Source of the DNA: an uncultured bacterium
GTDB lineage: Bacteria; Zixibacteria; MSB-5A5; GN15; FEB-12
NCBI GenBank assembly: GCA_965372795.1
Contig: CBDVDR010000003.1
Span: forward strand, 1-64,000
Direction: 5' to 3'
Length of the DNA stretch: 64,000 bases
Shown here: positions 1 through 64,000 of the stretch, in pieces
Layout of the letters: every line of letters starts with the position of its first letter
How positions within the stretch are numbered: the stretch's first letter is position 1
Notes under the pieces: generated by a model
Told to the model about the DNA's origin: nothing
Databases searched by the model: none
Seen by the model: only the letters and a program-made list of their open reading frames with translations
Translations under genes and position numbers: made by a program

Positions 1-22
1 AGGTAATTAGTTTGGTTTTCAT
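1..22 (-). CDS. 5' end of a CDS running off the left edge (MKTKLIT...), probably another secreted protein of the array
   Basis: ATG at 22 on the minus strand with a GAGG SD-like element upstream; MKTK-type signal n-region; same orientation as the array. Confidence 0.5.
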
Positions 23-107
23 TTTATTCAGCCTCTTTTTTAATAGTTATAATTTTTGGTTTTAAAATTACCAAGTTGTGTTTTTCTGTTTTTTTGATTC
101 TCTATGC

Positions 108-941
108 TTATTCATAAATAAAAGCTTTTTTATTCATACTACTCTCAAACACAGTAATATTTATAAAATCATTTATCACAGTAACAGAATCTTTAACATT
201 TTCAATTTCAGCCGGTGGAATATGCATTAAGGCTATTTCTTTTGGCTTAATAAATGTTTCAGTAAATTCTCGCTCTTCTTTTGTGCTCCAAAAACCATAG
301 ACATTCAAGAAAGCCAAATCAATAGATTCATTCTGTAATTGTAACTTTTCAAACTCAACCAATGCAGAGCCATTAGAATCTCCGGAATGAAATACTGTTA
401 GCTTATCAATATCAATTAAGTATCCAACGTTTTCAATTTGTGGGCGTGAGTCGTGTTGTATGAAAAAAGATCTTACTCTTATCCCTTGAATCGTAGTGTC
501 ATTGTTTTCTGGATTGATTTTATCCAATGTTACGATTTGATTCTCAAACTTTTTATAATCGGGATGTTTTGAAATTGCATTGGTTACTTTTGGTGGTGCT
601 ATTAGAATGTTATCAGAACCTTTAATAAGATACGGCACAACCATTAAAGCGTTGAAATGATCTCCATGATCGTGTGTAATTAACATTAAGTTTGCATTAT
701 TAAAAGGCTCCTGTTGATTTACTATATCAGATACAATAGAACGTGAAGGGACTAAATAATTACCCCAACCTTCGCTAAATAAAGCGTCGATTATTATTTT
801 TTTACCACTGCTTTCAATCAGAAAGCCCTCATTCGCAATATATGTAACATCAATCTCTTTTTGCCCGGAACAAGATGAAAACATAATATTTGCTAATATT
901 AAGAGTGTAATAAATACTTTTCGTTTCATTTTATAATTCAT
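108..941 (-). CDS. MBL-fold metallo-hydrolase lipoprotein
   Basis: THDHGDH (HxHxDH) motif, FHSGD motif, lipobox-like FSSC. Confidence 0.85.
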   Translation of the reverse strand: MNYKMKRKVFITLLILANIMFSSCSGQKEIDVTYIANEGFLIESSGKKIIIDALFSEGWGNYLVPSRSIVSDIVNQQEPFNNANLMLITHDHGDHFNALMVVPYLIKGSDNILIAPPKVTNAISKHPDYKKFENQIVTLDKINPENNDTTIQGIRVRSFFIQHDSRPQIENVGYLIDIDKLTVFHSGDSNGSALVEFEKLQLQNESIDLAFLNVYGFWSTKEEREFTETFIKPKEIALMHIPPAEIENVKDSVTVINDFINITVFESSMNKKAFIYE

Positions 942-1010
942 TCTTTTTTCCTTTAAAGTTTTTGTCCTGTTGAGTTTATTAAAACCATCTATTAATTTTG
1001 TCCAATTACT
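919..1010. repeat. Imperfect direct repeat copy 1 (intergenic leader plus first codons)
   Basis: Core 967-1010 matches 2225-2268 at 40/44 positions; similarity continues through the ATG and first codons. Confidence 0.85.
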
Positions 1011-2202
1011 GTTTATTGTTCAAATCAATCTCATTTAATTCTTTACTTTTATTTAAATCCATCTTTACTACCTTACTGAGCATCTCATTACACACATCTT
1101 CGGTAGAACCAAATTCACGTGAGTTTGTAGCGACAATATATGCCCTGTTTAATTTTGGAGCCACCATAACAGACGTAAACCATATACCGTTGCTACCAGA
1201 ATGGACTAGCACTTTTCCTTTTCCCCAAGACTGTTCTTCCTCTTTTAAAACGCCCCATCCTCCTGCATAAAACCCAATAGGTGTAATTAGTTTATTTAAA
1301 TATTTACTATCTATAACTAGGTTTTCATCATTTAAAAATAGAGATAGAAATTTTGCCCAATCTTCAATGTTACAATGAACTCGACCTGCTGGTCCAAGGG
1401 CTTTTGGATTATCAGTCTGATCTGGTTCCCAATTGTTTCCAAACAATGAATACTCCCATGAATGCCCCCATGGCTGATCTATCTGATTGTGCGTATTCGG
1501 AGCCCCAAAACCAGCTGAAGACATACCCAATGGATCAAACACCCGTTGTCTAATCAAAACTTCCCAGCTCATGCCTGTAATTTTTTCCGCCATACAAGCG
1601 GCGATCATGTAACCTAAATTTGAATAATGGAACTCACCAATATCATTTGAAGCAGCTAACGAAAGATTATCATTTAAGATTGCCAAACGTCTCTCTATGA
1701 TCTCTTTCTCAGTATGTGCTGACCAATCACTTGGATTTTTATGAAGACCTGTACGATGGGTAAGAAATTGCCAAAGGGTAGCATTCTGAAAATCAGGATG
1801 GATAATTTTTTCAAGCTCAGGTATTACATCAATCAATTTTGATTTCCAGCTTAACTTTCCTTCTGCTACTAAAGTGGCAAGCATTACACTCGTCATTACT
1901 TTGGTGCAAGAGCCCAGATGTATATTATCATCAGTGGTAAACAAAATATCAGAACCTGCTTTACGAACACCTGCCGAGGCAATTGCAATGACACTATCAC
2001 TTGAAATAATAGCCGCAATCATTCCGGGTGCATTACCATCATTTACAATTTCAGAAAGCGCATCGCTAATTGCTTTGGATTTATTTAACTCCGGCTTTAC
2101 TTGCGAATAAATAGTTTGAGTAAAAGCCAAAATCATGATCAGTGAGATCATGATCTGACTTAAGTAGAGAAAATATATCTTTCGTTTAGATTGATAATTC
2201 AT
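1006..2202 (-). CDS. Serine hydrolase, beta-lactamase/AmpC-like family, secreted
   Basis: SCTK (SxxK), YSN and HSG motifs; start moved to MNYQSK (ATG 2202, GAGG SD). Confidence 0.9.
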   Translation of the reverse strand: MNYQSKRKIYFLYLSQIMISLIMILAFTQTIYSQVKPELNKSKAISDALSEIVNDGNAPGMIAAIISSDSVIAIASAGVRKAGSDILFTTDDNIHLGSCTKVMTSVMLATLVAEGKLSWKSKLIDVIPELEKIIHPDFQNATLWQFLTHRTGLHKNPSDWSAHTEKEIIERRLAILNDNLSLAASNDIGEFHYSNLGYMIAACMAEKITGMSWEVLIRQRVFDPLGMSSAGFGAPNTHNQIDQPWGHSWEYSLFGNNWEPDQTDNPKALGPAGRVHCNIEDWAKFLSLFLNDENLVIDSKYLNKLITPIGFYAGGWGVLKEEEQSWGKGKVLVHSGSNGIWFTSVMVAPKLNRAYIVATNSREFGSTEDVCNEMLSKVVKMDLNKSKELNEIDLNNKQ

Positions 2203-2268
2203 TTTTTTCCTCAAATTTACTATTCTGTTAAGTTTATTAAAACCAATTATTAATTTTGTCCATTTACT
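2180..2268. repeat. Imperfect direct repeat copy 2
   Basis: Matches 919-1010. Confidence 0.85.
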
Positions 2269-2480
2269 AAACGTGAGTGGTTTGAAGAATAAGGACGGGT
2301 GGCACACCTTTGGGGTGTGGGAATTTTCATAGAGAACATTGAGACAATTCCTGAAGCAAAAACCAATGGCGTATCTCCAGGTAGTGGCTGACCTAGGTAA
2401 TCACCTTTTAAAACAGTGGATTCTTGTGCAAAAACAAGATGACAAAATGAGATTAAAAGAACAAACAATGTTTTTTTCAT
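2250..2480 (-). pseudogene. Truncated N-terminal fragment of a PD40/TolB-like beta-propeller paralogue
   Basis: Signal peptide plus YLGQPLPGDTPLVFASGIVS matches YFGQNPPGMTAEIFAPGIVS of 3522-4436, then similarity stops abruptly. Confidence 0.75.
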
Positions 2481-2481
2481 A

Positions 2482-3513
2482 CTAATTATTTTTAGCGTTG
2501 GTTTGTTTGATTTTCCCCAAAAACCATGTAATCAATTCTACATTATCAACTATTGTCCATGTATGTGGAGATGAACCTTCCTTAAAGCCTCTTCTTTTGT
2601 TATGAGAAGTTATTAATTCAACTTGTTTATTTCCTGCTTGTCTTAAATAGTTGTAAAAACCGACGAGGTCAATACTATTTATGGTGTTGTAGTCTTTTCC
2701 TCTGTTTTCAACCCACCACTTAATATCGGGTTCATGATACATTCTTATGGGAATGTTTTTAAACAAATTTATTTTGCTCCTATTTTCATCAGTATATACA
2801 AAAGGTGAATAACTAATATAGTTTTCCATTGCTTCCAGAGGTGTGCCGCCTAAATGCTTTTTTAAAAAATGTAAAACCCAACGTGCTTCACCGACGGCGT
2901 TTGGATGATAATTATTCTTTATCGCCTGTTGTTGTTCATGCCACATTCTTACCAAATCTAATGGAGCATCACAGAGCGCTATTGCATTGGCTTGAAAACC
3001 AAACTTAGACTTATTCAATGAACAATATTCACTATACCTTAAAGCCATTGTTCCTCCAAGAGACATTCCAATTAGGAATTTAGGTTTGTTTGAAAGCTTA
3101 TGTTTTTTTAAAGCATTCCCAACTAAATCATCAACAGTATTAATTTCTTTATCTGTAAATAAAAATTCTATCACTTTACCGGTGCTTACAAATAGAACAG
3201 CGATATTTTTTTCCAGAGCTGGTTTAATAATTGAAAATTCATCAATTCTTCTTGTTGTGTCTAAAGCCGAGCCACTTAACATGATAATAGTTGCAATTGG
3301 GTTTGCGTTTGGTAAATGCAAGGTATATCCTTGCTTTGAATAAGGTAAAACTGTATTACCCATCTCATCTAATACTTGATTTCCGGATAATTGAATGTAA
3401 CTTTCGATAACATTTTTTGTAAGTTCTTGGTCTTGCTTTGATTGAGCTTGGATCTCTGTTAGACAAAGCCATATGGTTAGAACCACACTAATTTTTAATA
3501 AATAATTTCTCAT
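2482..3513 (-). CDS. Secreted alpha/beta hydrolase
   Basis: GMSLGG nucleophile elbow, C-terminal PHTW His, signal peptide. Confidence 0.8.
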   Translation of the reverse strand: MRNYLLKISVVLTIWLCLTEIQAQSKQDQELTKNVIESYIQLSGNQVLDEMGNTVLPYSKQGYTLHLPNANPIATIIMLSGSALDTTRRIDEFSIIKPALEKNIAVLFVSTGKVIEFLFTDKEINTVDDLVGNALKKHKLSNKPKFLIGMSLGGTMALRYSEYCSLNKSKFGFQANAIALCDAPLDLVRMWHEQQQAIKNNYHPNAVGEARWVLHFLKKHLGGTPLEAMENYISYSPFVYTDENRSKINLFKNIPIRMYHEPDIKWWVENRGKDYNTINSIDLVGFYNYLRQAGNKQVELITSHNKRRGFKEGSSPHTWTIVDNVELITWFLGKIKQTNAKNN

Positions 3514-3521
3514 TAATAATC

Positions 3522-4436
3522 CTATTTATTGTTTAAGTAATCCATTTTTATATCATTAATAATATCTGAACTTACCCAATAAATGTTTGGTAATCCTCCT
3601 TCTTCATTGTATCTACTAAAAAACAGATATTTACCATCTGGAGTAATACTTGGACATGTTTCGTTGAAACTAGAATTTACTCCACTTCCAAGGCTTATTG
3701 GTTTTGTCCATGATCCGTCTTTCTTTTTAAAACAGATGTGAATATCTTTGTCTTTTGTTTTGTCATTATCTTTTCGGGCATCTATCAACATAAAGTCTTG
3801 TAGTGGGGCAATAAAACCGTGGCTACCATATTCAATTCCGACTTCGATTATTTTGGGAAATTTGTCTTTTTTGTTGGGAGCATAATACATTTTTCCTTTT
3901 GAAACATTTTTGTAAAAAAGATCTCCATTCTTCGCAGCATTTGAGTAAAAAACCATATCATTATTTATCGGAGAATCAAGTTCTATTGCCTCATTCCACC
4001 AGTTCTCGGAACGGGTTGCGCACCAGATTTTAACACCCTTAGAATCAGAGGCTGTAAAATAAATCTTTTTACCACTATGATTCACAAACGCCTCCATTTC
4101 ACCCTTTCTTTTTCCATTTGTTAAATTTGCTTTTGTAGGATTTGTCCATTTTTTGTCTTTAAGTTTTGAGAAATATATACTTGAACTTTCGCCTTTTATT
4201 TTGCCAGTAAAATATATTTCTTCTAAATTAGGAGAAAACGAAACACCAAACTCATATCTTCCATTTACTGAAACAATTCCAGGCGCAAAAATTTCCGCGG
4301 TCATTCCTGGTGGGTTTTGCCCAAAATATTTATCGTTCATAATTGAGAATATAGAATCCCTTTTAATAGTTTCTTGAGCAAAGACAGTGTTTAGCGATAT
4401 GACAACTGTCAATATTAATAATTTGGTTGTTTTCAT
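3522..4436 (-). CDS. PD40/TolB-like beta-propeller protein, secreted
   Basis: FSPNLEEIYF, PSITPDGKYLFFS and NIYWV motifs; signal peptide. Confidence 0.8.
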   Translation of the reverse strand: MKTTKLLILTVVISLNTVFAQETIKRDSIFSIMNDKYFGQNPPGMTAEIFAPGIVSVNGRYEFGVSFSPNLEEIYFTGKIKGESSSIYFSKLKDKKWTNPTKANLTNGKRKGEMEAFVNHSGKKIYFTASDSKGVKIWCATRSENWWNEAIELDSPINNDMVFYSNAAKNGDLFYKNVSKGKMYYAPNKKDKFPKIIEVGIEYGSHGFIAPLQDFMLIDARKDNDKTKDKDIHICFKKKDGSWTKPISLGSGVNSSFNETCPSITPDGKYLFFSRYNEEGGLPNIYWVSSDIINDIKMDYLNNK

Positions 4437-4522
4437 GTTTCCATTCTTTTAGTTAATATGCTTGGTAACTAGTATATATGTGCACTTTTTTATACACAAA
4501 TATACCAGCTTATTAATGTGAA

Positions 4523-6343
4523 TTAATCTTCTATTCTTTTACAAATATTGTCCATCCCATGCTGATAAAAAGTCATACTTTCGACTTCTCCAGCTTCATT
4601 TATATTAAATGTAAGTTGAGCATCCAATCCCTCTATAACAAATACATTTTGGGCTATTGGGATTATGGAACCTTCCCCTTGTCCAGTAAGTTGCACTTTC
4701 AATTGACTATCATATTTGTTAATAGTCAGGATTAAGCCCGGCATTAGTTCATATTTACCTACATAACTTTTCAGAATGGCATCTTCAACAGGCACCTCTA
4801 TGATCACTTTTTTCGGTTCAGGTTTTGCATTTAACAACAATCGCCCTACCATAAGATATGTGGGTGGCTCTTGGATGGCATTTTCCGTAACGGGGAAGCC
4901 AGTAATTCCTGCTTCAGCACGCTGACCTGCTTCTCCAACAAAACTGATATTTCCATTTCTATCCGGGTGAATTCTAAATACAAAACTTGAGCCTAAGTAG
5001 GTTGAGAAAAGGAGTTTACTATTTTTAATATCGATTACAGAAACAAAAGGTTTTTTGCGTGCAAAAAATGTGGAATTAAAGGTCTTCTCGCAGGTTGGAT
5101 ACTCTGAATACAAAGCGTTCTCGGTAAGCGGAAAATCTGGAGAACTTGTTGTTCCTCCAATAACAATAGTATCTTTATTTAGAAAATCTGCTGACATGAG
5201 ATGCTCGGCTTCACTTCCTCCAAACAGTGTAGAGTATTCTAAGGTCATATCATCAGAATTAAATACCGATATAAAGCAATCCCGCATACCTTTACCTGTT
5301 TTACTTATAGCATTATCAGTTACCGGGAAATTTTCTTCGGTAGTGGTGCCACATACTATCAATCTGTTTGGCTTGGTCCACTTTATAAATGACAACCCAT
5401 ATCCTTCGGCTGCGAAATAGCTTAAATACGAAATTTTATTGTCTGTTTCGTTTATTTTGGCAATAAAATGATCAGTTCCGCCTTGTACTTTAGGGATAAT
5501 TATTTCTTTTCGAACAGCATTATCAGTTACCGGTAAGTCTGTTGAAAAAGTAGCACCTGATATATAAATATTATCTTTGTCATCAATAGCAAGTCCAGTA
5601 ATCTGTTCCATTATGCTGCTTCCAATGAAAGTGGAAAATAAAAGTTTTTCACCATCGGGACTCAATTTAGAAAGGAAACCATGCATCTGAGTAATTTTTT
5701 TGTCAATGACACCTGTTGTTAGAGGAAAGTCATGAGAACGGGTAACTCCTGCAATAACAATATTACCTTTAGAATCAATCTTAATACCTCCTGATCCTAC
5801 TGTTTCCTCTACTTCACCTCCAATAAATGTAGAAAAAATAATTTCAGTTCCAGTCGGGTTTAATTTAGTTAAGAAAACATCGCCAGCCCAGACTCCTTCA
5901 CCATTGAAACTTGTGTCATAACTTCCTGGTGTAACAGGGAAATCAGATGAATGAGTCCCTCCAGCTAAATAAATAAATCCTGCCTCATCAACTGTTATTG
6001 CGGTATGATGTTCTCTTTTAGTTCCACCTATTAATGTTGCAAATTCAAGTTTTCCATCAGGAGTAAATTTTGCAATAAAAGCATCTGCCTCTCCTTTAAG
6101 TTCTGTTTGATAAGCTCCTTCAGTAGCTGGAAAATTCTTATCTCTGGTATTACCTGAGACAAAAGTATTGCCCTCAGCATCTGAAAAAACATCAAAACCA
6201 GCTCCGAATCTATCGGTGTGTGAAAGATAGGTCGAAAAACCAAGAGTATATACCGTACTATCTGCAGGTTCACTTGTCTGTGCTTGTAGAATTCCATGAC
6301 AAAAAAGAATTCCAATTAAAATAAAACTAATTTTTTTAAACAT
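4523..6343 (-). CDS. SBBP-type beta-propeller repeat protein with C-terminal DUF3471-like domain
   Basis: Repeated T.S.DFP.T..A and D.F.TK...G....FSTFIGG units; C-terminal LKSYVGKYEL...QLTFN domain. Confidence 0.75.
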   Translation of the reverse strand: MFKKISFILIGILFCHGILQAQTSEPADSTVYTLGFSTYLSHTDRFGAGFDVFSDAEGNTFVSGNTRDKNFPATEGAYQTELKGEADAFIAKFTPDGKLEFATLIGGTKREHHTAITVDEAGFIYLAGGTHSSDFPVTPGSYDTSFNGEGVWAGDVFLTKLNPTGTEIIFSTFIGGEVEETVGSGGIKIDSKGNIVIAGVTRSHDFPLTTGVIDKKITQMHGFLSKLSPDGEKLLFSTFIGSSIMEQITGLAIDDKDNIYISGATFSTDLPVTDNAVRKEIIIPKVQGGTDHFIAKINETDNKISYLSYFAAEGYGLSFIKWTKPNRLIVCGTTTEENFPVTDNAISKTGKGMRDCFISVFNSDDMTLEYSTLFGGSEAEHLMSADFLNKDTIVIGGTTSSPDFPLTENALYSEYPTCEKTFNSTFFARKKPFVSVIDIKNSKLLFSTYLGSSFVFRIHPDRNGNISFVGEAGQRAEAGITGFPVTENAIQEPPTYLMVGRLLLNAKPEPKKVIIEVPVEDAILKSYVGKYELMPGLILTINKYDSQLKVQLTGQGEGSIIPIAQNVFVIEGLDAQLTFNINEAGEVESMTFYQHGMDNICKRIED

Positions 6344-6380
6344 AATAGTCTCTTTTCATATTATTTGATTGTTCTTGTGT

Positions 6381-6644
6381 TTAAATTAAATTATCAATTG
6401 GTTTTATTGTGATTTCTTCATCACCTTTGAAGGGGTCATGGCTTGAGTAAAATATATGGTTCTTTACTAAATAGTCGGTATCAAAATTTCGGTTATCAGT
6501 TAGTTTCAGAGTATAAAGGAGTTCATTTGATCTTATTAACAGGCTTAATGACTGTTCGCAATTGCAGTTGTCTTGCGCAAAAGAGGATGAGGGTAAGGCT
6601 ATAACTATAACTATAATTATAAGTGCAATAATACCTTTTTTCAA
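6381..6644 (-). pseudogene. Short secreted-protein remnant, possibly internally deleted
   Basis: Signal peptide plus AQDNCNCEQ, then only about 55 more residues; first ORF after the ECF promoter. Confidence 0.4.
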
Positions 6645-6692
6645 ATTTCCCCTTTTTCCATATAATATTTTTTAAGTTCTCTAATATGTAAG

Positions 6693-6720
6693 TAGACGAC
6701 AGGGTCTGGTATTTGTTTCA
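6693..6720 (-). promoter_or_regulatory. ECF sigma (SigW-like) promoter TGAAAC-N16-CGTCTA
   Basis: Minus strand reads TGAAAC aaataccagaccctgt CGTCTA, 48 nt upstream of the first ORF of the array. Confidence 0.7.
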
Positions 6721-6764
6721 AAAAATAATATTTAAATGGATATTTTATTAGCTTTAATATATTT

Positions 6765-6882
6765 TGCCGCTCTGTAACATTTTCTGCCCATTATGTTGAC
6801 TACTGCTACAACATCAGTCGGATTAGTACCGCTTTGGATTGGCGGTACTATAATGTGGGAACCTATGGCAGTTGTAATTAAT
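6765..6882 (+). pseudogene. C-terminal fragment of an AcrB-family RND transporter
   Basis: FLPIMLTTATTSVGLVPLWIGGTIMWEPMAVVI resembles the RPI.LTT...G.IPL...PMA TM11-12 segment; in-frame stop just upstream, no N-terminal part. Confidence 0.7.
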
Positions 6883-7065
6883 TGCCAAACAATAAGTAGC
6901 GAAAGTACTGAATTTATAATCTGTAATAAAACTAAATGTCATTTAAGAAAACTATCTGGTTACTTTGATCAATTGAAATATTGATCAAAATTAAACTATT
7001 TTATATTTGATTGCCTTTTATAATTATTCTATTCATAACTAGTTGTTTGATATAAGGAGTTTTGA

Positions 7066-7893
7066 ATGCCAATTAAACCAGAGAATTCATACTTATTGGA
7101 TCGTTTTCTTCATATAATAGGAGTTAACAAGCGAAGACCCAGTAACGAAGCATTAACAGAGTTGGTTGCCGCCTATTTGATGCGAGTTCCCTTCGAAAAT
7201 ATTTCCAAGTTATTTTATAAGAAGCGCCACTGTTTGCGGGGATTGCCTGATCTTGAAATTTACATAAACGGAATTGAACGTTATAACTTTGGCGGAACCT
7301 GTTACTCCAATAATTACTACTTTCATCTCCTGCTAAAGTATTTGGGATACAACGTCATGCTGTGCGGAGCAGATATGTCCGATCCTGACGTCCACTTGGT
7401 TAATATTGTGTCGTTGGAAGGACGAGAATTAATAGTTGACGCCGGCTATGGTGCACCGTTTCTGGTGCCACTTCCTCGCGATCTGAAAGAAGATCATATC
7501 ATAGCCTTGGGGCTCGACAGGTATGTGCTAAAACCTCAAGACATGAACGGGAACTCACGTCTTGAACTGTATCGGGACGGACAATATAAGCATGGGTATG
7601 TTGTGAAACCAATATCGCGGGAGATTGAATATTTTAATCGGATCATAGTAGAATCGTTCAGTGACAGCGCTACATTTATGAACGCACTCTTGTTGGTTCG
7701 TTTTTATCCCAACCAATCTATCGTGATACACAATCTTTCTGTTATAAAATCGGAAGGAACGGATTACGATATTCATCAACTAACGAGCCGGAATGAACTT
7801 CCTCCAATTGTGGAAAAGTATTTCTCGATACCTCAGGAAATCGTTTCTGAAGCCATTGCGGAGTTGGGCGAATTTGGCGATGCCTGGAACTGA
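7066..7893 (+). CDS. Arylamine N-acetyltransferase family protein
   Basis: PFENI, GGTCY (Cys), H and DAGYG (Asp) triad motifs; AAGGAG SD. Confidence 0.9.
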   Translation: MPIKPENSYLLDRFLHIIGVNKRRPSNEALTELVAAYLMRVPFENISKLFYKKRHCLRGLPDLEIYINGIERYNFGGTCYSNNYYFHLLLKYLGYNVMLCGADMSDPDVHLVNIVSLEGRELIVDAGYGAPFLVPLPRDLKEDHIIALGLDRYVLKPQDMNGNSRLELYRDGQYKHGYVVKPISREIEYFNRIIVESFSDSATFMNALLLVRFYPNQSIVIHNLSVIKSEGTDYDIHQLTSRNELPPIVEKYFSIPQEIVSEAIAELGEFGDAWN

Positions 7894-8412
7894 ATGACTT
7901 CAATCGGACTATGATGCAAGAAGCTGTCAAAAACGGAAATAATCTTGTACCATATTGGGTTAAAAATTAAAATACAGATATAAATTATTTAATTCCATCA
8001 GGATAAAACCTAATCCTATGTTAAGTAAAATGATAAAACAAGCTATGCCTGCGATCCCCCTCTTGATTAAAACATCTATAACTTTTTTGTTGACAAAAAC
8101 ATAGCTATTCCACTTTTTTATACAAAAAGTAACTTGTTTTATATTAAAAGGTTACATCAATCAATTTGTTAATGATTCATAAGTTTTAATGTGATGCAGA
8201 TATAAAACAAATCAATTATACTAAATCAGTTGATTGAGAACTGTTTATGCTATATATATAAATTCTTATAATTTTGAAGTGTATAAGTTATTAGATGGTA
8301 GTTTTATTGTAATATTTTGCCGATGATATATAATAATATTGATGATTTTAGAGATAGAGATAAGAGTGTTTTTTGAATAAGAATATAAATTTATTTTATA
8401 TTGGGGTGATTT

Positions 8413-8871
8413 ATGACTTATAATCTTCTCAATGAGGAACAATCCGAACCTACAATGTCTGTTCTGGACGAGAACTTGTCGTTCTTGGCGACACAGGCAG
8501 CTTTGGAGTTGGATATGTTGATAGAGGGCAGGGAGACAAAGTTGGAGGCTGTAACTCGTTTATCCAAAGTAATGAGAAGTAGCTTTAAACAAGTTTCGTC
8601 TGGCGGGCAAGGAGCTTTTATGGATCCGGCAACGGCAACAATTGTGAATAGGGCATTTACTGATTCAAGTCTCGCAAAATTGGAAACAGTTGATGAACTA
8701 ATTGAAAGATCTCATGAATTGGCCGAAGAGTTAGCATCGCAGGTTGATCCCAAGCATAGAAATGGTGGACTTCCGGAAATGAAAAGATTTTGCATAGCTC
8801 TGGCACGTTGTTCTTCTGCTTATCGCGAAGCTGTTCTTGGTCATCGTTCCAAGCACCCTTATCGAAAATAA
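8413..8871 (+). CDS. Hypothetical helical protein, first gene of a three-gene cassette
   Basis: 152 aa ORF, GGGGTG SD, 10 nt from the next gene; no family recognised. Confidence 0.75.
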   Translation: MTYNLLNEEQSEPTMSVLDENLSFLATQAALELDMLIEGRETKLEAVTRLSKVMRSSFKQVSSGGQGAFMDPATATIVNRAFTDSSLAKLETVDELIERSHELAEELASQVDPKHRNGGLPEMKRFCIALARCSSAYREAVLGHRSKHPYRK

Positions 8872-8881
8872 GGTATGACAC

Positions 8882-10126
8882 ATGAACATCATAGAGAACT
8901 CTCTTAGACGTGTTAATGCTACCATCCATACGATAAAAAACCTAAAAGATTCAGAATTTCCGTATTCTGATTCTAAAGATGCGTTGTTCGAAGTAGAGAA
9001 TATTTTCAAGGAAACTCAACTTGCACTTTCGAATGCCAGTAAATCCAACGACGTGTCTCTTAAAGAGCGCACTTGTGAAGAAGCACTCAAGAGGCTTTTT
9101 ATTTACGTTCCTATATTGGGTTTTATATTGAGATCGACAAATGTACGAAATGCGTTTGAGATACACGGACCCCTATTACGATTATCGAAGAGCCTTCTTG
9201 ATGGTAATGATACTAAACTAATACTGTCCTCTGAATGGGATTACTCACCAATGACTTATCCAGGTGTCCCTCAGATGAATAATTTTATTTTGATAGGATT
9301 TCCTGCCACAGAGTCCTCTAATCCGTTTCTTATTCCTTTGGCTGGACACGAACTTGCACACAACCTTTGGCTTAAAAGGAATATTGAGTCTCAAGTTCGA
9401 TCAATTGTTACTCAATTAATCCAGAATGAGATTCAGAAGAATAGGTGGGAAAAATTTATAGACCTCTATAAAACTGATCCACGCTTAGAAAGTTGGTCAT
9501 GGGGGGACTTGTTCAACAAAGAATTAATTGTTCCTGCTACTGATTGGGCTACGAGTCAAGCTGAAGAGACATTTTGTGATTATGTCGGTTTGAGGATATT
9601 CGGCCCGTCTTTCTTGCATGCGTTTGTGTACTTGTTAGCTCCTGGGGAAAGGTCGCGAAACGTTGCATACCCTACATCAGAAACTAGGATAAAAAATCTT
9701 ATGGATGCCGCCCTTATGTGGAAACTCGAAGTCCCTGATGAATATAGAAATGTCTTCCAGCAGAACGACAAGGGCAGGTTTAATGAGAAGGACACTTTCC
9801 AACTAGATCTTGCTGAATTTGCAGTTGACAACCTTGTAGTTGGTTTGAGAAATGCTGCAGATGAACTTGTGGAAAAAGCAGGGCTACTTTCAATTGACCC
9901 GAAATCTGTTCAGGAGATTCGGAAAAGAATTGATCTGACAGTTCCGGCAGAAAAAGCTGAATCACTCGCCTGTATATTAGAGGCTGGATGGGAGGCTGAT
10001 CGCGATGAGACTCTTTGGAGTGATTTTGATCATTTGGATGTCAATTCAAAATATGATAATTTGAAGGAGATAGTCTTAAAATCTATCGAAGCACTAGAAA
10101 TCCAATCACGGACAAAGGGGCAATAA
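8882..10126 (+). CDS. Soluble gluzincin/M48-like zinc metallopeptidase-fold protein
   Basis: GHELAH (HExxH), downstream EETFCD (ExxxD) and YPTSETR (HP...R-like); no signal peptide or obvious TM segment. Confidence 0.65.
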   Translation: MNIIENSLRRVNATIHTIKNLKDSEFPYSDSKDALFEVENIFKETQLALSNASKSNDVSLKERTCEEALKRLFIYVPILGFILRSTNVRNAFEIHGPLLRLSKSLLDGNDTKLILSSEWDYSPMTYPGVPQMNNFILIGFPATESSNPFLIPLAGHELAHNLWLKRNIESQVRSIVTQLIQNEIQKNRWEKFIDLYKTDPRLESWSWGDLFNKELIVPATDWATSQAEETFCDYVGLRIFGPSFLHAFVYLLAPGERSRNVAYPTSETRIKNLMDAALMWKLEVPDEYRNVFQQNDKGRFNEKDTFQLDLAEFAVDNLVVGLRNAADELVEKAGLLSIDPKSVQEIRKRIDLTVPAEKAESLACILEAGWEADRDETLWSDFDHLDVNSKYDNLKEIVLKSIEALEIQSRTKGQ

Positions 10127-10127
10127 T

Positions 10128-10736
10128 ATGATATTGCGATCCAATGATATTGCTGAATTGCTTAGAAATTGTGAATCATCAGAGGATCCTTTTGTGATAA
10201 CTCCTACACCAGAACCTACAAAACTAGAAGAAGATTGTGATGCATCGGTGGATCTTCGATTAGGTAGTTGGTTTGTCATGTTGAAACAGGCTAAAGTACC
10301 TTGTATGAATATCGACGATGACAATAATGGAGGTGCACTGAGGTACACCAGAACGCATTTTGTCCCCTTCGGAGATGAATTCATTCTTCATCCTCGGTCG
10401 TTTGTATTGGGTACAACTCTTGAATGGATTAGACTACCCAAGAATCTTGCTGCGGTGGTAACCGGCAAATCGTCATGGGGTAGGCGTGGATTGATTATTG
10501 CGACCGCTACGGGTGTTCATCCCGGCTTCAGTGGTTGTCTAACTCTGGAAATAACAAATTTGGGTGAAATCCCTATTAAGATCAGCCCCGGAATGCATAT
10601 TTGTCAATTGTTCGTTCATAAGATGACCGACTCGGTAGGCCATGCCGCTGAGAGTAATTTTGCAGTGAGTCGCAAGCCGAAGTTTGGCTTAATTAAGAAG
10701 GATGAATTTGCTGAACTTCTATCCAATCCCAAGTGA
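10128..10736 (+). CDS. dcd: dCTP deaminase, trimeric dUTPase fold
   Basis: ASVDLRLG, GKSSWGRRGL, PGFSGCLTLE and PGMHICQL motifs. Confidence 0.85.
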   Translation: MILRSNDIAELLRNCESSEDPFVITPTPEPTKLEEDCDASVDLRLGSWFVMLKQAKVPCMNIDDDNNGGALRYTRTHFVPFGDEFILHPRSFVLGTTLEWIRLPKNLAAVVTGKSSWGRRGLIIATATGVHPGFSGCLTLEITNLGEIPIKISPGMHICQLFVHKMTDSVGHAAESNFAVSRKPKFGLIKKDEFAELLSNPK

Positions 10737-11042
10737 ATATTGATTCTCATTGATCCACCATTTATTTCATAAATGCTTTCTTTCATCCCACTACAAAAAC
10801 AAACTACATTTAATAAAAATAATGCTCGATAAATTGCACATTATCGGGTTATTTAAATATCTTAATTTTTAGGGTGGATTAACCAAGTCCTGCCCGGTCA
10901 TCGTAAACCAATTAAGTAAAGAGAATGAAACAACTGACCGAAAATAAAAGAAATAAGCCGATATCTTGAGTATTTGTTCCAAAAAGTAATTATTGGGAAC
11001 GAAAAAACTCTACATACAGAGAAAGGACAAGCTGTTACTCAT

Positions 11043-11519
11043 ATGAATTCATTATTAAATAGTGTCTTTGCCGGAATATTAGTTCTAATCCTAATTGTGT
11101 TATTACCTGTTACTGCGAGTGCAGGGAAGGCGATTGGTCCCAGAGCTGGATACGATTTTGATTCGGATAATTTAGTCATTGGAGTTGAAGCTGAATTAGG
11201 TCGAGCATTTCAGAATTTTAGATTTGCACCAAGTTTGGACTTCGGGCTCGGCGACCACTCGACAACTGTCCTCAATGCGGATTTCAGGTTATACCTGTTC
11301 CATCTTCCGGAAACAGGTTTACATTTCTATGGGTCAGCAGGTCCAACTATTCTGCTTAATTCCAAGAGTAAGGATGGTCAATCAGAAATTGGTTTCAGTC
11401 TTGTGGCTGGTCTGAAGATCCCAATGAAAGGTATGAAAAGATATAACTTGGAAACACGATTTGGATATGGTGATATTCCCAAATTCAAGCTGATGCTCAC
11501 CCTCCTTTTCGGCATATAA
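11043..11519 (+). CDS. Small outer-membrane beta-barrel protein
   Basis: Signal peptide, alternating beta-strand pattern, terminal LLFGI; start moved to MNSLL. Confidence 0.6.
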   Translation: MNSLLNSVFAGILVLILIVLLPVTASAGKAIGPRAGYDFDSDNLVIGVEAELGRAFQNFRFAPSLDFGLGDHSTTVLNADFRLYLFHLPETGLHFYGSAGPTILLNSKSKDGQSEIGFSLVAGLKIPMKGMKRYNLETRFGYGDIPKFKLMLTLLFGI

Positions 11520-11579
11520 ACATCCTGGATTGCGTTGGGAAAGGGTTACCAATAATATCTGAATCTTCTTATTTAAATA

Positions 11580-12725
11580 TTATGTAATTTCTTCGGTCGT
11601 TTCCTTGTAGACAACCCCTCTATCTTTAAGTCCCTTCAAAAGAAACTCCACACACTCCGGATTCTTGCCCATAAATTCCGGCGGGGATATTCCCTTATGA
11701 GCATATAGTCCATCAGCAATCATTCGGATTGTAAGAGTCGCAGTATATCCGGTTGTTCGTGCCATTGAGATCACATCAGTTTCCGGGCAATATTTATCAT
11801 ACATATCAATTGTAAGTTTCATTTTCCGCCCATCTTTTACTCCCTCTATGATCGACTGGAAAATAGTAATATCACCTTCACCCTGTTTTAGTTTCCAGTT
11901 AGGAAACAGAACCTGAGCAGTCATTTCAAGAGGACTGGTCTTTTTGCCTTTGATCGTGATGCTCTCTTTTTTTGAAAAGAATCCTAATTCCCGCAAGACA
12001 GTCATCTTCTCAATGTGACCGGGATACCGTAAGGTCTTCTCTTTCAGATTGGGAGCTTCAATAGTTTTAGCCAAAGTTCTCAAGCCATCGGTATTGAAGG
12101 CTTCCAGAGTGCCGATTTCAGGAAAGAAAATATATTCCGGATCGGATAATGCGGGACGTATAATTTCAAATCCATTCTCGATATAACGGGCAGGACGAAT
12201 ATACTCCTCGATAACATCAATAGGAGAAAATACAGCTTTGTATTCACTGGGCCACTCTCTGATCTGTGGCAGTCCGCCCACATAGGTAAGTACCGACTCA
12301 ACCTTATCAAGTTTTCGTGCAGCATTCATGATCAACACGCTGCCCATACCGGGATAGATACCACAGTCCATGACCATAGTCACATTGTTTTCTTTGGCCA
12401 GTTGATCTAATTCAAAAGGATCTTCCTCATAGAAAGCAATACAGGCACAGTTCTTTCCGGCTTTGATGATCGCTTTTGCTGTTTCAAATCCCATAAAACC
12501 CGGGACAGCATTTATAACAAGGTCATAGTTGCTTACAAGGGCAGTCACATCTGCAGGGTTAGACAAATCTTTCTGGATGAATGTTAATTCATGGCACTTA
12601 GCTTTTAAACGGTTCAATGCTTTATCGCTGTAATCTGCAACAGTCACTTCAAATCTATCATCTTTATATAAATCGATAGCCATTGGGGCACCGACCAGTC
12701 CGGCACCAAATACGATAATTTTAAT
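11580..12725 (-). CDS. Saccharopine dehydrogenase / lysine 6-dehydrogenase family protein
   Basis: DCGIYPG, VGGLP, EAFNTDGLRTL and KTLRYPGH motifs; Rossmann GAGLVG lies upstream of the track ATG, implying a start at ATT 12725. Confidence 0.85.
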   Translation of the reverse strand: MKIIVFGAGLVGAPMAIDLYKDDRFEVTVADYSDKALNRLKAKCHELTFIQKDLSNPADVTALVSNYDLVINAVPGFMGFETAKAIIKAGKNCACIAFYEEDPFELDQLAKENNVTMVMDCGIYPGMGSVLIMNAARKLDKVESVLTYVGGLPQIREWPSEYKAVFSPIDVIEEYIRPARYIENGFEIIRPALSDPEYIFFPEIGTLEAFNTDGLRTLAKTIEAPNLKEKTLRYPGHIEKMTVLRELGFFSKKESITIKGKKTSPLEMTAQVLFPNWKLKQGEGDITIFQSIIEGVKDGRKMKLTIDMYDKYCPETDVISMARTTGYTATLTIRMIADGLYAHKGISPPEFMGKNPECVEFLLKGLKDRGVVYKETTEEIT

Positions 12726-13190
12726 AATATAAACTCCGATTAAATTTTTGTTTTGGGTCGATACTTACACCGGTAACAAATTGGTCTTGAAGCCAAAAAT
12801 ATTCAGGATTCAAATAACCAATTTTAACTGCGAAATGGTGTTGGTGTGATTTAAAAGATATGGAGCAACAATTATAGACCGCTATAACGGTTTATAAATG
12901 CAACAAGCTCGGCATTGTTACTGGCAAACGTCTGAATAATATTATTGATCTGAACCATAGTTTCAATATAACAGACGGTTGAAATTCTCATATAGTTATT
13001 TTAAAATTTATAAGTCGAATATTGGATCAGTTCTAAAACCGTTACAAATAGTATAAGTCACGCTAATTCTTACGATTTATCCCGCCTCCATTATTTCGGA
13101 AACAAAATACGTATAATATTCTCAGTAGTGGTTTAAAAACATTGGCTTTGGCGATTCAAATAATAATTTTTTTAAAGGAGACTTTCCACA

Positions 13191-13619
13191 ATGATGCGAC
13201 TTGAACATGCAAATATTTGTGTCAAAGAATTTGACCAGATGATTAAGTTTCTAACAACTCTGTTTCCTGAATTTCGCATACGGGGAGGGGGAGTCAGTAA
13301 AAAAGGAACCAAATGGGTACACGTCGGAAACGATGACACATACATCGCACTGCAGCAGTCAGACTCAGATAGGGATATGATCTGGAAACCATATTCGGGA
13401 GCCCCCGGAGTTAATCATCTGGCTTTTGAAGTGGATAATGTCGATTTATTAAGAGAGAAATTACTCGCCGCTGGCTATAGCGAATCGACCGTTCCGAATA
13501 AGCATCCCTTTAGGAAACGTGTATATTTTTATGATCCCGAAGGAAACGATTGGGAATTTATACAATATTTTTCAGAAGACCCCAAAGAGAGAAACGATTA
13601 CAAAACTCCTGATTCATAA
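13191..13619 (+). CDS. VOC/glyoxalase family protein
   Basis: LEHANI, NHLAFEV and YFYDPEGNDWEF motifs. Confidence 0.85.
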   Translation: MMRLEHANICVKEFDQMIKFLTTLFPEFRIRGGGVSKKGTKWVHVGNDDTYIALQQSDSDRDMIWKPYSGAPGVNHLAFEVDNVDLLREKLLAAGYSESTVPNKHPFRKRVYFYDPEGNDWEFIQYFSEDPKERNDYKTPDS

Positions 13620-13658
13620 TTTCAAAGTATAAATTCAACCGAATTATTTGGTCAATTA

Positions 13659-14102
13659 TTATAAATCTGTTTTTTCCAAATAATCTTTTAGGGATTTCTT
13701 TATAAAATATTCCCAACCCGCTATGCCGCTCTCTCTTTTGAATTCAGGAATATTATCAGGAAAGCTTTCAAGGACGGTATGGGTGAGTTTCAGTTTTGTA
13801 AAATTGTCCTGTTTGAACAATTCAAACATTACCAACGAATCTCCCTGATAACCATCGTATTTCCAATTATAGGCTATTTTTTTCAGGGGCTCTACTTCTG
13901 TTACTTTCCACCTGTGCGGGAAATCTCTACCCTGACTATTTACATTAAACTGAATTTCAAATCCAACTTCAGCTTTAAACTCCGGGATATTTTCAAAGTA
14001 CCATTGACGCATCAAATCTATTTCAGTAATTGATTTCCAGACAACTTCGATGGATACATTAAATGTTTGTTCCACAATAATTGGTTCATCAATTTTCTTC
14101 AT
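13659..14102 (-). CDS. SRPBCC/AHSA1 domain protein
   Basis: VWKSITE..LMRQWY, KIAYNW, TKLKLTH and GW motifs; start at MKKIDEP. Confidence 0.85.
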   Translation of the reverse strand: MKKIDEPIIVEQTFNVSIEVVWKSITEIDLMRQWYFENIPEFKAEVGFEIQFNVNSQGRDFPHRWKVTEVEPLKKIAYNWKYDGYQGDSLVMFELFKQDNFTKLKLTHTVLESFPDNIPEFKRESGIAGWEYFIKKSLKDYLEKTDL

Positions 14103-14494
14103 AACTACCTCATGAATCAGAGTTATCTCCACTGAACCAAGATAGTCTTACTCCATAAATCCATCAACAATTTTTTAAATGTATAAAATTAAAAATATAA
14201 CATTCCTGCCTATCAAATTTGAATACCAAAATTACGGGATGCTTTTCGTTCTTTTGGATAGGTAAAAGCATTGTCTTCCGATGGCATTTTATTATAAGAG
14301 CAGGATGTATTTTGAGGTTCAGAGCAAATAAAAAACGGGCTAATAAAACTAACAAGGAGGGCGTAAGTCTTTGTGTCACAAGTCAAATATGACACCCAGG
14401 AAAGTTACGATTAATAAGCGATCTTGTAAAAGGCAAAAAATGCGGATTCAATTAATGATATGGGATAATATGGATATTATTCTATATTGTCTAT

Positions 14495-15802
14495 ATGAGC
14501 ATTAAAACAAATTTAGCATCTATATTTATTTATATTTTTCTCGGTTTATCAGTTTCCGCACAAGAAAAACCGGAGTGGCGGTTTTCTATTCTCGCATCGG
14601 TCTCCGACAGCACGGCTGCATTTTATGGAAGCATGGAAATCGTTAAGGAAAAGATCAACGCTCAATTTAAAATAGTTAACAGTCGCTATAACGATCCGGA
14701 TGTTTTTACCGGTCGCTTTAATTTTGTGGTGGATTCTGTTAATGTTTTCAGCGGACTGCCGTCACGACAATATAGTAATCCACTTGTCGGCTTTGATTTT
14801 CAAATTGTTTATGATATGTACCATTCTCCCCGTGCAAGCTGGATTGGACCTCCGATAAATTCGGTTGCATTCCATATTCCTTATTCGGAAGGGTTTCCGG
14901 ATATACTCGCATTAAGATTTGCAAAAATAATTACCCATGAACTGGGCCATGCCCGAGGCGGAGTTGATTTGTATGGGATGGCTATTAGCAGCCTTTACAA
15001 TGAAGTGAATAGTCAGGAGTTTAAACCTGAGGAATCAATTATGAGCAGTGCTTCTGATTCTATCTGGTCTGAGCATACCATTAATATTATAAACTACAAT
15101 TCAGATTATGTTAAGAAGGACTACGATGAAAATGGCGTTAAACGTTTTTTTAACTCACGATTGGGTCTTCGTGTGGTTGGGTCGTTGGGAGAGACGCTTG
15201 AAAATGTTAAAGTTAAATTGTACCCTCATACCTGGTATGATTATATTATCAAAGATAGTCTTTTTGAAAGTGGTACAACCAATGAAGATGGTATTTTTCT
15301 TTTTAAAAATAATCCATACACTATATATGATAATTACGAATATTCAATAAATGACGACTACTATGGCGGTCCGCCTTTCGGATTGACCCACTCATTGATT
15401 CTGGCTAAAATAATTAATGATAGCCAACAATATTATTTCTGGCTGCCGTTCACAATTTACCAAAACAAATATTTTAGTGAAAATTCTGATACTGCTCTTG
15501 TAACATTGACCTTGAATACGGTAACATCAAACAGCAACAGTTATTTTAAACTATTTCAAAATTATCCTAATCCTTTTAATGCCAGTACAGATATTTGTCT
15601 GTCAATGATGCAACCTGCAAAAGTTAAGATAGATATTTATAATTTGTTGGGGCAAAAAGAAACAAACTTGTTCTCCGGTGTTTTGGAAACCGGTATACAT
15701 TGTTATCAATGGAATGGGGCGGTTGCTTCAAGTGGCGTATATTTTGTTGTTCTGTCGGTTGAGGGGGAGAACGATTGCAAAAAGATGATGCTATTAAAAT
15801 AG
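14495..15802 (+). CDS. Secreted zinc metalloprotease-like protein with T9SS/FlgD-like C-terminal sorting domain
   Basis: THELGH, downstream SIMS Met-turn-like segment; LFQNYPNPFNAST...SSGVYF...KKMMLLK tail. Confidence 0.75.
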   Translation: MSIKTNLASIFIYIFLGLSVSAQEKPEWRFSILASVSDSTAAFYGSMEIVKEKINAQFKIVNSRYNDPDVFTGRFNFVVDSVNVFSGLPSRQYSNPLVGFDFQIVYDMYHSPRASWIGPPINSVAFHIPYSEGFPDILALRFAKIITHELGHARGGVDLYGMAISSLYNEVNSQEFKPEESIMSSASDSIWSEHTINIINYNSDYVKKDYDENGVKRFFNSRLGLRVVGSLGETLENVKVKLYPHTWYDYIIKDSLFESGTTNEDGIFLFKNNPYTIYDNYEYSINDDYYGGPPFGLTHSLILAKIINDSQQYYFWLPFTIYQNKYFSENSDTALVTLTLNTVTSNSNSYFKLFQNYPNPFNASTDICLSMMQPAKVKIDIYNLLGQKETNLFSGVLETGIHCYQWNGAVASSGVYFVVLSVEGENDCKKMMLLK

Positions 15803-16043
15803 CAATCAAGATTTATCAGTATCACTCGGAATAGTAAAACTCCTGACATCCTAAATAAATTTATAGAATATCCTAACTTATATTGTAAAATATTTTTGAT
15901 TCAAAATCCCTGATATATTCATTCTATCTTATATCTCTAATTATTTCTACAGCGAACGTATAATTCATAGAGTGTTTTTTTATAGTAAGTATATAAAAAA
16001 TAATACAATAATATTCTTATTGCAATCATATTGGAGTTACAAG

Positions 16044-16340
16044 GTGAAAGTATTCATCTCCAAAATTATATTATTTATTTGTTTAATTAGTATGATGTTT
16101 AGTTGCACTATTATTCAACGAAAATTTGCTCCCAAATTTTTTGAACAGGGTATTCATGCCGGGGCAAGTAAAATGAGTGAACAAACTTGTTTGAGTTGTC
16201 ATCGAGAGGGTCTGAAAGGGGCTCCCAAAGCACCTGAAAAAATGCTCACGCGGGAGAACTGTATCAGGTGCCATTTAAAGAAAGGCAGCGATGTTCCCGA
16301 TTCTTTACAAACAGATAAAAAAAATGAGGGTAATTTGTAA
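16044..16340 (+). CDS. Small diheme cytochrome c lipoprotein (NapB-like spacing)
   Basis: CLSCH and CIRCH; lipobox MFSC; GTG start with GGAG SD. Confidence 0.7.
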   Translation: MKVFISKIILFICLISMMFSCTIIQRKFAPKFFEQGIHAGASKMSEQTCLSCHREGLKGAPKAPEKMLTRENCIRCHLKKGSDVPDSLQTDKKNEGNL

Positions 16341-16482
16341 CTTATAGGATTTCTGGAGAACTATTACTCGTAAAAACAAATTTAACTTCAACTATTCCAG
16401 TTATGAGAATAATTTAAATTTTATAATAGGTCATGCATCATTGATTTCAACAAACAAATAATTAGTAACCATTAGGAGAATT

Positions 16483-17538
16483 TTGATGCCCAAAATTGCA
16501 GCAACAGCAACAGCTGTCCCGGAGTTTAAGGTGGACCAAACTAATGCGTGCGATTTCGCCCGACATCATTTTAAAGGTCGCTTCCGCGATCTCAATCGGT
16601 TGCTGCCAATTTTTACAAACTCAGGTATCAAAACCCGCTACTTCAGCCGTCCGGTTGATTGGATGATACAGCCTCATTCACTTGAAGAAAGAAATAAAAC
16701 ATACATCCAATGCGCAACTGATCTATCAGCCCGAGCAGCTCTTAATCTGATTGAACAAAACGAATTGGCTGCCGGGGACTTTGATTATATTATATATGTT
16801 AACACAACCGGAATTGCCACTCCGTCAATAGATGCTCGACTTATAAATATACTTGAACTTCGTCGTGATATCCATAGAACTCCCGTTTGGGGTCTTGGAT
16901 GTGCCGGTGGTGCGGCGGGACTTTCCCATGCCTACCGGTATCTGTTGGGACATCCCGAAGGAAAAGTTCTGCTGATTGCAACCGAATTGTGCGGATTAAC
17001 TTTTTTAGCTGATGATTATTCCAAGAGCAACCTTGTCGCAACGGCTCTTTTCAGCGAGGGGTCTGCTGCGGTTTTAATGGTCGGTGATAAAGTTAACAGT
17101 AATGGTTTGGAAATTGTTGGCACCAAAAGTACCTTTTATCCTGATTCTCTTGATGTTATGGGATGGAATATAGTTTCAAAAGGATTACAGGTTATTTTTG
17201 CCCAGCGTATACCGGATATAGTGAAAGAACATGCTGCCAAAGATGTTAATGAGTTTCTTATTACGCATGATCTAACATTAAAAGACATTTCGGCTTTTCT
17301 ATTTCATCCCGGTGGAACCAAAGTGCTCAAAGCGTATGAATCTGCTTTGAAATTTTCCAATAATGAACTCGCCTTATCAAGAGAAATTCTTAATGATTAT
17401 GGCAACATATCCTCAGCTACTGTTCTTTTTGTATTAAATCAGTATATGAATAATAATAAAAACGATAACGGTGGCTATGGTTTGATAGCAGCCCTCGGTC
17501 CGGGTTTCTGCTCAGAATCGATATTGATCAAACTATAG
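16483..17538 (+). CDS. Type III polyketide synthase (BpsA/SrsA-like)
   Basis: GLGCAGG (Cys), FHPGG (His), YGNISS (Asn), LGPGF. Confidence 0.9.
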   Translation: MMPKIAATATAVPEFKVDQTNACDFARHHFKGRFRDLNRLLPIFTNSGIKTRYFSRPVDWMIQPHSLEERNKTYIQCATDLSARAALNLIEQNELAAGDFDYIIYVNTTGIATPSIDARLINILELRRDIHRTPVWGLGCAGGAAGLSHAYRYLLGHPEGKVLLIATELCGLTFLADDYSKSNLVATALFSEGSAAVLMVGDKVNSNGLEIVGTKSTFYPDSLDVMGWNIVSKGLQVIFAQRIPDIVKEHAAKDVNEFLITHDLTLKDISAFLFHPGGTKVLKAYESALKFSNNELALSREILNDYGNISSATVLFVLNQYMNNNKNDNGGYGLIAALGPGFCSESILIKL

Positions 17539-17593
17539 CAAACAGGATTTAATTATATGAAAAGAACTTTTCATTTTTAATGCTAATAAATAA

Positions 17594-17624
17594 AAAGCAG
17601 CAACCTTATTAAGATTGCTGCTTT
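17594..17624. terminator. Bidirectional intrinsic terminator
   Basis: aaagcagcaa...ttgctgcttt between convergent genes. Confidence 0.75.
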
Positions 17625-17648
17625 AAACAGTGTATGAATATTTTAAAT

Positions 17649-19871
17649 TTATTTTTTCTTTTTCAAAGAATGGCCTGTTGCCAGTCCAAATATAAACAGA
17701 ACAATAACTAAAATACCCAATGCAAAAATTGTATCACCCGGAGCCCTAAGCCACTTGAGCACAGTTATAGTCGGTGAATATAAAAATTCACTTGAACGGG
17801 CATACCAGTATCCCTTATCAACTGAAGCATAAGTTTGCATAAAACCAATCGGCAGCAAACTAATCAGAACCATCAATGACAAGCCTATATTTATTGACCA
17901 GAATGAAAATTTAATAATTTTTTCATTCCAATCTTCACGGACATATAACACGCGAAGACAGAACAACATCAGACCGATTCCAAGCATACCGTAGACACCA
18001 AACAAAGCAGTATGTGCATGAACCGCAGTTGTGTTTAGACCCTGCATATAATAAAGAGCGATTGGCGGATTAATCATAAAGCCGAATAATCCGGCTCCAA
18101 CCATATTCCAAAAGGCTACCGCGACAAAAAAGTAGATTGGCCATTTATATTTATCTGCCCATTTAGCGGCGCGTGAAAGACGGATATTTTCCCAGGCTTC
18201 AAATCCGATAATTGTCAACGGAGCAACTTCCAAAGCCGAGAAAACCGAACCTAATGCCATGATAGCAGTTGGTGTTCCGGAGAAGTATAAGTGATGTAAA
18301 GTCCCGATAATTCCACCGGTAAGAAAGATTGAAGTTGAAAAGACAACTGCCGAACTGGCACTTTTGGTTTTAACCAGATGCAGTCTAACAAATAGGTATG
18401 CTATAACTGCTGTTGCAAATACTTCAAAGAATCCTTCTACCCAAAGATGTACTACCCACCAGCGCCAATATTCTACAATTGACAGATGAGTGTTTTTTCC
18501 CCACATCAAACCAGCCATGTAAAAACCACCAATGGCAATCACCGAAACCAAAAACATAGTCAACAGATGTTTATGAGGTTGTTCCTTTTTGATTGCAACA
18601 ATAATACACCGTCCAACCAGATAAACCCAGATCAGCAAACCAGCCAGCAAAGCTATCTGCCAGACTCGTCCCAGATCAACATATTCGTAGCCCTGATGTC
18701 CAAAATAAAACCAGGAATCGCCGCCAAGATAACCCATCACTGACAACCACTCACCGGTTAAAGAACCAAGGACAACAACAACTAAGGCACCCAACAAAAC
18801 ATTAACGCCAAGTTTTTGAAATTTGGGTTCAAACCCGGAAGCAAGCGGTGCTATAAATAGTCCGGCCGCTAACCAAGAGGTTGCGATCCAGAAAATTCCC
18901 AGCTGAGTATGCCAGGTTCGGGCAATCGCATATGGAATCCATTTGGCTACGGGTATACCATAAAAACCGGTTCCCTCAACTCCATAATGAGCGATTATCA
19001 CCCCCAATCCCATTTGTATTAAAAACAGTCCGGCAACAACCCAAAAATATTTGATAATTGCTATCTGTGAAGGAGTTGCTATAAATCCAAGCAGAGGGTC
19101 TTCGGTCGGTATCTCTTCAGCCATGGAATCATGTTTCTGTCGGACATTGTAAAAGACTAACAAGGCAATACCTGCCAGTAGCGTCAGTATCGAAAAACCG
19201 GTCCAAATAATTGAATCACTGGTAGGTTTGTTATCAATCAATGGTTCATGGGGCCAGTTATTGGTATATGTTATTTTATCATCAACCCGATGGGTTGATG
19301 CCGCCCAGGCAGACCAGAAGAAAAATGAAGCCATTTTTTCAATCCGTACTGGATCTTTTAAAGTCCCTTCGGGGATTGCGTATTCATCTTTTCCTTTGGT
19401 AAACAATTCCTGATAATATTTCACATTAGCTTCATAAGCTCTATGTCTGACCGGATCCAATACAAGAATATCTTTTGAGGGATCATAAGTATTGGTATTA
19501 AAAAGGATTTTTAGTCTTTCCCGCAAAGCAGCCTGTTTTTCAGGGTGTAAACTATCATAGTCAATACCAAAATCCGCTTGAGCATAATCGTTCAGAATGA
19601 AAACGCATTCACGATGAAGCCAGTCCGCAGTCCAGTCCGGAGCAACATAACTGCCATGTCCCCAGATTGAACCAAGCTCCATTCCGCCCATTGCCTGCCA
19701 AACATTTTGTCCGGCTGTTATACTTCCTGAAGGAACAATTGTAACCCCCTCAGTTGTAATAACACTATCAGGAATAGGGGGTTTTTCCTGATAAATTTTA
19801 AATCCGGACCATCCGAGGATTGCAAACGATATTACAACCACTCCGATAAATCCAATCCATAGTTTTTTCAT
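17649..19871 (-). CDS. norZ: Quinol-dependent nitric oxide reductase (qNOR)
   Basis: GHGSYVAPDWTADWLH, HLWVEGFFE, GTLHHLY and HAH motifs; 740 aa. Confidence 0.95.
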   Translation of the reverse strand: MKKLWIGFIGVVVISFAILGWSGFKIYQEKPPIPDSVITTEGVTIVPSGSITAGQNVWQAMGGMELGSIWGHGSYVAPDWTADWLHRECVFILNDYAQADFGIDYDSLHPEKQAALRERLKILFNTNTYDPSKDILVLDPVRHRAYEANVKYYQELFTKGKDEYAIPEGTLKDPVRIEKMASFFFWSAWAASTHRVDDKITYTNNWPHEPLIDNKPTSDSIIWTGFSILTLLAGIALLVFYNVRQKHDSMAEEIPTEDPLLGFIATPSQIAIIKYFWVVAGLFLIQMGLGVIIAHYGVEGTGFYGIPVAKWIPYAIARTWHTQLGIFWIATSWLAAGLFIAPLASGFEPKFQKLGVNVLLGALVVVVLGSLTGEWLSVMGYLGGDSWFYFGHQGYEYVDLGRVWQIALLAGLLIWVYLVGRCIIVAIKKEQPHKHLLTMFLVSVIAIGGFYMAGLMWGKNTHLSIVEYWRWWVVHLWVEGFFEVFATAVIAYLFVRLHLVKTKSASSAVVFSTSIFLTGGIIGTLHHLYFSGTPTAIMALGSVFSALEVAPLTIIGFEAWENIRLSRAAKWADKYKWPIYFFVAVAFWNMVGAGLFGFMINPPIALYYMQGLNTTAVHAHTALFGVYGMLGIGLMLFCLRVLYVREDWNEKIIKFSFWSINIGLSLMVLISLLPIGFMQTYASVDKGYWYARSSEFLYSPTITVLKWLRAPGDTIFALGILVIVLFIFGLATGHSLKKKK

Positions 19872-20022
19872 TTAGTTATCCTTCCAACTCAAAGCTTTTA
19901 TGAGTTTAAATAATTTAGTTTCATATCTCATTTGTTGTCATTTATTTAAAACTCTTAATAATATAGACTATATATGTAAATTTTTATTCGCATGTCATTG
20001 TCTTATTTACGGCTAAAAAAAC

Positions 20023-20433
20023 TCATAATTCAATATTTGTTTTTGCAAGCATTTCCAAGGTTGTATTTTTAAGAAAATTTAAGTAATCCAAACGGATTTT
20101 GTGCCAGTTATCATGAACAATACAGGGCGATTTACAGGAACATTTGTTCGCTCCCAGAAAGCATTTACTCCACTTATTTAAGTTTTCAATAGGGTCAATT
20201 ATATCATAAATTGCTATTTTAGAAGCCGGCTTGCTTAGTTTGAATCCGCCCTTATACCCTTTGACCGATTCCAGATAACCTGCTGCGGCTAAATTCTTTA
20301 GAATTTTCCCCAGATAGTTTTTTGGGGCTTTTATTTGCTCAGCAATATGATTCGCGCCGACATATTCCCCTTTTTTTAACTTTGCCAACACAGTTACAGC
20401 CAATATTGCATGAATACTACTTTTTGAAATCAT
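20023..20433 (-). CDS. Rrf2-family transcriptional regulator with C-terminal Cys cluster
   Basis: YLGKILKNL...S.KG.KGGFKL wHTH; CFLGANKCSCKSPCIVH; start at MISKSS. Confidence 0.9.
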   Translation of the reverse strand: MISKSSIHAILAVTVLAKLKKGEYVGANHIAEQIKAPKNYLGKILKNLAAAGYLESVKGYKGGFKLSKPASKIAIYDIIDPIENLNKWSKCFLGANKCSCKSPCIVHDNWHKIRLDYLNFLKNTTLEMLAKTNIEL

Positions 20434-20612
20434 TGTTTCTCCTCTAATCACATGTGTATATATGAATAAATATGATTTTGTCAATAAAATAATAATTTTT
20501 TGCGTTTTTCTATTCTCTTTTTGTAATTCAGGGAATAACAAAATCAATATTGTTTATAGAATTTTAATAAGTTATAATAGACTTATACAATCTATATATA
20601 TGGAGGTGTCAC

Positions 20613-21503
20613 ATGAAAGTATTTAAGAGACTTGTGTATTTGGTTGTCGTTTGTACTCTGCTTGTGTCTTGCAGCCCTTCATCTGATGAGAAGATAGTCG
20701 AAGTCATAGCTAAAGACTTTAAATTCGAAGTTGTTGACAGTATTCAATCCGGTTGGACAACTTTTAAATTTATTAACACCGGTCATGCCGAACACTTTTT
20801 TCTACTAAATCTATTACCTGATTCCATCTCTTATGAAACATATCATGAACAGGTAAGCAAACCATTTGAGATAGTTTTTGATTCTTTAAAAGCTGGAAAA
20901 AGTAAAGAAGAAGCTATCGGGCTATTAATTGAATTGATTCCAGGTTGGTATTTCACCGATGTTAAGCAAATGGGTGGAACCGGAATTATAAGTATGGGAA
21001 AATCTACCGAGGTTACCCTAAGTCTCCCTGCGGGAACTTATGCAATGGAATGCTATATCAAAGAACAAGGCGTGTTTCATACTTCTTTAGGGATGATTCG
21101 CTCACTTGTTGTAACCGAAGAAGTATCTGCAACGAAACCCCCTTTAACAAATATGGAAATTTCTCTATCAAACTATAAGTTTGAGACTGAGGGTATTCTA
21201 TATAAAGGGAAAAATACATTTGCCGTTAATTTTATCGAACACCCTGAGCTTGGTCTTGGGAATGATGTCCATATCGTTAAATTAGAAGAAAACACAAACC
21301 TCGATGAAGTAATATACTGGCTTGATTGGATGAACATAAAAGGACTGCAATCTCCGGCTCCGGTTCAATTTTATGGCGGAATGCAGGAGATGCCCATTGG
21401 TGCAACATCATACTTTACCGTTTACTTAGAATCCGGGGAATATGCCTGGATTGCGGAAACAACAGCAGCGAAGGGGATGGTAAAAAAGTTTACTGTTGAG
21501 TAA
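20613..21503 (+). CDS. Lipoprotein with duplicated cupredoxin-like domains
   Basis: Lipobox LVSC; NTGHAEH, GTYAMEC...FHTSLGM; second degenerate domain. Confidence 0.6.
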   Translation: MKVFKRLVYLVVVCTLLVSCSPSSDEKIVEVIAKDFKFEVVDSIQSGWTTFKFINTGHAEHFFLLNLLPDSISYETYHEQVSKPFEIVFDSLKAGKSKEEAIGLLIELIPGWYFTDVKQMGGTGIISMGKSTEVTLSLPAGTYAMECYIKEQGVFHTSLGMIRSLVVTEEVSATKPPLTNMEISLSNYKFETEGILYKGKNTFAVNFIEHPELGLGNDVHIVKLEENTNLDEVIYWLDWMNIKGLQSPAPVQFYGGMQEMPIGATSYFTVYLESGEYAWIAETTAAKGMVKKFTVE

Positions 21504-21552
21504 GTTGGTTATTTAGTTTAAGAATTGTATTTTTTTACATTTTAAAGATTCT

Positions 21553-22425
21553 CTATTTTTTAAGTTTCAGCATATTTTCAATTCCGAAGGCTGAATAAAT
21601 TCCGGTTGTTACTTGATTGGCTGCTTGATTGTACTGTTCAATCGGTTCACCCATGCCGAGCCCATCAACAACGGTTCTGAATTGACGTTCGCCCTGTTGA
21701 GTATTTATCACGTTTAAGATAGCATCAGCAACCATTTGCGGATTAGGGGCGTTTTCACCTTCAAAGTTTTTCGCAAACGCTTCCATTTGCTGATCGGGTC
21801 CTTTGGCAAATTCACCATAAGAGCTGGTGCGCTCAGTATCGGTTGGTTTTAACAAACGTGATGCAAATTCTGTTCCAAATCCACCCGGTTCAATCAGAAC
21901 TGATTCGATGCCAAACCCTGATAGTTCAACTCTGTAATTATCAGCTAAAGCTTCAAGAGCGTATTTCGAGGCATTATATGGTCCAAAAAATGGCATTACA
22001 AACCTGCCCAGTATACTCGAGACATGAATAAGCAGACCTGATCCACGCTTACGCATGTGAGGGAGAATTTCTCTATTCATGCGTTGCACTCCAAAGACAT
22101 TTAAATCAAAGATCTTTTTCCAGTCATCAATAGTGAATGCTTCCTGGAAGCCGATCACGCCAATACCGGCATTATTAATAAGGACATCAACCTGCCCCGC
22201 TTTACTAATTGATTCAGCAACCCCGGAAACCACACTTTTATCATTAGTAACATCTAAATCAATAACGTGAGCGCCTCTTGATTTTAAATCATCAGCAACT
22301 GATTTGTTGCGCCCTTCAGGATCTCTCATTGATGCCATAACGGTATAACCTGCCTTTAGCAGAGTATTGGCTGTGAGTAAACCAAAACCACTGCCTGAAC
22401 CTGTGATCAAAATATTCTTACTCAA
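21553..22425 (-). CDS. Short-chain dehydrogenase/reductase
   Basis: TGSGSGFG, NNAG, YNASK. Confidence 0.92.
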   Translation of the reverse strand: MSKNILITGSGSGFGLLTANTLLKAGYTVMASMRDPEGRNKSVADDLKSRGAHVIDLDVTNDKSVVSGVAESISKAGQVDVLINNAGIGVIGFQEAFTIDDWKKIFDLNVFGVQRMNREILPHMRKRGSGLLIHVSSILGRFVMPFFGPYNASKYALEALADNYRVELSGFGIESVLIEPGGFGTEFASRLLKPTDTERTSSYGEFAKGPDQQMEAFAKNFEGENAPNPQMVADAILNVINTQQGERQFRTVVDGLGMGEPIEQYNQAANQVTTGIYSAFGIENMLKLKK

Positions 22426-22660
22426 ACTATTCTCCTTTTTTTATGAGAATTTGAAATATTTACAACCCTGTTCCACAGGATAGTATAGTATTGCATTATA
22501 TAACACGAACTTATCTCAGTAGTTCCGACCGGAATTTTAATAGCATCTATAATAAAAATATTTTTTATATTGACAAAGATCTTTAATGTCTTTAATGTTA
22601 ACTTTCAGAAGCAAAACTTAATAAATTCTTAACAACCGGCAGTTTGTTGTATCTAATCTG

Positions 22661-22848
22661 CAGGTGTGTGGTAAAATATGTGCAGCTCAAAAACTGACAG
22701 CAAAAAAAAACAAGGACGAAAAAAAACGTTCATTGTACCGAGTGTCTTTAACTTAAGAGGACTCAACAATGCGGTATAGCTGTTGCTGTCAGCTAATTAT
22801 TTATTTGGTAATTATTGCCACCCAATTTAATTGGGTGGCATTTTTTTT
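22661..22848 (+). promoter_or_regulatory. Structured 5' leader / attenuator candidate ending in an intrinsic terminator
   Basis: Nested stems ctgacagcaa/ttgctgtcag and cattgt/acaatg; TTGACA at 22570; terminator directly before the SD. Confidence 0.7.
22816..22848 (+). terminator. Intrinsic terminator upstream of the AsnRS-like gene
   Basis: tgccacccaatt-t-aattgggtggca followed by T8. Confidence 0.85.
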
Positions 22849-22871
22849 AACTTTTTTTGAGGAGTTTTATT

Positions 22872-23867
22872 ATGCGTCACTTTTCAGTTGCTAATGGGGA
22901 CTTTACTCGAACCACTTTGCTCAGATCAAATCTATTAAAAACTACCCGGAAGTGGTTCGAGAATAATTCGTATTTAGAAATTTCCGTTCCCCACATTACC
23001 GGAGCAACCGGATCCTGTGAATGGTTTCCAAATGCTATGCCGGTTACGATGTACAACGACCTGGGACAGCAAGCGGCAATGTTTCTGCGTCAAACCGGGC
23101 AGTTATATCTTGAGGCTTTTACAGTTGCTCACAATCGTGTTTTTACAATCGGCCCTTCTTTTCGACAAGAAAAAAAAGTAACCGATCGGCACCTTTGTGA
23201 ATTTACACTGATTGAATTTGAAGGACGGGATTTCGAACTAACCGGATTGATGGACAATATCGAGAGCTTGATTAAGGCGATGTACTCTATTGCGCAAAAG
23301 GATTTTATGTCTGAGCTTTTGACAAATTATGTTAATATACCGTTTAATCGTATTAAATATGCCGATGCAGTTAAGCTGTTAAATGAAAATGGATATAAAA
23401 TTGAATATGGCGACGATATGGGCAGTATCGAAGAACATGCCATCTGCCGGATACTTGGACAATTGCCTACTTTTGTAACTCATTATCCAAGCAATCCAAA
23501 ACCACAAGAAGGCGGTGTTATTAAATTCTTCTCAATGAAAAGATCAGATAAAGAAACCCTGTGTTGTGATTTATTGTTGCCGATGGTAGGGGAATCAGTC
23601 GGCGGAGCAGTCCGCGAAGGTTCTTCAAAATTATGCAAAAAACAGTTTGAAGAATCATATATGTATGACCATCTGGTGGATGCCGGAGTTGATCCTAAAC
23701 AATTTAGCTGGTATTTTGAGGTCCTCGAAAAAGGACAGGGACAGTCAAGCGGATGTGGAATTGGATTTGAAAGAGTCGTCCAGTCAATCCTTGCTACCGA
23801 AGAAGAAAAAGTCAGCATCAAAGCTGCGATTGAGCTTCCCCGCTCACCAGAGTTTTTAATGCCCTAA
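22872..23867 (+). CDS. Class IIb aaRS catalytic-domain-only protein (AsnRS-like, candidate archaeal-type asparagine synthetase)
   Basis: LRQTGQLYLE, motif 2 FRQE...RHLCEFTLIE, motif 3 GCGIGFER; no N-terminal OB anticodon domain; ATG 22872 with GAGGAG SD. Confidence 0.8.
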   Translation: MRHFSVANGDFTRTTLLRSNLLKTTRKWFENNSYLEISVPHITGATGSCEWFPNAMPVTMYNDLGQQAAMFLRQTGQLYLEAFTVAHNRVFTIGPSFRQEKKVTDRHLCEFTLIEFEGRDFELTGLMDNIESLIKAMYSIAQKDFMSELLTNYVNIPFNRIKYADAVKLLNENGYKIEYGDDMGSIEEHAICRILGQLPTFVTHYPSNPKPQEGGVIKFFSMKRSDKETLCCDLLLPMVGESVGGAVREGSSKLCKKQFEESYMYDHLVDAGVDPKQFSWYFEVLEKGQGQSSGCGIGFERVVQSILATEEEKVSIKAAIELPRSPEFLMP

Positions 23868-23891
23868 GTGAGTGTATCTCCCCAAAAAAAG

Positions 23892-23920
23892 AAAAGGCAA
23901 AGTTAAAAGCTTTGCCTTTT
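23892..23920 (+). terminator. Intrinsic terminator
   Basis: aaaaggcaaag...ctttgcctttt. Confidence 0.8.
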
Positions 23921-24270
23921 ATTATATTTTTTTCATTGTCTCTTCAAAAGCTGTTTTTTAGCAAAAATTCACTTTATTTAGCTGTTATTAATGATTTTTA
24001 AGTAATCGTAGTAAAATATATCAAATTTATCGACTTTGATTTCTAAGCACTTTTTGTATTTGTTCTTTTGTTTCCATGGATGCAAGTTCAATTGTTGAGC
24101 AAATTTCTGAAAAATATCCATTAAATATATTTTTTTTAATAAAAAAGGTGCAATATTCTCAATTTATTGTATATTATGCCAGATATTGACAGGTAATTTT
24201 TACGCAAATTATTCAAGATTACTAGTTTGAAAAAGTTATATAAAAAACACAATCTATTAAGGAGTCGTTT

Positions 24271-26310
24271 ATGTTCAAGCTCAAAGGACTAATTGTCTCA
24301 ATGTTATTATTGACCATGCTGTTCATAAGCTGTGGCGATGATACCAAGGACAATGGAGTCATGAATTCTCAAATGGCGAAACTTGCAACAGGTCTGATTA
24401 ATATTCCTGCTGGTGCAACTATCGAATCAGCAACTATGTTTATTGTTGTACGTGAAGCCAGTGGACAGGAAATTAATGTTCATCAAGTTACATCCGACTG
24501 GGATGAAATGGTAGTTACCTTTAACAATTTCGGTGGAGCTTATGCTCCAGCTGTTTTAGGTACATTTACTGCAGATGCCGTTGGTTGGACATCAGTAGAA
24601 GTTACACAAATGGTAAAGGATTGGGTTAGTGGCGATGCCGTAAATTATGGTGTTTTACTCAGCCAAATTAATCTGAATAATCCAAGAACTTTATTCGGCA
24701 GCCGCGAATTTTCAAAATATGCTCCATACATCGAAGTTTGTTACACTATTGATGCTGGTACTTTCTGTGCAACTACATTATCAATAGCTGATGCCCAGAT
24801 CAATGAACGTTATGGTGATCTTAATTTTGGTCCGGACGAATGGTTAGCATCTGGACGATATCTTGAAACTGAACTTGACAAACAATCGCTGATTAGATTT
24901 GAATTTCCGGTTGTTGAAGAAGAATTAGCTGCCATTGGTGATTTCGTTTGGGAAGACTTGAATCAGGACGGAATTCAGGATGCTGGAGAAACAGGTGTTA
25001 GTGGAGTTACTGTTTATCTTCTGAATTGTCAGGGAGAAATTATTGCTACCACAATTACAAATGCAAGTGGTGCCTACCTCTTTGATCAACTCCAACCGGG
25101 TGATTACAAAATTCAATTTATACTTCCATCGGGCTATGAATTCTCACCACAGGATCAGGGTGCTGACGATGCAATGGACTCAGATGCTGACCCTACAACT
25201 GGTGAAGCAAGCTGTACAACTCTCGATTCGGGTGAATATGACCTGACTTGGGATGCAGGTGTCTATATGCCGGTCATTGATTGCTTCGAATGTGACGGTA
25301 AGATTACAAATCTGACTCTGGAATATCAAGGCTCTCTAGAAGCTTTGGTTGAAGTGTTTGCCAAAGCTGGTAAGGATGGACTTGGTGAATTATTGTTCTC
25401 TGGACCAGTACTCCCAGGTGGCAGTTTCAATATTGTAGGATTCGATAAAAACGGAACTGTTGGCACAGAGATCAGTCTCTTTGTTGATGGCGTTCTGAAT
25501 ACAAAAATCCATACCAGTTGCTCGAAGCCGATTTATATTGGCATGGTAAGTGGCTTCTTCGAAATTCTTGATGGTTACAGCCTTAACGGTGGACGCCTTT
25601 GTCCGGGTGAAGGTGGCGTTGATTGCAGAGAATGTGACGGTAAGATTACAAATCTGACTCTGGAATATCAAGGCTCTCTAGAAGCTTTGGTTGAAGTATT
25701 TGCCAAAGCTGGTAGAAATGAACTTGGTGAAACATTGTTCTCAGGACAGGTACTCTCTGGTGGCAGCTTCAATTTTGTTGGTTTCGATAGACATGGTACT
25801 ATGGGTACAGAGATCAGTATTTTTGTTGATGGTGTCCTGAATACTAAGATCCACACAAGTTGCTCACAGCCAATTTATATAGGTATGATCAGTGGTGATT
25901 TTGAAGTCCTTGATGGCTACAGCCAAAAAGGCGGACGTTTATGCCCAGATGAAGGTGATAATAATGATGGCGGTGATGGACCCTCTGACTGTGATGGTAA
26001 GGTTACAAGTCTGACTCTGGAGTATCAGGGTGCTTCTGAGGCTTTTGTTGAAGTGTTTGCTAAAGGTAAGAAACATAAAGCAGCTAAAGTATTATTCTCA
26101 GGACAAGTACTTCCGGATGGCAATTTAAATATTATTGGATACGATAAAAATGGTACCGTTGGCACAGAGATCACAATTTTTGTGGATGGTATCAAGCATA
26201 CTAAGATCCACACAAGTTGCTCACAACCGATTTATATTGGTATGGTTAGTGGTGACTTTGAGATTCTGAATGGCTATAGCAAAAATGGCGGCCAACTTGG
26301 TTTGGAATAA
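24271..26310 (+). CDS. Surface lipoprotein: DNRLRE/CBM96-like domain, SdrD B-like domain and three Cys-bracketed repeats
   Basis: Lipobox FISC; IPAGATIESAT...WDE; IGDFVWEDLNQDGIQD...DSDAD; 3x CDGK.T.LTLEYQG...IHTSCS.PI. Confidence 0.75.
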   Translation: MFKLKGLIVSMLLLTMLFISCGDDTKDNGVMNSQMAKLATGLINIPAGATIESATMFIVVREASGQEINVHQVTSDWDEMVVTFNNFGGAYAPAVLGTFTADAVGWTSVEVTQMVKDWVSGDAVNYGVLLSQINLNNPRTLFGSREFSKYAPYIEVCYTIDAGTFCATTLSIADAQINERYGDLNFGPDEWLASGRYLETELDKQSLIRFEFPVVEEELAAIGDFVWEDLNQDGIQDAGETGVSGVTVYLLNCQGEIIATTITNASGAYLFDQLQPGDYKIQFILPSGYEFSPQDQGADDAMDSDADPTTGEASCTTLDSGEYDLTWDAGVYMPVIDCFECDGKITNLTLEYQGSLEALVEVFAKAGKDGLGELLFSGPVLPGGSFNIVGFDKNGTVGTEISLFVDGVLNTKIHTSCSKPIYIGMVSGFFEILDGYSLNGGRLCPGEGGVDCRECDGKITNLTLEYQGSLEALVEVFAKAGRNELGETLFSGQVLSGGSFNFVGFDRHGTMGTEISIFVDGVLNTKIHTSCSQPIYIGMISGDFEVLDGYSQKGGRLCPDEGDNNDGGDGPSDCDGKVTSLTLEYQGASEAFVEVFAKGKKHKAAKVLFSGQVLPDGNLNIIGYDKNGTVGTEITIFVDGIKHTKIHTSCSQPIYIGMVSGDFEILNGYSKNGGQLGLE

Positions 26311-26347
26311 CGATTTAGTTACTAAATCTTAGCTTTAATTTAAATGT

Positions 26348-26384
26348 AAAAAAGCCTGTCAGGATTATCCGACAGGCTTTTTTT
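26348..26384. terminator. Bidirectional intrinsic terminator
   Basis: aaaaaagcctgtc...gacaggctttttt. Confidence 0.85.
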
Positions 26385-26405
26385 ATACAATTTTTTATTA
26401 TAATA

Positions 26406-27002
26406 TTATGGACAGACATGACATGGTGGTGGAACCGGAGAACCGGGTACAAACATAAAATCTACAAAAAATGTTAAATCGGAGATGCCTAATTCACAAT
26501 CACTATTATTATCAAATTCTTCAAAACAAACCGGAGCAGGCGATCCGGGCACAAACATATAATCAACAAAGAAAGTCAAATCTGAAATACCCAACTCACC
26601 ATCATCGTTCGCATCACCCGAAAGATCACAACATCCACCGGAACTGCTGGTTATAGTCTGCCAGTAACCATGATTGACGGTGAAATTTGTTGAACTGCCA
26701 GTACCAATAGCGGTCTGACCGATTGTCCCCAGAAGTTTATAAGAAGTAGAGCTTCCATCTGTACCGCCGCTTGAAATAACCTGCCAATTGATCTGTTCGC
26801 CGGCAAGTTTGGCTGAACTCAGATTTATGTTATCAATTTGATTAAGCTTTTTCTGAAGTTCTTCCACAGCAGCCTTGTTGATACTGCTTTTAGTAATGAT
26901 CTTAGTTGGCGCTTTATTGGTTGTTGCAGAAGCAATTATTGAAATTGAAAATAAAACTATAAAAAACATAACTACATTACGAGAAATTTGAAATAACTTC
27001 AT
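26406..27002 (-). CDS. Secreted protein with C-terminal dockerin-like domain
   Basis: CCDLSGDANDDGELGISDLTFFVDYMF and a second ELGISDLTFFVDFMF repeat; start at MKLFQ. Confidence 0.75.
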   Translation of the reverse strand: MKLFQISRNVVMFFIVLFSISIIASATTNKAPTKIITKSSINKAAVEELQKKLNQIDNINLSSAKLAGEQINWQVISSGGTDGSSTSYKLLGTIGQTAIGTGSSTNFTVNHGYWQTITSSSGGCCDLSGDANDDGELGISDLTFFVDYMFVPGSPAPVCFEEFDNNSDCELGISDLTFFVDFMFVPGSPVPPPCHVCP

Positions 27003-27232
27003 ATGTAAAACTCCTGTATTTGTGTAGGTGATGAAAATATAATATAAATTTCTCTGTTTGTCCAATTATTTATCTGATTTACTAATAAAGATACTCATAA
27101 TTCTTGTATATATTGTTTTTGTATAAGTGGTTACGAGAATTTAGAGAAAAATGAATCCAGTACTGATATTGTCTATATATGAAATAAAATTATGGTTGCA
27201 TCCTAAGATTTCAGGTTGCATCCAGATTATAA

Positions 27233-27262
27233 AAAAACCTTCAATATCAATTGAAGGTTTTT
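27233..27262 (-). terminator. Intrinsic terminator after the yfiR-like gene
   Basis: aaaaaccttcaat...attgaaggttttt. Confidence 0.75.
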
Positions 27263-27287
27263 AAAATTACATATAACAAAAATTCTT

Positions 27288-27809
27288 TTAAATCAATTTA
27301 GCCATTTTCAAAAGTTTAGAACTCATTGATAAGCCGGCATCGCCCAAAGTCATTCTATTGACCTCAAATTTAACTTTGCCACCGTCATTGAAAAAATTAA
27401 CCATTACGCCGTAATTACAAAAATATTCGCAATCGCCGACAGTCAGGATCGAGCTTGAACCAACTCTTTTAAGGACCCCCGACAACTCTTTGGTATCTTT
27501 TGTTGGGATGAAAATTATATGGGCATCAGTAAAATCGCTGTCGACCGGAATTTCTTTCACTTCAACTTTAATCCCGCCAGCCAAAGTTTTGGCATGTTCC
27601 CTAATTACAGCAGCAATTGGTGAACTTCCGACAATTGTAATGACAGTAGTACCTGAAGCATTTACATTTTTACCATCTGGCCATTCGACATATTTAACTA
27701 ATTTAAGTAAAAATTTCGCCTTGTATTCCAAATCCTTATCGGTCTCAGACAAAATACTGGTTGAAATTGTTAATACTAAAATTAATCCGAATAACAAAAC
27801 TTTTTTCAT
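27288..27809 (-). CDS. YfiR/DUF4154 family periplasmic protein
   Basis: EYKAKFL..L.KYVEWP, ILTVGD, GVMVNF...KVKFEVN...AGL.MSSKLLKMA. Confidence 0.85.
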   Translation of the reverse strand: MKKVLLFGLILVLTISTSILSETDKDLEYKAKFLLKLVKYVEWPDGKNVNASGTTVITIVGSSPIAAVIREHAKTLAGGIKVEVKEIPVDSDFTDAHIIFIPTKDTKELSGVLKRVGSSSILTVGDCEYFCNYGVMVNFFNDGGKVKFEVNRMTLGDAGLSMSSKLLKMAKLI

Positions 27810-28093
27810 CGTAACTCAATCCTTAAAATAAAATGATTTCCACTTTAAAATAAATACGGTTTTAAATCTACTCACCGTAATATATTATCGGAGGAGACTT
27901 TAATAATATTTACATAATGTTATAAATATTTTTCTAAGACGAACCAAATAATTCGAATTCTTCTAATAAAATCAACTAAAACCTTAAGCTGTGCAATCTT
28001 TGAACTATGTATTCAGATTGATATTTAATTGCCGATTATATTTTTTAGAGGAGGTTAGGACTTCGGGAATGAATAATTTGGTAGGAGCGATTT

Positions 28094-29749
28094 ATGGTCA
28101 AATTTAAAGATTTTTCAATCAGAGTAAAGTTAACTTCTGTTGTTATTTTCACCAGTATTATAACACTGTCAATTTCTGCCGTTTCATTTTTGGTTAATGA
28201 TTTAAATACTTATAAAAAAGAATTAGCAGAAAATTATGATACCCTCTCAAGAGTTATTGCTGACAATTCAGCACCGGCTGTTGCGTTTGAAGATGATGCT
28301 ACTGCTACGGAGGTGCTTCAGGCTCTAAATCGTGATAAACATATTATGTGGGCAGCAATTTCTTTAAAGGATGGGTCAACATTTGCCAGTTTCCTTCGCG
28401 AAGATCAAATAAATTTCAATTTCCCTTCATCTATTCCTGAAGATGGCTTTTTGTGGACTGACAAAGATATCACTGTTAAAAAACCGATTATTGCTGAAAA
28501 TGAAGAGATTGCAACCCTTTGGATACAATCGGATCTATTGAGAGTTGAAGAACGCTTAAGCTGGTTTTTGAGTATTACCGGGATAATATGCCTGGCTACT
28601 CTAATAATTGGTTTTATCGTTGCTTATTTTTTCCAACGCTATATTTCAAGACCAATTCAGGAACTTGAAGCCGGAGCCAAAAAACTGGCAGTTGGAAATT
28701 TTGATTACGAAATCACTTACCAATCAAAAGATGAAATCGGGAATCTTGCCGATACTTTCAGAGATATTAAACAATATCTTCAATCTCTCGCCGACGCCTC
28801 AAAACGTATAGCTTCAAGGGACTTAACAGTTTCGATCCAGGCTCGATCTGAGAAAGATGTCTTGGGTAATTCTTTCAAAGAAATGATAACAAATCTCTCT
28901 GAAATGGTTGAGCAATTGCATGGAAGTGCAACCTTGGTAGTTACTGCTGCCGGTGAAATTAAAGACTCATCAGATAAAATGTCAGAAGGTGCCAAAGATC
29001 AGGCTCATCAGGTAAATCAGGTTTCAGCTGCGGTAGAAGAGATGACAGCAACAATTATTGAATCATCAAAAAATGCTGCTGATGCAAATGAAGCTTCCCG
29101 AAATGCTTCTGAAAATGCCAGTAGTGGCGGACAAATTGTCGCTGAAACAATTATTGGAATGACAAATATTGCCAAAGTTGTCAAAGAGTCAGCAGAAACA
29201 ACCGGTAAATTAGCAGATTCTGCAGAACAAATCGGTCAGGTTATTGGAGTAATTGATGATATTGCGGACCAGACCAATCTACTCGCTCTAAATGCTGCGA
29301 TTGAGGCGGCTCGAGCCGGTGAACAGGGTAGAGGATTTGCAGTGGTTGCTGATGAAGTCAGGAAACTCGCTGAACGTACCTCGCATGCTACAAGTGAAAT
29401 TTCTGAAATGATCAAAGGAATTCAATCTAAAACCAAAGAAGCTGTTACTTCGATGGAAGCCGGTATTAAAGAAGTTGATCAGGGACGGGAATTGTCAAAT
29501 CAGGCGGGAAATTCACTTGAAGAGATCGTCAAAATGTCGGAACAGGTGATGCACATGATTGAGCAAATTTCAACAGCTTCTGAAGAACAAGCTAATGCTG
29601 CTGAAAATGTTGCAAAAAGAATAGAATCAATAAATTCTGTTACAAACAGCACCGCCCGGCAAACCAAAGAATCGTCTGATGCTGCCGCAGAATTAAATCG
29701 CCAGGCAGAAGAACTTCAAGAGATTGTTGCCAGTTTTAAAAGAAACTAA
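28094..29749 (+). CDS. Methyl-accepting chemotaxis protein with CHASE8-like periplasmic sensor and HAMP domains
   Basis: Two TMs, [18 protein letters not shown] sensor, [48 protein letters not shown]. Confidence 0.92.
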
Positions 29750-29767
29750 GAATAGTTAAACTATATA

Positions 29768-29797
29768 AACCGGCTGCCTTGGTAGTCGGTTTTTTTT
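29768..29797. terminator. Intrinsic terminator
   Basis: aaaccggctgcc-tt-ggtagtcggttt followed by a T run. Confidence 0.7.
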
Positions 29798-29799
29798 GG

Positions 29800-30516
29800 C
29801 TAAGAAACAGCACTTTCCATTTTTATAACCATCGGTCTTGGTTTTAGACAATATTTATAACCAATCCAAATTAATATAATCCCAAATAATTCCCCTGCAT
29901 AAAGAACCTCGGTATAGCCTATACGACTGTAGAAACCCCCAATCCCGGGAAGGATCGCTCCAACAGCTATAAAAATATTTCCAATCGCCCGATTCAACAT
30001 ATCGGCTTTTTTAAAGAACAGAATTGACGAATAAATCGCCCCGCCAATTAGAAAAATTGCTGCAAATGAATTAATAAAAGGAGAAACCATGCGAATAGAT
30101 TGCCAGGTTAAAACTTTGCTGCTAAGAATAGTTGAATCAACCAAATGATATTCTATTGGAGATAAAATGACAAATATTGAAGTTATCGAAACTATTATAA
30201 TTAATAATTTGGATAAAATATCCCCGGCCTTTTTCCCGGATAGAAGATAAACGGTTCCAATGGCAAGCGGGGCGCCTCCGAGTAAAGCACCTGTTATATA
30301 CCAGGTTTTGAAAATTATGACGTTCCAGCCAAAAAGAGTGTTGATTGATTCAACTAAAGTTCCGGCACCATATACCGCAACCCCGATTCCCCACCAGAAT
30401 AAATGTTTAGAATCATGTTTTCTGTTATACCGGCTCAAAATCGAATAGGAAAAGAAAGCCGAAATTATTGTACTCAATATTGGGAAATAATGGACAATAT
30501 TTATGAATGTTTTCAA
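29800..30516 (-). CDS. Hypothetical integral membrane protein (about 7 TM)
   Basis: Multiple hydrophobic segments; GGAG SD. Confidence 0.7.
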   Translation of the reverse strand: MKTFINIVHYFPILSTIISAFFSYSILSRYNRKHDSKHLFWWGIGVAVYGAGTLVESINTLFGWNVIIFKTWYITGALLGGAPLAIGTVYLLSGKKAGDILSKLLIIIVSITSIFVILSPIEYHLVDSTILSSKVLTWQSIRMVSPFINSFAAIFLIGGAIYSSILFFKKADMLNRAIGNIFIAVGAILPGIGGFYSRIGYTEVLYAGELFGIILIWIGYKYCLKPRPMVIKMESAVS

Positions 30517-30665
30517 GATAGTACTCCTTTGATTTTCTCATACTAAGAAAAACCAAAACAATACTATTATTGTCATATATTTGTCAAAACTTCTTAATAT
30601 TATTATGAAAATCTGCAAACGCAAAAAAGAACACATTAGTGATTATATAATGTCGATGTAAGAAT

Positions 30666-32249
30666 TTATCTCTTAGATAGCGCCATCTTGTTAACTTTAC
30701 CAGATTGATATTTCGGCAGTTCAGAAATAAACTCTACAAATTTCGGTGCTTTGTGACGGGCTAATTTTTGAAGGCAATGGTTCTGAATATCTTTTTCATC
30801 AAGTTTATTATTATCAGTTAAAACCACAAAGGCCTTGATAGCTTCCCCCAGAATTTCATCATCGACACCAATTATCGCCACCTCTTTTACCAGTTCATGC
30901 TCAAGAATACGCTCTTCAATCTCTTTGGCGCTGACCCGATTGCCGCCGACTTTCAGTATCTCTTTTTTTCGCGAGACGATATAGATATACCCATCCTCAT
31001 CCTGCTTAGCCAGATCACCGGAATATAACCAGCCGTCTTTCAGAACTTCCTTCTGTTCATCCGGTTGATTGCAATATCCCATCATCACACTATCACCGCT
31101 GATAATAATCTCGCCAACTTCACCACGAGCAACTTCGTTTCCATTTTCATCAGCAATTTTAATTTTTACACCCGGGATTTCGATACCGATAGATCCAATT
31201 TTTTCACTAAGTTTTTCAGGAGGTAACCATGTCACGCGAGGGGAGGCTTCAGTTTGACCATACATTATAAAAATATCTTTTCCTGTAAGAGCTGATATCA
31301 CTTTATTTATAATATCTGGGGCTAGCCCCCCACCGGCTTGAGTCACATAGGTTAAATCAGGAAGATACTCTGAATTAAAATTTTCGTGTCCGATCAAAAT
31401 CATAAAATTGGATGGCACCCCTGAAAGCCCGGTAACTTTTTCGTTCTTCATTGTTTCAAGAACAGTTTGAGGGAACGCAAACCGGTTATCTATCACCAGT
31501 CGTCCGCCCGCCATTATATGAGTCAGTAGAAGCGAGTTACCGTAAATATAGTAAAAGGGAAGAATGACAATCACAGAATCTTTTGAATTCAGTTTCAAAT
31601 ACTCAATTGTACCGGCTGTGTTTGAAATTAGATTACGATGCGATAGCATGACTCCCTTGGGTATGCCGGTACTTCCGGATGTATAAAAAATCGCCGCCAG
31701 TTCGGTTGATGTTTCTCCAAACGAATCAAAAGTTATAGGCGATAATTTATCTTCGATTTTATAAGGTTTGATTATACTTTTAAAAATTCCATCGTTCTTT
31801 TCAATCTCATCAAACTTTGCTAATTGATTAACTTTGACTGTTTGAATTTCAAAGGAAAGTTCTCGTTCAACAACAACCTGTTCTACTGAAATATCATCAG
31901 AAATAATCTCTTTTAAATATCTCAAAAACTTATTTTGTACAAATAATATTTTTGCCGAACAGTCATTCAAAATAAAATTCAGTTTGTCAGCCTTGATTGA
32001 GGTATCAAGGGGCACCGCAATATGCCCGGCTCTCAACACCGCAAAAAATATTATTACATATTCAATCGAATTTTCATATAGAATTCCCACCCGTGATTGG
32101 TTGGGAAGATCAAATGAATCAATCTGTTGAGCAACTATATCAGAATACAAAATCAGATTTTTGTATGTGATGTTGTTACTGCCATGAGTAACAGCAATGT
32201 TATCTCCCGAAACAGACGCACCTTGTTTTAACAGATCAAAAAGTTCCAT
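30666..32249 (-). CDS. AMP-dependent acyl-CoA synthetase/ligase
   Basis: YTSGSTGIPKG, MYGQTEAS, SGDLA, SGKVNK. Confidence 0.92.
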   Translation of the reverse strand: MELFDLLKQGASVSGDNIAVTHGSNNITYKNLILYSDIVAQQIDSFDLPNQSRVGILYENSIEYVIIFFAVLRAGHIAVPLDTSIKADKLNFILNDCSAKILFVQNKFLRYLKEIISDDISVEQVVVERELSFEIQTVKVNQLAKFDEIEKNDGIFKSIIKPYKIEDKLSPITFDSFGETSTELAAIFYTSGSTGIPKGVMLSHRNLISNTAGTIEYLKLNSKDSVIVILPFYYIYGNSLLLTHIMAGGRLVIDNRFAFPQTVLETMKNEKVTGLSGVPSNFMILIGHENFNSEYLPDLTYVTQAGGGLAPDIINKVISALTGKDIFIMYGQTEASPRVTWLPPEKLSEKIGSIGIEIPGVKIKIADENGNEVARGEVGEIIISGDSVMMGYCNQPDEQKEVLKDGWLYSGDLAKQDEDGYIYIVSRKKEILKVGGNRVSAKEIEERILEHELVKEVAIIGVDDEILGEAIKAFVVLTDNNKLDEKDIQNHCLQKLARHKAPKFVEFISELPKYQSGKVNKMALSKR

Positions 32250-32302
32250 TATTTTAAATACTCAATCAAAAAAGTTGTTTCAATATTATATCGGAGAAAA
32301 AT

Positions 32303-35302
32303 TTATTCATTTGATGTTTTTTTCTTACGATATCTTTTCGGTTTCAAAATCACTCCTTTATTGGAATGGCCGTTCATCCGAATTTCAACCGGGGTTTTGA
32401 ATCGAATATGCTTAACATATTTCATCTTACTGACAGCTTTTCTTTTTTTCAACCAGGCCCAATCAATAAAATCATTCTCAGTATCGTTAACTGTGAAATA
32501 TCCGACTCTGAATGAAGTTATATTCTGGAAAAAATGAGTCCCTTGCGAGGGTGTCACCGAAAAATCTTTGAAACTTGTTTCAACAATAACTCTCGCTTTT
32601 GATATTTCATCCCATGTTACTGGAATTCCCAGCCATGGGTCAGATGAACCCCAGCGCCCTACTCCAATAAGAAGATAGGGAGTCTGATTATTGGTCATTT
32701 GAATATTGTATTGATGAATCTCTTCGGCAACATCCCGACTTTTGGAGCGATCATATTTTGATTTATCAACAAAGACGATGTCATAAATTTCATCTATCCG
32801 GCCATTTCCTAAAACCTGAGGAGATTGGCAAATTAAATCCTCTTTGTCAAAATCATCAACTTCCAATTCTTCCGCCTCATGACTTTTCACCAGTGGTCGT
32901 ATCTGCAGGAACCCGAATTCCTTTGGTACTCCCGGTGGCGTTGACAAATTTACCGCAAATTCTATCTCTACCGGGGTGCTCATACCCCAGCTTCCCATCT
33001 CCATTAACAAATCAAGCATCTCCGGAAGAGGCATCAACTTATGTTTTAAGATCGGGGCAAAGGTAACCAGCCGAATTCCATCGCGGGAAGTACCATCAGA
33101 GATTGTATCATTTTCAGGAGAGTAAGTTGAGCCGACAAAAGACAACACTCCGTCTTCTTCGGAAACATCAAGATCAAATTGAACAAGTTCCATCACTTGA
33201 TTATAGTCCGGCTTATCATCAGGATCTTCAAACTGAACCGCATAAAAATCTTTTTGTGAATATTTTAAAGTATCTTCAACCGTCGAAAATTGATTCAGAT
33301 GTTTCGGATAGCGGGGACAAAATCGAATTGCACCCCGTCCTTCGACTACTGTTCTTCCCAAACCTAAGCCAACCGCCGCGATGCCATCTGATGTTTTCAT
33401 TGGAGGGAGAGGATAAAAATTGTGTGATCGAACTACCCCGGAAAAACTTGGATAGAATCTGTCTTTATGTCGCGCCCCAACCAGCTTCTGAATAATGACC
33501 GCCATTTTTTCTTCTTCAAGACGGTACGGAGTTGATTTAATATAATCTTTTGCATGCCGACAAAATGTTGAAGCAAATACTTTCTTAATAGCGGTTAATA
33601 ATTCATCAAGACGGATATTAGGTTCATGATGATTATTGGGCAGCATATAGGTTTCATAAATTCCGGCAAAGGGAAGGTAGCGGGAATCTTCAAGTAAACT
33701 TGAGGAGCGCACTGCAATCGGATAACGGATCAGGCTCAAAAAAGATCGGAGCTGTTCTTTATATACAATTGGAAAAGGGGCATCCACAAATTTATCAATA
33801 ATTTCCTTATCATTATCTGATTGGATAGCAAAATCACGTAGATGATTCTGTTCCAAAAATTGATCAAAAACATCACTGCCAAGAACAACCGATGGCGGTA
33901 CAAAAATCGAATAACCTTTATATTTTTCTGATACTTTAAAACTATTGATCAACGAATTGGCAAAACCCAAACCACGAGCCTTGCCTCCTAAAGAACCACT
34001 CCCTATTCGTGCGAAGCCCGAGTTAGTGTCAAATGAATCAGGATTAAAATCAGAGATGGAGCCAAGGTACTGTTCACGGCGGAAAGTGTGCAAAGAATTT
34101 ATTAAATCCTTTCTCATTTGATCGGTTGATTCATAGTCGGTAACACGACGCGGCCGAAGTTTGTGTGCCAGCCAGAATTCGGTTCGGGCTTTAAACCAGT
34201 TTGAAAAATGATTGCGTTCTGCATGATAAAGAATTGATTCATCCGGAATAGTATGCAATTTCTTTTCCAGTGATCGAAGATCATGAGCCCGGTCAACCTC
34301 AGAGCCATCGGGGAGCCGGAAAATAAAATCATCAAAACTCAAGCTGGTGCTCATGAATTCTCTTAAATCACGAAGCAGGGTCGGTGATGTTTTCAAACAA
34401 AACGAAGCTCCAATTTCATGGGCAATATCCTTGAACTTTTCAGAGTCAGATTGAAGTAATACCGGTATATCAAAATTGGATTCTTTGACTTTTTTGGCAA
34501 ATTCAATTCCTGCTTCTTCCGGCGGACAGGAATTACTTGGGAATTCAATATCGGAAATTACACCCAAAATATGTTTTTCAAATCGTGTGTAATAATCCAG
34601 CGCTTCTTCATAGGTGCCGCACAAAAGAATTTTGGGGCGAGCCCGCATTCTGAGAATACGATGCGAAGTATTAACACTCTCCGACATCAAACTCTGGGAA
34701 TGTTTTAATAATTCAGAATAGATTATCGGCATAAACGAAGAATAAAAATGAACATTATCTTCAATTAATATCAACGATTGAACCCCTGCTTTTTCAGTAT
34801 CGTAATCGACATTCATTTTATCTTCAATATACTTGATTATTGAAATAAGAATCCGATGATCACCCTGCCAGATAAATGTTTTTACAAAAACAGTGATATC
34901 ATAGTGAGTCGCCAGATCGGTTAGTTCCCGATTATCATAGGTTAACAAAACCACCGGAATTTCCATGCCAAGCTTAACAACCTTCTGGGCAAAATCTACA
35001 ACCGACATATCCATAATATTAGGGGTGGTAATAATCAGATCGAATCGTTTTTGTTCCTTGGCCATTTTAAGAGCTTCTTTGGCGCTGGACACCTGAGTTA
35101 TCGATGGAGCTTGTGACAAGTTCATAGTTTGATATTGAGAAAGAATCATTTCATAAAGCTGACCCTCTTCCTCAAGGATAAAAGAATCATACAGACTGGA
35201 GACAAGCAAAATTTCACGAACCCGATAGCGCATCAGATTTTGGAAAATTTTAAATCTATTCAGATAACTGTATTCTTTAATTAGTTTTTTGAAGTCAGAC
35301 AT
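32303..35302 (-). CDS. Receiver-like domains fused to a PEP/pyruvate-binding (PPDK_N) domain
   Basis: LVSSLYDSF, LIEDN, VISDIEFP; GGKARGL, AVRSSSLLED...FAGIY, EIEFAV, LQIRP; no phospho-His swivel domain recognised. Confidence 0.8.
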   Translation of the reverse strand: MSDFKKLIKEYSYLNRFKIFQNLMRYRVREILLVSSLYDSFILEEEGQLYEMILSQYQTMNLSQAPSITQVSSAKEALKMAKEQKRFDLIITTPNIMDMSVVDFAQKVVKLGMEIPVVLLTYDNRELTDLATHYDITVFVKTFIWQGDHRILISIIKYIEDKMNVDYDTEKAGVQSLILIEDNVHFYSSFMPIIYSELLKHSQSLMSESVNTSHRILRMRARPKILLCGTYEEALDYYTRFEKHILGVISDIEFPSNSCPPEEAGIEFAKKVKESNFDIPVLLQSDSEKFKDIAHEIGASFCLKTSPTLLRDLREFMSTSLSFDDFIFRLPDGSEVDRAHDLRSLEKKLHTIPDESILYHAERNHFSNWFKARTEFWLAHKLRPRRVTDYESTDQMRKDLINSLHTFRREQYLGSISDFNPDSFDTNSGFARIGSGSLGGKARGLGFANSLINSFKVSEKYKGYSIFVPPSVVLGSDVFDQFLEQNHLRDFAIQSDNDKEIIDKFVDAPFPIVYKEQLRSFLSLIRYPIAVRSSSLLEDSRYLPFAGIYETYMLPNNHHEPNIRLDELLTAIKKVFASTFCRHAKDYIKSTPYRLEEEKMAVIIQKLVGARHKDRFYPSFSGVVRSHNFYPLPPMKTSDGIAAVGLGLGRTVVEGRGAIRFCPRYPKHLNQFSTVEDTLKYSQKDFYAVQFEDPDDKPDYNQVMELVQFDLDVSEEDGVLSFVGSTYSPENDTISDGTSRDGIRLVTFAPILKHKLMPLPEMLDLLMEMGSWGMSTPVEIEFAVNLSTPPGVPKEFGFLQIRPLVKSHEAEELEVDDFDKEDLICQSPQVLGNGRIDEIYDIVFVDKSKYDRSKSRDVAEEIHQYNIQMTNNQTPYLLIGVGRWGSSDPWLGIPVTWDEISKARVIVETSFKDFSVTPSQGTHFFQNITSFRVGYFTVNDTENDFIDWAWLKKRKAVSKMKYVKHIRFKTPVEIRMNGHSNKGVILKPKRYRKKKTSNE

Positions 35303-35352
35303 TTTTCTCCCGATTTTAGAGAATTAGATAAATATTGTACAGGAGTATAATA

Positions 35353-35384
35353 AAAAACGGAGCGGATAAAATCCACTCCGTTTT
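35353..35384 (-). terminator. Intrinsic terminator after gdhA
   Basis: aaaaacggagcgga...tccactccgttttt. Confidence 0.75.
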
Positions 35385-35411
35385 TATATAAAAAGTGGTT
35401 TCAGAACTTTA

Positions 35412-36773
35412 TTAGACTAAGCCCTGATCCATCATAGCATCGGCGACTTTAAGGAAACCAGCGATATTAGCGCCATTTACGTAGTTACCGGGAGTACCAA
35501 ACCGTTCAGAAGCATCAACACAGGATTTGTGGATAGCTTTCATGATCTGCTGTAATTTGGCATCGACTTCTTCACGAGTCCAGCTGTAACGCATGCTGTT
35601 TTGTGACATTTCGAGACCGGATACTGCAACACCACCGGCATTTGCAGCTTTACCAGGACCATAGAGAATACCTTTATCGATGAATAGTTTTACACCATCT
35701 GGAACTGTAGGCATATTTGCGCCTTCAGAAACAACATAAATACCATTATCAAGCAGGTTCTGAGCGTCTTTTACATTAATTTCATTCTGGGTTGCACTTG
35801 GGAAAGCACAATCAGCCTTGTGGTTCCACAGTGGGTTGTAACCCAGATTAGGGTCAACCGGAGTATAAACAGCGGTTGAATACTTATCAGCATATTCTTT
35901 AATTCTGCCACGCTTTACATTTTTTAAATCCATGATAAAAGCGAGTTTTTCGCGATCAATACCGGCTTTATCATAAATGTAACCACCAGAATCAGAAGCT
36001 GTTACAACTTTACCGCCAAGATCAAGAATCTTTTCTGCGGCGTATTGATATACATTACCGGAACCGGAAACTAAGCAAGTTTTGCCTTTGATTGATTCTT
36101 TGCGAGTGGCAAGCATTTCAGCTGCAAAGTAAACTGCACCATAACCGGTTGCTTCCGGACGAATCAATGAACCACCCCAGTTGAGGCCTTTACCGGTTAA
36201 AACGCCGGTGAATTCGTTACGGAGTTTTTTATACATACCGAAAAGATAACCAATTTCACGACCGCCAACACCTATATCACCAGCTGGGATATCTGTGTTA
36301 GGTCCAATGTGACGACTTAATTCAGCCATGAAGCTCTGACAGAAACGCATGACTTCATTGTCACTTTTTCCTTTAGGATCAAAATCTGATCCACCTTTAC
36401 CACCGCCCATTGGCAGAGTGGTCAACGCATTTTTGAATACCTGTTCAAAGGCAAGGAATTTCAAAATGCCAAGATTTACTGAAGGATGAAAACGTAAGCC
36501 GCCTTTGTATGGTCCAATAGCGGAATTCATTTCAATACGGAAACCACGATTGACCTGGACTTCGCCCTGATCATTCATCCAAGGTACGCGAAACATTAGT
36601 ACGCGTTCCGGTTCTACGATTCTTTCTAAAATTTTTGCGCTGCGGTATTCAGGATGTTTTTCCAATACCAATTCAAGTGATTCGGCAACTTCTTCGACAG
36701 CCTGGATAAATTCAGGTTGAGCCTGGTTTTTTGCTTTAACCTGAGCCATAAATTGATCAAAAAATTCTGACAT
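35412..36773 (-). CDS. gdhA: NADP-specific glutamate dehydrogenase
   Basis: GPYKGGLRFHPSV, MGGGKGGSDFDPK, RPEATGYG, GKAANAGGV. Confidence 0.97.
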   Translation of the reverse strand: MSEFFDQFMAQVKAKNQAQPEFIQAVEEVAESLELVLEKHPEYRSAKILERIVEPERVLMFRVPWMNDQGEVQVNRGFRIEMNSAIGPYKGGLRFHPSVNLGILKFLAFEQVFKNALTTLPMGGGKGGSDFDPKGKSDNEVMRFCQSFMAELSRHIGPNTDIPAGDIGVGGREIGYLFGMYKKLRNEFTGVLTGKGLNWGGSLIRPEATGYGAVYFAAEMLATRKESIKGKTCLVSGSGNVYQYAAEKILDLGGKVVTASDSGGYIYDKAGIDREKLAFIMDLKNVKRGRIKEYADKYSTAVYTPVDPNLGYNPLWNHKADCAFPSATQNEINVKDAQNLLDNGIYVVSEGANMPTVPDGVKLFIDKGILYGPGKAANAGGVAVSGLEMSQNSMRYSWTREEVDAKLQQIMKAIHKSCVDASERFGTPGNYVNGANIAGFLKVADAMMDQGLV

Positions 36774-36955
36774 TTACAATCTCCTTTTAAAGATTCAAAA
36801 TAAATCTATTTCTCTAACTTAAAACCTGTCTAATAGTGTGTGGAATATGTCAAAAAGAAAATAAATAGCAATCGGTATAACTATGTATTTTTAAAAGGAA
36901 AAGACCTTAGCTGTTTTTAAGTATTTGGCTGTTATGTAATAAGTTAGACGGATTG

Positions 36956-37609
36956 TCAGGCTTCGATAATATGATTCCGTATACAGTATTTTACTATATC
37001 GGTAACATTCTTAGCTTTTAACTTTTTCATGATTGCCGCTCGGTGCGTTTCAGCGGTTTTGGGGCTGATATTTAAAAATTCCGCTGCTTCTTTTGTTGAG
37101 TAGCCATCGGCTAAAAGGCGTGCTAATTCTTTTTCCCGAGGGGTCATTAAGCCGCCTGAATTTCGGGTTTTCAGATGAGTGTTTACATAGGATGCGACCA
37201 TATCGGGACCGATTTCACCGGATATATAATAATCACCGAACGATGCTTTTCGCACAGCATAAATCAATTCATCATAATCACAGGTTTTCAATAGATACCC
37301 GCGACCGCCCGCTTCGAACCCATTCCGTACATTTTCTTCCTGATACGAAGCTGCAAGAAAAAGGACTTCTGTATTTAAATTAGCTTCTTTTATGCGCTTA
37401 CTGACTGTAATGCCATCCAAAACAGGTAAAATTATGTTTGTTACAAGTACATCTGGTTTTTGAGAAAAAATGAGATCCAAAGCATCATGCCCGTTACTTG
37501 CCTCGCCGACTATTTCAACTTCGCTATCAGCTTCAAATAATGCTATAACCCCTTTTCTAAAAAGAGTTTGACTATCGGCGACAATAACTTTAATAATTTT
37601 TTTATGCAT
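36956..37609 (-). CDS. NarL/LuxR-family response regulator with atypical receiver
   Basis: REC fold plus TPREKE...GYSTKEAA..LNISPKTAETHR HTH. Confidence 0.9.
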   Translation of the reverse strand: MHKKIIKVIVADSQTLFRKGVIALFEADSEVEIVGEASNGHDALDLIFSQKPDVLVTNIILPVLDGITVSKRIKEANLNTEVLFLAASYQEENVRNGFEAGGRGYLLKTCDYDELIYAVRKASFGDYYISGEIGPDMVASYVNTHLKTRNSGGLMTPREKELARLLADGYSTKEAAEFLNISPKTAETHRAAIMKKLKAKNVTDIVKYCIRNHIIEA

Positions 37610-37882
37610 AATTCTTTAGAAAATATAAACAAAAATTTTGAAATAATGTCAACCGAAGTTGTGTATTTAAGTTGTATTGTGCTCATTAAAATAAGAATTA
37701 TTTTTATTTGAAATCCACAAATTGAACATAATAGCTTGATTTTTTCAGATTAATCCTCTACTATTTCATCTAATAATTACAATAGACTATGATCAAGGGA
37801 CCACAATTCTATTATTACTGTTCAATATCCTTCTGGATAATCTCGTTTATATCTCTGAGAATTAAATAAAAGTTAATGATAA

Positions 37883-40732
37883 ATGGAGGCTTGTATGAAT
37901 TTATTAAATGGGAGAAAATCTACCGTTTTATTCATTACTGCAATTTTATTAAGCTGCTTGTTCACTTCAGTTAGTTTCGCCGCTGAAACTTTGCATGGTG
38001 TTATTTTAGACACCAGTAATGACAAACCGTTGATAGGGGCTACTATCCGGATGGGTAAAACCGATGGAAGTACTGCTGCAATGGAGGCTATGACTGACAG
38101 TGAAGGAAAATATGAAATTAGTGATTTGTCTTCTGGAACTTATGATTTAATCATTACTTTTATTGGTTTCAAAAGTGAAGTACTCAAAAAAATTGTTATT
38201 GTAGATGGTGCCAACAATGAAATTAATATCTCCTTGATTCCTTCTGCAATCAATTTGGATGCTGTCTCGGTAACAGCATCACGCCGTAAAGAAAAACTTC
38301 TCGATGCCCCGGCATCTGTATCAGTTGTTACTAGCGACCAAATCCGGGAGCAGGCTGCTTTAACTCCTACCGATCATATCAAAGGATTACCGGCAGTTGA
38401 TATTGCCAAAACCGGATTAAATCAATCAAATGTCGTTGTCAGAGGTTTTAACAATATTTTCTCTGGCGCTATGTTGGTGATGACCGACAATCGTATTGCT
38501 CGGGTACCATCACTTAGATTTAATGCTTATAATTTTATTGCTACTACTAATGAAGATATTGAACGCATCGAAGTTGTCTCTGGACCGGGCTCAGCCCTTT
38601 ATGGTCCTAACAGTGCCAACGGCGTGATGCATATTATGACGCGTTCACCATTCAATTCTCAGGGTACCACAGTTACTTTGGGTGGTGGTGAAAGATCAGT
38701 CGGTCTGGGATCATTCCGTCATGCCGGTGTTCTCAATGAAAAAGTCGGCTACAAAATTTCAGGTCAATATTATCAGGGAAGTGACTGGGAACATCACGAA
38801 TCGCAGGAACCGGATTCAATTAGATTATTCCGTCCGACCTTTGAAGGTCCTGATTACACCACTGGTATAATCTCAAATGCCCGTGATTTCGATATTGAAA
38901 AAATGGCTGGTGAAGGACGTCTTGATTTTAGCCTGAATGATAACAGCATGTTGATTTTTAATGCCGGTTTCAATCGTTCCAGCAGTATCGAACTAACCGG
39001 CTTAGGTGCCGGACAGGCTATCGACTGGATCTATTCATACGGTCAGGCAAGATATACTTACAAAGATCTTTTTGTTCAAGCCTTTGTGAATATGAGTGAT
39101 GCCGGTGATACTTATCTGTTAAACACCGGTCAGTTAATCGTTGATAAATCAAAACTCTGGGTTGGACAAATTCAACACAGTTATGAATTAAGTGAAAAAC
39201 AGAGATTCACCTATGGCTTTGATGCTATTTTTACTCGCCCTCAAACGGATGAAACTATCAACGGGCGTAATGAAAATGATGATGACATCAACGAATACGG
39301 CGGATATGTTCAATCAGAAACAGTTTTAAGTGAAAGATTCAAATTTACTACAGCTCTTCGTTTGGACGAGAACAGCCGTTTGGAAGATATGGTCGTCTCT
39401 CCTCGCGCAGCATTGTCATTTAAACCGAATAGTAAAAATAATTTCCGGGCAACTTACAACCGTGCCTACGATACACCGGATAACAACAACCTGTTTTTGG
39501 ACCTGCTCTCTGTCTCTGACTTAGGTGACATCGGAAAGTCTTTTGGTTTATCACAGGGTTTTGATATCCGCGTTCAGGGAGTTCCTGAAAGTGGTTTTCA
39601 TTGGGAAATGAACGGTGATGACCCGGCGACTTTCTATTCTCCGTTTGCTGTGATGGCTGGGATGACTCCCACAACTCCAATCAACTATAATGACCCGATG
39701 TTTACCAATGTCATGTGGGCTGCCGGAAGCGGGGCAGTATATAGTGGTCTTGCTGAACAGCTAACAGCATTAGGGAAAACTCCTGAAGAAGTGAATGCAA
39801 TGATTAATATTGTTGGATCAGTTGTACCTTCTACAGTATCTGAAGTAAACAATACTCTGATGGTTTTTGATCCGAACCTGGCGACATTTGTACCTTTCAA
39901 TTCAACCGACATTAAAGACATTGACAGAATCAAGCCGACTATTACCCAGACCTTTGAATTGGGTTACAAAGGTGTCGTCAATAATAATCTGGCTTTGACC
40001 CTTGATGTTTATTATACCAAAAAGAATGATTTCATCGGACCGTTGACTGTTGAATCACCGTCTGTGTTTTTAGATCCGGCTACCCTCGGCTTAGAAGTAG
40101 GAACTGATATAGCTACTGCCTATGCAACTGCAGATCCTATTATACAGGATGCACTTTTAACGTTAGATTCAATTAAATACGGTGGAAATGGAAATGGATC
40201 CCCAGTTGATGAATTAACAGTAATGTTTGTTGGTGGTGCGGCTTCAGTTCCATTTGGTACTGTAAGTCCCGAAGGTGCTTTTAACCCGGAAGCCATCTTA
40301 GTCACCTATCGCAACTTTGGCGATGTTGATTACTTTGGTGCCGATCTTGGCGCAAAATATCACATGAATCAAAATATTGATTTTGGTGGCACTTTCTCAA
40401 TCATCTCCAAAAATCATTTTGAAGAATTTGATATTGATATGAATGCCCCGCAATATAAAGGAAGTATGTTCATTAATTACCATCAGCCTAAATGGGGTCT
40501 GAACACAGGTCTCCGTTATCGCTGGGTTGATGCTTTTCCAATGACGGGACCATTTGCAGGTGAATATGTCAATGCTTATGGGATGATTGATTTAAATGTT
40601 AATTATGATTTCCTGGCAAATACCAGATTCTCGCTGACAGTACAGAATATTATGGATTATAAACATATCGAATTTGTTGGCGCACCGAAAATCGGACGTC
40701 TGGCAATTATGAGAGTGACCCAATCCTTCTAA
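37883..40732 (+). CDS. TonB-dependent receptor with N-terminal carboxypeptidase-regulatory-like domain
   Basis: VSVTASR, IERIEVVSGPGSALYG plug motif, terminal Phe. Confidence 0.92.
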   Translation: MEACMNLLNGRKSTVLFITAILLSCLFTSVSFAAETLHGVILDTSNDKPLIGATIRMGKTDGSTAAMEAMTDSEGKYEISDLSSGTYDLIITFIGFKSEVLKKIVIVDGANNEINISLIPSAINLDAVSVTASRRKEKLLDAPASVSVVTSDQIREQAALTPTDHIKGLPAVDIAKTGLNQSNVVVRGFNNIFSGAMLVMTDNRIARVPSLRFNAYNFIATTNEDIERIEVVSGPGSALYGPNSANGVMHIMTRSPFNSQGTTVTLGGGERSVGLGSFRHAGVLNEKVGYKISGQYYQGSDWEHHESQEPDSIRLFRPTFEGPDYTTGIISNARDFDIEKMAGEGRLDFSLNDNSMLIFNAGFNRSSSIELTGLGAGQAIDWIYSYGQARYTYKDLFVQAFVNMSDAGDTYLLNTGQLIVDKSKLWVGQIQHSYELSEKQRFTYGFDAIFTRPQTDETINGRNENDDDINEYGGYVQSETVLSERFKFTTALRLDENSRLEDMVVSPRAALSFKPNSKNNFRATYNRAYDTPDNNNLFLDLLSVSDLGDIGKSFGLSQGFDIRVQGVPESGFHWEMNGDDPATFYSPFAVMAGMTPTTPINYNDPMFTNVMWAAGSGAVYSGLAEQLTALGKTPEEVNAMINIVGSVVPSTVSEVNNTLMVFDPNLATFVPFNSTDIKDIDRIKPTITQTFELGYKGVVNNNLALTLDVYYTKKNDFIGPLTVESPSVFLDPATLGLEVGTDIATAYATADPIIQDALLTLDSIKYGGNGNGSPVDELTVMFVGGAASVPFGTVSPEGAFNPEAILVTYRNFGDVDYFGADLGAKYHMNQNIDFGGTFSIISKNHFEEFDIDMNAPQYKGSMFINYHQPKWGLNTGLRYRWVDAFPMTGPFAGEYVNAYGMIDLNVNYDFLANTRFSLTVQNIMDYKHIEFVGAPKIGRLAIMRVTQSF

Positions 40733-40757
40733 TATTTTTAAGTATCTGAATAAATTT

Positions 40758-40786
40758 CCGGCAGGTGAAGACCTGCCGGTTTTTTT
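40758..40786 (+). terminator. Intrinsic terminator
   Basis: ccggcaggt-gaag-acctgccgg followed by a T run. Confidence 0.85.
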
Positions 40787-41086
40787 ATATATTTAACTAA
40801 AATCCCATATTTTTTTGCAAATTTCACGAAAAAACTCGAAATAAATTTTTTATTCCATATCCCTATGCGTAACAATCCCTTGTGGGTGGTAAAAAGGCGA
40901 TCCTCATACTATTAATGACTTGCGAAATCTTCGGTTTTCGCTATATTACTAAGCTTTTCGGTCATAGAAAGGGCATATTATGCCCAAAAATGACTAAAAA
41001 CGAGTGGATAGTTATTACCTGAACTTTAGGTAATTGGATTATATTAGTACATTAACGAATGTTAACGTACAAAATGAAGAGTTAAA

Positions 41087-42409
41087 ATGTTTGATGCGTT
41101 GTCTGAAAAATTAGAGCTGACTTTTAAGAAGCTTCGTGGTGCCGGAAAATTATCCGAACGCAATATCAAGGATTCGATGCGTGAGGTCCGACAGGCACTT
41201 TTAGAGGCAGATGTAAATTATAAAGTTGCTCGTGATTTTGTGAAAGCGGTAGAGCTTAAGGCTGTCGGTACCGAGGTGATGAAGTCTATCGAACCGGGAC
41301 AACTGATTGTTAAAATTGTTCATGAAGAGCTTGTCAAACTATTAGGAACCAAAGCCGAGCCACTGGCTCCGGTTATAAAAACTCCTACGGTTTATATGAT
41401 TTGCGGTTTACAGGGTTCCGGTAAAACAACTTTGACTGGCAAGCTGGCGTTAATGTACAAACGCAAAAATAAAAAAACATTGATGGTAGCTGCCGATATA
41501 CATCGTCCGGCTGCCGTGAAACAGCTCAAAGTATTAGCCGACTCAATTGATGTCGAGCATTTTTTCGTTGAAGGAAAACAACCTAAGGAAATCTGCCGTG
41601 AAGCAGTTAAATATGCAGAAAAGAATTTTATTGATCTGGTGATTCTTGATACCGCCGGAAGGTTGCATGTTGATGATGAGTTGATGAAAGAACTTGAAGA
41701 TATTAAAGCTTTGACCAAACCGGATGAAATTCTTCTGGTGGCTGACAGTATGACCGGTCAGGACGCGGTTAATGTTGCCAAAGAGTTTCATGACCGTTTG
41801 GATATCTCCGGCGTAGTTTTATCAAAACTTGATGGTGACGCCCGTGGCGGCGCCGCTCTTTCGATAAGACACGTAACCGGTTGTCCAATCAAGTTAGCAT
41901 CTATAGGTGAAAAATTATCCGAGCTTGAAGTATTCCACCCCGACCGTTTAGCATCACGCATTTTAGGTATGGGTGATATTGTCTCTCTGGTGGAAAAAGC
42001 CTCCCAAACGATTGACTTGGAAAAAGCTCAACAGATGCAAGAAAAGCTGCTTAAATCTAAATTTGATTTTGAGGATTTTCTTGAACAGATGCAGCAGATT
42101 AGAAAAATGGGACCCCTCGATTCCCTGATGGGAATGATTCCGGGAGCAGGAAAAGCTATGAAAGGTATGAAAGTTGATGAAAAAGAAGTCAACCGGATGC
42201 TGGCGATAATTCAATCGATGACTACCGAAGAACGACGAAACCCGAAAGTTATAGATGGCTCAAGAAAAAAAAGAATTGCAGCCGGTTCGGGTAATTCGGT
42301 TCAAGCGGTAAACCAACTGTTAAAACAGTTTAGCGGAATGCAAAAAATGTTTAATAATATGAATAAAATGAAGTTCAAAGGTCTCCCTAAAGGGATGATG
42401 CCTTTTTAG
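41087..42409 (+). CDS. ffh: Signal recognition particle protein
   Basis: GLQGSGKTT, DTAGR, DGDARGGAALS, M domain. Confidence 0.97.
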   Translation: MFDALSEKLELTFKKLRGAGKLSERNIKDSMREVRQALLEADVNYKVARDFVKAVELKAVGTEVMKSIEPGQLIVKIVHEELVKLLGTKAEPLAPVIKTPTVYMICGLQGSGKTTLTGKLALMYKRKNKKTLMVAADIHRPAAVKQLKVLADSIDVEHFFVEGKQPKEICREAVKYAEKNFIDLVILDTAGRLHVDDELMKELEDIKALTKPDEILLVADSMTGQDAVNVAKEFHDRLDISGVVLSKLDGDARGGAALSIRHVTGCPIKLASIGEKLSELEVFHPDRLASRILGMGDIVSLVEKASQTIDLEKAQQMQEKLLKSKFDFEDFLEQMQQIRKMGPLDSLMGMIPGAGKAMKGMKVDEKEVNRMLAIIQSMTTEERRNPKVIDGSRKKRIAAGSGNSVQAVNQLLKQFSGMQKMFNNMNKMKFKGLPKGMMPF

Positions 42410-42434
42410 AACTTCAAAGAAGGAGGATTCTTTT

Positions 42435-42899
42435 TTGGCCGTACACATTAGACTTCGTCGGATGGGCGCAAAAAAACAGCCGTTCTATCGTATAGTGGCT
42501 GCTGACTCGCGCCGTGCCCGTGACGGACGTTTCCTTGAGATTCTAGGAACCTACAATCCAATTAAAACGCCCGCTGTAGTTCAGCTTGAAAGTGATAAAC
42601 TTACCAAATGGCTTAATGAAGGTGCAATTCCATCAGATACTGTTAACTCTCTGCTAACCCAAATTGGGTTTAATGAAATGTATCAAAAAGCCAAAAAGGG
42701 TGAGGATGTCTCAGGAATTGAACTTAAAACAACAATCAAGGAACGCCCTAAAAAAACTCGGAAAATGAAAAAAGCAGCAATTGTTGCTGAAGAAGCTAAA
42801 AAAGTAGAAGCTGAAGCAAAAGCCAAAGCCGCCGAAGAAGCCAAAGCTGCTGAAGCTAAAAAAGCTGAGGAAAAATCAGAAGATAAAACTAAAGAATAA
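42435..42899 (+). CDS. rpsP: 30S ribosomal protein S16 with extended C-terminus
   Basis: IRLRRMG.KKQPFYRIV.ADSR; TTG start with AGGAGG SD. Confidence 0.96.
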   Translation: MAVHIRLRRMGAKKQPFYRIVAADSRRARDGRFLEILGTYNPIKTPAVVQLESDKLTKWLNEGAIPSDTVNSLLTQIGFNEMYQKAKKGEDVSGIELKTTIKERPKKTRKMKKAAIVAEEAKKVEAEAKAKAAEEAKAAEAKKAEEKSEDKTKE

Positions 42900-42996
42900 G
42901 AATACTTGATTTTAAAATGACTTTTTCACTACAGGATTTGATTTATTAATTATGTGACGGAATCTCGATCACAAACTGAATTGAAAGGACTACGAA

Positions 42997-43230
42997 ATGA
43001 AAGACTTTATTGATTATATCTGCCGCGCCTTGGTTGACAATCCTGATGAAGTATCAGTTGTAGAAGTTGAAGGTTCGCGTACTGTTGTATACGAACTGCG
43101 GGTCGCCCAGGGTGACCTTGGTAAAGTTATCGGAAAAAGCGGTCAAACGGCTAAATCTATTAGAACTCTGTTAGCAGCCGTTTCTGCCCGTCAGGGTAAA
43201 AGAGCCGTATTGGAAATTTTAGAAGACTAA
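42997..43230 (+). CDS. khpA: KH-domain RNA-binding protein
   Basis: DLGKVIGKSG; canonical position between rpsP and rimM. Confidence 0.92.
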   Translation: MKDFIDYICRALVDNPDEVSVVEVEGSRTVVYELRVAQGDLGKVIGKSGQTAKSIRTLLAAVSARQGKRAVLEILED

Positions 43231-43241
43231 TAAATTTTATT

Positions 43242-43760
43242 GTGTCGTCTGGTGATGTTATAGCGGTTGGTAAACTCGGCCGTCCAAGAGGATTAAAAGG
43301 TGAAATTTTTGTCACATTGGGTACTGATTTCCCTGATAGATTCATTGGTATGAAAGAGATCCTGGTCAAGGGAAAAGATGGCTGGGAAAAATACTCAATT
43401 ACCGCATCAAGGATTATTGGCAAACGACCAGTCTTAAAATTTAAAGGTATAAATTCCCCCGAAGATGCTGCCCGGCTTACAAACAGAAAGCTGGGCGTCT
43501 TTCGGGATAATATGGTTGAGCTCGAAGAAGGTACTTTTTTTGTTTTTGATCTCATTGGCTGCGAAGTCCTTGATGAAAAAAGCAATCAGAGGATAGGTAA
43601 GGTTGTTGAGGTAGAACAGAATCCGGCCCATGATATTTATCATGTCAGGATTGATAATGGGGATAAAATTTTGGTTCCGGCGGTTAAACAATTTGTGCGA
43701 AATGTTGATCTTGAAAAAAAACACATAATTGTTGATCTAACCGGATTAGTTGACCAGTAA
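43242..43760 (+). CDS. rimM: Ribosome maturation factor RimM
   Basis: VGKLGRPRGLKGE, DLIGCEV, LVPAV. Confidence 0.93.
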   Translation: MSSGDVIAVGKLGRPRGLKGEIFVTLGTDFPDRFIGMKEILVKGKDGWEKYSITASRIIGKRPVLKFKGINSPEDAARLTNRKLGVFRDNMVELEEGTFFVFDLIGCEVLDEKSNQRIGKVVEVEQNPAHDIYHVRIDNGDKILVPAVKQFVRNVDLEKKHIIVDLTGLVDQ

Positions 43761-43781
43761 AATGATTGGTCGCTTGAAAAT

Positions 43782-44540
43782 ATGAAAATTGAACTAATAA
43801 CTCTTTTTCCGGAATACTTCAAAATGCCGTTAAGGCAGTCACTCCTGGGAAAAGCGTTAGATAAAAAGCTCTTTGAAATCGAAATAATTGATCTGCGGGA
43901 CTTTGCAACCGACAAGCATAAAACCGTCGACGACACTCCCTATGGCGGTGGTGGCGGAATGGTGATGAAGGTTGAACCGATTGACAGATGTTTGCAGCAC
44001 TTAGGTTATTCTCGACAAAATGAGAAAACCGAAAAGCTGAAAGAGCGGATAATATTAACATCCGCTGCAGGAAAATCATTTGTTCAAAAGACCGCTGTCG
44101 AGTATTCTCTGCTTGATAGAATTTGTATTATCTGCGGGCATTACTTGGGTATTGATGAACGCATTATGCAGCTGTATGATATTGATGAACTATCAATTGG
44201 GGATTACATACTTACCGGAGGAGAACCGGCGGCAATGGTTATGATTGAAGCGGTTGTAAGGTTGATTCCTAAAGTGTTGGGTAATTTTGAGTCGGCTCTG
44301 GATGATTCTTATATGAATCAGATTATCGGGACTCCCTGCTATACTCGACCTGCAGAATTTGATGGAATTAAGGTTCCGAAAGAATTACTTTCCGGGAGCC
44401 ATGTGAATATTAAAAAATTCCGGCGATCCGAAGCGATTAAAAAATGTTTAATTAATCGACCGGATTTATTACTTACTGCCGATTTGGATAAAACGGAGAA
44501 AGAATTGATTAAAAAAGCCGGTTGTAAATTTGAAGATTAA
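43782..44540 (+). CDS. trmD: tRNA (guanine37-N1)-methyltransferase
   Basis: VDDTPYGGGGGMVM, SIGDYILTGGE. Confidence 0.96.
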   Translation: MKIELITLFPEYFKMPLRQSLLGKALDKKLFEIEIIDLRDFATDKHKTVDDTPYGGGGGMVMKVEPIDRCLQHLGYSRQNEKTEKLKERIILTSAAGKSFVQKTAVEYSLLDRICIICGHYLGIDERIMQLYDIDELSIGDYILTGGEPAAMVMIEAVVRLIPKVLGNFESALDDSYMNQIIGTPCYTRPAEFDGIKVPKELLSGSHVNIKKFRRSEAIKKCLINRPDLLLTADLDKTEKELIKKAGCKFED

Positions 44541-44562
44541 GAATAATGAAAGGATATAAAAA

Positions 44563-44997
44563 ATGAAAAGAGTCGCACAAATCGAGAAGTCATACTTGAG
44601 AGATGACCTCCCGGCTTTTAAGTCTGGAGATACTCTCAAAGTGCATGTGAAAATTAAAGAAGGGGACAAAGAACGTATCCAGGTTTTCCAGGGCACCGTT
44701 ATTGGACGTCGTGGCGGCGGAACCGGTGAAACCTTTACGGTTCGCAAAGTTTCCTCAGGTATTGGCGTTGAAAGAGTATTCCCTTTTCACTCACCTAATA
44801 TTGACAAAATTGAACTCCTCCGTTCTGGTAAAGTCAGACGAAGCAAACTTTACTACCTGCGTAATTTGACCGGTAAATCAGCGCGTATTAAAGAACAAAT
44901 TGTTGACCATTCTGCTAAGAAAAAAGTTGCCAAAGCCTCCAAAGCTGAAACAGCTTCTGTTGAAACTAAAACTGCAACTGAAGAGAAATCTGAATAA
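44563..44997 (+). CDS. rplS: 50S ribosomal protein L19
   Basis: [23 protein letters not shown]. Confidence 0.97.
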
Positions 44998-45018
44998 TTT
45001 TTATTATGCTATAAAGTA

Positions 45019-45048
45019 AAAAAACACCCTTTTTAGGGTGTTTTTTTT
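45019..45048 (+). terminator. Intrinsic terminator after rplS
   Basis: aaaaaacaccct...agggtgtttttttt. Confidence 0.85.
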
Positions 45049-45130
45049 AAAATTATGACAACAATTCTTTTCAGAAATCTAATTTCTTTCCGATAAAATA
45101 AGTAGATAACTAGCGTTAGAAGGATTTATT

Positions 45131-45517
45131 TTGAACGATCAAATGATACATATAAAACAATGTCCCAATTGTGGAAAAAAGTTTTCAATCAATGACTTTC
45201 TTTACAACAGTGAAATCAAACCAATCGGGATGAAAATTGACGATGATTTATCAATAAATTATTACTTCTTTACACATTCGACAAAAGAATGTGATACTAC
45301 TTTTGCAATAGATGTAACAATATTCAAACAACTAATAACTGAACCAATCCCAGAAAAGCAATTGGCAGAACGAAAAGAATGTGAAGATTATTGTTGTGAT
45401 TTGTATAGTTTGTTAAATTGTAATCAACAATGCAAATTTGAACCATATCGAAAATTATTGAAAAAGATGATTGAAAATCGAACTAAAATAAATAATCCTC
45501 AAGAATCCAAAGCCTGA
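45131..45517 (+). CDS. Cys-rich hypothetical protein, probable metal binding
   Basis: CPNC, H...CDTT, CEDYCC, CNQQC. Confidence 0.6.
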   Translation: MNDQMIHIKQCPNCGKKFSINDFLYNSEIKPIGMKIDDDLSINYYFFTHSTKECDTTFAIDVTIFKQLITEPIPEKQLAERKECEDYCCDLYSLLNCNQQCKFEPYRKLLKKMIENRTKINNPQESKA

Positions 45518-45518
45518 A

Positions 45519-46088
45519 TTACGAACTTAATATTGTAAAAGTTGTATTACCATATTTTCTTACCTGCAAAATTTCAAAACCGGAAAAATTGATTTTTTTT
45601 GTTTCTGATGTATCATGTTGGCACAAAATAATCCCCTCAGAAATTAACAGATTATTTTCTTTTAAAAGCAATAGGGTGCGATCTATCAACCCAACATATT
45701 GAGGCGGGGCAATCATGATAACGTCGTATTTTCTATCTCTGAGTTTAAGATTTGGAATCGCCTCAAATACATCATTGCAAAGACAGGATAAATTACCCGA
45801 AACGCCCATCTTTTTTGCCTGATTATTGATTGAATCGGCAAGCATCCTTTCCAATTCAACTCCGGTTGCTGAAGAAGCATTCCGCGAAACTGCCTCAAAT
45901 AGATAAGAACCGGTCCCGCTGAACAGATCAAGATACGCTGCTTCATCAATATACGGCATCAAAAAGTCAAATATCGACTTACGCAGCCGGCTCAAAGGCG
46001 GTCTGGTAATGCCAAGATCAGGGGCTGTTATGGATTTACCCTTCAAACTTCCGGCAATAATAGAGAATTTAAACTGTTTTTTTGTCAT
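45519..46088 (-). CDS. rsmD: RsmD-family 16S rRNA methyltransferase
   Basis: IIAGSLKG, TRP, LDLFSGTGS, RKYGNT; the DPPY motif is altered to APPQY. Confidence 0.75.
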   Translation of the reverse strand: MTKKQFKFSIIAGSLKGKSITAPDLGITRPPLSRLRKSIFDFLMPYIDEAAYLDLFSGTGSYLFEAVSRNASSATGVELERMLADSINNQAKKMGVSGNLSCLCNDVFEAIPNLKLRDRKYDVIMIAPPQYVGLIDRTLLLLKENNLLISEGIILCQHDTSETKKINFSGFEILQVRKYGNTTFTILSS

Positions 46089-46218
46089 ATTTCCCAATTT
46101 TACAATCAATTTCAATTATGATTATATCATATTTTTGCTAATAAAACCAGTTTAAGTAGTCGATAAATTAATAAAGGTTTTTACTTTTTTAAAATTGTTG
46201 ATACGGGTAAGTTAAACT

Positions 46219-46881
46219 ATGCCAAAAAAACAAAAATCAAATATCGTCACAATTGACTTCGATTTTAATCACATCGAAGAGATGCTTATCAAAAAAGACT
46301 ATCAATCTATATGCGGTGTTGACGAGGTCGGACGCGGACCTCTGGCCGGACCGGTTGTGGCTGCTGCTGTGATATTCCCCGATAACTTGATAATTGACGG
46401 GATTGATGATTCTAAAAAACTTTCACCTGCCAAACGCGAAACTCTCTTTGATGAGATCATAAATTCAGGTGCGATATGCTCGATTGGAATTATCGACAAT
46501 GAATGTATTGACAAAATAAATATTCTCAAAGCATCTCTGATGGCAATGCGAAAAGCGGTAATTGATCTAAAAAAAACGCCCGACTTTATTTTGGTCGATG
46601 GCAATTTCACCATCCCCAACATCGACTATCCCCAATTTTCGATTATCAAAGGTGATTCAAGGTGCCACTCAATTGGAGCCGCTTCAATAATTGCCAAAGT
46701 CACCCGCGACCGCATCATGGATAAATACGAAACCCTGTACCCGTCATTCTCGTTCTCAAAACATAAAGGCTATCCAACTGCTGATCATATCAAAGAATTA
46801 AAAGCTAACGGTCCTTTAGATATTCATCGAAAATCTTTTAAACCGGTTGCCGAAATTTATAATCAATATGCCATGCTCTAA
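46219..46881 (+). CDS. rnhB: Ribonuclease HII
   Basis: GVDEVGRGPLAGPV, DSKKL, AASIIAKVTRD, HKGYPT. Confidence 0.96.
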   Translation: MPKKQKSNIVTIDFDFNHIEEMLIKKDYQSICGVDEVGRGPLAGPVVAAAVIFPDNLIIDGIDDSKKLSPAKRETLFDEIINSGAICSIGIIDNECIDKINILKASLMAMRKAVIDLKKTPDFILVDGNFTIPNIDYPQFSIIKGDSRCHSIGAASIIAKVTRDRIMDKYETLYPSFSFSKHKGYPTADHIKELKANGPLDIHRKSFKPVAEIYNQYAML

Positions 46882-47248
46882 ACCTGATTCTGAAAAATCA
46901 AAACGAGTCCAAAAAGGCCGCATGTTTGAAAATGTGGCGGCTAATTATTTGGAAGCCGAAGGTTATGAAATCATCGCCAGAAATTACCAGGCCGGACATA
47001 AAGAGATCGACCTGATTATAAAAAAAGAAAATGAAATTATTTTTGTCGAAGTTAAATCAGCAGCCAATTTGAAATTCGGGCACCCCGCCGAAAGAGTCGA
47101 TGAAAAAAAGAAAAATAACCTGATCAAGGCTGCCCATTATTTTATCGAAGAACATAATATTATAGACTACGACCTGCGTTTTGATGTTATAACATTCTTA
47201 GATGGAAAAATCGAGCATTACCCTAATGCCTTTGAAGCTACTGAATAG
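46847..47248 (+). CDS. yraN: YraN family endonuclease-like protein
   Basis: EIDLI, FVEVK, RFDVI; follows rnhB. Confidence 0.9.
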   Translation: MPKFIINMPCSKPDSEKSKRVQKGRMFENVAANYLEAEGYEIIARNYQAGHKEIDLIIKKENEIIFVEVKSAANLKFGHPAERVDEKKKNNLIKAAHYFIEEHNIIDYDLRFDVITFLDGKIEHYPNAFEATE

Positions 47249-47633
47249 TATCAATTACTACCGTTGAATCAACCGTTAGGGTATCATTTATCTGCCTGAT
47301 CGAATCTGCAATTTTATAAAGCGAATCAACACATTTTTTCACCCGGGTTGTAAAAGGATAAAACTCCTCCGACTTTTTTTCATAATGATCAATATATTTT
47401 TTAATCTCATCCGCCTTAATATCCGAAATTTCAAGCAGTGAATCCCGATATTCGATGAACCGTTCAGGATCATTGCGATATTGGGCTGAAGCTATCCAAA
47501 TTTGAGCGGTAATTATGCTGAATTTTTCGGTATCCGATTGTAACTTTAGAGTTTTAGCGGTGTTGTAATAATTGTAAGAATAGGCAACTATTATAATAAC
47601 CACAAAAGGAGCCAGCCTTTTTACCCAGATCAA
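47238..47633 (-). CDS. Hypothetical membrane-anchored protein
   Basis: N-terminal TM helix followed by a helical domain. Confidence 0.55.
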   Translation of the reverse strand: MIWVKRLAPFVVIIIVAYSYNYYNTAKTLKLQSDTEKFSIITAQIWIASAQYRNDPERFIEYRDSLLEISDIKADEIKKYIDHYEKKSEEFYPFTTRVKKCVDSLYKIADSIRQINDTLTVDSTVVIDTIQ

Positions 47634-47715
47634 AAAAACCTCAACTTTCCGTTGCGTGTTGACGTAGAATTCAATAAACTATATGCCACCTAACATAGAA
47701 GGTCAAGATATTATT

Positions 47716-48807
47716 ATGGAAATAAATTTCCCGCTTAAAAGACGAAAAAGTAAAACCGTAAAAATCCGCGATCTCATTATTGGTGGCGGCTTTCCTATTG
47801 CAATCCAATCAATGACCACCTCCGACACCCGCGATACCGATGCCACCGTTAAACAAATCAATCAGCTTTTTGATGCTGGCTGTGAAATTGTCCGAATTTC
47901 GGTCTTAAACCATGATGCCAGCAGCCACCTCAAAGCAATCCGCGACCAGGTCGATAATCCTCTTGTAGCCGATATTCATTTCCAGTATAAACTTGCCCTC
48001 AAAGCCATCGAAGCCGGCTTTGACAAAATCCGTATCAATCCCGGCAATATCGGAGCAGAATGGAAAGTCCGCGAGGTCACCAAAGCGGCAAAGGACGCCG
48101 GTGTCCCAATCCGTATCGGGGTCAACTCCGGATCACTCCCTGAAGATGTTGAAAAAGAGTTTGGTCACAACGATCCGAGGGCGTTTGTCGAGGCGGCAAT
48201 GAGAGAGATTCAGATTCTTGAGGATATGAATTTTGAAGATATTATTATCTCGGTAAAATCAACCAGCACCTCAACCGCTTTCTGGGCGTATCACATGCTT
48301 GCCGAAAAATGTAACTACCCGCTCCATATCGGAATCACCGAAGCAGGCACTCTTGATACCGGAACCGTAAAATCATCGGTAGGAATCGGTGCGTTATTAA
48401 TGACTGGTATCGGCGACACCCTTCGGGTGTCATTGTCAGCAGACCCGATTCATGAAGTCCGCGTCGCAAAACAGATTCTAAAATCATGCGAGCTTAAAGA
48501 GGATGGCGTCGAGGTTATCGCTTGCCCGACCTGTGGAAGATGTCAGATCGACATGATCCCGCTTGCCGAATCTATCGAACGCAAAACCAAAAATATCAAA
48601 ACTCCGCTTAAGATTGCGGTGATGGGTTGTGCGGTGAACGGACCGGGCGAGGCGAAGGCTGCTGATGTTGGCATAGCCGGCGGTGATGGGCAGGGGATGC
48701 TTATCAAAAAGGGTCAAATTGTTGCGCGCTTTAAAGAGGATGAACTCGAGCAGAAATTACTCGAAGAGATCGAAGCCATGACCGGCGAAACCCCATTGGG
48801 TGAATAA
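47716..48807 (+). CDS. ispG: (E)-4-hydroxy-3-methylbut-2-enyl-diphosphate synthase
   Basis: QSMT, RINPGNIG, IRIGVNSGS, CPTCGR, MGCAVNGPGE. Confidence 0.97.
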   Translation: MEINFPLKRRKSKTVKIRDLIIGGGFPIAIQSMTTSDTRDTDATVKQINQLFDAGCEIVRISVLNHDASSHLKAIRDQVDNPLVADIHFQYKLALKAIEAGFDKIRINPGNIGAEWKVREVTKAAKDAGVPIRIGVNSGSLPEDVEKEFGHNDPRAFVEAAMREIQILEDMNFEDIIISVKSTSTSTAFWAYHMLAEKCNYPLHIGITEAGTLDTGTVKSSVGIGALLMTGIGDTLRVSLSADPIHEVRVAKQILKSCELKEDGVEVIACPTCGRCQIDMIPLAESIERKTKNIKTPLKIAVMGCAVNGPGEAKAADVGIAGGDGQGMLIKKGQIVARFKEDELEQKLLEEIEAMTGETPLGE

Positions 48808-49123
48808 CAGTACCAATTAACTTCTTCAATAATGTAATTACTACACGCTTTTTAACAATCGCTATTGCCTCTACACGATCTATAGTCCTGTTTTCTATCC
48901 TAAAATATTAAACATATCACTTATTTTTCTACCCAATATTCTTATAAGAAGAGACACGCAGCATTACCACATCAAGAGAAGAAACTTATTATGTTGTTAG
49001 ACAATGAGATACGTCTGCGTTGTGATGTTTTACTTAAAATATGATTTTGAAATATTACTTTTTTTAGTATATTGATAGAAGACTGAAACAGACATTTTGA
49101 GCTTGCTTATTGTACTATTATTC

Positions 49124-49142
49124 AATAAGTTAGTAACTTATT
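49124..49142. promoter_or_regulatory. Perfect operator-like palindrome
   Basis: aataagtta-g-taacttatt, about 85 nt upstream of ORF 49229. Confidence 0.45.
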
Positions 49143-49228
49143 AGTTGAGAAAACCGAATAATATATATACAATAACAGATGGAATTATGAAAACTAAAAT
49201 GGGGTTAAGCTAAAGCTTTTAAAATTAT

Positions 49229-49921
49229 ATGCTGGATTTTTTCGATTATTTATATATTGTAACCGGTGCCCTCGGAGTTGGCAGTGTAATTTCTACCTAC
49301 AATAAATATAAAGGTGAATCCTCACCTAGTTATAGCTATTACGATGATAAACATTTGGTTGCCGACATTGTTATAGAGCTTATTAAAGATTCTAAAGACG
49401 GACATCTGTGGACAATCGCAGGTGAGCTTGATCCGTTGTTTTATATTAAAGTTAAAGATATTATTTTATATCAGATAGATAATCACAATATGTCTGTTTC
49501 TGCGATAGCTGGTCCAAATATTTGCATCGAGGATAAGCTATATGATCAATTTGAAAACAAAGAAATTGAATACTGGCAGGCACACCCGCTACTTGAAGTT
49601 ATCCATAGAAGCAAAAATAAAAATGCATCTTTATATTTAAGAAAAAAAGGTATTTCTTCATTTGAAACACATTGTTTTTGTTCATCGAAAAAAACGAATC
49701 AATGTATTTCAGAAAGAGCTCATATCGAATTAGCGCCTAGTCCGGTTATTCTTGAAGAGGGTTCAAGTTTTGGATACGGGAAGATGTTCGACAGATTTAA
49801 CGATCACATAGAAAATAAGAATGTTGAATTATGGGATCCCGAAAGTGAAAACGCAGCAGATATCAGCAAAACTTTTAAAAGGTATTCTGTATTTTATTCA
49901 GAAGCAAAGCATCTATTATAA
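49229..49921 (+). CDS. Hypothetical protein with N-terminal TM and possible PLD-like fold
   Basis: 230 aa; LWTIAGELDP and THCF...ISERAH segments. Confidence 0.55.
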   Translation: MLDFFDYLYIVTGALGVGSVISTYNKYKGESSPSYSYYDDKHLVADIVIELIKDSKDGHLWTIAGELDPLFYIKVKDIILYQIDNHNMSVSAIAGPNICIEDKLYDQFENKEIEYWQAHPLLEVIHRSKNKNASLYLRKKGISSFETHCFCSSKKTNQCISERAHIELAPSPVILEEGSSFGYGKMFDRFNDHIENKNVELWDPESENAADISKTFKRYSVFYSEAKHLL

Positions 49922-49930
49922 TATCTTTGT

Positions 49931-50530
49931 ATGAAGCATAGTTTAAATAAATTTTTAAATGTATTCGCTATAGTTATATTTTTGGTTATAGTAGTGCCAA
50001 CTTTTGCAAATGCAAATAGCAATGCTGGACAAGTAGTTTCTAAAAATCTTAGTCATATAGTTTCTGATAGTTTATCAAAAGTTATAACAATGTGTTTTGC
50101 GATTATAACTCTGCTTTTAGCTTTTTATGCTCTATTTTCCAATTTTGCAATCCCGGAACATAACGAATTAGGATCATATAAAATAAGAGAATTAAAAATT
50201 TGGCTCCTGCGCCAAAAGTTTTTTTATATGCCCTTCGGAAAAGCTATATTTTTTATAATAGAATTTGTTTTATTCATTTTGCTGGTTTCTATCTTAAATG
50301 ATTTTCTTAGATTTGAGATTGTAAGGAATATTCTTGTGATCCTTCACATGTTCCTATTTATTTTTATTATTCATTTATTTTTTGGAATAAAAAGGGAAAT
50401 TATACCAGCTTATAATCATTCTGAGGCATTAAAAAAACAAGAGGCTAAACTTAGAACAAATTTGACAGAGAAGAATCGTCTTTTACTTTCAAAAATCCTT
50501 GAGTCTGTAAACGAAATTAAAAATAAATAG
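49931..50530 (+). CDS. Hypothetical multi-TM protein with C-terminal coiled coil
   Basis: Four hydrophobic segments; 9 nt from the upstream gene. Confidence 0.6.
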   Translation: MKHSLNKFLNVFAIVIFLVIVVPTFANANSNAGQVVSKNLSHIVSDSLSKVITMCFAIITLLLAFYALFSNFAIPEHNELGSYKIRELKIWLLRQKFFYMPFGKAIFFIIEFVLFILLVSILNDFLRFEIVRNILVILHMFLFIFIIHLFFGIKREIIPAYNHSEALKKQEAKLRTNLTEKNRLLLSKILESVNEIKNK

Positions 50531-50567
50531 TATTTCTACAGATTTAACCCCGACACAACCAATAACA

Positions 50568-50608
50568 TTCCAAATTCCCCACAGAATCACTGGTGAACCA
50601 AAACTCAA
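50568..50608. repeat. Direct repeat copy 1 flanking the 50613-51653 gene
   Basis: ttccaaattccccacagaatcactggtgaaccaaaactca. Confidence 0.85.
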
Positions 50609-50612
50609 TCGC

Positions 50613-51653
50613 TTAGTTATTTCCTATATAATCTATTGATTTTTTAATTTGATTTGAGAAATCATCAGGGTATTCATGGCCTATATCCGGAAATATAACT
50701 ATTTTATTGGCAACTGCCATTTTATCAAATATAACTGACATCTCTTTTTGTCTCTCTATAGCCCAATCATTTTCGCCGCATATCATTGAAACTCTTAACC
50801 CGTTTAAACCAGCCGTATAAATTTCATCGGCGCCAAATTCTCTTGGTTTAACTGGAAAGGCAAGTATCAATCCCTGAACCGATATATGATTATTAATAGC
50901 CAAATCAATCGATACCATGCCACCGGCTGATGGTCCGCCAAGAATAACTTTTGAAGTATCAATTAAGTAATCTTCTCTGATTTTATTAAATATATTTTTA
51001 ATATCAGTTTTACCATTTTGCCCAAATCTACGTTTTGAAGAACACTTGAAATTTCTACCCTGCACATATGCTACGATATAGTTTTCGTTCAAAATCGGAG
51101 CTTGCCAATAATGATTTACGGATTGAATACTACCAACTCCACCATGAAAAACCATCAATAGGGGATATCTTTTATTTTCATCATAATTATTTGGTTTTTG
51201 AATATAATATTCAGCCTTTGAATTTTCTTTTTCCTTCTTAACTAATTCGTTATTTTGTTTCAGTAAAGCTGTATATCTTTCATCGTTTTCAAAAGACTTG
51301 GTGTATGTGGGATAAGTACGATCTCTTATTTGAAAGAAAACAGATACCCCTGAATTAATTAATCCTTCACACATTCCGAAATATTTTTCTATTTGTTCCG
51401 GTGTTGAGTATAGAGCTCCTAATTCATGTAATAAGCCTGCTTTTGACAAATTATTATCTGCTTTATAAAAAGCATCTTCAAATATTTTGATTGCGGCATT
51501 TGTGTCTGCCTCAATTATAGGAGCAGTTTTCTCATATAATTCTCGGTATTCAGTATCACTTTCAATTTGTTTTAATTCTTTAATATCCTGACTACAAACG
51601 GTCAAACTCATCGACAATGTACAAATCATAAAAATAGCTAGTTTAACAACCAT
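50613..51653 (-). CDS. Secreted alpha/beta hydrolase (esterase-like)
   Basis: YPLLMVFHG, GPSAGG, GEND, GHEYP; signal peptide. Confidence 0.8.
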   Translation of the reverse strand: MVVKLAIFMICTLSMSLTVCSQDIKELKQIESDTEYRELYEKTAPIIEADTNAAIKIFEDAFYKADNNLSKAGLLHELGALYSTPEQIEKYFGMCEGLINSGVSVFFQIRDRTYPTYTKSFENDERYTALLKQNNELVKKEKENSKAEYYIQKPNNYDENKRYPLLMVFHGGVGSIQSVNHYWQAPILNENYIVAYVQGRNFKCSSKRRFGQNGKTDIKNIFNKIREDYLIDTSKVILGGPSAGGMVSIDLAINNHISVQGLILAFPVKPREFGADEIYTAGLNGLRVSMICGENDWAIERQKEMSVIFDKMAVANKIVIFPDIGHEYPDDFSNQIKKSIDYIGNN

Positions 51654-51703
51654 CGTAATTCCTTTAATTATGTGTTAATTAAGATCAAGTACTCATAAAT
51701 TGG

Positions 51704-51731
51704 ATTACGGCATTGATTATAAAAAGTTGCC
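51704..51731 (-). promoter_or_regulatory. ECF sigma-type promoter GGCAAC-N16-CGTAAT
   Basis: Minus strand, 50 nt upstream of ATG 51653. Confidence 0.55.
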
Positions 51732-51822
51732 ATCAGAGACTATTTTATATAATAATATTGATAATTAAAATAAGATATTATTTGTGTTGATTTATTATTC
51801 TATATTTTCATTAAGATTTAAT

Positions 51823-51862
51823 TTCCAAATTCCCCACAAATTCACTGGTGATCCAAAACTCA
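51823..51862. repeat. Direct repeat copy 2
   Basis: ttccaaattccccacaaattcactggtgatccaaaactca. Confidence 0.85.
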
Positions 51863-52021
51863 TCTTCAACTATAAAAGGGAACAGTGAGTTATGCCCAAA
51901 ATAGAATCTGTAAGTCCCACTATGAGAGAATCAAACATGAATATAACAACCATACGAAGTGTGTCTTCCATGTTCTGTTGGGTCCTGATTTGCGAAAGGC
52001 AAATTGTGACCCGACAGTTTT

Positions 52022-52048
52022 GTAGGGCGGGATCCCTGTGATCCCGCC
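52022..52048 (+). repeat. GTAG-family REP-like palindrome
   Basis: GTAG + GGCGGGATC-cctgt-GATCCCGCC. Confidence 0.7.
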
Positions 52049-52079
52049 AAAAATAAGGAAAACATTAAAAGTGAGCAAA

Positions 52080-52494
52080 CGAACCCAATTGATTGTACTT
52101 ATTTATCTCAGAAAGACTTACAGTGATTATTTGAGTTCACCTACAACGTCAGAATAAACCACACAAAGTGTGTCAGAATAAATCACACGAAGTGTGCGAA
52201 CCCATTTTCGCTGTACAAGGATACAATAGAACAACTTACGAGGAATTATTGATCTTTACATACAACGTCAGAATAAAACACACAACGTGTGCGAACCCAT
52301 TTTCGCTGTACAAGGAAACAACAGAACAACTTACGAGAAATCATTGATCTTTACTTACTACGTTAGAATAAAACACACAAAGTGTGTCAGAATAAATCAC
52401 ACGAAGTGTGCGAAACGAACCCAATTCTCTGTACCATCTTTTGTCTAAAAGAGTTACGAGGAAAAACAGATGAAAAATACACACGAAGTGTGTG
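52080..52494. repeat. Degenerate tandem repeat array, four units, non-CRISPR
   Basis: CGAACCCA at 52080, 52197, 52292 and 52416, each followed by a 27-nt GTAC..TTAC box and CACAC-nnn-GTGTG hairpins. Confidence 0.9.
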
Positions 52495-52547
52495 TTGCAC
52501 GTTTAAGTATTTATATTATATTATGTCCATCTAACAAAGGATGAATT

Positions 52548-52994
52548 ATGAATAAAAAAGTTTCATTGATAATATTAATAATCGCTATTGCTATCACAAG
52601 CTGTACCCTCAAATCAACCGACCCCAACGATCAGACACCCCGCCAAAAATGGGAAGCTATGGAACTGGATAATTACGCCCTCGAACAGACTCGCCTATGT
52701 TTTTGTATTGATGGCGGTAGAAAAGCAATTTTGAATATTGCCAACGATTCAATCCTCTCGGGATTTTATGCTGACAACAACGAAGAGATCAATGAATCCT
52801 TTATTGTTAATCATAAATCGGTAACCGAACTGTTTGACTGGCTGGATCACTTGGCTACAATTAGCCCCCATAAACTCGAAGTAGACTATGATTCCTTAAC
52901 CGGTTATCCGACCCGTATTTATGTCGATAAGGTCGAGACAATGGTTGATGAAGAAATAGCGATAGTTACAAAATTGTTAATTCCTGAAAACTAA
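52548..52994 (+). CDS. DUF6174-like lipoprotein
   Basis: Lipobox ITSC; KW....NY...CFC...ELFD...YD..TGYP...DEE. Confidence 0.7.
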   Translation: MNKKVSLIILIIAIAITSCTLKSTDPNDQTPRQKWEAMELDNYALEQTRLCFCIDGGRKAILNIANDSILSGFYADNNEEINESFIVNHKSVTELFDWLDHLATISPHKLEVDYDSLTGYPTRIYVDKVETMVDEEIAIVTKLLIPEN

Positions 52995-54667
52995 ACAGGT
53001 TTCGCAGGGGGGACCATCACCGATTTTTCACGTTCAACCGTTACCAGTCCCGGTTTTGCCTTGCGTGGTTTCCGAACATATTTACGTTCACAATAAATAA
53101 CCGGCACCAGCGAATTTTTTCTGGCTTTGCTGTAAAAGGCTGCTACCGATGCGGTTTCTTCGATTTCAAGTTTTGATGGTACAAACGACTTATTGGGAAA
53201 TTTCAAAACAACGTGCGATCCTGGGCATTGCTGGGCATGAAACCAAAGTTCATACGGTTTGGCAAAATCAAAAGTTGTCCGGTCGTTGTCGGAACCATCC
53301 CGCCCGACAAAGATAGTTGCTCCGGTGGTCAGCTTGTACTCTTTGTAAGGAAGCCGAACGGCTGTTGGTACTAATTGAGTTCCAGCTTCTTTTGGTAAGA
53401 GAGATTGTATCTCCTGATTATATTTCATTGAAGCATTTTCAAAATTATCATCAAGCTCAGAATACATGGTCTGTAAATTTATTAATTCGCTTGAGGAAAT
53501 TTCCAATCGTCTTTGAAGCAGTTCCAGTCCTTCACGACCTTTGCGATGTTTCTTAAAATATCGCTCGGCATTTTCCGCCGGAGTCAACGCCGGTTCCAGC
53601 TTGATTTCGATTTGTATCTGAGGTTCGACAAAAATATCCTCTAAGATTATTTTGTCATTTCCCTTTTTGATATCATGAAGATTTATCTGAATCAGTTCAC
53701 CGATCTTTTTAAATTTCTCAAAATGGGTTGCTTCACCAACATCGACTTCAATTTTCTTAACTCGCCGGTCGAGTTTTTTGATCTGCCTCTTAACAGCACT
53801 CATTAGATCTTTGCGAACATCACGTTTCTCAACCGATGTCTGTCGCTGATTCACCATTGCCATCATAGCTAATGAAAGGGTCTTGAATTTCTCCGGTTGA
53901 CTATCTACTGATGTTAGCTTAAACGGATAGGCTTCAAAATTGCCATTAAAATTATAGAGGTACCCGGTTTCGGCTTGTTGAAACAATTTGCAGAGACTCT
54001 TAAATGAATCTAACAAAGTAACGAAGTTCCCCGGTTCTAATTCATCGACATCCAGAAGTTTGAGCCCGGCTCTTTGAACGATTTCTTCTGAGAGGGAACG
54101 GTTGAACCCGATAAGATTTTTTTCAATAATCCAGCTAATTTGACTTTCGGGAAATTTTTCAAAAAGCTCAGCCAATGATTCATTTGTAAGATCAGCCGGG
54201 TTAATTCTGTTTTTGGGAGGTAGAAAACTATAAACCTCTTTTTCGATATAATCCCGTTTTCTCAAAGTTGCGTTTCGATACAAATTTTCATCAAGCAGCC
54301 ACAAATTTCCGTTGGGACCGATACCTTCACAGATCAGAAAAGATTTTTTATTATTAGAAGATAACTCAATTTTAAAAATCCGATCAAAACCGACCTGTTC
54401 GATATTTTCAATAATTGCGCCTTCAAGTCTGAAAATCGGCCAGGGTTTTTCACGGGTGGTCAGTTTGATTTTCGAGGCCGGCACACAGTAAAGTCCATGT
54501 CCGGTAGGATGATATGAAAATGCCAGGGCATTGGTTTTTTTATCATTTTTTATGAAAAAATACGCTGTTCGTTCTTTTTTATAAAACTCAGTTGATACAA
54601 TTTTGCCGCCAATCAGTTCGCTTTTTAACTGTTCAACTAATGCTGTTATGTGAAACGCTGTTTGCAT
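52991..54667 (-). CDS. rqcH: NFACT / RqcH (FbpA-like) ribosome quality control protein
   Basis: FDRIF, ENAERYFKK, VGRDGSDND, WFHAQQCPGSHV, KYVRKP..AKPGLV. Confidence 0.85.
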   Translation of the reverse strand: MQTAFHITALVEQLKSELIGGKIVSTEFYKKERTAYFFIKNDKKTNALAFSYHPTGHGLYCVPASKIKLTTREKPWPIFRLEGAIIENIEQVGFDRIFKIELSSNNKKSFLICEGIGPNGNLWLLDENLYRNATLRKRDYIEKEVYSFLPPKNRINPADLTNESLAELFEKFPESQISWIIEKNLIGFNRSLSEEIVQRAGLKLLDVDELEPGNFVTLLDSFKSLCKLFQQAETGYLYNFNGNFEAYPFKLTSVDSQPEKFKTLSLAMMAMVNQRQTSVEKRDVRKDLMSAVKRQIKKLDRRVKKIEVDVGEATHFEKFKKIGELIQINLHDIKKGNDKIILEDIFVEPQIQIEIKLEPALTPAENAERYFKKHRKGREGLELLQRRLEISSSELINLQTMYSELDDNFENASMKYNQEIQSLLPKEAGTQLVPTAVRLPYKEYKLTTGATIFVGRDGSDNDRTTFDFAKPYELWFHAQQCPGSHVVLKFPNKSFVPSKLEIEETASVAAFYSKARKNSLVPVIYCERKYVRKPRKAKPGLVTVEREKSVMVPPAKPV

Positions 54668-54750
54668 GGCGGAAATATACGAAAAAGAAATACTTATAAA
54701 AGCTCAAATAAGCCAATTTTTTGCAACTAATAGATTGTTATATTCGTTTA

Positions 54751-54893
54751 ATTAATAGAGCCTTTGATGTGGAGGCTTGATGAAGTTAGGGTTAGTACCT
54801 ACTCTCATTGAGACGATGGAGCACGGATGATTCATCGTCTCAAAGTTATTTTCTTAAACTAAGAAACGGCGAGCAAGGATGCTTGCCGTTTTT
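54751..54893 (+). ncRNA. Candidate small RNA with tandem hairpins and GGA-containing loops
   Basis: Four to five adjacent hairpins with G-U pairs favouring the plus strand; extended -10 TGtTATATT at 54736-54744. Confidence 0.45.
54864..54893. terminator. Intrinsic terminator hairpin downstream of fumC
   Basis: aaacggcgagca-agga-tgcttgccgttttt. Confidence 0.8.
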
Positions 54894-54907
54894 ATTTATT
54901 CAAACTA

Positions 54908-56299
54908 TCAAGCTTTTGGTCCGATCATATTTTCCGGACGAACAAATTTATCAAAATCTTCTTCAGTTAGAAGCTTAAGTTCAACAGCCGCCTGTTTCAA
55001 AGTTGTACCGTCAGCATGAGCTTTTTTTGCAATTTTAGCCGCATTGTCATATCCGATATGCGGATTTAAGGCTGTGACCAGCATCAAAGAGTTTTCAAGA
55101 TTCTTTTGAATGTTCTTCAAATCCGGTTCGATTCCGACCGCACAGCGATCATTGAACATATCGCAGGAATCAGCAATTAGTCTGATTGATTGTAACAAAT
55201 TATAAGCCATCACCGGTTTGTAAACATTCAACTCAAAATTACCGGAAGCCCCGCCAAAATTAACAGCAACATCATTGCCGAAGACCTGAGCACAAACCAT
55301 CGTCATAGCTTCCGGTTGGGTCGGGTTGACTTTACCCGGCATAATTGATGAACCCGGTTCATTGGCAGGAATAGAAATTTCGCCGATTCCACAACGGGGA
55401 CCAGATGCCAGCCAGCGGATATCATTGGCAATTTTCATCAAAGAGGCTGCTATTGTTTTCATTATTCCGGAGGCTTCTACAATAGCATCATGGGTGGCAA
55501 GTGATTCAAATTTGTTGGGTGACGTGACAAAATTTAATCCGGTGATATTAGCAATCTGAGCGGCAACCTTTTTGGCAAAATCTGGATGAGTGTTCAGTCC
55601 GGTTCCAACTGCTGTTCCGCCGAGGGCGAGAGGGTAGAGTCTGACCAAACAACTATCAATGCGGTCAAGTCCCAAAGTCAACGCTTCAGCATAACCAGAA
55701 AATTCCTGACCAAGCGTTAATGGGGTAGCATCCATCAGATGAGTGCGTCCGATTTTTATAATATCTTTGAAATCTTCAGATTTATTCTGGAGCGTATCGC
55801 GAAGTTTGGTAATCATCGGTATCAATCGGCGATGGATCTCTTCAACCGGGGCAACATGCATCGCTGTTGGGAAGGTATCGTTCGATGATTGAGCTTTGTT
55901 GACATCATCATTGGGATGAATCGGTTTTTTACTGCCGAGTTCACCACCGGCAATTTCAATTGCCCGATTAGCGATGACTTCGTTGGTATTCATATTAGTC
56001 TGGGTGCCGGAACCGGTCTGCCAGACAACGAGTGGGAAATGGTCATCAAGTTTTCCATCGATAACTTCATCAGCGGCTTGAACGATAAGATCGCCTTTTT
56101 CTTTGGAAAGAGTTCCCAGCTCCATATTTACCAGAGCCGCAGCTTTTTTGACGATTCCCATTCCGCGGATAATTTCACGAGGCATGGTTTCGGTGCCGAT
56201 TTTGAAATTTATCAATGAGCGAGCGGTTTGACATCCGTAATATTTATCAGTTGGGACCTGCATTTCGCCCATAGTATCAGTTTCAATCCTGTAATCCAT
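54908..56299 (-). CDS. fumC: Class II fumarate hydratase
   Basis: [35 protein letters not shown]. Confidence 0.97.
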
Positions 56300-56472
56300 A
56301 ATATATCCTTCCAATTTTCTGTTTTAACAAATCAAGAAAAGAATATAACTACTTCTCAAATGATGGCAAGATGATTTAAATAAAAGGATTTGATTGATGG
56401 GTAATATTGTCTGGTATTATAAAAAACCCCTCAGCTAATGCCAAGGGGTATATATTGATAAGGTCGTATTGC

Positions 56473-56754
56473 TTAGTAGCGACCGCCGCCACCGCCACCA
56501 CCGCGATTATCGTCGCGTGGGCGAGCTTCGTTTACGCGCAGGCTTCTACCGTGAAAATCTTTTCCATTGGTTTCTGCAACAGCCGTTGCTCCGGCTGTAT
56601 CATCAGTCATTTCAATAAAACCAAAGCCACGGGATTTACCGGTCATGCGATCGATAACTATTTTAGCTGAAGTTACTTCGCCGTAACCTCCAAACAATTC
56701 ACTTAAATCATTTTCGCTTACTTCAAAAGCGATGTTTCCTACATAAATATTCAT
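56473..56754 (-). CDS. RRM RNA-binding protein with Gly-rich tail
   Basis: IYVGNI (RNP2), RGFGFIEM (RNP1), RGGGGGGGRY. Confidence 0.93.
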   Translation of the reverse strand: MNIYVGNIAFEVSENDLSELFGGYGEVTSAKIVIDRMTGKSRGFGFIEMTDDTAGATAVAETNGKDFHGRSLRVNEARPRDDNRGGGGGGGRY

Positions 56755-56809
56755 CTTAAAAGACTCCGTATAAAAGTTAAAATTAAAAGTGACAAATTAA
56801 AAACACCAA

Positions 56810-56883
56810 CTACAAATAAGTCCTCCTCACAAACCCTTCAGTTCTAATAGAAATCCCGTTTCCGGCGCGAGGAAAACTTGTAG
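56810..56883 (-). promoter_or_regulatory. Structured 5' leader of the RRM gene
   Basis: ctacaagttttcctcgcg pairs with tgtgaggaggac..ttgtag, enclosing CCG-GAAA-CGG. Confidence 0.5.
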
Positions 56884-56928
56884 ATTCAACCAGAACACAA
56901 CTGTAAAAATCATAAAACGCCAATATGA

Positions 56929-58497
56929 TCAATCCTTTTCGTTTTCAGAAATTTGCAACAATATTTTTGAAACCGGTACGGTGCCTTCTTTAGTATCTTT
57001 CATCTGAGGGAAAAACAAAACGTCCCGGATTGAATGCTGATTAGTCAGCAGCATAATAAGGCGATCAACCCCGAAGCCTAATCCGCCGGTCGGCGGCATG
57101 CCATAGGCTAGGGCAGTGATAAAGTCATCATCCAAAGGCTGAGCCTCTTCATCACCGGCTTTAATCGCTCGACCTTGTTGTATAAAACGATCAAGCTGAT
57201 CAATCGGATCATTGAGTTCACTAAAAGCATTACCCATCTCCTGATTGGCAATGAAAAGTTCGAACCTTTCGGTAAGTCCTTTTTTAGTGCGATGCATTTT
57301 GGCAAAGGGAGATATTTCGACCGGGAAATCACAGACAAATGTTGGTTGAATCAGAGTTGGTTCAACAACAGCTTCCCAAACAGCTTCTACTACTTTACCC
57401 CAGTTAATTAAACTGTCTTCATCAATACCGAGTTTCAAATCTTTAACTTTCTTTTTTGCCTCTTCATATGACAAGTCATTAAAGTCGATGTTGGTTTTTT
57501 CTTTGATGGAGTCAATCATCGGCAGCCATGCAAACGGTTTTTCAAAATCTATTTCGTGTTCGCCGAATGTGATTTTGTAAGTACCGTAAAGTTCAAAAAC
57601 GACTTTGCGAAGCATATCCTCAAACAAGGCAGCTATATCTTTATAGTCGGCAAAAGCCCAGTAAAGCTCCACCATGGTGAACTCGGGATTGTGAAGTCGG
57701 TCCATGCCTTCGTTTCGGAAATCTTTACATAATTCCCAAACTTTATCATATCCTCCAACGATCAACCGTTTGAGATAAAGTTCGTCAGCGATGCGTAAAT
57801 ACATTGGAATGTCAAGGGTATTGTGGTGTGTTGCAAAGGGTTTCGCTAATGCTCCACCATACATCGGCTGTAAAATAGGAGTTTCAACTTCAAGAAATCC
57901 ATGATTGTTCAGATAATTCCTGATAGACTGGACAATTTTTGTCCTTTTAATAAAAACTTCGCGGACTTCCGGATTTACAATTAAATCGGCATACCGGCGG
58001 CGATATCGTTGTTCGATATCAGTTAATCCGGAATGTTTATCAGGCAGGGGATGAAGGGTCTTTGTTAACAATTGCAATTTTGAGATACGAAGAGTTTTTT
58101 CACCCATTTTGGTTATGAAGAGAGTACCTTCACATCCCACAATATCACCAAGATCAATCGAGTTAAACAGATTGAACAACTCTTCACCAACAACATCTTT
58201 TCTGACATAGATCTGGATTCTATTAGAGCTGTCATGCAGATCAGCAAAGAAAGTTTTGCCCATTTTTCGTTTGAGCATAATTCTACCGGCGATTGTGACG
58301 GCAGTTTCTTTTTCAGAAAAAGAATCAAAATTTTCCAACAGTTCATTGATTTTGTGGGAGCGATCAAAACTGTAGGGATAGGGGTTAATCCCTTGTTTTT
58401 TTAATTCTAAAACTTTGTCTCTTCTGATTTTAATTAAATCAGCCAGAGGTATTTGTATCTGATCTTCCTGTGTATTTTTATTGTTCATAAAATTCAT
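56929..58497 (-). CDS. lysS: Lysine--tRNA ligase (class II)
   Basis: OB domain, YLRIADELYLKRL, FRNEG..RLHNPEF, YGMPPTGGLGFGVDRL. Confidence 0.97.
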   Translation of the reverse strand: MNFMNNKNTQEDQIQIPLADLIKIRRDKVLELKKQGINPYPYSFDRSHKINELLENFDSFSEKETAVTIAGRIMLKRKMGKTFFADLHDSSNRIQIYVRKDVVGEELFNLFNSIDLGDIVGCEGTLFITKMGEKTLRISKLQLLTKTLHPLPDKHSGLTDIEQRYRRRYADLIVNPEVREVFIKRTKIVQSIRNYLNNHGFLEVETPILQPMYGGALAKPFATHHNTLDIPMYLRIADELYLKRLIVGGYDKVWELCKDFRNEGMDRLHNPEFTMVELYWAFADYKDIAALFEDMLRKVVFELYGTYKITFGEHEIDFEKPFAWLPMIDSIKEKTNIDFNDLSYEEAKKKVKDLKLGIDEDSLINWGKVVEAVWEAVVEPTLIQPTFVCDFPVEISPFAKMHRTKKGLTERFELFIANQEMGNAFSELNDPIDQLDRFIQQGRAIKAGDEEAQPLDDDFITALAYGMPPTGGLGFGVDRLIMLLTNQHSIRDVLFFPQMKDTKEGTVPVSKILLQISENEKD

Positions 58498-58542
58498 ATA
58501 CTCCGAGAATGTGTCTACAGGTTAATACCGGGTCCTTGCTGC

Positions 58543-59067
58543 TTATGAGAATTTTTTCTTTAAGGCACGTTTAACACATACCGGTACAAGACCGGTAAAA
58601 TCTCCTCCATTGCGGGCCACATCTTTAACCAAGGTAGAGGAAAGATAGACCCAGGATAGGGAAGGCATTAGAAAAACGGTCTCTACATCCCGAGCCAGTT
58701 TGCGATTCATTAAAGCCATCTGAAATTCATATTCAAAATCTGATACAGCTCTCAGCCCGCGAATAATGGCGTCAGCTTTAAGCTGTATGGCTAATTCGGC
58801 TAACAAACCATTGAACCCAACAACTTTTATATTTGATTTTAAGGATAATTTTTTAATTGATTCGTTCATCAACATCAAACGTTCTTCAAACTCAAGCAGA
58901 GGAGTTTTGTCAACGTTTTGAGCAACAGCAACGACAAGCTCATCAAATAACCCGCCGGCTCTTTCAATTAGCGATATATGCCCGTTTGTGACCGGATCAA
59001 AGGTGCCAGGGTAAATCGCTTTTGTTTTTCTTATGTTCTTAACCAAAGAATTAAAACCAATCAACAA
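58543..59067 (-). CDS. coaD: Phosphopantetheine adenylyltransferase
   Basis: YPGTFDPVTNGH, RGLRAVSDFEYE, SSTLVK. Confidence 0.96.
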   Translation of the reverse strand: MLIGFNSLVKNIRKTKAIYPGTFDPVTNGHISLIERAGGLFDELVVAVAQNVDKTPLLEFEERLMLMNESIKKLSLKSNIKVVGFNGLLAELAIQLKADAIIRGLRAVSDFEYEFQMALMNRKLARDVETVFLMPSLSWVYLSSTLVKDVARNGGDFTGLVPVCVKRALKKKFS

Positions 59068-59108
59068 TTAAAAACTAAACATACATATTGAGCCATATTT
59101 TTGCAAGC

Positions 59109-59969
59109 TTATTCGACACTTAACCCCAAAGAAATTAGATAGTTATGAATCGGAATTTTATTAATTTGGCTTGGGTCAGTGAAAAAACCGCTGTTAATTT
59201 TTGGTTGAGCTATTTCGATGTTAAAATACTTTTGCATTGCAATAATCAGGTTCTGATCAGCTTTTTCACCGGTAATATTGAGAGTTGAAAGAGGAAGTGT
59301 GATCCCTTTTTCAAAGATAGAGGCTAATTTAAAATTGATAATGGTTTTGAATTCAAGAGCAAATTTGTCAGGGAAATCATCTTTTTCCTGATCCAGATTA
59401 TTTATATCAAGGTAAGTCAATTCGATAGGTTGGGATTTATAAATAAAACAAATCGAAATAATCGAGTTACTTATATCAGCCAAGCAGATAAGATCACCGG
59501 CATCACGGTGGCAAAAAGCGATATATCCGTTTGCTAAAGCCAAAGACCGCAAGCAATATTTTAATTTTTTATTTTTAAGCAAGTCACTGTTGAATGATTC
59601 GGAAATGTTTTCAAGTGAATTTTTCCTGACAATATATCCCAGGATATCGTTATCATAAGCAGTGTTGATAGTTTCAAATTGGAAATTAGATTCATCCTCA
59701 AGCAATGATTGGATCATCTCAAATTTTCCCAGCTCGTTTTTATTATACTGTGCATCCTGTGGGACATAAATATGTTTAATCATTGCCAATTCATCAGAAA
59801 TCCCAATGACAATATCACCATTTTCAAGCAGCCGGTGTTCAAGGGGGAATTCTCTTTTGAGGCGAATCAGAGCTTTAATTTCCGGGCGGGCGACGCCGTT
59901 TTTTACCCGGGCAGCATAGATCAGGTCATCTCGGAGATCAAGACCGATTTTAACTATACTGCTGCTCAC
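59109..59969 (-). CDS. Divergent PilM-like actin-fold protein
   Basis: KIGLDL, CLADIS, ITGE and C-terminal ISLGLS pattern. Confidence 0.5.
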   Translation of the reverse strand: MSSSIVKIGLDLRDDLIYAARVKNGVARPEIKALIRLKREFPLEHRLLENGDIVIGISDELAMIKHIYVPQDAQYNKNELGKFEMIQSLLEDESNFQFETINTAYDNDILGYIVRKNSLENISESFNSDLLKNKKLKYCLRSLALANGYIAFCHRDAGDLICLADISNSIISICFIYKSQPIELTYLDINNLDQEKDDFPDKFALEFKTIINFKLASIFEKGITLPLSTLNITGEKADQNLIIAMQKYFNIEIAQPKINSGFFTDPSQINKIPIHNYLISLGLSVE

Positions 59970-60337
59970 AGTTTATTTATTTTCAAATATGGTTTAATTT
60001 TTTCATACGATTTGGCGCCAATACCGTTTACTTCGGTTATATCAACTTTTTTCTCAAATCTGTTTTTTTGGCGGTAAGCAACAATGCGATCTGCCAGAGT
60101 TTTGCCGATACCGGGAATTAGCTCCAGTGAGTCAGCCGGGGCAGTGTTGGGATCAAGGACAAATATACCGGTAAATTCCTGATTGGCTTCATTGACCGTA
60201 ATATTAAATTTGGTTGGAATATTTGTTGGGACCGAGTTTGATTTTAACAGTAAATAACCGCCCATCAGTGTTGCAGTAATGCTTAGGGCAACAATAAATT
60301 TTAGCTGCCGGGCAGTGAAATCGAAAATTTGATTCAT
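59966..60337 (-). CDS. ComEA-like helix-hairpin-helix DNA-binding protein
   Basis: N-terminal TM; DPNTA...LIPGIG..LA.RIV.YR...EVNGIG. Confidence 0.85.
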   Translation of the reverse strand: MNQIFDFTARQLKFIVALSITATLMGGYLLLKSNSVPTNIPTKFNITVNEANQEFTGIFVLDPNTAPADSLELIPGIGKTLADRIVAYRQKNRFEKKVDITEVNGIGAKSYEKIKPYLKINKL

Positions 60338-60496
60338 AGTATAGTATGCTCCTGGGAATGAAAATAAGATTGGATAATCTAATTGTCAACTGGTGACATT
60401 AATTGAGTGAGAAATAATGGAAATAGCAAGCCATTCGATTTTGGAATAAATCAAGTGGCATAACTCAAAATAGCGAATTATGATTGTGATCAACTA

Positions 60497-61024
60497 TCAG
60501 TTATCGGAAGAATCAGGCAGAGGTAGAAATCTTCCGCAATCAGTCAAATATTGCATTATCGATGTTTCAGGTTGATCAGATATAGCAGCCAGATCGGATA
60601 ACGCTTTTTTGCTGTAGATTCCGAATAGATGTTTTTTGTTTTCGTCTTCTTTATCGGGCACTAAATAGCCCAGAAACGGCTCACCCTGATAGTTTTTGAT
60701 CAAATTAACCGGCCAGTCGAGTGGAAAATCAAAGATATCACTGGAACCGATGAAAACAGCATCGGATTTAGCATCTTCCAAAGCCGCTTCAAGGCCGACT
60801 GAGAAATGTTTTTTCTCATTTTGATCAAGAACATAGGGATAATTAAGATAATGCTCGTGGGCTTGGTCTTTTTTGATAACCAGCTTGACCTTATCGAAAA
60901 TTTTGGCGTAATGCCGATAGCCGGTTTCAAGGCGGGTAAGGTCACCTAATGGTGAAAAATCGTCCTGGTGGTTTTTTCCTCCGGCGAGGATATAGCAGTT
61001 CATTGTTTTGAATTGCTCAGTCAT
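60497..61024 (-). CDS. Degenerate MobA-like NTP transferase domain protein
   Basis: YILAGG, GLEAAL, LFGIYSK; lacks the SRRMG.DK segment. Confidence 0.55.
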   Translation of the reverse strand: MTEQFKTMNCYILAGGKNHQDDFSPLGDLTRLETGYRHYAKIFDKVKLVIKKDQAHEHYLNYPYVLDQNEKKHFSVGLEAALEDAKSDAVFIGSSDIFDFPLDWPVNLIKNYQGEPFLGYLVPDKEDENKKHLFGIYSKKALSDLAAISDQPETSIMQYLTDCGRFLPLPDSSDN

Positions 61025-61190
61025 AAGGAAATAGTACTCCCTTTGATATTTTGGTGATTGGTGAGGATTTTAGATTTCGGATATTTTGCATTCCAAAAGT
61101 CAACAAACGACCTTTTTTATGATTAATGCAACCAAAATTTGAATGTAGACAAGAACTTTTAGGATTATTTTAGATGATACGGCAGGGTGG

Positions 61191-61751
61191 TCACTTCTCT
61201 AAATCTTCAGTCTCATGAACCGTACCGGAAGCATTCAAAATTTTAAAAGGGAAAAGGTCCTGATCAGCTTCAAGTCCGTAGCCTTGAGCGTCAATGACAC
61301 CTTCTTTTGTGATCTTAACAAATTTATCGGATTCGATTTTTCGGGTTTTTGAACTCCAGGACAAATATTCGGTCTCCAATTTCATCGAATCAGTAGAAAT
61401 TACGACCACATTACCAAAGAGCTCAAGCCGTCCTCTTTTCTCATTTATCAGCCCGGAATCGCCAACAATCGTACTGGATAATTCACCAAGAGAATCATAA
61501 ACAATCGCATCAACCTGGTATGCCATGGTGGAATCAATTTTTTCAAATTTAATTATTTTGCCGGTTTTGATTTTTGCAGTTTTACGACTGCCATCATAGA
61601 TATAGGTCGTGGCGCCCATAAGTTCCGAATCAGGGATTAATGTGGAATCGATTTCAACCGGAGGAAATTCAATTTCAGTTTTTTCAGAACAACCGGATAT
61701 AAAGATCAGGCATAGAAGAATAAAATTTATAAAGTATTGATAATTGTTCAT
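61191..61751 (-). CDS. lptC: LPS export periplasmic protein LptC
   Basis: Lipobox ISGC; GNVVV...KLETEYLSW...IESDKFV.I...GYGLEADQ. Confidence 0.8.
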   Translation of the reverse strand: MNNYQYFINFILLCLIFISGCSEKTEIEFPPVEIDSTLIPDSELMGATTYIYDGSRKTAKIKTGKIIKFEKIDSTMAYQVDAIVYDSLGELSSTIVGDSGLINEKRGRLELFGNVVVISTDSMKLETEYLSWSSKTRKIESDKFVKITKEGVIDAQGYGLEADQDLFPFKILNASGTVHETEDLEK

Positions 61752-61876
61752 AACAAATATCAAAGACGGATTTATGGCTTAAAAGTCAAGTGATTTATAG
61801 CGTTAGATGTTAGTGAATGGTTGATAAAGTCGAAACCGGTACGGTTTCGACTTATTTGAATTATTAAAGAATATTT

Positions 61877-63505
61877 CTATAGACCTACAAATTTCTGTTT
61901 CCATCCGACACTTTGAAAATAATCAATCATTGGGGTTGCCGGAGGATGATTGGCAGGGTTTTTTAAATCCATATCAAAAGCCCAGTCACGCACCGGTGGT
62001 TCATAGCAATTAATAGACCATTCTGAAGTGGCTTGTTTGGATCTCCAGAGACAGATAAAAGATCCTCTTAAAGTTAAGACCGCCGGATCCCAATATTCAA
62101 GGAAACGAGGTAAATTTTCAATTCCCCCGCCATAGCTTCCTGCACTTGGCGCTACATCACCGGTAATAAAACAAACGTTGATGTTGGTACTGTTGGCAAC
62201 TCTTTGATTTTTAGGAAGGTCACTCAGAGTATCATCCCAATTATCAGATAAAATCGTCAAGGCATCAGTAAGAATAGCTGCTGGCTTTTTAAGAGTGTCG
62301 TTATAACTTCCTACGGTATAAACAGGATTATAGCTGGCGATTGTTAAAGGAGCAAATAGTTCATGACCGTTTGATATTCGTAATGCAGGCCAGTGACCAC
62401 CTAACGGCTTATCATAAAAGTACAGAACTCCGTTTGTCGGCCAATAGCCTTTGCTTGAAAGTTTTGCCATATCCAATTCCATAACATCAACCCAGACATC
62501 TTCGCGGTCGTCATAAAACTGATCGTCATTGAATACTATAACACTATCATCAATCATATCCACGGTAACATCAAGCCATATACCACCGCCTAAATCTCTG
62601 AAGGCCGTTTGATTTTTAAATTTGATAGTCGCTATATTTTCATAGGAATCATCATTACCCAGCGCAGGCTCTAGCATAGAGTACGGATTATTTACGTCCG
62701 TAATCGGCAAATTTAATCGCTTTATTCCAAACGCCTGGTCTTGTACTTTACCACCCCATAAAGCACCTGCCTGATTATACCAATCCGGATGGGTTGCATC
62801 CAGCCAGGTACCGCCTTGATTCATTGATTGGTACAGTCCGACACGATCTTTTATATATACATCAGCAGTAGCTGTACCGGCATATTGTCCGTGAATTAAT
62901 CCATGGTAGATACTTCCGGCCGAGGTTAAATAGCTATCAATTCTTAATTGAGTAAAAGCTTGCAGATGAATATTACCATTTGAATGAACTCTTCCATTTA
63001 AAGCCATGTTTGGCTTTGGAGTTGCTTGAAGGTCATTTTCATAAAAAACAGCAAATTGATATATAGGAATTTGCATGGGTTGAAAATCCTGAGTGATTTG
63101 GATTTTCGCTTTTTCAATTTCATTGATTGCGGTCGATACTAAAGTAAAAGTTCTTACCGATGCATGTAACCCGGCAAAGACTCCGGACTTTAACACTTTT
63201 TCTACTACCGGACCGATATCGGATGTTTCAAAAGTTACAAAGCATTTATTCATTTCAAAATTACCGCTTGGTGATTCTTCAGGTGGTTTTCCCGTACTAT
63301 CATAGGCTGTTTGTATTATTGAGGTTGCTATATCCAGTCCTGATTCAGCGGCATAAAATGCACGGTATTCCTGCAGTTGATTAGCAGCAATTTGAACTTC
63401 ATCATCTGAAGTCGTTAAGGCTGCTAACCCGATTAAAGTAAGCATTCCAACCATAATCAATGCAATCATTGTTGCAAGCCCACTTTGTGATTTGATTTTA
63501 TTCAT
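61877..63505 (-). CDS. PilX-like type IV minor pilin / large pilin-like protein
   Basis: SQSG-LATMIALI prepilin-like N-terminus, AFYAAESG, GRVHSNGNI, NLPRFLE.W. Confidence 0.75.
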   Translation of the reverse strand: MNKIKSQSGLATMIALIMVGMLTLIGLAALTTSDDEVQIAANQLQEYRAFYAAESGLDIATSIIQTAYDSTGKPPEESPSGNFEMNKCFVTFETSDIGPVVEKVLKSGVFAGLHASVRTFTLVSTAINEIEKAKIQITQDFQPMQIPIYQFAVFYENDLQATPKPNMALNGRVHSNGNIHLQAFTQLRIDSYLTSAGSIYHGLIHGQYAGTATADVYIKDRVGLYQSMNQGGTWLDATHPDWYNQAGALWGGKVQDQAFGIKRLNLPITDVNNPYSMLEPALGNDDSYENIATIKFKNQTAFRDLGGGIWLDVTVDMIDDSVIVFNDDQFYDDREDVWVDVMELDMAKLSSKGYWPTNGVLYFYDKPLGGHWPALRISNGHELFAPLTIASYNPVYTVGSYNDTLKKPAAILTDALTILSDNWDDTLSDLPKNQRVANSTNINVCFITGDVAPSAGSYGGGIENLPRFLEYWDPAVLTLRGSFICLWRSKQATSEWSINCYEPPVRDWAFDMDLKNPANHPPATPMIDYFQSVGWKQKFVGL

Positions 63506-64000
63506 AATTTGGATTCTCCAAAATAAAGACGTTGGTTAAATTATCGACATTTATATAATTATCTTAATTATAAAAATATCGACTGTTATTATCCAGTATG
63601 GTTGTTTTCAATGACTTAGGGTGGTTTTGGTGTTGTTTAGGCTAATTAAAGTAGAGCTGATTAGTAAATGAACTAATCGGTGTTGGGCAGTTATATTAAC
63701 TATATTGGTAAATACCTGAGGCAATTAAATATGATTACACAGAAAAATTGAAAAATAGATTATTTGTCTTTATAACATTTGTCGCTTGAGATCATTTGAT
63801 ACGTCAGAAAATAACTTACGAAGTTTATAGAAATATATTATAATAGACCACAAATATTATTACGAGGTATGGTTTAGCTCTGCTATGACACCAATAACAT
63901 TAGTTAATATTCGAAATCTAACAATAACTTATGTTAACAGTACCGTATTTAATAATTTTTCATTTTCTGTTATGGCTGGCGAGATTGTTGTTATTGTCGG

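Follow-up and report, generated by a model that had tools for sequence, protein, structure and literature searches.

A recurrent three-gene cassette encoding a putative zincin, its predicted partner, and a dUTPase-fold dCTP deaminase paralogue in an uncultured Zixibacteria bacterium

Layout of the locus

The window analyzed here, a stretch of 64,000 nucleotides from an uncultured bacterium of the Zixibacteria, contains three co-oriented genes separated by intergenic gaps of 10 nt (gene 1/gene 2) and 1 nt (gene 2/gene 3) (Table 1), an arrangement that the first-pass annotation of this DNA had described and with which the list of open reading frames agrees. The motifs named at that stage are likewise found in the translations, namely GHELAH, QAEETFCD, and AYPTSETR in gene 2, and GKSSWGRRG and LTLEITN in gene 3. 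The spacer upstream of gene 1 has a GC content of 0.23-0.31 (0.23 at 8000-8399), as compared to 0.39-0.45 within the three genes, which are therefore richer in GC than the AT-rich spacer, as had been claimed. Because the flanking coding genes also reach 0.37-0.44 and are thus comparable to the trio, this contrast is one with the intergenic spacer and is no sign of foreign composition. Sigma-70-like sites are located in the spacer region at 8307-8334 and 8395-8424; across positions 7850-11050, 10 such sites were counted versus 10.9 (sd 3.2) in shuffled sequences, which is no excess, and a scan for terminators gave no excess over shuffles either. No 19-residue window of proteins 1, 2, or 3 exceeds 1.6 on the Kyte-Doolittle scale, and thus the trio proteins have no transmembrane segment and no N-terminal hydrophobic stretch, in line with the earlier statement that gene 2 lacks a signal peptide.

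Table 1. Positions of the three genes and of their sequence features in the window.
Feature	Position	Strand	Description
AT-rich intergenic spacer	7894-8412	.	5' of the operon; probable promoter region
Gene 1	8413-8871	+	ORF, 152 aa; acidic helical protein, pI 5.8, predicted zincin partner
Gene 1 C-terminal tail	8854-8868	+	Residues 148-152, HPYRK
Gene 2	8882-10126	+	ORF, 414 aa; putative cytoplasmic gluzincin, family without a name
Gene 2 HExxH	9347-9361	+	H156, E157, H160
Gene 2 QAEETFCD motif	9557-9580	+	Q226-D233
Gene 3	10128-10736	+	ORF, 202 aa; predicted dUTPase-fold dCTP deaminase paralogue
Gene 3 catalytic motifs	10470-10550	+	S115..R119 (SSWGR), E141 (TLE)

The three proteins and a predicted complex

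Gene 3 matches both the PF22769 family (111.6 bits, 4.8e-32; curated cut-off 27) and the dCTP deaminase (Dcd) equivalog model TIGR02274 (126.6 bits; cut-off 92.8), as well as solved Dcds (4xjc, 3.6e-23; 2qxx, 1.4e-22), with its SSWGR and TLE motifs aligned with GRSSVGRLG and TLEL of the latter. The Ser and Arg of SSxGR and the Glu of TLE are what we take, from the Dcd literature, to be the catalytic residues; among 46 homologues encoded in such operons, all 46 retain S115 and R119, and 45 retain E141. A single branch (SH-aLRT 94, in a quick IQ-TREE tree) splits these 46 operon Dcds from 16 other Dcds, and within the operon clade of the same tree the phyla are intermixed. The operon Dcds also have a distinct conserved C-terminal segment, RKPxLGxIxxD. 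Gene 3 is only 20% identical to the vertically inherited Dcd of its own genome over the whole alignment, and 31% identical over a 77-residue local match. At the sequence level, these data support the assignment of gene 3 as a dUTPase-fold Dcd of a distinct clade with its catalytic residues intact, and thereby the original proposal of a Dcd that retains the Ser/Arg and Glu motifs.

According to its AF2 model (pLDDT 93.1, pTM 0.92), gene 2 has three structural parts: (i) an N-terminal three-helix bundle; (ii) a zincin core (approximately residues 88-300); and (iii) a C-terminal helical domain. H156, E157, and H160 of the HExxH motif are invariant in 68/68 sequences of the gene 2 family, as are E229, C232, and D233; E229 probably serves as the third zinc ligand. 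The family comprises 1,829 cluster representatives at E<=1e-3 among 1.84 billion. No Pfam family was found for the 68 members, with PF01435 matched by 0/68 even at E<=5, and gene 2 of the window itself has no Pfam match at E<=1 and no NCBIfam, PADLOC, or PHROG family.

Structural comparison of the full gene 2 model with Foldseek gave nothing at E<=1e-3 in the PDB and BFVD, and VIA-align returned mostly generic three-helix-bundle matches to residues 1-132; since these dominated the output, the core was refolded alone. The top structural matches of the refolded core, with modest Z-scores, are ZMPSTE24 (Z 7.5, rmsd 7.9, 163 aligned), BepA (Z 6.2, rmsd 4.0, 132 aligned), and Ste24p (Z 6.0), while PprI (Z 5.1, 89 aligned) ranks under the M48 entries; the best neighbors are nearly all zinc peptidases. 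The best Foldseek match of the core is also ZMPSTE24 (E 0.39, TM 0.40), with none at E<=1e-3. Comparison of the gene 2 family with 23 M48 domains by hhalign gave a probability of 53.5% (E 1.3e-4, 90 columns) and set HExxH and QAEETFCD in register with the M48 HExxH and E..AD at equal spacing, and a search of the family profile against PDB sequences gave noise only (best E 0.048). In the ESM Atlas, the nearest clusters that bear a name reach a score of just 0.79; these carry Peptidase_U49 in 23% of their members or M48 in 24-25%. Together with the lack of membrane segments, these comparisons support gene 2 being a cytoplasmic HExxH gluzincin, with M48 peptidases, though weakly, as its closest folds, and the previous designation as a cytoplasmic M48-like zincin agrees with them to that extent. 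A search for gene 2 as part of longer fusion proteins (726-2070 aa) gave none, which is weak evidence. An apparent gene 2-gene 3 fusion in one locus (L013) was rejected, as it is a frameshifted copy in which the second ORF holds the C-terminus of gene 2.

Gene 1 has no match in Pfam, PADLOC, or PHROG and only sub-threshold noise in NCBIfam, and its top score in the ESM Atlas (0.76) is to a cluster without a name. It is the fastest evolving member of the trio, with a mean pairwise identity of 0.26 versus 0.37 and 0.52 for the other two; sensors and antitoxins frequently evolve fast. A tail motif, HP[FYL][RK][RKT], is present in 31/59 aligned gene 1 homologues, in 29 of them at the exact C-terminus, and is absent from the other 28, most clearly in an alphaproteobacterial branch.

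A model of the complex of gene 1 with gene 2 reached an ipSAE of 0.88 (0.87-0.89 in three runs), as compared to 0.01 for the best of 3 controls; in calibration, the ipSAE mark was reached by 116/157 solved complexes versus 2/215 mismatched pairs. At least 92% of the contacts agree between runs, with a partner pLDDT of at least 81. The predicted interface lists include residues 148-152 of gene 1 and residues 157, 160, 228, 232, 260, and 262 of gene 2. The model supports binding of gene 1 to gene 2, and the two lists of interface residues, read together, suggest the hypothesis that the gene 1 tail may lie opposite the catalytic residues of gene 2. The 152-aa protein had been proposed as an inhibitor, a substrate, or a sensor; with the tail and the catalytic residues both in the predicted interface, the complex model supports the first two of these roles, both toward the protease.

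Spread, mobility, and genomic surroundings of the trio

A scan of one genome per species in 185,579 species detected 73 related loci, spread over at least 11 phyla. In 72/73 of these, gene 2 is immediately preceded by a gene 1 homologue, and in 65/73 it is followed by a Dcd gene, the other 8 being contig ends or decayed. No conserved fourth gene was found, as the best shared neighbor family occurs in just 5/73 loci. The three genes also co-diverge (Mantel r of gene 2 with gene 3, 0.85, and with gene 1, 0.83; 0/999 permutations as high). The trio arrangement is far beyond chance. Both the idea of a three-gene cassette among accessory genes and the co-occurrence of genes 1 and 2 with dcd are borne out by this order, which recurs without a fixed context.

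The carriers are environmental metagenome-assembled genomes of many phyla, plus Rhizobium, in which the trio is found on 10 conjugative megaplasmids beside a Fic-family gene. The Rhizobium copy of gene 3 is annotated simply as 'dcd'. One copy of the trio adjoins a phage head and terminase module, and 2 loci are on viral contigs, one of them merely a fragment; a phage database of 50,697 records yielded 0 with the trio. Four copies are decayed (L072, L074, L071, and L075). Among relatives of the source genome, 0/60 have gene 2. The gene at 11580-12683, which flanks the trio in the window, has paralogues in 20 relatives that are just 31-37% identical, so that no empty insertion site is definable. 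Taken together, these observations support the trio being a conserved and horizontally spread cassette among accessory genes.

The source genome encodes a second Dcd on another contig (C9), and this Dcd is found in 60/61 genomes. Given that gene 2 is in 0/60 relatives, the operon Dcd is an acquired extra beside a vertically inherited Dcd; a separate housekeeping dcd, for which a search had been advised, is thus present, and the operon copy is not the sole vertical dcd of the lineage. Of 40 other carriers, 25 were likewise found to have a second full-length Dcd. The operon copy is the only Dcd-family match in 9/40, and the other matches are weak or partial in 6 more, in genomes that are possibly incomplete.

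The surroundings were examined for defence genes using PADLOC models on up to four nearest genes per locus (up to 2 per side), with the neighbors of non-operon Dcd genes from 20 of the same genomes as control, loci that may themselves include defence contexts. Matches to defence models were found for 25/241 proteins near the trio versus 7/78 in this small control sample (Fisher p 0.83), which is no enrichment, and loci with at least one such neighbor numbered 23/73 versus 6/20 (Fisher p 1.0). Restriction-modification (R-M)-type matches numbered 9/241 versus 0/78 (p 0.12). Some loci adjoin R-M, type IV restriction, DpdF-like, TIR, or PD-Lambda-4 genes; in the window, the neighbors of the trio are metabolic or secreted proteins and not defence genes. 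PADLOC models matched none of the three trio proteins themselves (for gene 3, none at E<=1). The argument from defence islands is therefore not supported, since defence matches are no commoner around the trio than around other Dcds of the same genomes, and the PADLOC comparison that had been suggested came out negative as well. In full-text literature searches, and in the main texts of 10.1101/2025.09.30.679545 and PMC13092281, no description of the trio was found. A defence reading of the trio is not established.

Proposed function, alternatives, and related systems

The trio is probably a protease-controlled switch on the pool of DNA building blocks. The reading preferred here, to which a probability of roughly 45% is assigned, is a self-contained mobile conflict module, most likely for anti-phage defence or abortive infection and possibly for addiction, with the Dcd as its output and the zincin plus partner as its control. 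According to modelling, gene 1 would wrap around gene 2, with its conserved C-terminal tail reaching the catalytic cleft, and with its tail so placed, gene 1 would be either a pseudo-substrate inhibitor or a dedicated substrate. A trigger, such as a phage protein or stress, could then remove or consume gene 1. The freed gene 2 protease may activate the deaminase, e.g., through proteolytic processing of the enzyme or degradation of its inhibitor, and conversion of dCTP to dUTP or dUMP would starve or poison DNA replication. Gating of Dcd activity by the protease is the step that we infer. A more specific form of this conflict module is put forward as a tentative possibility: an undescribed anti-phage or abortive class, in which a trans-encoded pseudo-substrate keeps a cytoplasmic M48-like zincin of a new family caged, and the zincin, on infection, unleashes a dUTPase-fold dCTP deaminase, as a second, convergent case of immunity by dCTP depletion.

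The foremost alternative, itself doubtful, is a physiological nucleotide-pool module, in which an auxiliary Dcd is set by a protease and an adaptor, e.g., for dTTP supply or dCTP/dTTP balance, under conditions such as slow growth, DNA damage, or starvation in soil or sediment bacteria. This would agree with the absence of defence-gene enrichment relative to the matched control, the metabolic neighbors in the window, the environmental carriers of many phyla and Rhizobium, and a gene 3 score above the dCTP deaminase equivalog cut-off; in addition, the operon copy could serve ordinary metabolism in the 9/40 carriers that have no other Dcd match, and in the 6 with weak or partial ones. However, a physiological role sits poorly with a spread as patchy as 73 loci among the genomes of 185,579 species and 0/60 relatives, with a genomic context that is not fixed, with copies on conjugative plasmids and beside a phage module, with the fast divergence of gene 1, and with a housekeeping Dcd already being present in the source genome and in 25/40 other carriers. 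We know of no housekeeping enzyme that has a private zincin and a cleft-occupying partner.

Unlikely, in turn, is an addiction module akin to toxin-antitoxin systems, in which the Dcd would be the toxin, gene 1 a labile antitoxin, and gene 2 the protease responsible for its turnover, such that plasmids or islands are stabilized and a defence role is not required. The 10 conjugative megaplasmids with their adjacent Fic-family gene, the decayed copies, and the tight coupling of the genes behind a small and fast-evolving upstream gene would all fit such a module, but the complex model puts gene 1 on the protease and not on the deaminase. Moreover, antitoxins are normally degraded by the host Lon or Clp proteases rather than by a private zincin.

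Less likely still is that the proteins act on other substrates, i.e., that the Dcd-like protein acts on a non-canonical or modified nucleotide, and that the HExxH protein is a non-peptidase hydrolase or a scaffold, in nucleotide modification or salvage. In favor of this, the operon Dcds group apart from other Dcds and share a C-terminal segment that sets them off, gene 2 resembles peptidases only weakly (Z 7.5 at best, hhalign 53%, no Foldseek match at E<=1e-3), and the nucleotide-modifying defence domains that DefensePredictor lists as unvalidated include a dUTPase (PMC13092281). On the other hand, gene 3 retains every catalytic residue of a dCTP deaminase and scores above the equivalog cut-off, the HExxH...E set for metal binding and catalysis is invariant, the top structural neighbors of the gene 2 core are nearly all zinc peptidases, and the modelled partner places a peptide tail at the HExxH site. 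That a housekeeping dcd merely happens to lie next to two unrelated genes, a reading for which nothing speaks but the annotation of the Rhizobium copy, is rejected, as the gene order is shared between phyla while the flanks vary, the source genome has another Dcd that is inherited vertically, and the three genes co-diverge.

For the conflict module, several known systems can be compared. AvcD/DcdV of Vibrio is said to be a defensive dCTP deaminase. Like such an enzyme, the trio has an accessory and patchy distribution and a proposed output of dCTP depletion by deamination; unlike it, gene 3 belongs to the trimeric dUTPase/Dcd fold, has 202 aa and no PADLOC match, and is accompanied by two separate control genes. 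The study "Antiviral defense via nucleotide depletion in bacteria" gives dCTP depletion as an established defence principle, and describes the defensive dCTP deaminase as a single polypeptide of 576 aa with a zinc-dependent cytosine-deaminase domain and an N-terminal kinase domain (Tal et al., 10.1101/2021.04.26.441389), in keeping with the prior claim of a zinc cytidine-deaminase fold. Compared with housekeeping Dcds (TIGR02274/PF22769; 4xjc, 2qxx, and 1xs1), gene 3 has the same fold and family and keeps the catalytic Ser, Arg, and Glu, but its clade is found only in the trio operon, has the distinct C-terminal segment, and is horizontally spread.

Gene 2 resembles the M48 peptidases (Ste24/ZMPSTE24, HtpX, and BepA) in its HExxH and in a Glu ligand approximately 70 residues downstream within an E..(A/C)D..G motif, and differs from them in having neither a PF01435 match nor membrane segments, as well as in an N-terminal bundle and a C-terminal helical domain that are its own. 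Lit is a cytoplasmic HExxH protease involved in phage exclusion, which works alone, on EF-Tu, and without a deaminase. The relation of gene 2 to Lit (prophage e14, Peptidase_U49) is an Atlas lead only, as the U49 cluster scored 0.79 and there is no PF10463 match in Pfam; a search for U49 sequences to compare with gave PF10463 in 0/301 genomes and in none of the control genomes. In the general arrangement, a small protein that is the predicted target of a cytoplasmic HExxH peptidase encoded beside it, with an effector gene next, the trio is similar to CapH-CapP, IrrE/DdrO, and ImmA/ImmR. In such modules, cleavage by a zincin acts on a small repressor that controls a defence or mobile-element operon (Lau et al., 10.1101/2022.04.27.489752). 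Gene 1, in contrast, is acidic and lies in the operon of the effector, and neither an HTH nor a capH match was detected for it with Pfam, NCBIfam, or PADLOC. The gene 2 core is nearer to M48 than to PprI/IrrE (Z 5.1, 89 aligned), and no Pfam or PADLOC match links gene 2 to the ImmA/IrrE (M78) family.

The trio brings to light two families without a Pfam, NCBIfam, PADLOC, or PHROGs model, a zincin of approximately 415 aa (1,829 representatives) and a partner of approximately 150 aa, together with a testable structural hypothesis, in which the C-terminal tail of the partner would occupy the catalytic cleft. Experiments are made practical by cultivable Rhizobium strains that carry the trio on plasmids, for example Rhizobium phaseoli with pRetR611c. 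Should the trio prove to be a conflict system, immunity acting on nucleotide pools would have arisen on two or more occasions from deaminases of unrelated fold, and a protease-plus-decoy trigger would be added to the known ways of silencing such effectors.

Organisation and conservation of the operon

Three co-oriented ORFs encode a small helical protein (gene 1), an HExxH zincin (gene 2) and a dUTPase-fold dCTP deaminase (Dcd; gene 3). The gene order, orientation and gaps of 10 nt (gene 1/gene 2) and 1 nt (gene 2/gene 3) described in the first-pass annotation were reproduced in the ORF listing, and every motif that it named (GHELAH, QAEETFCD, YP....R, SSWGR, and TLE) is present in the translations. 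Its statement that gene 2 lacks a signal peptide also agrees with the proteins, as no hydrophobic segment of the membrane-span or signal-peptide type was found in any of the three. The 519-nt upstream spacer is indeed poorer in GC (0.23–0.31) than the trio genes (0.39–0.45), but the GC of the flanking coding genes is close to that of the trio, so the contrast is one of intergenic versus coding DNA and not a sign of foreign composition. Promoter-like and terminator-like sites around the operon do not exceed the shuffled expectation in number. The surrounding genes in the window are accessory (arylamine N-acetyltransferase, saccharopine dehydrogenase, glyoxalase, AHSA1-like, and T9SS cargo), and a close ortholog of the dehydrogenase flanking the operon was not found in relatives. 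An unrelated gene 3.8 kb downstream (14495–15802, + strand) encodes a 435-aa secreted metalloprotease-like protein with an N-terminal signal-like segment, a HELGH motif, and a weak T9SS C-terminal sorting domain match (25.3 bits, under the cut-off of 27).

Coordinates of the three operon genes in the window
Feature	Position	Strand	Description
Gene 1	8413–8871	+	ORF, 152 aa
Gene 2	8882–10126	+	ORF, 414 aa
Gene 3	10128–10736	+	ORF, 202 aa

Scanning a single genome for each species recovered 73 loci with a gene 2 homolog, all in MAGs, from Ignavibacteria, Acidobacteriota, Planctomycetota, Nitrospirota, Gemmatimonadota, Verrucomicrobiota, Thermodesulfobacteriota and Deltaproteobacteria, Alpha- and Gammaproteobacteria, Armatimonadota, Acidimicrobiales, and Saccharimonadales. 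According to profile searches over all ORFs of these loci, gene 2 is immediately preceded by a gene 1 homolog in 72 of 73; at the exception, L070, a 163-aa ORF matched to no trio gene takes the gene 1 position. A gene 3 homolog lies directly downstream in 65 of 73. Among the remaining eight, the contig stops within or just past gene 2 (L011, L053, L059, L069, L073) or 470 nt past a frameshifted gene 2 (L046), or gene 2 is truncated (L072, L074). Overlaps of a few bases are common at the junctions. Across the 46 loci with all three genes full-length, pairwise identities are correlated among the three proteins (Mantel r 0.85 and 0.83; 0 of 999 permutations as high), at mean identities of 0.26 (gene 1), 0.37 (gene 2), and 0.52 (gene 3). 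The trio is a conserved operon, and genes 1 and 2 do co-occur with dcd, a point on which the first-pass annotation had let its reading depend when it proposed a neighborhood search.

No further conserved gene accompanies the trio; the commonest neighbor family is a sigma-54-type AAA+ activator, found upstream of the operon at 5 of 73 loci, which possibly regulates the operon in this subset. At L028 and L036 it matches the PADLOC RtcR_PspF2 model (4.9e-100 and 7e-107), and at one of the five loci it lies only 55 nt from the operon on the same strand. Gene 2 is split into at least two ORFs or truncated at L013, L033, L043, L047, L054, L064, L067, L071, L072, L074, and L075, through frameshifts, which in some MAGs may stem from long-read sequencing errors, or through real decay. 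The gene 2–gene 3 fusion ORF of L013 is only apparent, made by a frameshift.

The operon Dcd and mobility of the operon

Judged from its sequence, gene 3 is a dUTPase-fold dCTP deaminase with an intact Dcd site, as the first-pass annotation held. It matches PF22769 (4.8e-32), passes the equivalog cut-off of TIGR02274 (126.6 against 92.8 bits), and aligns with solved Dcds (4xjc, 3.6e-23; the M. tuberculosis enzyme 2qxx, 1.4e-22) with SSxGR and TLE in register. In a quick maximum-likelihood tree, one branch (SH-aLRT 94) sets 46 operon Dcds apart from 16 further Dcds that these genomes carry, and phyla are intermixed within the operon group. The operon copy is not the lineage's sole, vertically inherited dcd: the separate Dcd that the first-pass annotation had suggested looking for is a second, vertical Dcd-family gene on contig C9 of the window's genome, present in 60 of 61 genomes, the one genome without it being 56% complete. 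Among 40 other carrier genomes, the operon Dcd was recovered in all 40 and a second full-length Dcd-family gene in 25; the operon Dcd is the only Dcd-family match in nine, genomes that may be incomplete.

The C9 gene (L001:1492-2061, equal to G000 contig C9:17615-18181) encodes a protein with Ser at the catalytic Glu position (TISISN vs. TLEITN of operon and solved Dcds) and EPEWEG in place of their HPGFSG. Together with the copies of five other genomes, this "housekeeping" Dcd forms a very long-branched clade (support 100) of putative dCTP deaminases.

In 60 genomes drawn from the genus, family, and order of the window's genome, no gene 2 was found; it occurs on 10 conjugative Rhizobium megaplasmids. 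The operon is an acquired, accessory, and mobile unit, and its Dcd is extra to the genome's other copy. On pRetR611c it lies between a Fic-family gene and a set of S8-peptidase, trypsin-like-peptidase, and AAA-ATPase genes, an arrangement resembling a cluster of conflict-type genes, here in a host that can be cultured; in this Rhizobium phaseoli locus (L079, NZ_CP013550.1 10571-27782) a small ORF also stands upstream of the operon. Gene 2 was absent from 50,697 phage records and present at two loci among 2.9 million viral contigs. At one IMG/VR contig (L077:135-9374), gene 2 and gene 3 homologs at the contig end abut an opposite-strand phage head module (terminase small and large subunits, head-tail adaptor, HNH, major head protein (capsid), protease, and portal), and the operon may be carried at the margin of a prophage.

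The gene 2 family and its predicted complex with gene 1

No Pfam, PADLOC, or PHROGs family matches gene 1 or gene 2, NCBIfam gave nothing above noise, and no consistent Pfam family emerged among 68 aligned gene 2 members at E<=5. A word-indexed search found 798 gene 2 relatives of uniform length (E<=1e-3), and an exhaustive profile search found 1,829 cluster representatives among 1.84 billion, 716 of them at E<=1e-30; relatives that carry a name are labeled hypothetical, as is a Rhizobium plasmid copy in RefSeq. Residues H156, E157, H160, E229, C232, and D233 are invariant in 68 sequences, as are R84, S85, R89, and S117-W119. In the AF2 model of gene 2 (pLDDT 93.1, pTM 0.92), an N-terminal three-helix bundle precedes a mixed core with HExxH and a C-terminal helical domain. 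Structure searches with the whole model gave nothing specific. The core (residues 88-300), refolded alone (pLDDT 84.7), is nearest ZMPSTE24 (Z 7.5, 163 residues aligned, rmsd 7.9), BepA (Z 6.2, 132 aligned, rmsd 4.0), and Ste24p (Z 6.0), followed by DPP III, 3c37, neprilysin, PepO, PprI, and BlaR1, the best neighbors being zinc peptidases; Foldseek returned no significant match for it (top ZMPSTE24, E 0.39, TM 0.40). Against 23 M48 domains from relatives' genomes (2 of 25 loci dropped, at contig edges), hhalign gave a probability of 53.5% (E 1.3e-4, 90 columns), with HExxH on HExxH and QxEExFCD on the M48 E..AD motif. Gene 2 is a new cytoplasmic gluzincin family with an intact zincin site; the earlier M48-like assignment holds in so far as M48 is its nearest, though weakly matching, family, and by the Pfam model gene 2 is not a member.

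Complex modeling, also proposed at first pass, supports binding of gene 1 to gene 2. With each protein supplied with its own alignment, the score was 0.88 (runs 0.89, 0.87, and 0.88; best of three controls 0.01), contact agreement was at least 92%, and partner pLDDT was at least 81. Of 157 solved complexes, 116 reach the score mark, as do 2 of 215 mismatched pairs; this calibration is only rough here because our own alignments were used. We know of no solved complex resembling this one, so the model is unlikely to be a memory of a solved structure. The predicted interface comprises gene 1 residues 1-7, 13-38, 67-96, 124-144, and 148-152 and, in gene 2, the N-terminal bundle (44-78), a loop (206-221), and a third group (157, 160, 164-181, 228, 232, 260, 262) that takes in the catalytic Glu, one zinc-binding His, and positions surrounding the third ligand. 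Since the low-error residue pairs link other gene 1 segments elsewhere (24-34 with gene 2 45-67; 72-96 with 208-217), we infer that what lies at the catalytic site is the C-terminal tail (148-152). This tail is conserved: the motif HP[FYL][RK][RKT] occurs in 31 of 59 gene 1 homologs, at the exact C-terminus in 29, with looser variants in others; it is absent from the alphaproteobacterial branch. Invariant C232 of gene 2 lies beside the putative third zinc ligand within the predicted interface, and gene 1 C127, whose neighboring residues are in that interface, is kept in at least 90% of 59 sequences; redox or cysteine-switch control is conceivable.

Defense context and proposed mechanism

Some loci adjoin defense genes: type III R-M (L011, L045), type II, type I, and type IIG components (L013, L029, L035, L048), GmrSD-like type IV enzymes (L021, L069), DpdF-like helicases (L027, L066), TIR proteins (L041, L057), and PD-Lambda-4 (L073). 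Among nearest neighbors of the trio, 25 of 241 proteins at 23 of 73 loci matched defense models (E<=1e-10). Applied around the non-operon Dcd genes of 20 of these genomes, the identical pipeline returned matches for 7 of 78 proteins and at 6 of 20 loci (Fisher p 0.83 and 1.0), and R-M-type matches were 9/241 vs. 0/78 (p 0.12); as this control is small and may hold Dcd paralogs in conflict contexts, the comparison is not read as negative for defense. Enrichment in defense islands, which the first pass had proposed to check, was not seen against this control, and the neighborhood argument falls away as support for defense. One control locus (L086, G096:C3:558210-570674) has a 323-aa Dcd-family gene followed by subtilase-like (3.5e-44) and LmuA-like (1.1e-51) genes (ORFs 6620-8809 and 8835-10085), possibly another paralog in a conflict-type context that weakens the control set. 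The suggested PADLOC run matched none of the three proteins, and a published description of the trio was not found in the literature searched. The DefensePredictor paper lists "a dUTPase" among unvalidated predicted defense domains (PMC13092281). The evidence for a defense role is mixed.

The mechanism we propose begins with gene 1, which in the model would clamp gene 2 and place its own tail at the active site, either silencing the protease or serving as its first substrate. A trigger would free the protease, which would then alter Dcd activity, so that dCTP would drop and dUTP or dUMP go up. That the operon is instead a physiological regulator of the dNTP pool seems rather unlikely to us. 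An addiction module is a more doubtful proposal, the operon then serving the plasmids and islands that carry it. Least probable is that the enzymes act on non-canonical substrates.

The proposed output resembles that of the defensive dCTP deaminases. These combine a zinc cytosine-deaminase domain and a kinase domain in a protein of 576 aa (10.1101/2021.04.26.441389), which agrees with the first-pass account of them; by that description gene 3 is not a member of their family. By analogy, the pairing of a small protein with a zincin would follow a logic common to CapH/CapP (10.1101/2022.04.27.489752) and IrrE/DdrO; unlike these, the trio has no detectable HTH and its modeled zincin fold is nearer M48. 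We rate the trio as a candidate nucleotide-pool effector module with two uncharacterized protein families; its status as a conserved unit and its predicted complex are well founded and open to experiment.

Follow-up and report, generated by a model that had tools for sequence, protein, structure and literature searches.

Locus and downstream gene

Within the window, as we call the whole 64,000-nt stretch of DNA analysed here, an intergenic gap at 22426-22871 separates an SDR oxidoreductase ORF from an ORF resembling asparaginyl-tRNA synthetase (AsnRS). The genes and the main signals of the gap are the following.

21553-22425, minus strand: SDR oxidoreductase ORF, transcribed divergently from the AsnRS-like ORF
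22570-22575, plus strand: -35 hexamer TTGACA, read from the sequence
22593-22598, plus strand: -10 hexamer TAATGT after a 17-nt spacer, read from the sequence and falling in a TAnnnT consensus column of the orthologue alignment
22602-22625, plus strand: conserved 5' element CTTTCAGAAGCAAAACTTAATAAA, from alignments of orthologue leaders
22816-22848, plus strand: intrinsic terminator with an 11-bp stem, a 3-nt loop and T8, from a terminator scan
22859-22864, plus strand: Shine-Dalgarno (SD) sequence GAGGAG of the main gene, read from the sequence and serving the ATG at 22872
22872-23867, plus strand: AsnRS-like class II aaRS catalytic core of 331 aa without anticodon-binding domain, from Pfam and NCBIfam matches
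23892-23920, no single strand: bidirectional terminator that closes a monocistronic unit, from the terminator scan

The AsnRS-like protein matched Pfam tRNA-synt_2 (2e-41) and, more weakly than required for membership, NCBIfam asnS (181 bits against a cut-off of 414). The asnS match is confined to model positions 120-447 of 451, and the anticodon-binding domain is therefore absent. Judged by this domain, which is N-terminal in the full-length enzyme, and by the asnS cut-off, the gene does not encode a full-length AsnRS. The nearest solved structure is Pyrococcus AsnRS (1x54, E 4e-30), and the catalytic motifs FRQE and GxGxGxER can be seen in the translation. A separate candidate for the full-length AsnRS is found elsewhere in the genome (contig C3:239093), which also encodes asnB. 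The AsnA Pfam model gave no match in this genome and gatB a sub-threshold match only.

The protein belongs to a family of approximately 331-aa proteins of Candidatus Zixiibacteriota, in which the members with a source name are listed as 'amino acid--tRNA ligase-related protein', 'asparaginyl-tRNA synthetase' or 'hypothetical protein'. Orthologues (E<=1e-90) occur in 58 of the 285 genomes of the phylum, in 45 of the 198 high-quality genomes and in 10 of 20 families; at E<=1e-20 the enzyme is represented by 385 sequence clusters. No conserved gene neighbours were found, the flanking genes being different at each locus examined (40 ORFs, 22 loci), and the leader plus the gene thus form a self-contained unit. 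The AsnRS-like gene and its leader make up a putative one-gene transcription unit. For the comparative work we used 66 unique upstream regions, 60 of which were at least 300 nt long.

Promoter and 5' element of the leader

The initial annotation had described a promoter, stems, hairpins and a terminator in the gap, and each of them was found where it had been placed, with both the terminator and the 10-bp stem discussed below recovered in the minimum-energy fold. The promoter was not called on the plus strand by a scan for consensus promoters because its TAATGT -10 hexamer matches at only 3 of 6 positions. Its conservation is nevertheless clear from the orthologues. TTGAC is present in all 29 aligned promoter-bearing leaders, which share an A/T-rich upstream stretch followed by TTGACA-17-TAnnnT, and the distance from TTGAC to the conserved first A of the leader is 36-38 nt in 28 of the 29 (the exception, L003, is mis-anchored at 31). 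Transcription would start about 8 nt past the -10 hexamer, near A22607, the putative +1, and at least three T residues immediately precede the corresponding position in 25 of the 29 promoters.

The 5' element spans this putative start and is the best-conserved sequence of the leader apart from the terminator. Its family consensus can be written as (C/T)TTT(C/A/T)-A-G/A-R-R-A-C-A-nn-TTAATC or as CTTT(C/A)-AGAGACAnnTTAATC, and it is kept among orthologues with or without an ATG inside. When the element was searched for duplexes with the terminator region or with the complete leader, the targets were inconsistent, and no consistent pairing partner emerged. A profile of the element was too weak to discriminate in a genome search, in which the leader itself scored only E=0.6. 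It may serve as a protein or RNA site, act in start-site choice or promoter escape, or form the initiation region of the first leader ORF described below.

Terminator and ribosome-binding site of the main gene

The terminator consists of the stem TGCCACCCAAT-TTA-ATTGGGTGGCA at 22816-22840, with 11 pairs, and a T8 tract at 22841-22848. The claim of a perfect terminator ending 10 nt before the SD was borne out. In most orthologues the end of the hairpin lies 28-38 nt upstream of the main ATG, the promoter-bearing leaders share a terminator whose end is about 30-35 nt from it, and all aligned orthologues have a GGAG-type SD. Given these distances, the 10-nt gap here and 28-38 nt in most orthologues, there is no space for a promoter between terminator and SD. 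Transcription of the gene from a promoter of its own downstream of the terminator, an arrangement that would have spoken against regulation by the leader, is not what the sequence offers.

An automatic search for a hairpin plus T-run at 20-100 nt before the start codon found a terminator in 47 of the 60 unique orthologue upstream regions, and a GCCNYCC...GGRYGGC stem was common to 39 of the 60. Compensatory changes occurred in 5 of the 9 pairs of this conserved stem. The view of the region as a cis-acting, attenuator-type leader is supported, and the leader is conserved upstream of orthologues. In this genome, the sole strong match of the leader profile (nhmmer) was this terminator.

Fold of the leader and search for known RNAs

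Between the 5' element and the terminator, the leader can form a number of RNA structures, three parts of which are needed below.

22694-22792, plus strand: long-range 10-bp stem, 22694-22703 with 22783-22792, enclosing two hairpins, from minimum-energy and centroid folds
22777-22795, plus strand: hairpin H, TAGCTG-TTGCTGT-CAGCTA, 6 pairs, inside ORF2, from a hairpin scan
22796-22815, plus strand: U-rich spacer with the motif TTTGG at 22804-22808, a Y/G step 10 nt before the terminator

The region 22600-22875 folds with -74.6 kcal/mol, compared to -55.1 +/- 4.4 kcal/mol for 200 dinucleotide shuffles (z -4.46), and no shuffle reached as low an energy. In the long-range stem, ctgacagcaa (22694-22703) is the perfect complement of ttgctgtcag (22783-22792). 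The enclosed hairpins are ggacg-A8-cgttc at 22714-22731 and the bulged cattgt...acaatg at 22732-22771, the 3' arm of which contains SD2, the SD sequence of the second leader ORF. Hairpin H and the long-range stem are mutually alternative.

The long-range stem domain shows no sequence conservation in orthologues, and the middle of the leader cannot be aligned between them, with short forms (about 75 nt) and long forms (about 140 nt) between the 5' element and SD2. The internal stems described in the initial annotation lie in this region of variable length and sequence and are not supported as parts of a switch. The RNAalifold consensus structure of the leaders contains hairpin H and the terminator only; leaders of the short group have a hairpin at the position of hairpin H, with compensatory changes that were judged by eye.

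The U-rich character of the spacer is shared more widely. U makes up 36% of the 22 nt before the terminator and 23% of the remaining leader, an excess seen in 21 of 25 leaders; a UUG(G/C) motif 10-11 nt before the terminator is found in 13 of 27. The class I (his-type) pause signature (G-10, Y-1, G+1) is only partly present, with G at -10 in only 4 leaders. Pausing of RNA polymerase at the U-rich or UUGG site is thus a weakly supported proposal.

An antiterminator had been proposed to form between 22668-22677 and 22811-22821. This pairing is the best complement to the 5' arm of the terminator in the window (-10.6 kcal/mol), but 15 of 100 shuffled sequences did equally well. A conserved RNA antiterminator was also sought among orthologues and rejected: only 2 of 21 leaders performed better than their shuffles (3 or fewer of 100), and the positions differed between the two.

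Searches for known RNAs were negative. No Rfam family matched at its gathering score in the whole window, in agreement with the description of the leader as unrecognised, and at E<=10 the segment 22400-22900 gave sub-threshold noise only, T-box and riboswitch classes included. Among 20 orthologous loci, Rfam detected one tRNA only and left the leaders unmatched, again with the T-box included. The closest near-misses in 22400-22900 were sRNAs, all far under their gathering scores. An aptamer-like conserved core with covarying helices was not found among the orthologues.

These results bear on the possibility that the leader is a ligand- or protein-controlled attenuator, in which the 5' element (22602-22625), perhaps together with the conserved terminator sequence, would bind a metabolite, a regulatory protein or the AsnRS-like protein itself, binding would decide on termination or initiation, and the small ORFs would be secondary. 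The conservation of the 5' element irrespective of an internal ATG fits such a role, as does the occurrence of related sequences in distant leaders (UUUUUCAGAGAAAC in L097 and L098, about 22 nt further downstream, and UUUUUCUGAGAAAU in L099). The element is also left unaccounted for by the model based on leader ORFs that we develop below, and it could be the true sensor. Against this, it is short (about 20 nt) and non-palindromic, it has no consistent RNA partner, and it is located at the transcription start, where constraints of promoter escape or start-site choice could conserve it. A conserved aptamer-like core is absent from the leaders, their sequence from the element to SD2 is too variable to align, and Rfam offers no match. 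We consider this explanation unlikely, while a small aptamer of undescribed type that includes the 5' element may still exist.

Overlapping leader ORFs

What is conserved in the leader is a translation layout and not an RNA fold. It comprises two overlapping ORFs, as follows.

22678-22779, plus strand: ORF1, 33 codons, from ATG at 22678 to TAG at 22777-22779; the overlap layout recurs in orthologues
22755-22761, plus strand: SD2, AAGAGGA, 7 nt before the ORF2 start; SD and start are conserved at the same position
22769-22894, plus strand: ORF2, 41 codons, from ATG at 22769 to TAA at 22892-22894, from open-frame analysis

ORF1 covers the long stem-loop domain described in the initial annotation and is closed by a stop codon 8 nt downstream of where ORF2 starts. 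ORF2 crosses hairpin H, the terminator and the main SD and then runs, out of frame, through 20 nt of the main coding sequence. In orthologues, an SD (GGAGG, AAGGAG or AGAGGA) is followed after 5-10 nt by ATG, GTG or TTG, at approximately 45-60 nt before the terminator.

We applied a composite test with 200 dinucleotide shuffles per leader. To pass it, a leader had to have a strict SD with a start codon situated 38-66 nt ahead of the terminator, an ORF2 free of stops up to the terminator, and, 4-17 nt after the start, an out-of-frame stop that closes an overlapping upstream ORF1 of at least 15 codons. Of the 39 standard leaders, which are those with the shared terminator stem, 27 passed against 0.19 expected, although the leaders are related by descent and the shuffle statistics thus overstate their independence. 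An earlier version with hand-set coordinates gave 19 of 29 leaders against 0.25 expected. The region around the ORF signals, terminator included, has an average identity of only about 51%. Among the 12 of 39 leaders that failed, some came close but have weaker SDs (AAAGG, GAAGG, AGAGAG or GGGG) and others have a different layout (L004, L015/L039, L061 and L063).

The ORF1 stop is exactly at +8 from the ORF2 start in 16 of 30 leaders, and all three stop codons are used there (TAA in 7, TAG in 5, TGA in 4). ORF1 has 16-42 codons in long leaders and 27-28 codons in short leaders, where it begins at an ATG within the 5' element. In ORF2, no in-frame stop was found in 364 codons from 22 leaders, compared to 6.3% in the off frames. 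In 21 of 23 leaders the frame traverses the terminator completely. The ORF2 stop is located between -27 and +34 from the main ATG in 14 of the 23, with two TGATG overlaps, and in one leader ORF2 is in frame with the main coding sequence. The frame in which ORF2 crosses the terminator differs among leaders, so that what is preserved is an open frame and not a peptide.

SD2 has a mean predicted pairing probability of 0.77, compared to 0.58 over the leader as a whole; values above 0.5 were obtained for 25 of 28 leaders, and the value here is 0.76. The sequence with which SD2 pairs is found no more than about 30 nt from the ORF2 start and, depending on the leader, on its downstream or its upstream side. 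ORF1 has a poor SD here (AGGTG, 11 nt upstream), and its start codon is inside a hairpin arm. In one subclade (6 of 23 leaders), the sequence at the start of ORF2 is similar to that with which the main gene begins (AUG CGN/AGR ...), which could reflect a shared protein site and in that respect would favour control by a protein as considered above.

No amino acid is enriched or universal in ORF2 across 22 leaders; Asn occurs in 8 of the 22 and makes up 3.3% of codons against 2.6% off frame, and there is no enrichment of Asp codons in the leader reading frames. No common residue pattern was found among the listed ORF1 peptides, and the frequent NAT three codons before the ORF1 stop arises because the ORF2 ATG overlaps there. 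Sensing of Asn or Asp through leader codons, or of tRNA charging as the initial annotation had envisaged, is not supported by these data, nor by the T-box and riboswitch searches at E<=10.

A trp/his-type amino-acid attenuator or a T-box-like tRNA sensor of Asn/Asp charging would be attractive in front of an AsnRS-like gene, the more so as leader ORFs and a terminator are present and some Asn codons do occur, for example in the ORF1 end ...NLRGLNNAV here and in the ORF2 of L035, which contains NNN. We regard it as very improbable. Besides the lack of Asn enrichment and the trivial origin of the NAT triplets, no conserved 2:3-type antiterminator was found, the T-box model gave no hit here at E<=10 and none in 20 orthologous loci, the leader ORF crosses the terminator rather than stopping before it, and asnB as well as a candidate for the full-length AsnRS are present elsewhere in the genome.

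Distribution of the leader

The 3' half of the leader, searched as a covariance model in 108 family genomes, gave 13 matches at E<1e-6, all of them in genomes that carry the gene. Where coordinates were compared, the matches were located just upstream of the gene, or about 400 nt upstream in two genomes (G035 and G144). In G035, repeat elements are present between leader and gene. Five of eight weaker matches of the model were fetched (G092, G098 twice, G016 and G102:C29), and each of the five was an ordinary terminator at the end of a gene. In this genome, neither BLAST nor regular expressions nor nhmmer detected a second copy of the leader.

More distant orthologues, from two other families and with 52-54% identity, have a different leader with a TTGACA promoter and two tandem terminators (CCCGGC...GTCGGG-T8). 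In these leaders a single frame of at least 96-106 codons opens close to the transcription start and continues across both terminators into the start of the main gene. This distant leader appears to be non-homologous in sequence while sharing its principle with the ORF1/ORF2 leader, and the existence of such a two-terminator version suggests strong selection for translation-conditional transcription of the AsnRS-like gene.

The distribution also helps to judge whether there is a switch at all. The region could instead be a small RNA gene in its own right, or its terminator could be leaky and constitutive and only set a low level of expression, with the ORF pattern as a by-product. A strong promoter of its own and a strong terminator would indeed yield a stable RNA of about 240 nt; in many orthologues, but not here, the minimum-energy fold joins the 5' end to the U-tail; and sRNAs are the nearest, if distant, Rfam near-misses. 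Yet the leader was never found apart from the AsnRS-like gene in the genomes searched, and the gene has no other promoter, with only 10 nt from T-tract to SD. Moreover, the arrangement of SD, start and stop and the long frame open across the terminator go far beyond chance, and the principle recurs in a non-homologous leader. Such a switch-free arrangement seems to us even less likely than control by a ligand or protein.

Proposed mechanism

The promoter, the terminator, the SD/start/stop layout and the open frame are conserved, and neither a conserved RNA antiterminator nor a conserved aptamer was found. This combination points to ribosomes, and not a ligand or a tRNA, as the antiterminating agent. 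We therefore propose, with a probability of roughly 60%, that the leader is a pyrBI-type transcription attenuator that depends on ribosomes and uses coupled upstream ORFs. With respect to the initial interpretation, the unrecognised, conserved, terminator-based cis-regulatory leader stands, a riboswitch or tRNA sensor is probably not involved, and the antiterminator is abandoned.

For the proposed attenuator, the conserved layout suggests that the leader frames are translated and that their translation suppresses termination. In free RNA, the SD of ORF2 would be hidden by folding. A ribosome on ORF1 would unfold the SD2 region, and its release at the stop of ORF1, which follows the ORF2 start by 8 nt, would permit re-initiation on ORF2. 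The ORF2 ribosome would then move across hairpin H, the U-rich spacer and the whole terminator, and stop where the main gene begins or close to it. When close behind RNA polymerase, it would mask the 5' arm of the terminator, so that no hairpin forms and transcription reads through into the AsnRS-like gene. On reaching the main ribosome-binding site, the same ribosome may couple translation of the main gene as well. Should translation of the leader frames fail to keep pace with transcription, the terminator would form and the transcript would end at T22848.

Candidates for the signal are translation capacity or, by analogy to pyrBI, the level of a nucleotide (UTP). Sensing of UTP is a speculation raised by the T-run at the start site and by the U-rich tract. 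The translation-on design has no obvious tie to Asn/Asp supply. A more elaborate scheme can be imagined, in which the leader acts as a relay of a kind not yet described: translation of ORF1 would unmask and restart ORF2, whose ribosome would erase the embedded terminator and hand over to the main gene, the whole serving, with the T-run at the start site and the U-rich tract, as a pyrBI-like sensor of UTP and translation coupling. We hold this scheme to be doubtful. If it were true, a tRNA-independent AsnRS-like enzyme would be tied to aspartate and pyrimidine metabolism and not to the supply of Asn-tRNA.

Comparison with known attenuators

Attenuators that employ leader ORFs are textbook biology in enterobacteria. 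The E. coli pyrBI attenuator combines UTP-sensitive attenuation by a leader ORF with reiterative transcription; its leader ORF reads through its terminator, and the ribosome suffices without an RNA antiterminator. The leader studied here resembles pyrBI in having a strong promoter and a leader ORF that continues through an intrinsic terminator just before the structural gene. As in pyrBI-type systems, the terminator is positioned between promoter and gene with no later promoter, and the ORF that extends through it has its own SD and start codon. The U-rich tract before the terminator (36% versus 23%) and the run of at least three T residues at the transcription start (25 of 29 promoters) may be further similarities. 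Where pyrBI has a single leader ORF, this leader has a pair whose translation overlaps; the SD of ORF2 is predicted to be sequestered, and the gene encodes an AsnRS-like enzyme in Zixibacteria; sequence similarity is lacking. The T-run also differs in being located before, and not clearly after, the likely +1. Reiterative transcription reportedly requires only a run of at least three T shortly after the start (PMC6524683), and a tightly coupled ribosome blocks formation of the hairpin of an intrinsic terminator (PMC5021804, PMC4824070).

The mgtCBR and mgtA leaders of Salmonella are similar in that two short ORFs are present in a long 5' leader, and their translation is thought to choose between RNA structures and hence to determine continued transcription (PMC3641672). 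The mgtCBR/mgtA ORFs sense conditions through particular codons and alternative stem-loops, whereas the ORFs described here overlap, showed no special codons and enclose the terminator within ORF2. The T-box (RF00230) is found upstream of aaRS-related genes with a terminator-based expression platform, and the leader shares with it a UGGC motif before the terminator and a GCCA in the 5' arm of the terminator. Unlike a T-box, it gives no match to the model and has no conserved Stem I or specifier structure, and the pairing potential of its UGGC/UUGCC motif is not kept.

Leader-ORF attenuation as such is known; an overlap of two ORFs with the terminator buried in the second would be unusual. The full-text literature on Zixibacteria and riboswitches, to which our search was directed, contained no earlier leader-ORF attenuator in Zixibacteria, and nothing relevant was found on the regulation of AsnRS-like paralogues. 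If our reading is correct, the leader would be a conserved, gene-specific attenuator covered by no Rfam model, and a widespread Zixibacterial AsnRS-like enzyme would be flagged as tightly regulated. Searches based on RNA structure alone would mistake such leaders for riboswitches.

The attenuators of the trp, his, thr and leu operons likewise combine a promoter, a leader ORF and an intrinsic terminator. They differ from the present leader, which lacks tandem regulatory codons and a conserved antiterminator. Because the leader ORF crosses the terminator here, its translation should favour readthrough, unlike in the trp/his/thr/leu systems. A feature reminiscent of these systems is a hairpin with a U-rich site about 10 nt further on, which could synchronise ribosome and polymerase.

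Variation of the leader among orthologues

The leader terminator is not constant within the family. In the upstream regions of the G021 group (L009, L040, L042 and L067), the standard terminator, a GCCNYCC...GGRYGGC stem followed by a T-run, has decayed and its T-tract is interrupted (TTATTATAT), and about 95 nt ahead of the start of the AsnRS-like gene there is another hairpin with a T7 tract (GGGAG...CTCCC). From these sequences, this looks like terminator turnover within the family.

In the more distant orthologues (52-54% identity; L096-L099 in genomes G245 and G249-G251) the leader is a different one: it carries two terminators in tandem, and one long reading frame stays open over both. 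In L097 and L098, UUUUUCAGAGAAAC resembles the conserved 5' element at the start of the leader and is located about 22 nt deeper in the transcript; its counterpart in L099 is UUUUUCUGAGAAAU. In L011 (genome G034), ORF2, the second leader frame that crosses the terminator, lacks a stop codon and is in frame with the main coding sequence, so that readthrough translation could, judged from the reading frame, give an N-terminally extended AsnRS-like protein.

The distance between leader and gene also varies, the leader module being about 400 nt upstream of the AsnRS-like gene in G035 and G144 versus the usual ~30 nt. Some genomes have copies of a REP-like element with the core ...CACCCTTCGACTCCGCTCAGGATGACG... 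upstream of the gene; in G035 (L005) these copies separate the leader terminator from the gene.

REP-like element copies
Upstream regions L005, L037, L061-L063; G035:C1:59721-60267

Genes and sites around the leader

Features flanking the leader and the AsnRS-like gene in the window
17649-20547, both - strand: NorB-type nitric oxide reductase (740 aa) and adjoining Rrf2-family regulator (174 aa)
22549-22576, - strand: promoter-like site TTGTCA-16-TATTAT, 10/12 matches
24271-26310, downstream of the AsnRS-like gene: surface-type protein (679 aa) with DNRLRE/CBM96, SdrD B-like and DUF7467 domains

The minus-strand TTGTCA-16-TATTAT site stands back-to-back with the leader -35 and probably serves the divergent SDR gene (21553-22425) as its promoter. 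The NorB-type reductase and its neighboring regulator look like an NsrR-controlled NO detoxification pair. Adjacency of the surface-type protein gene to the AsnRS-like gene is not conserved at other loci.

AsnRS-like cores in other phyla

Stand-alone AsnRS-like cores of similar length are found in separate clusters of the protein atlas. Among the few members of these clusters whose phylum is known, Bacteroidota, Actinomycetota or Uroviricota (phages) is the most frequent, depending on the cluster. On this basis, truncated AsnRS paralogues may be more widespread than Candidatus Zixiibacteriota.
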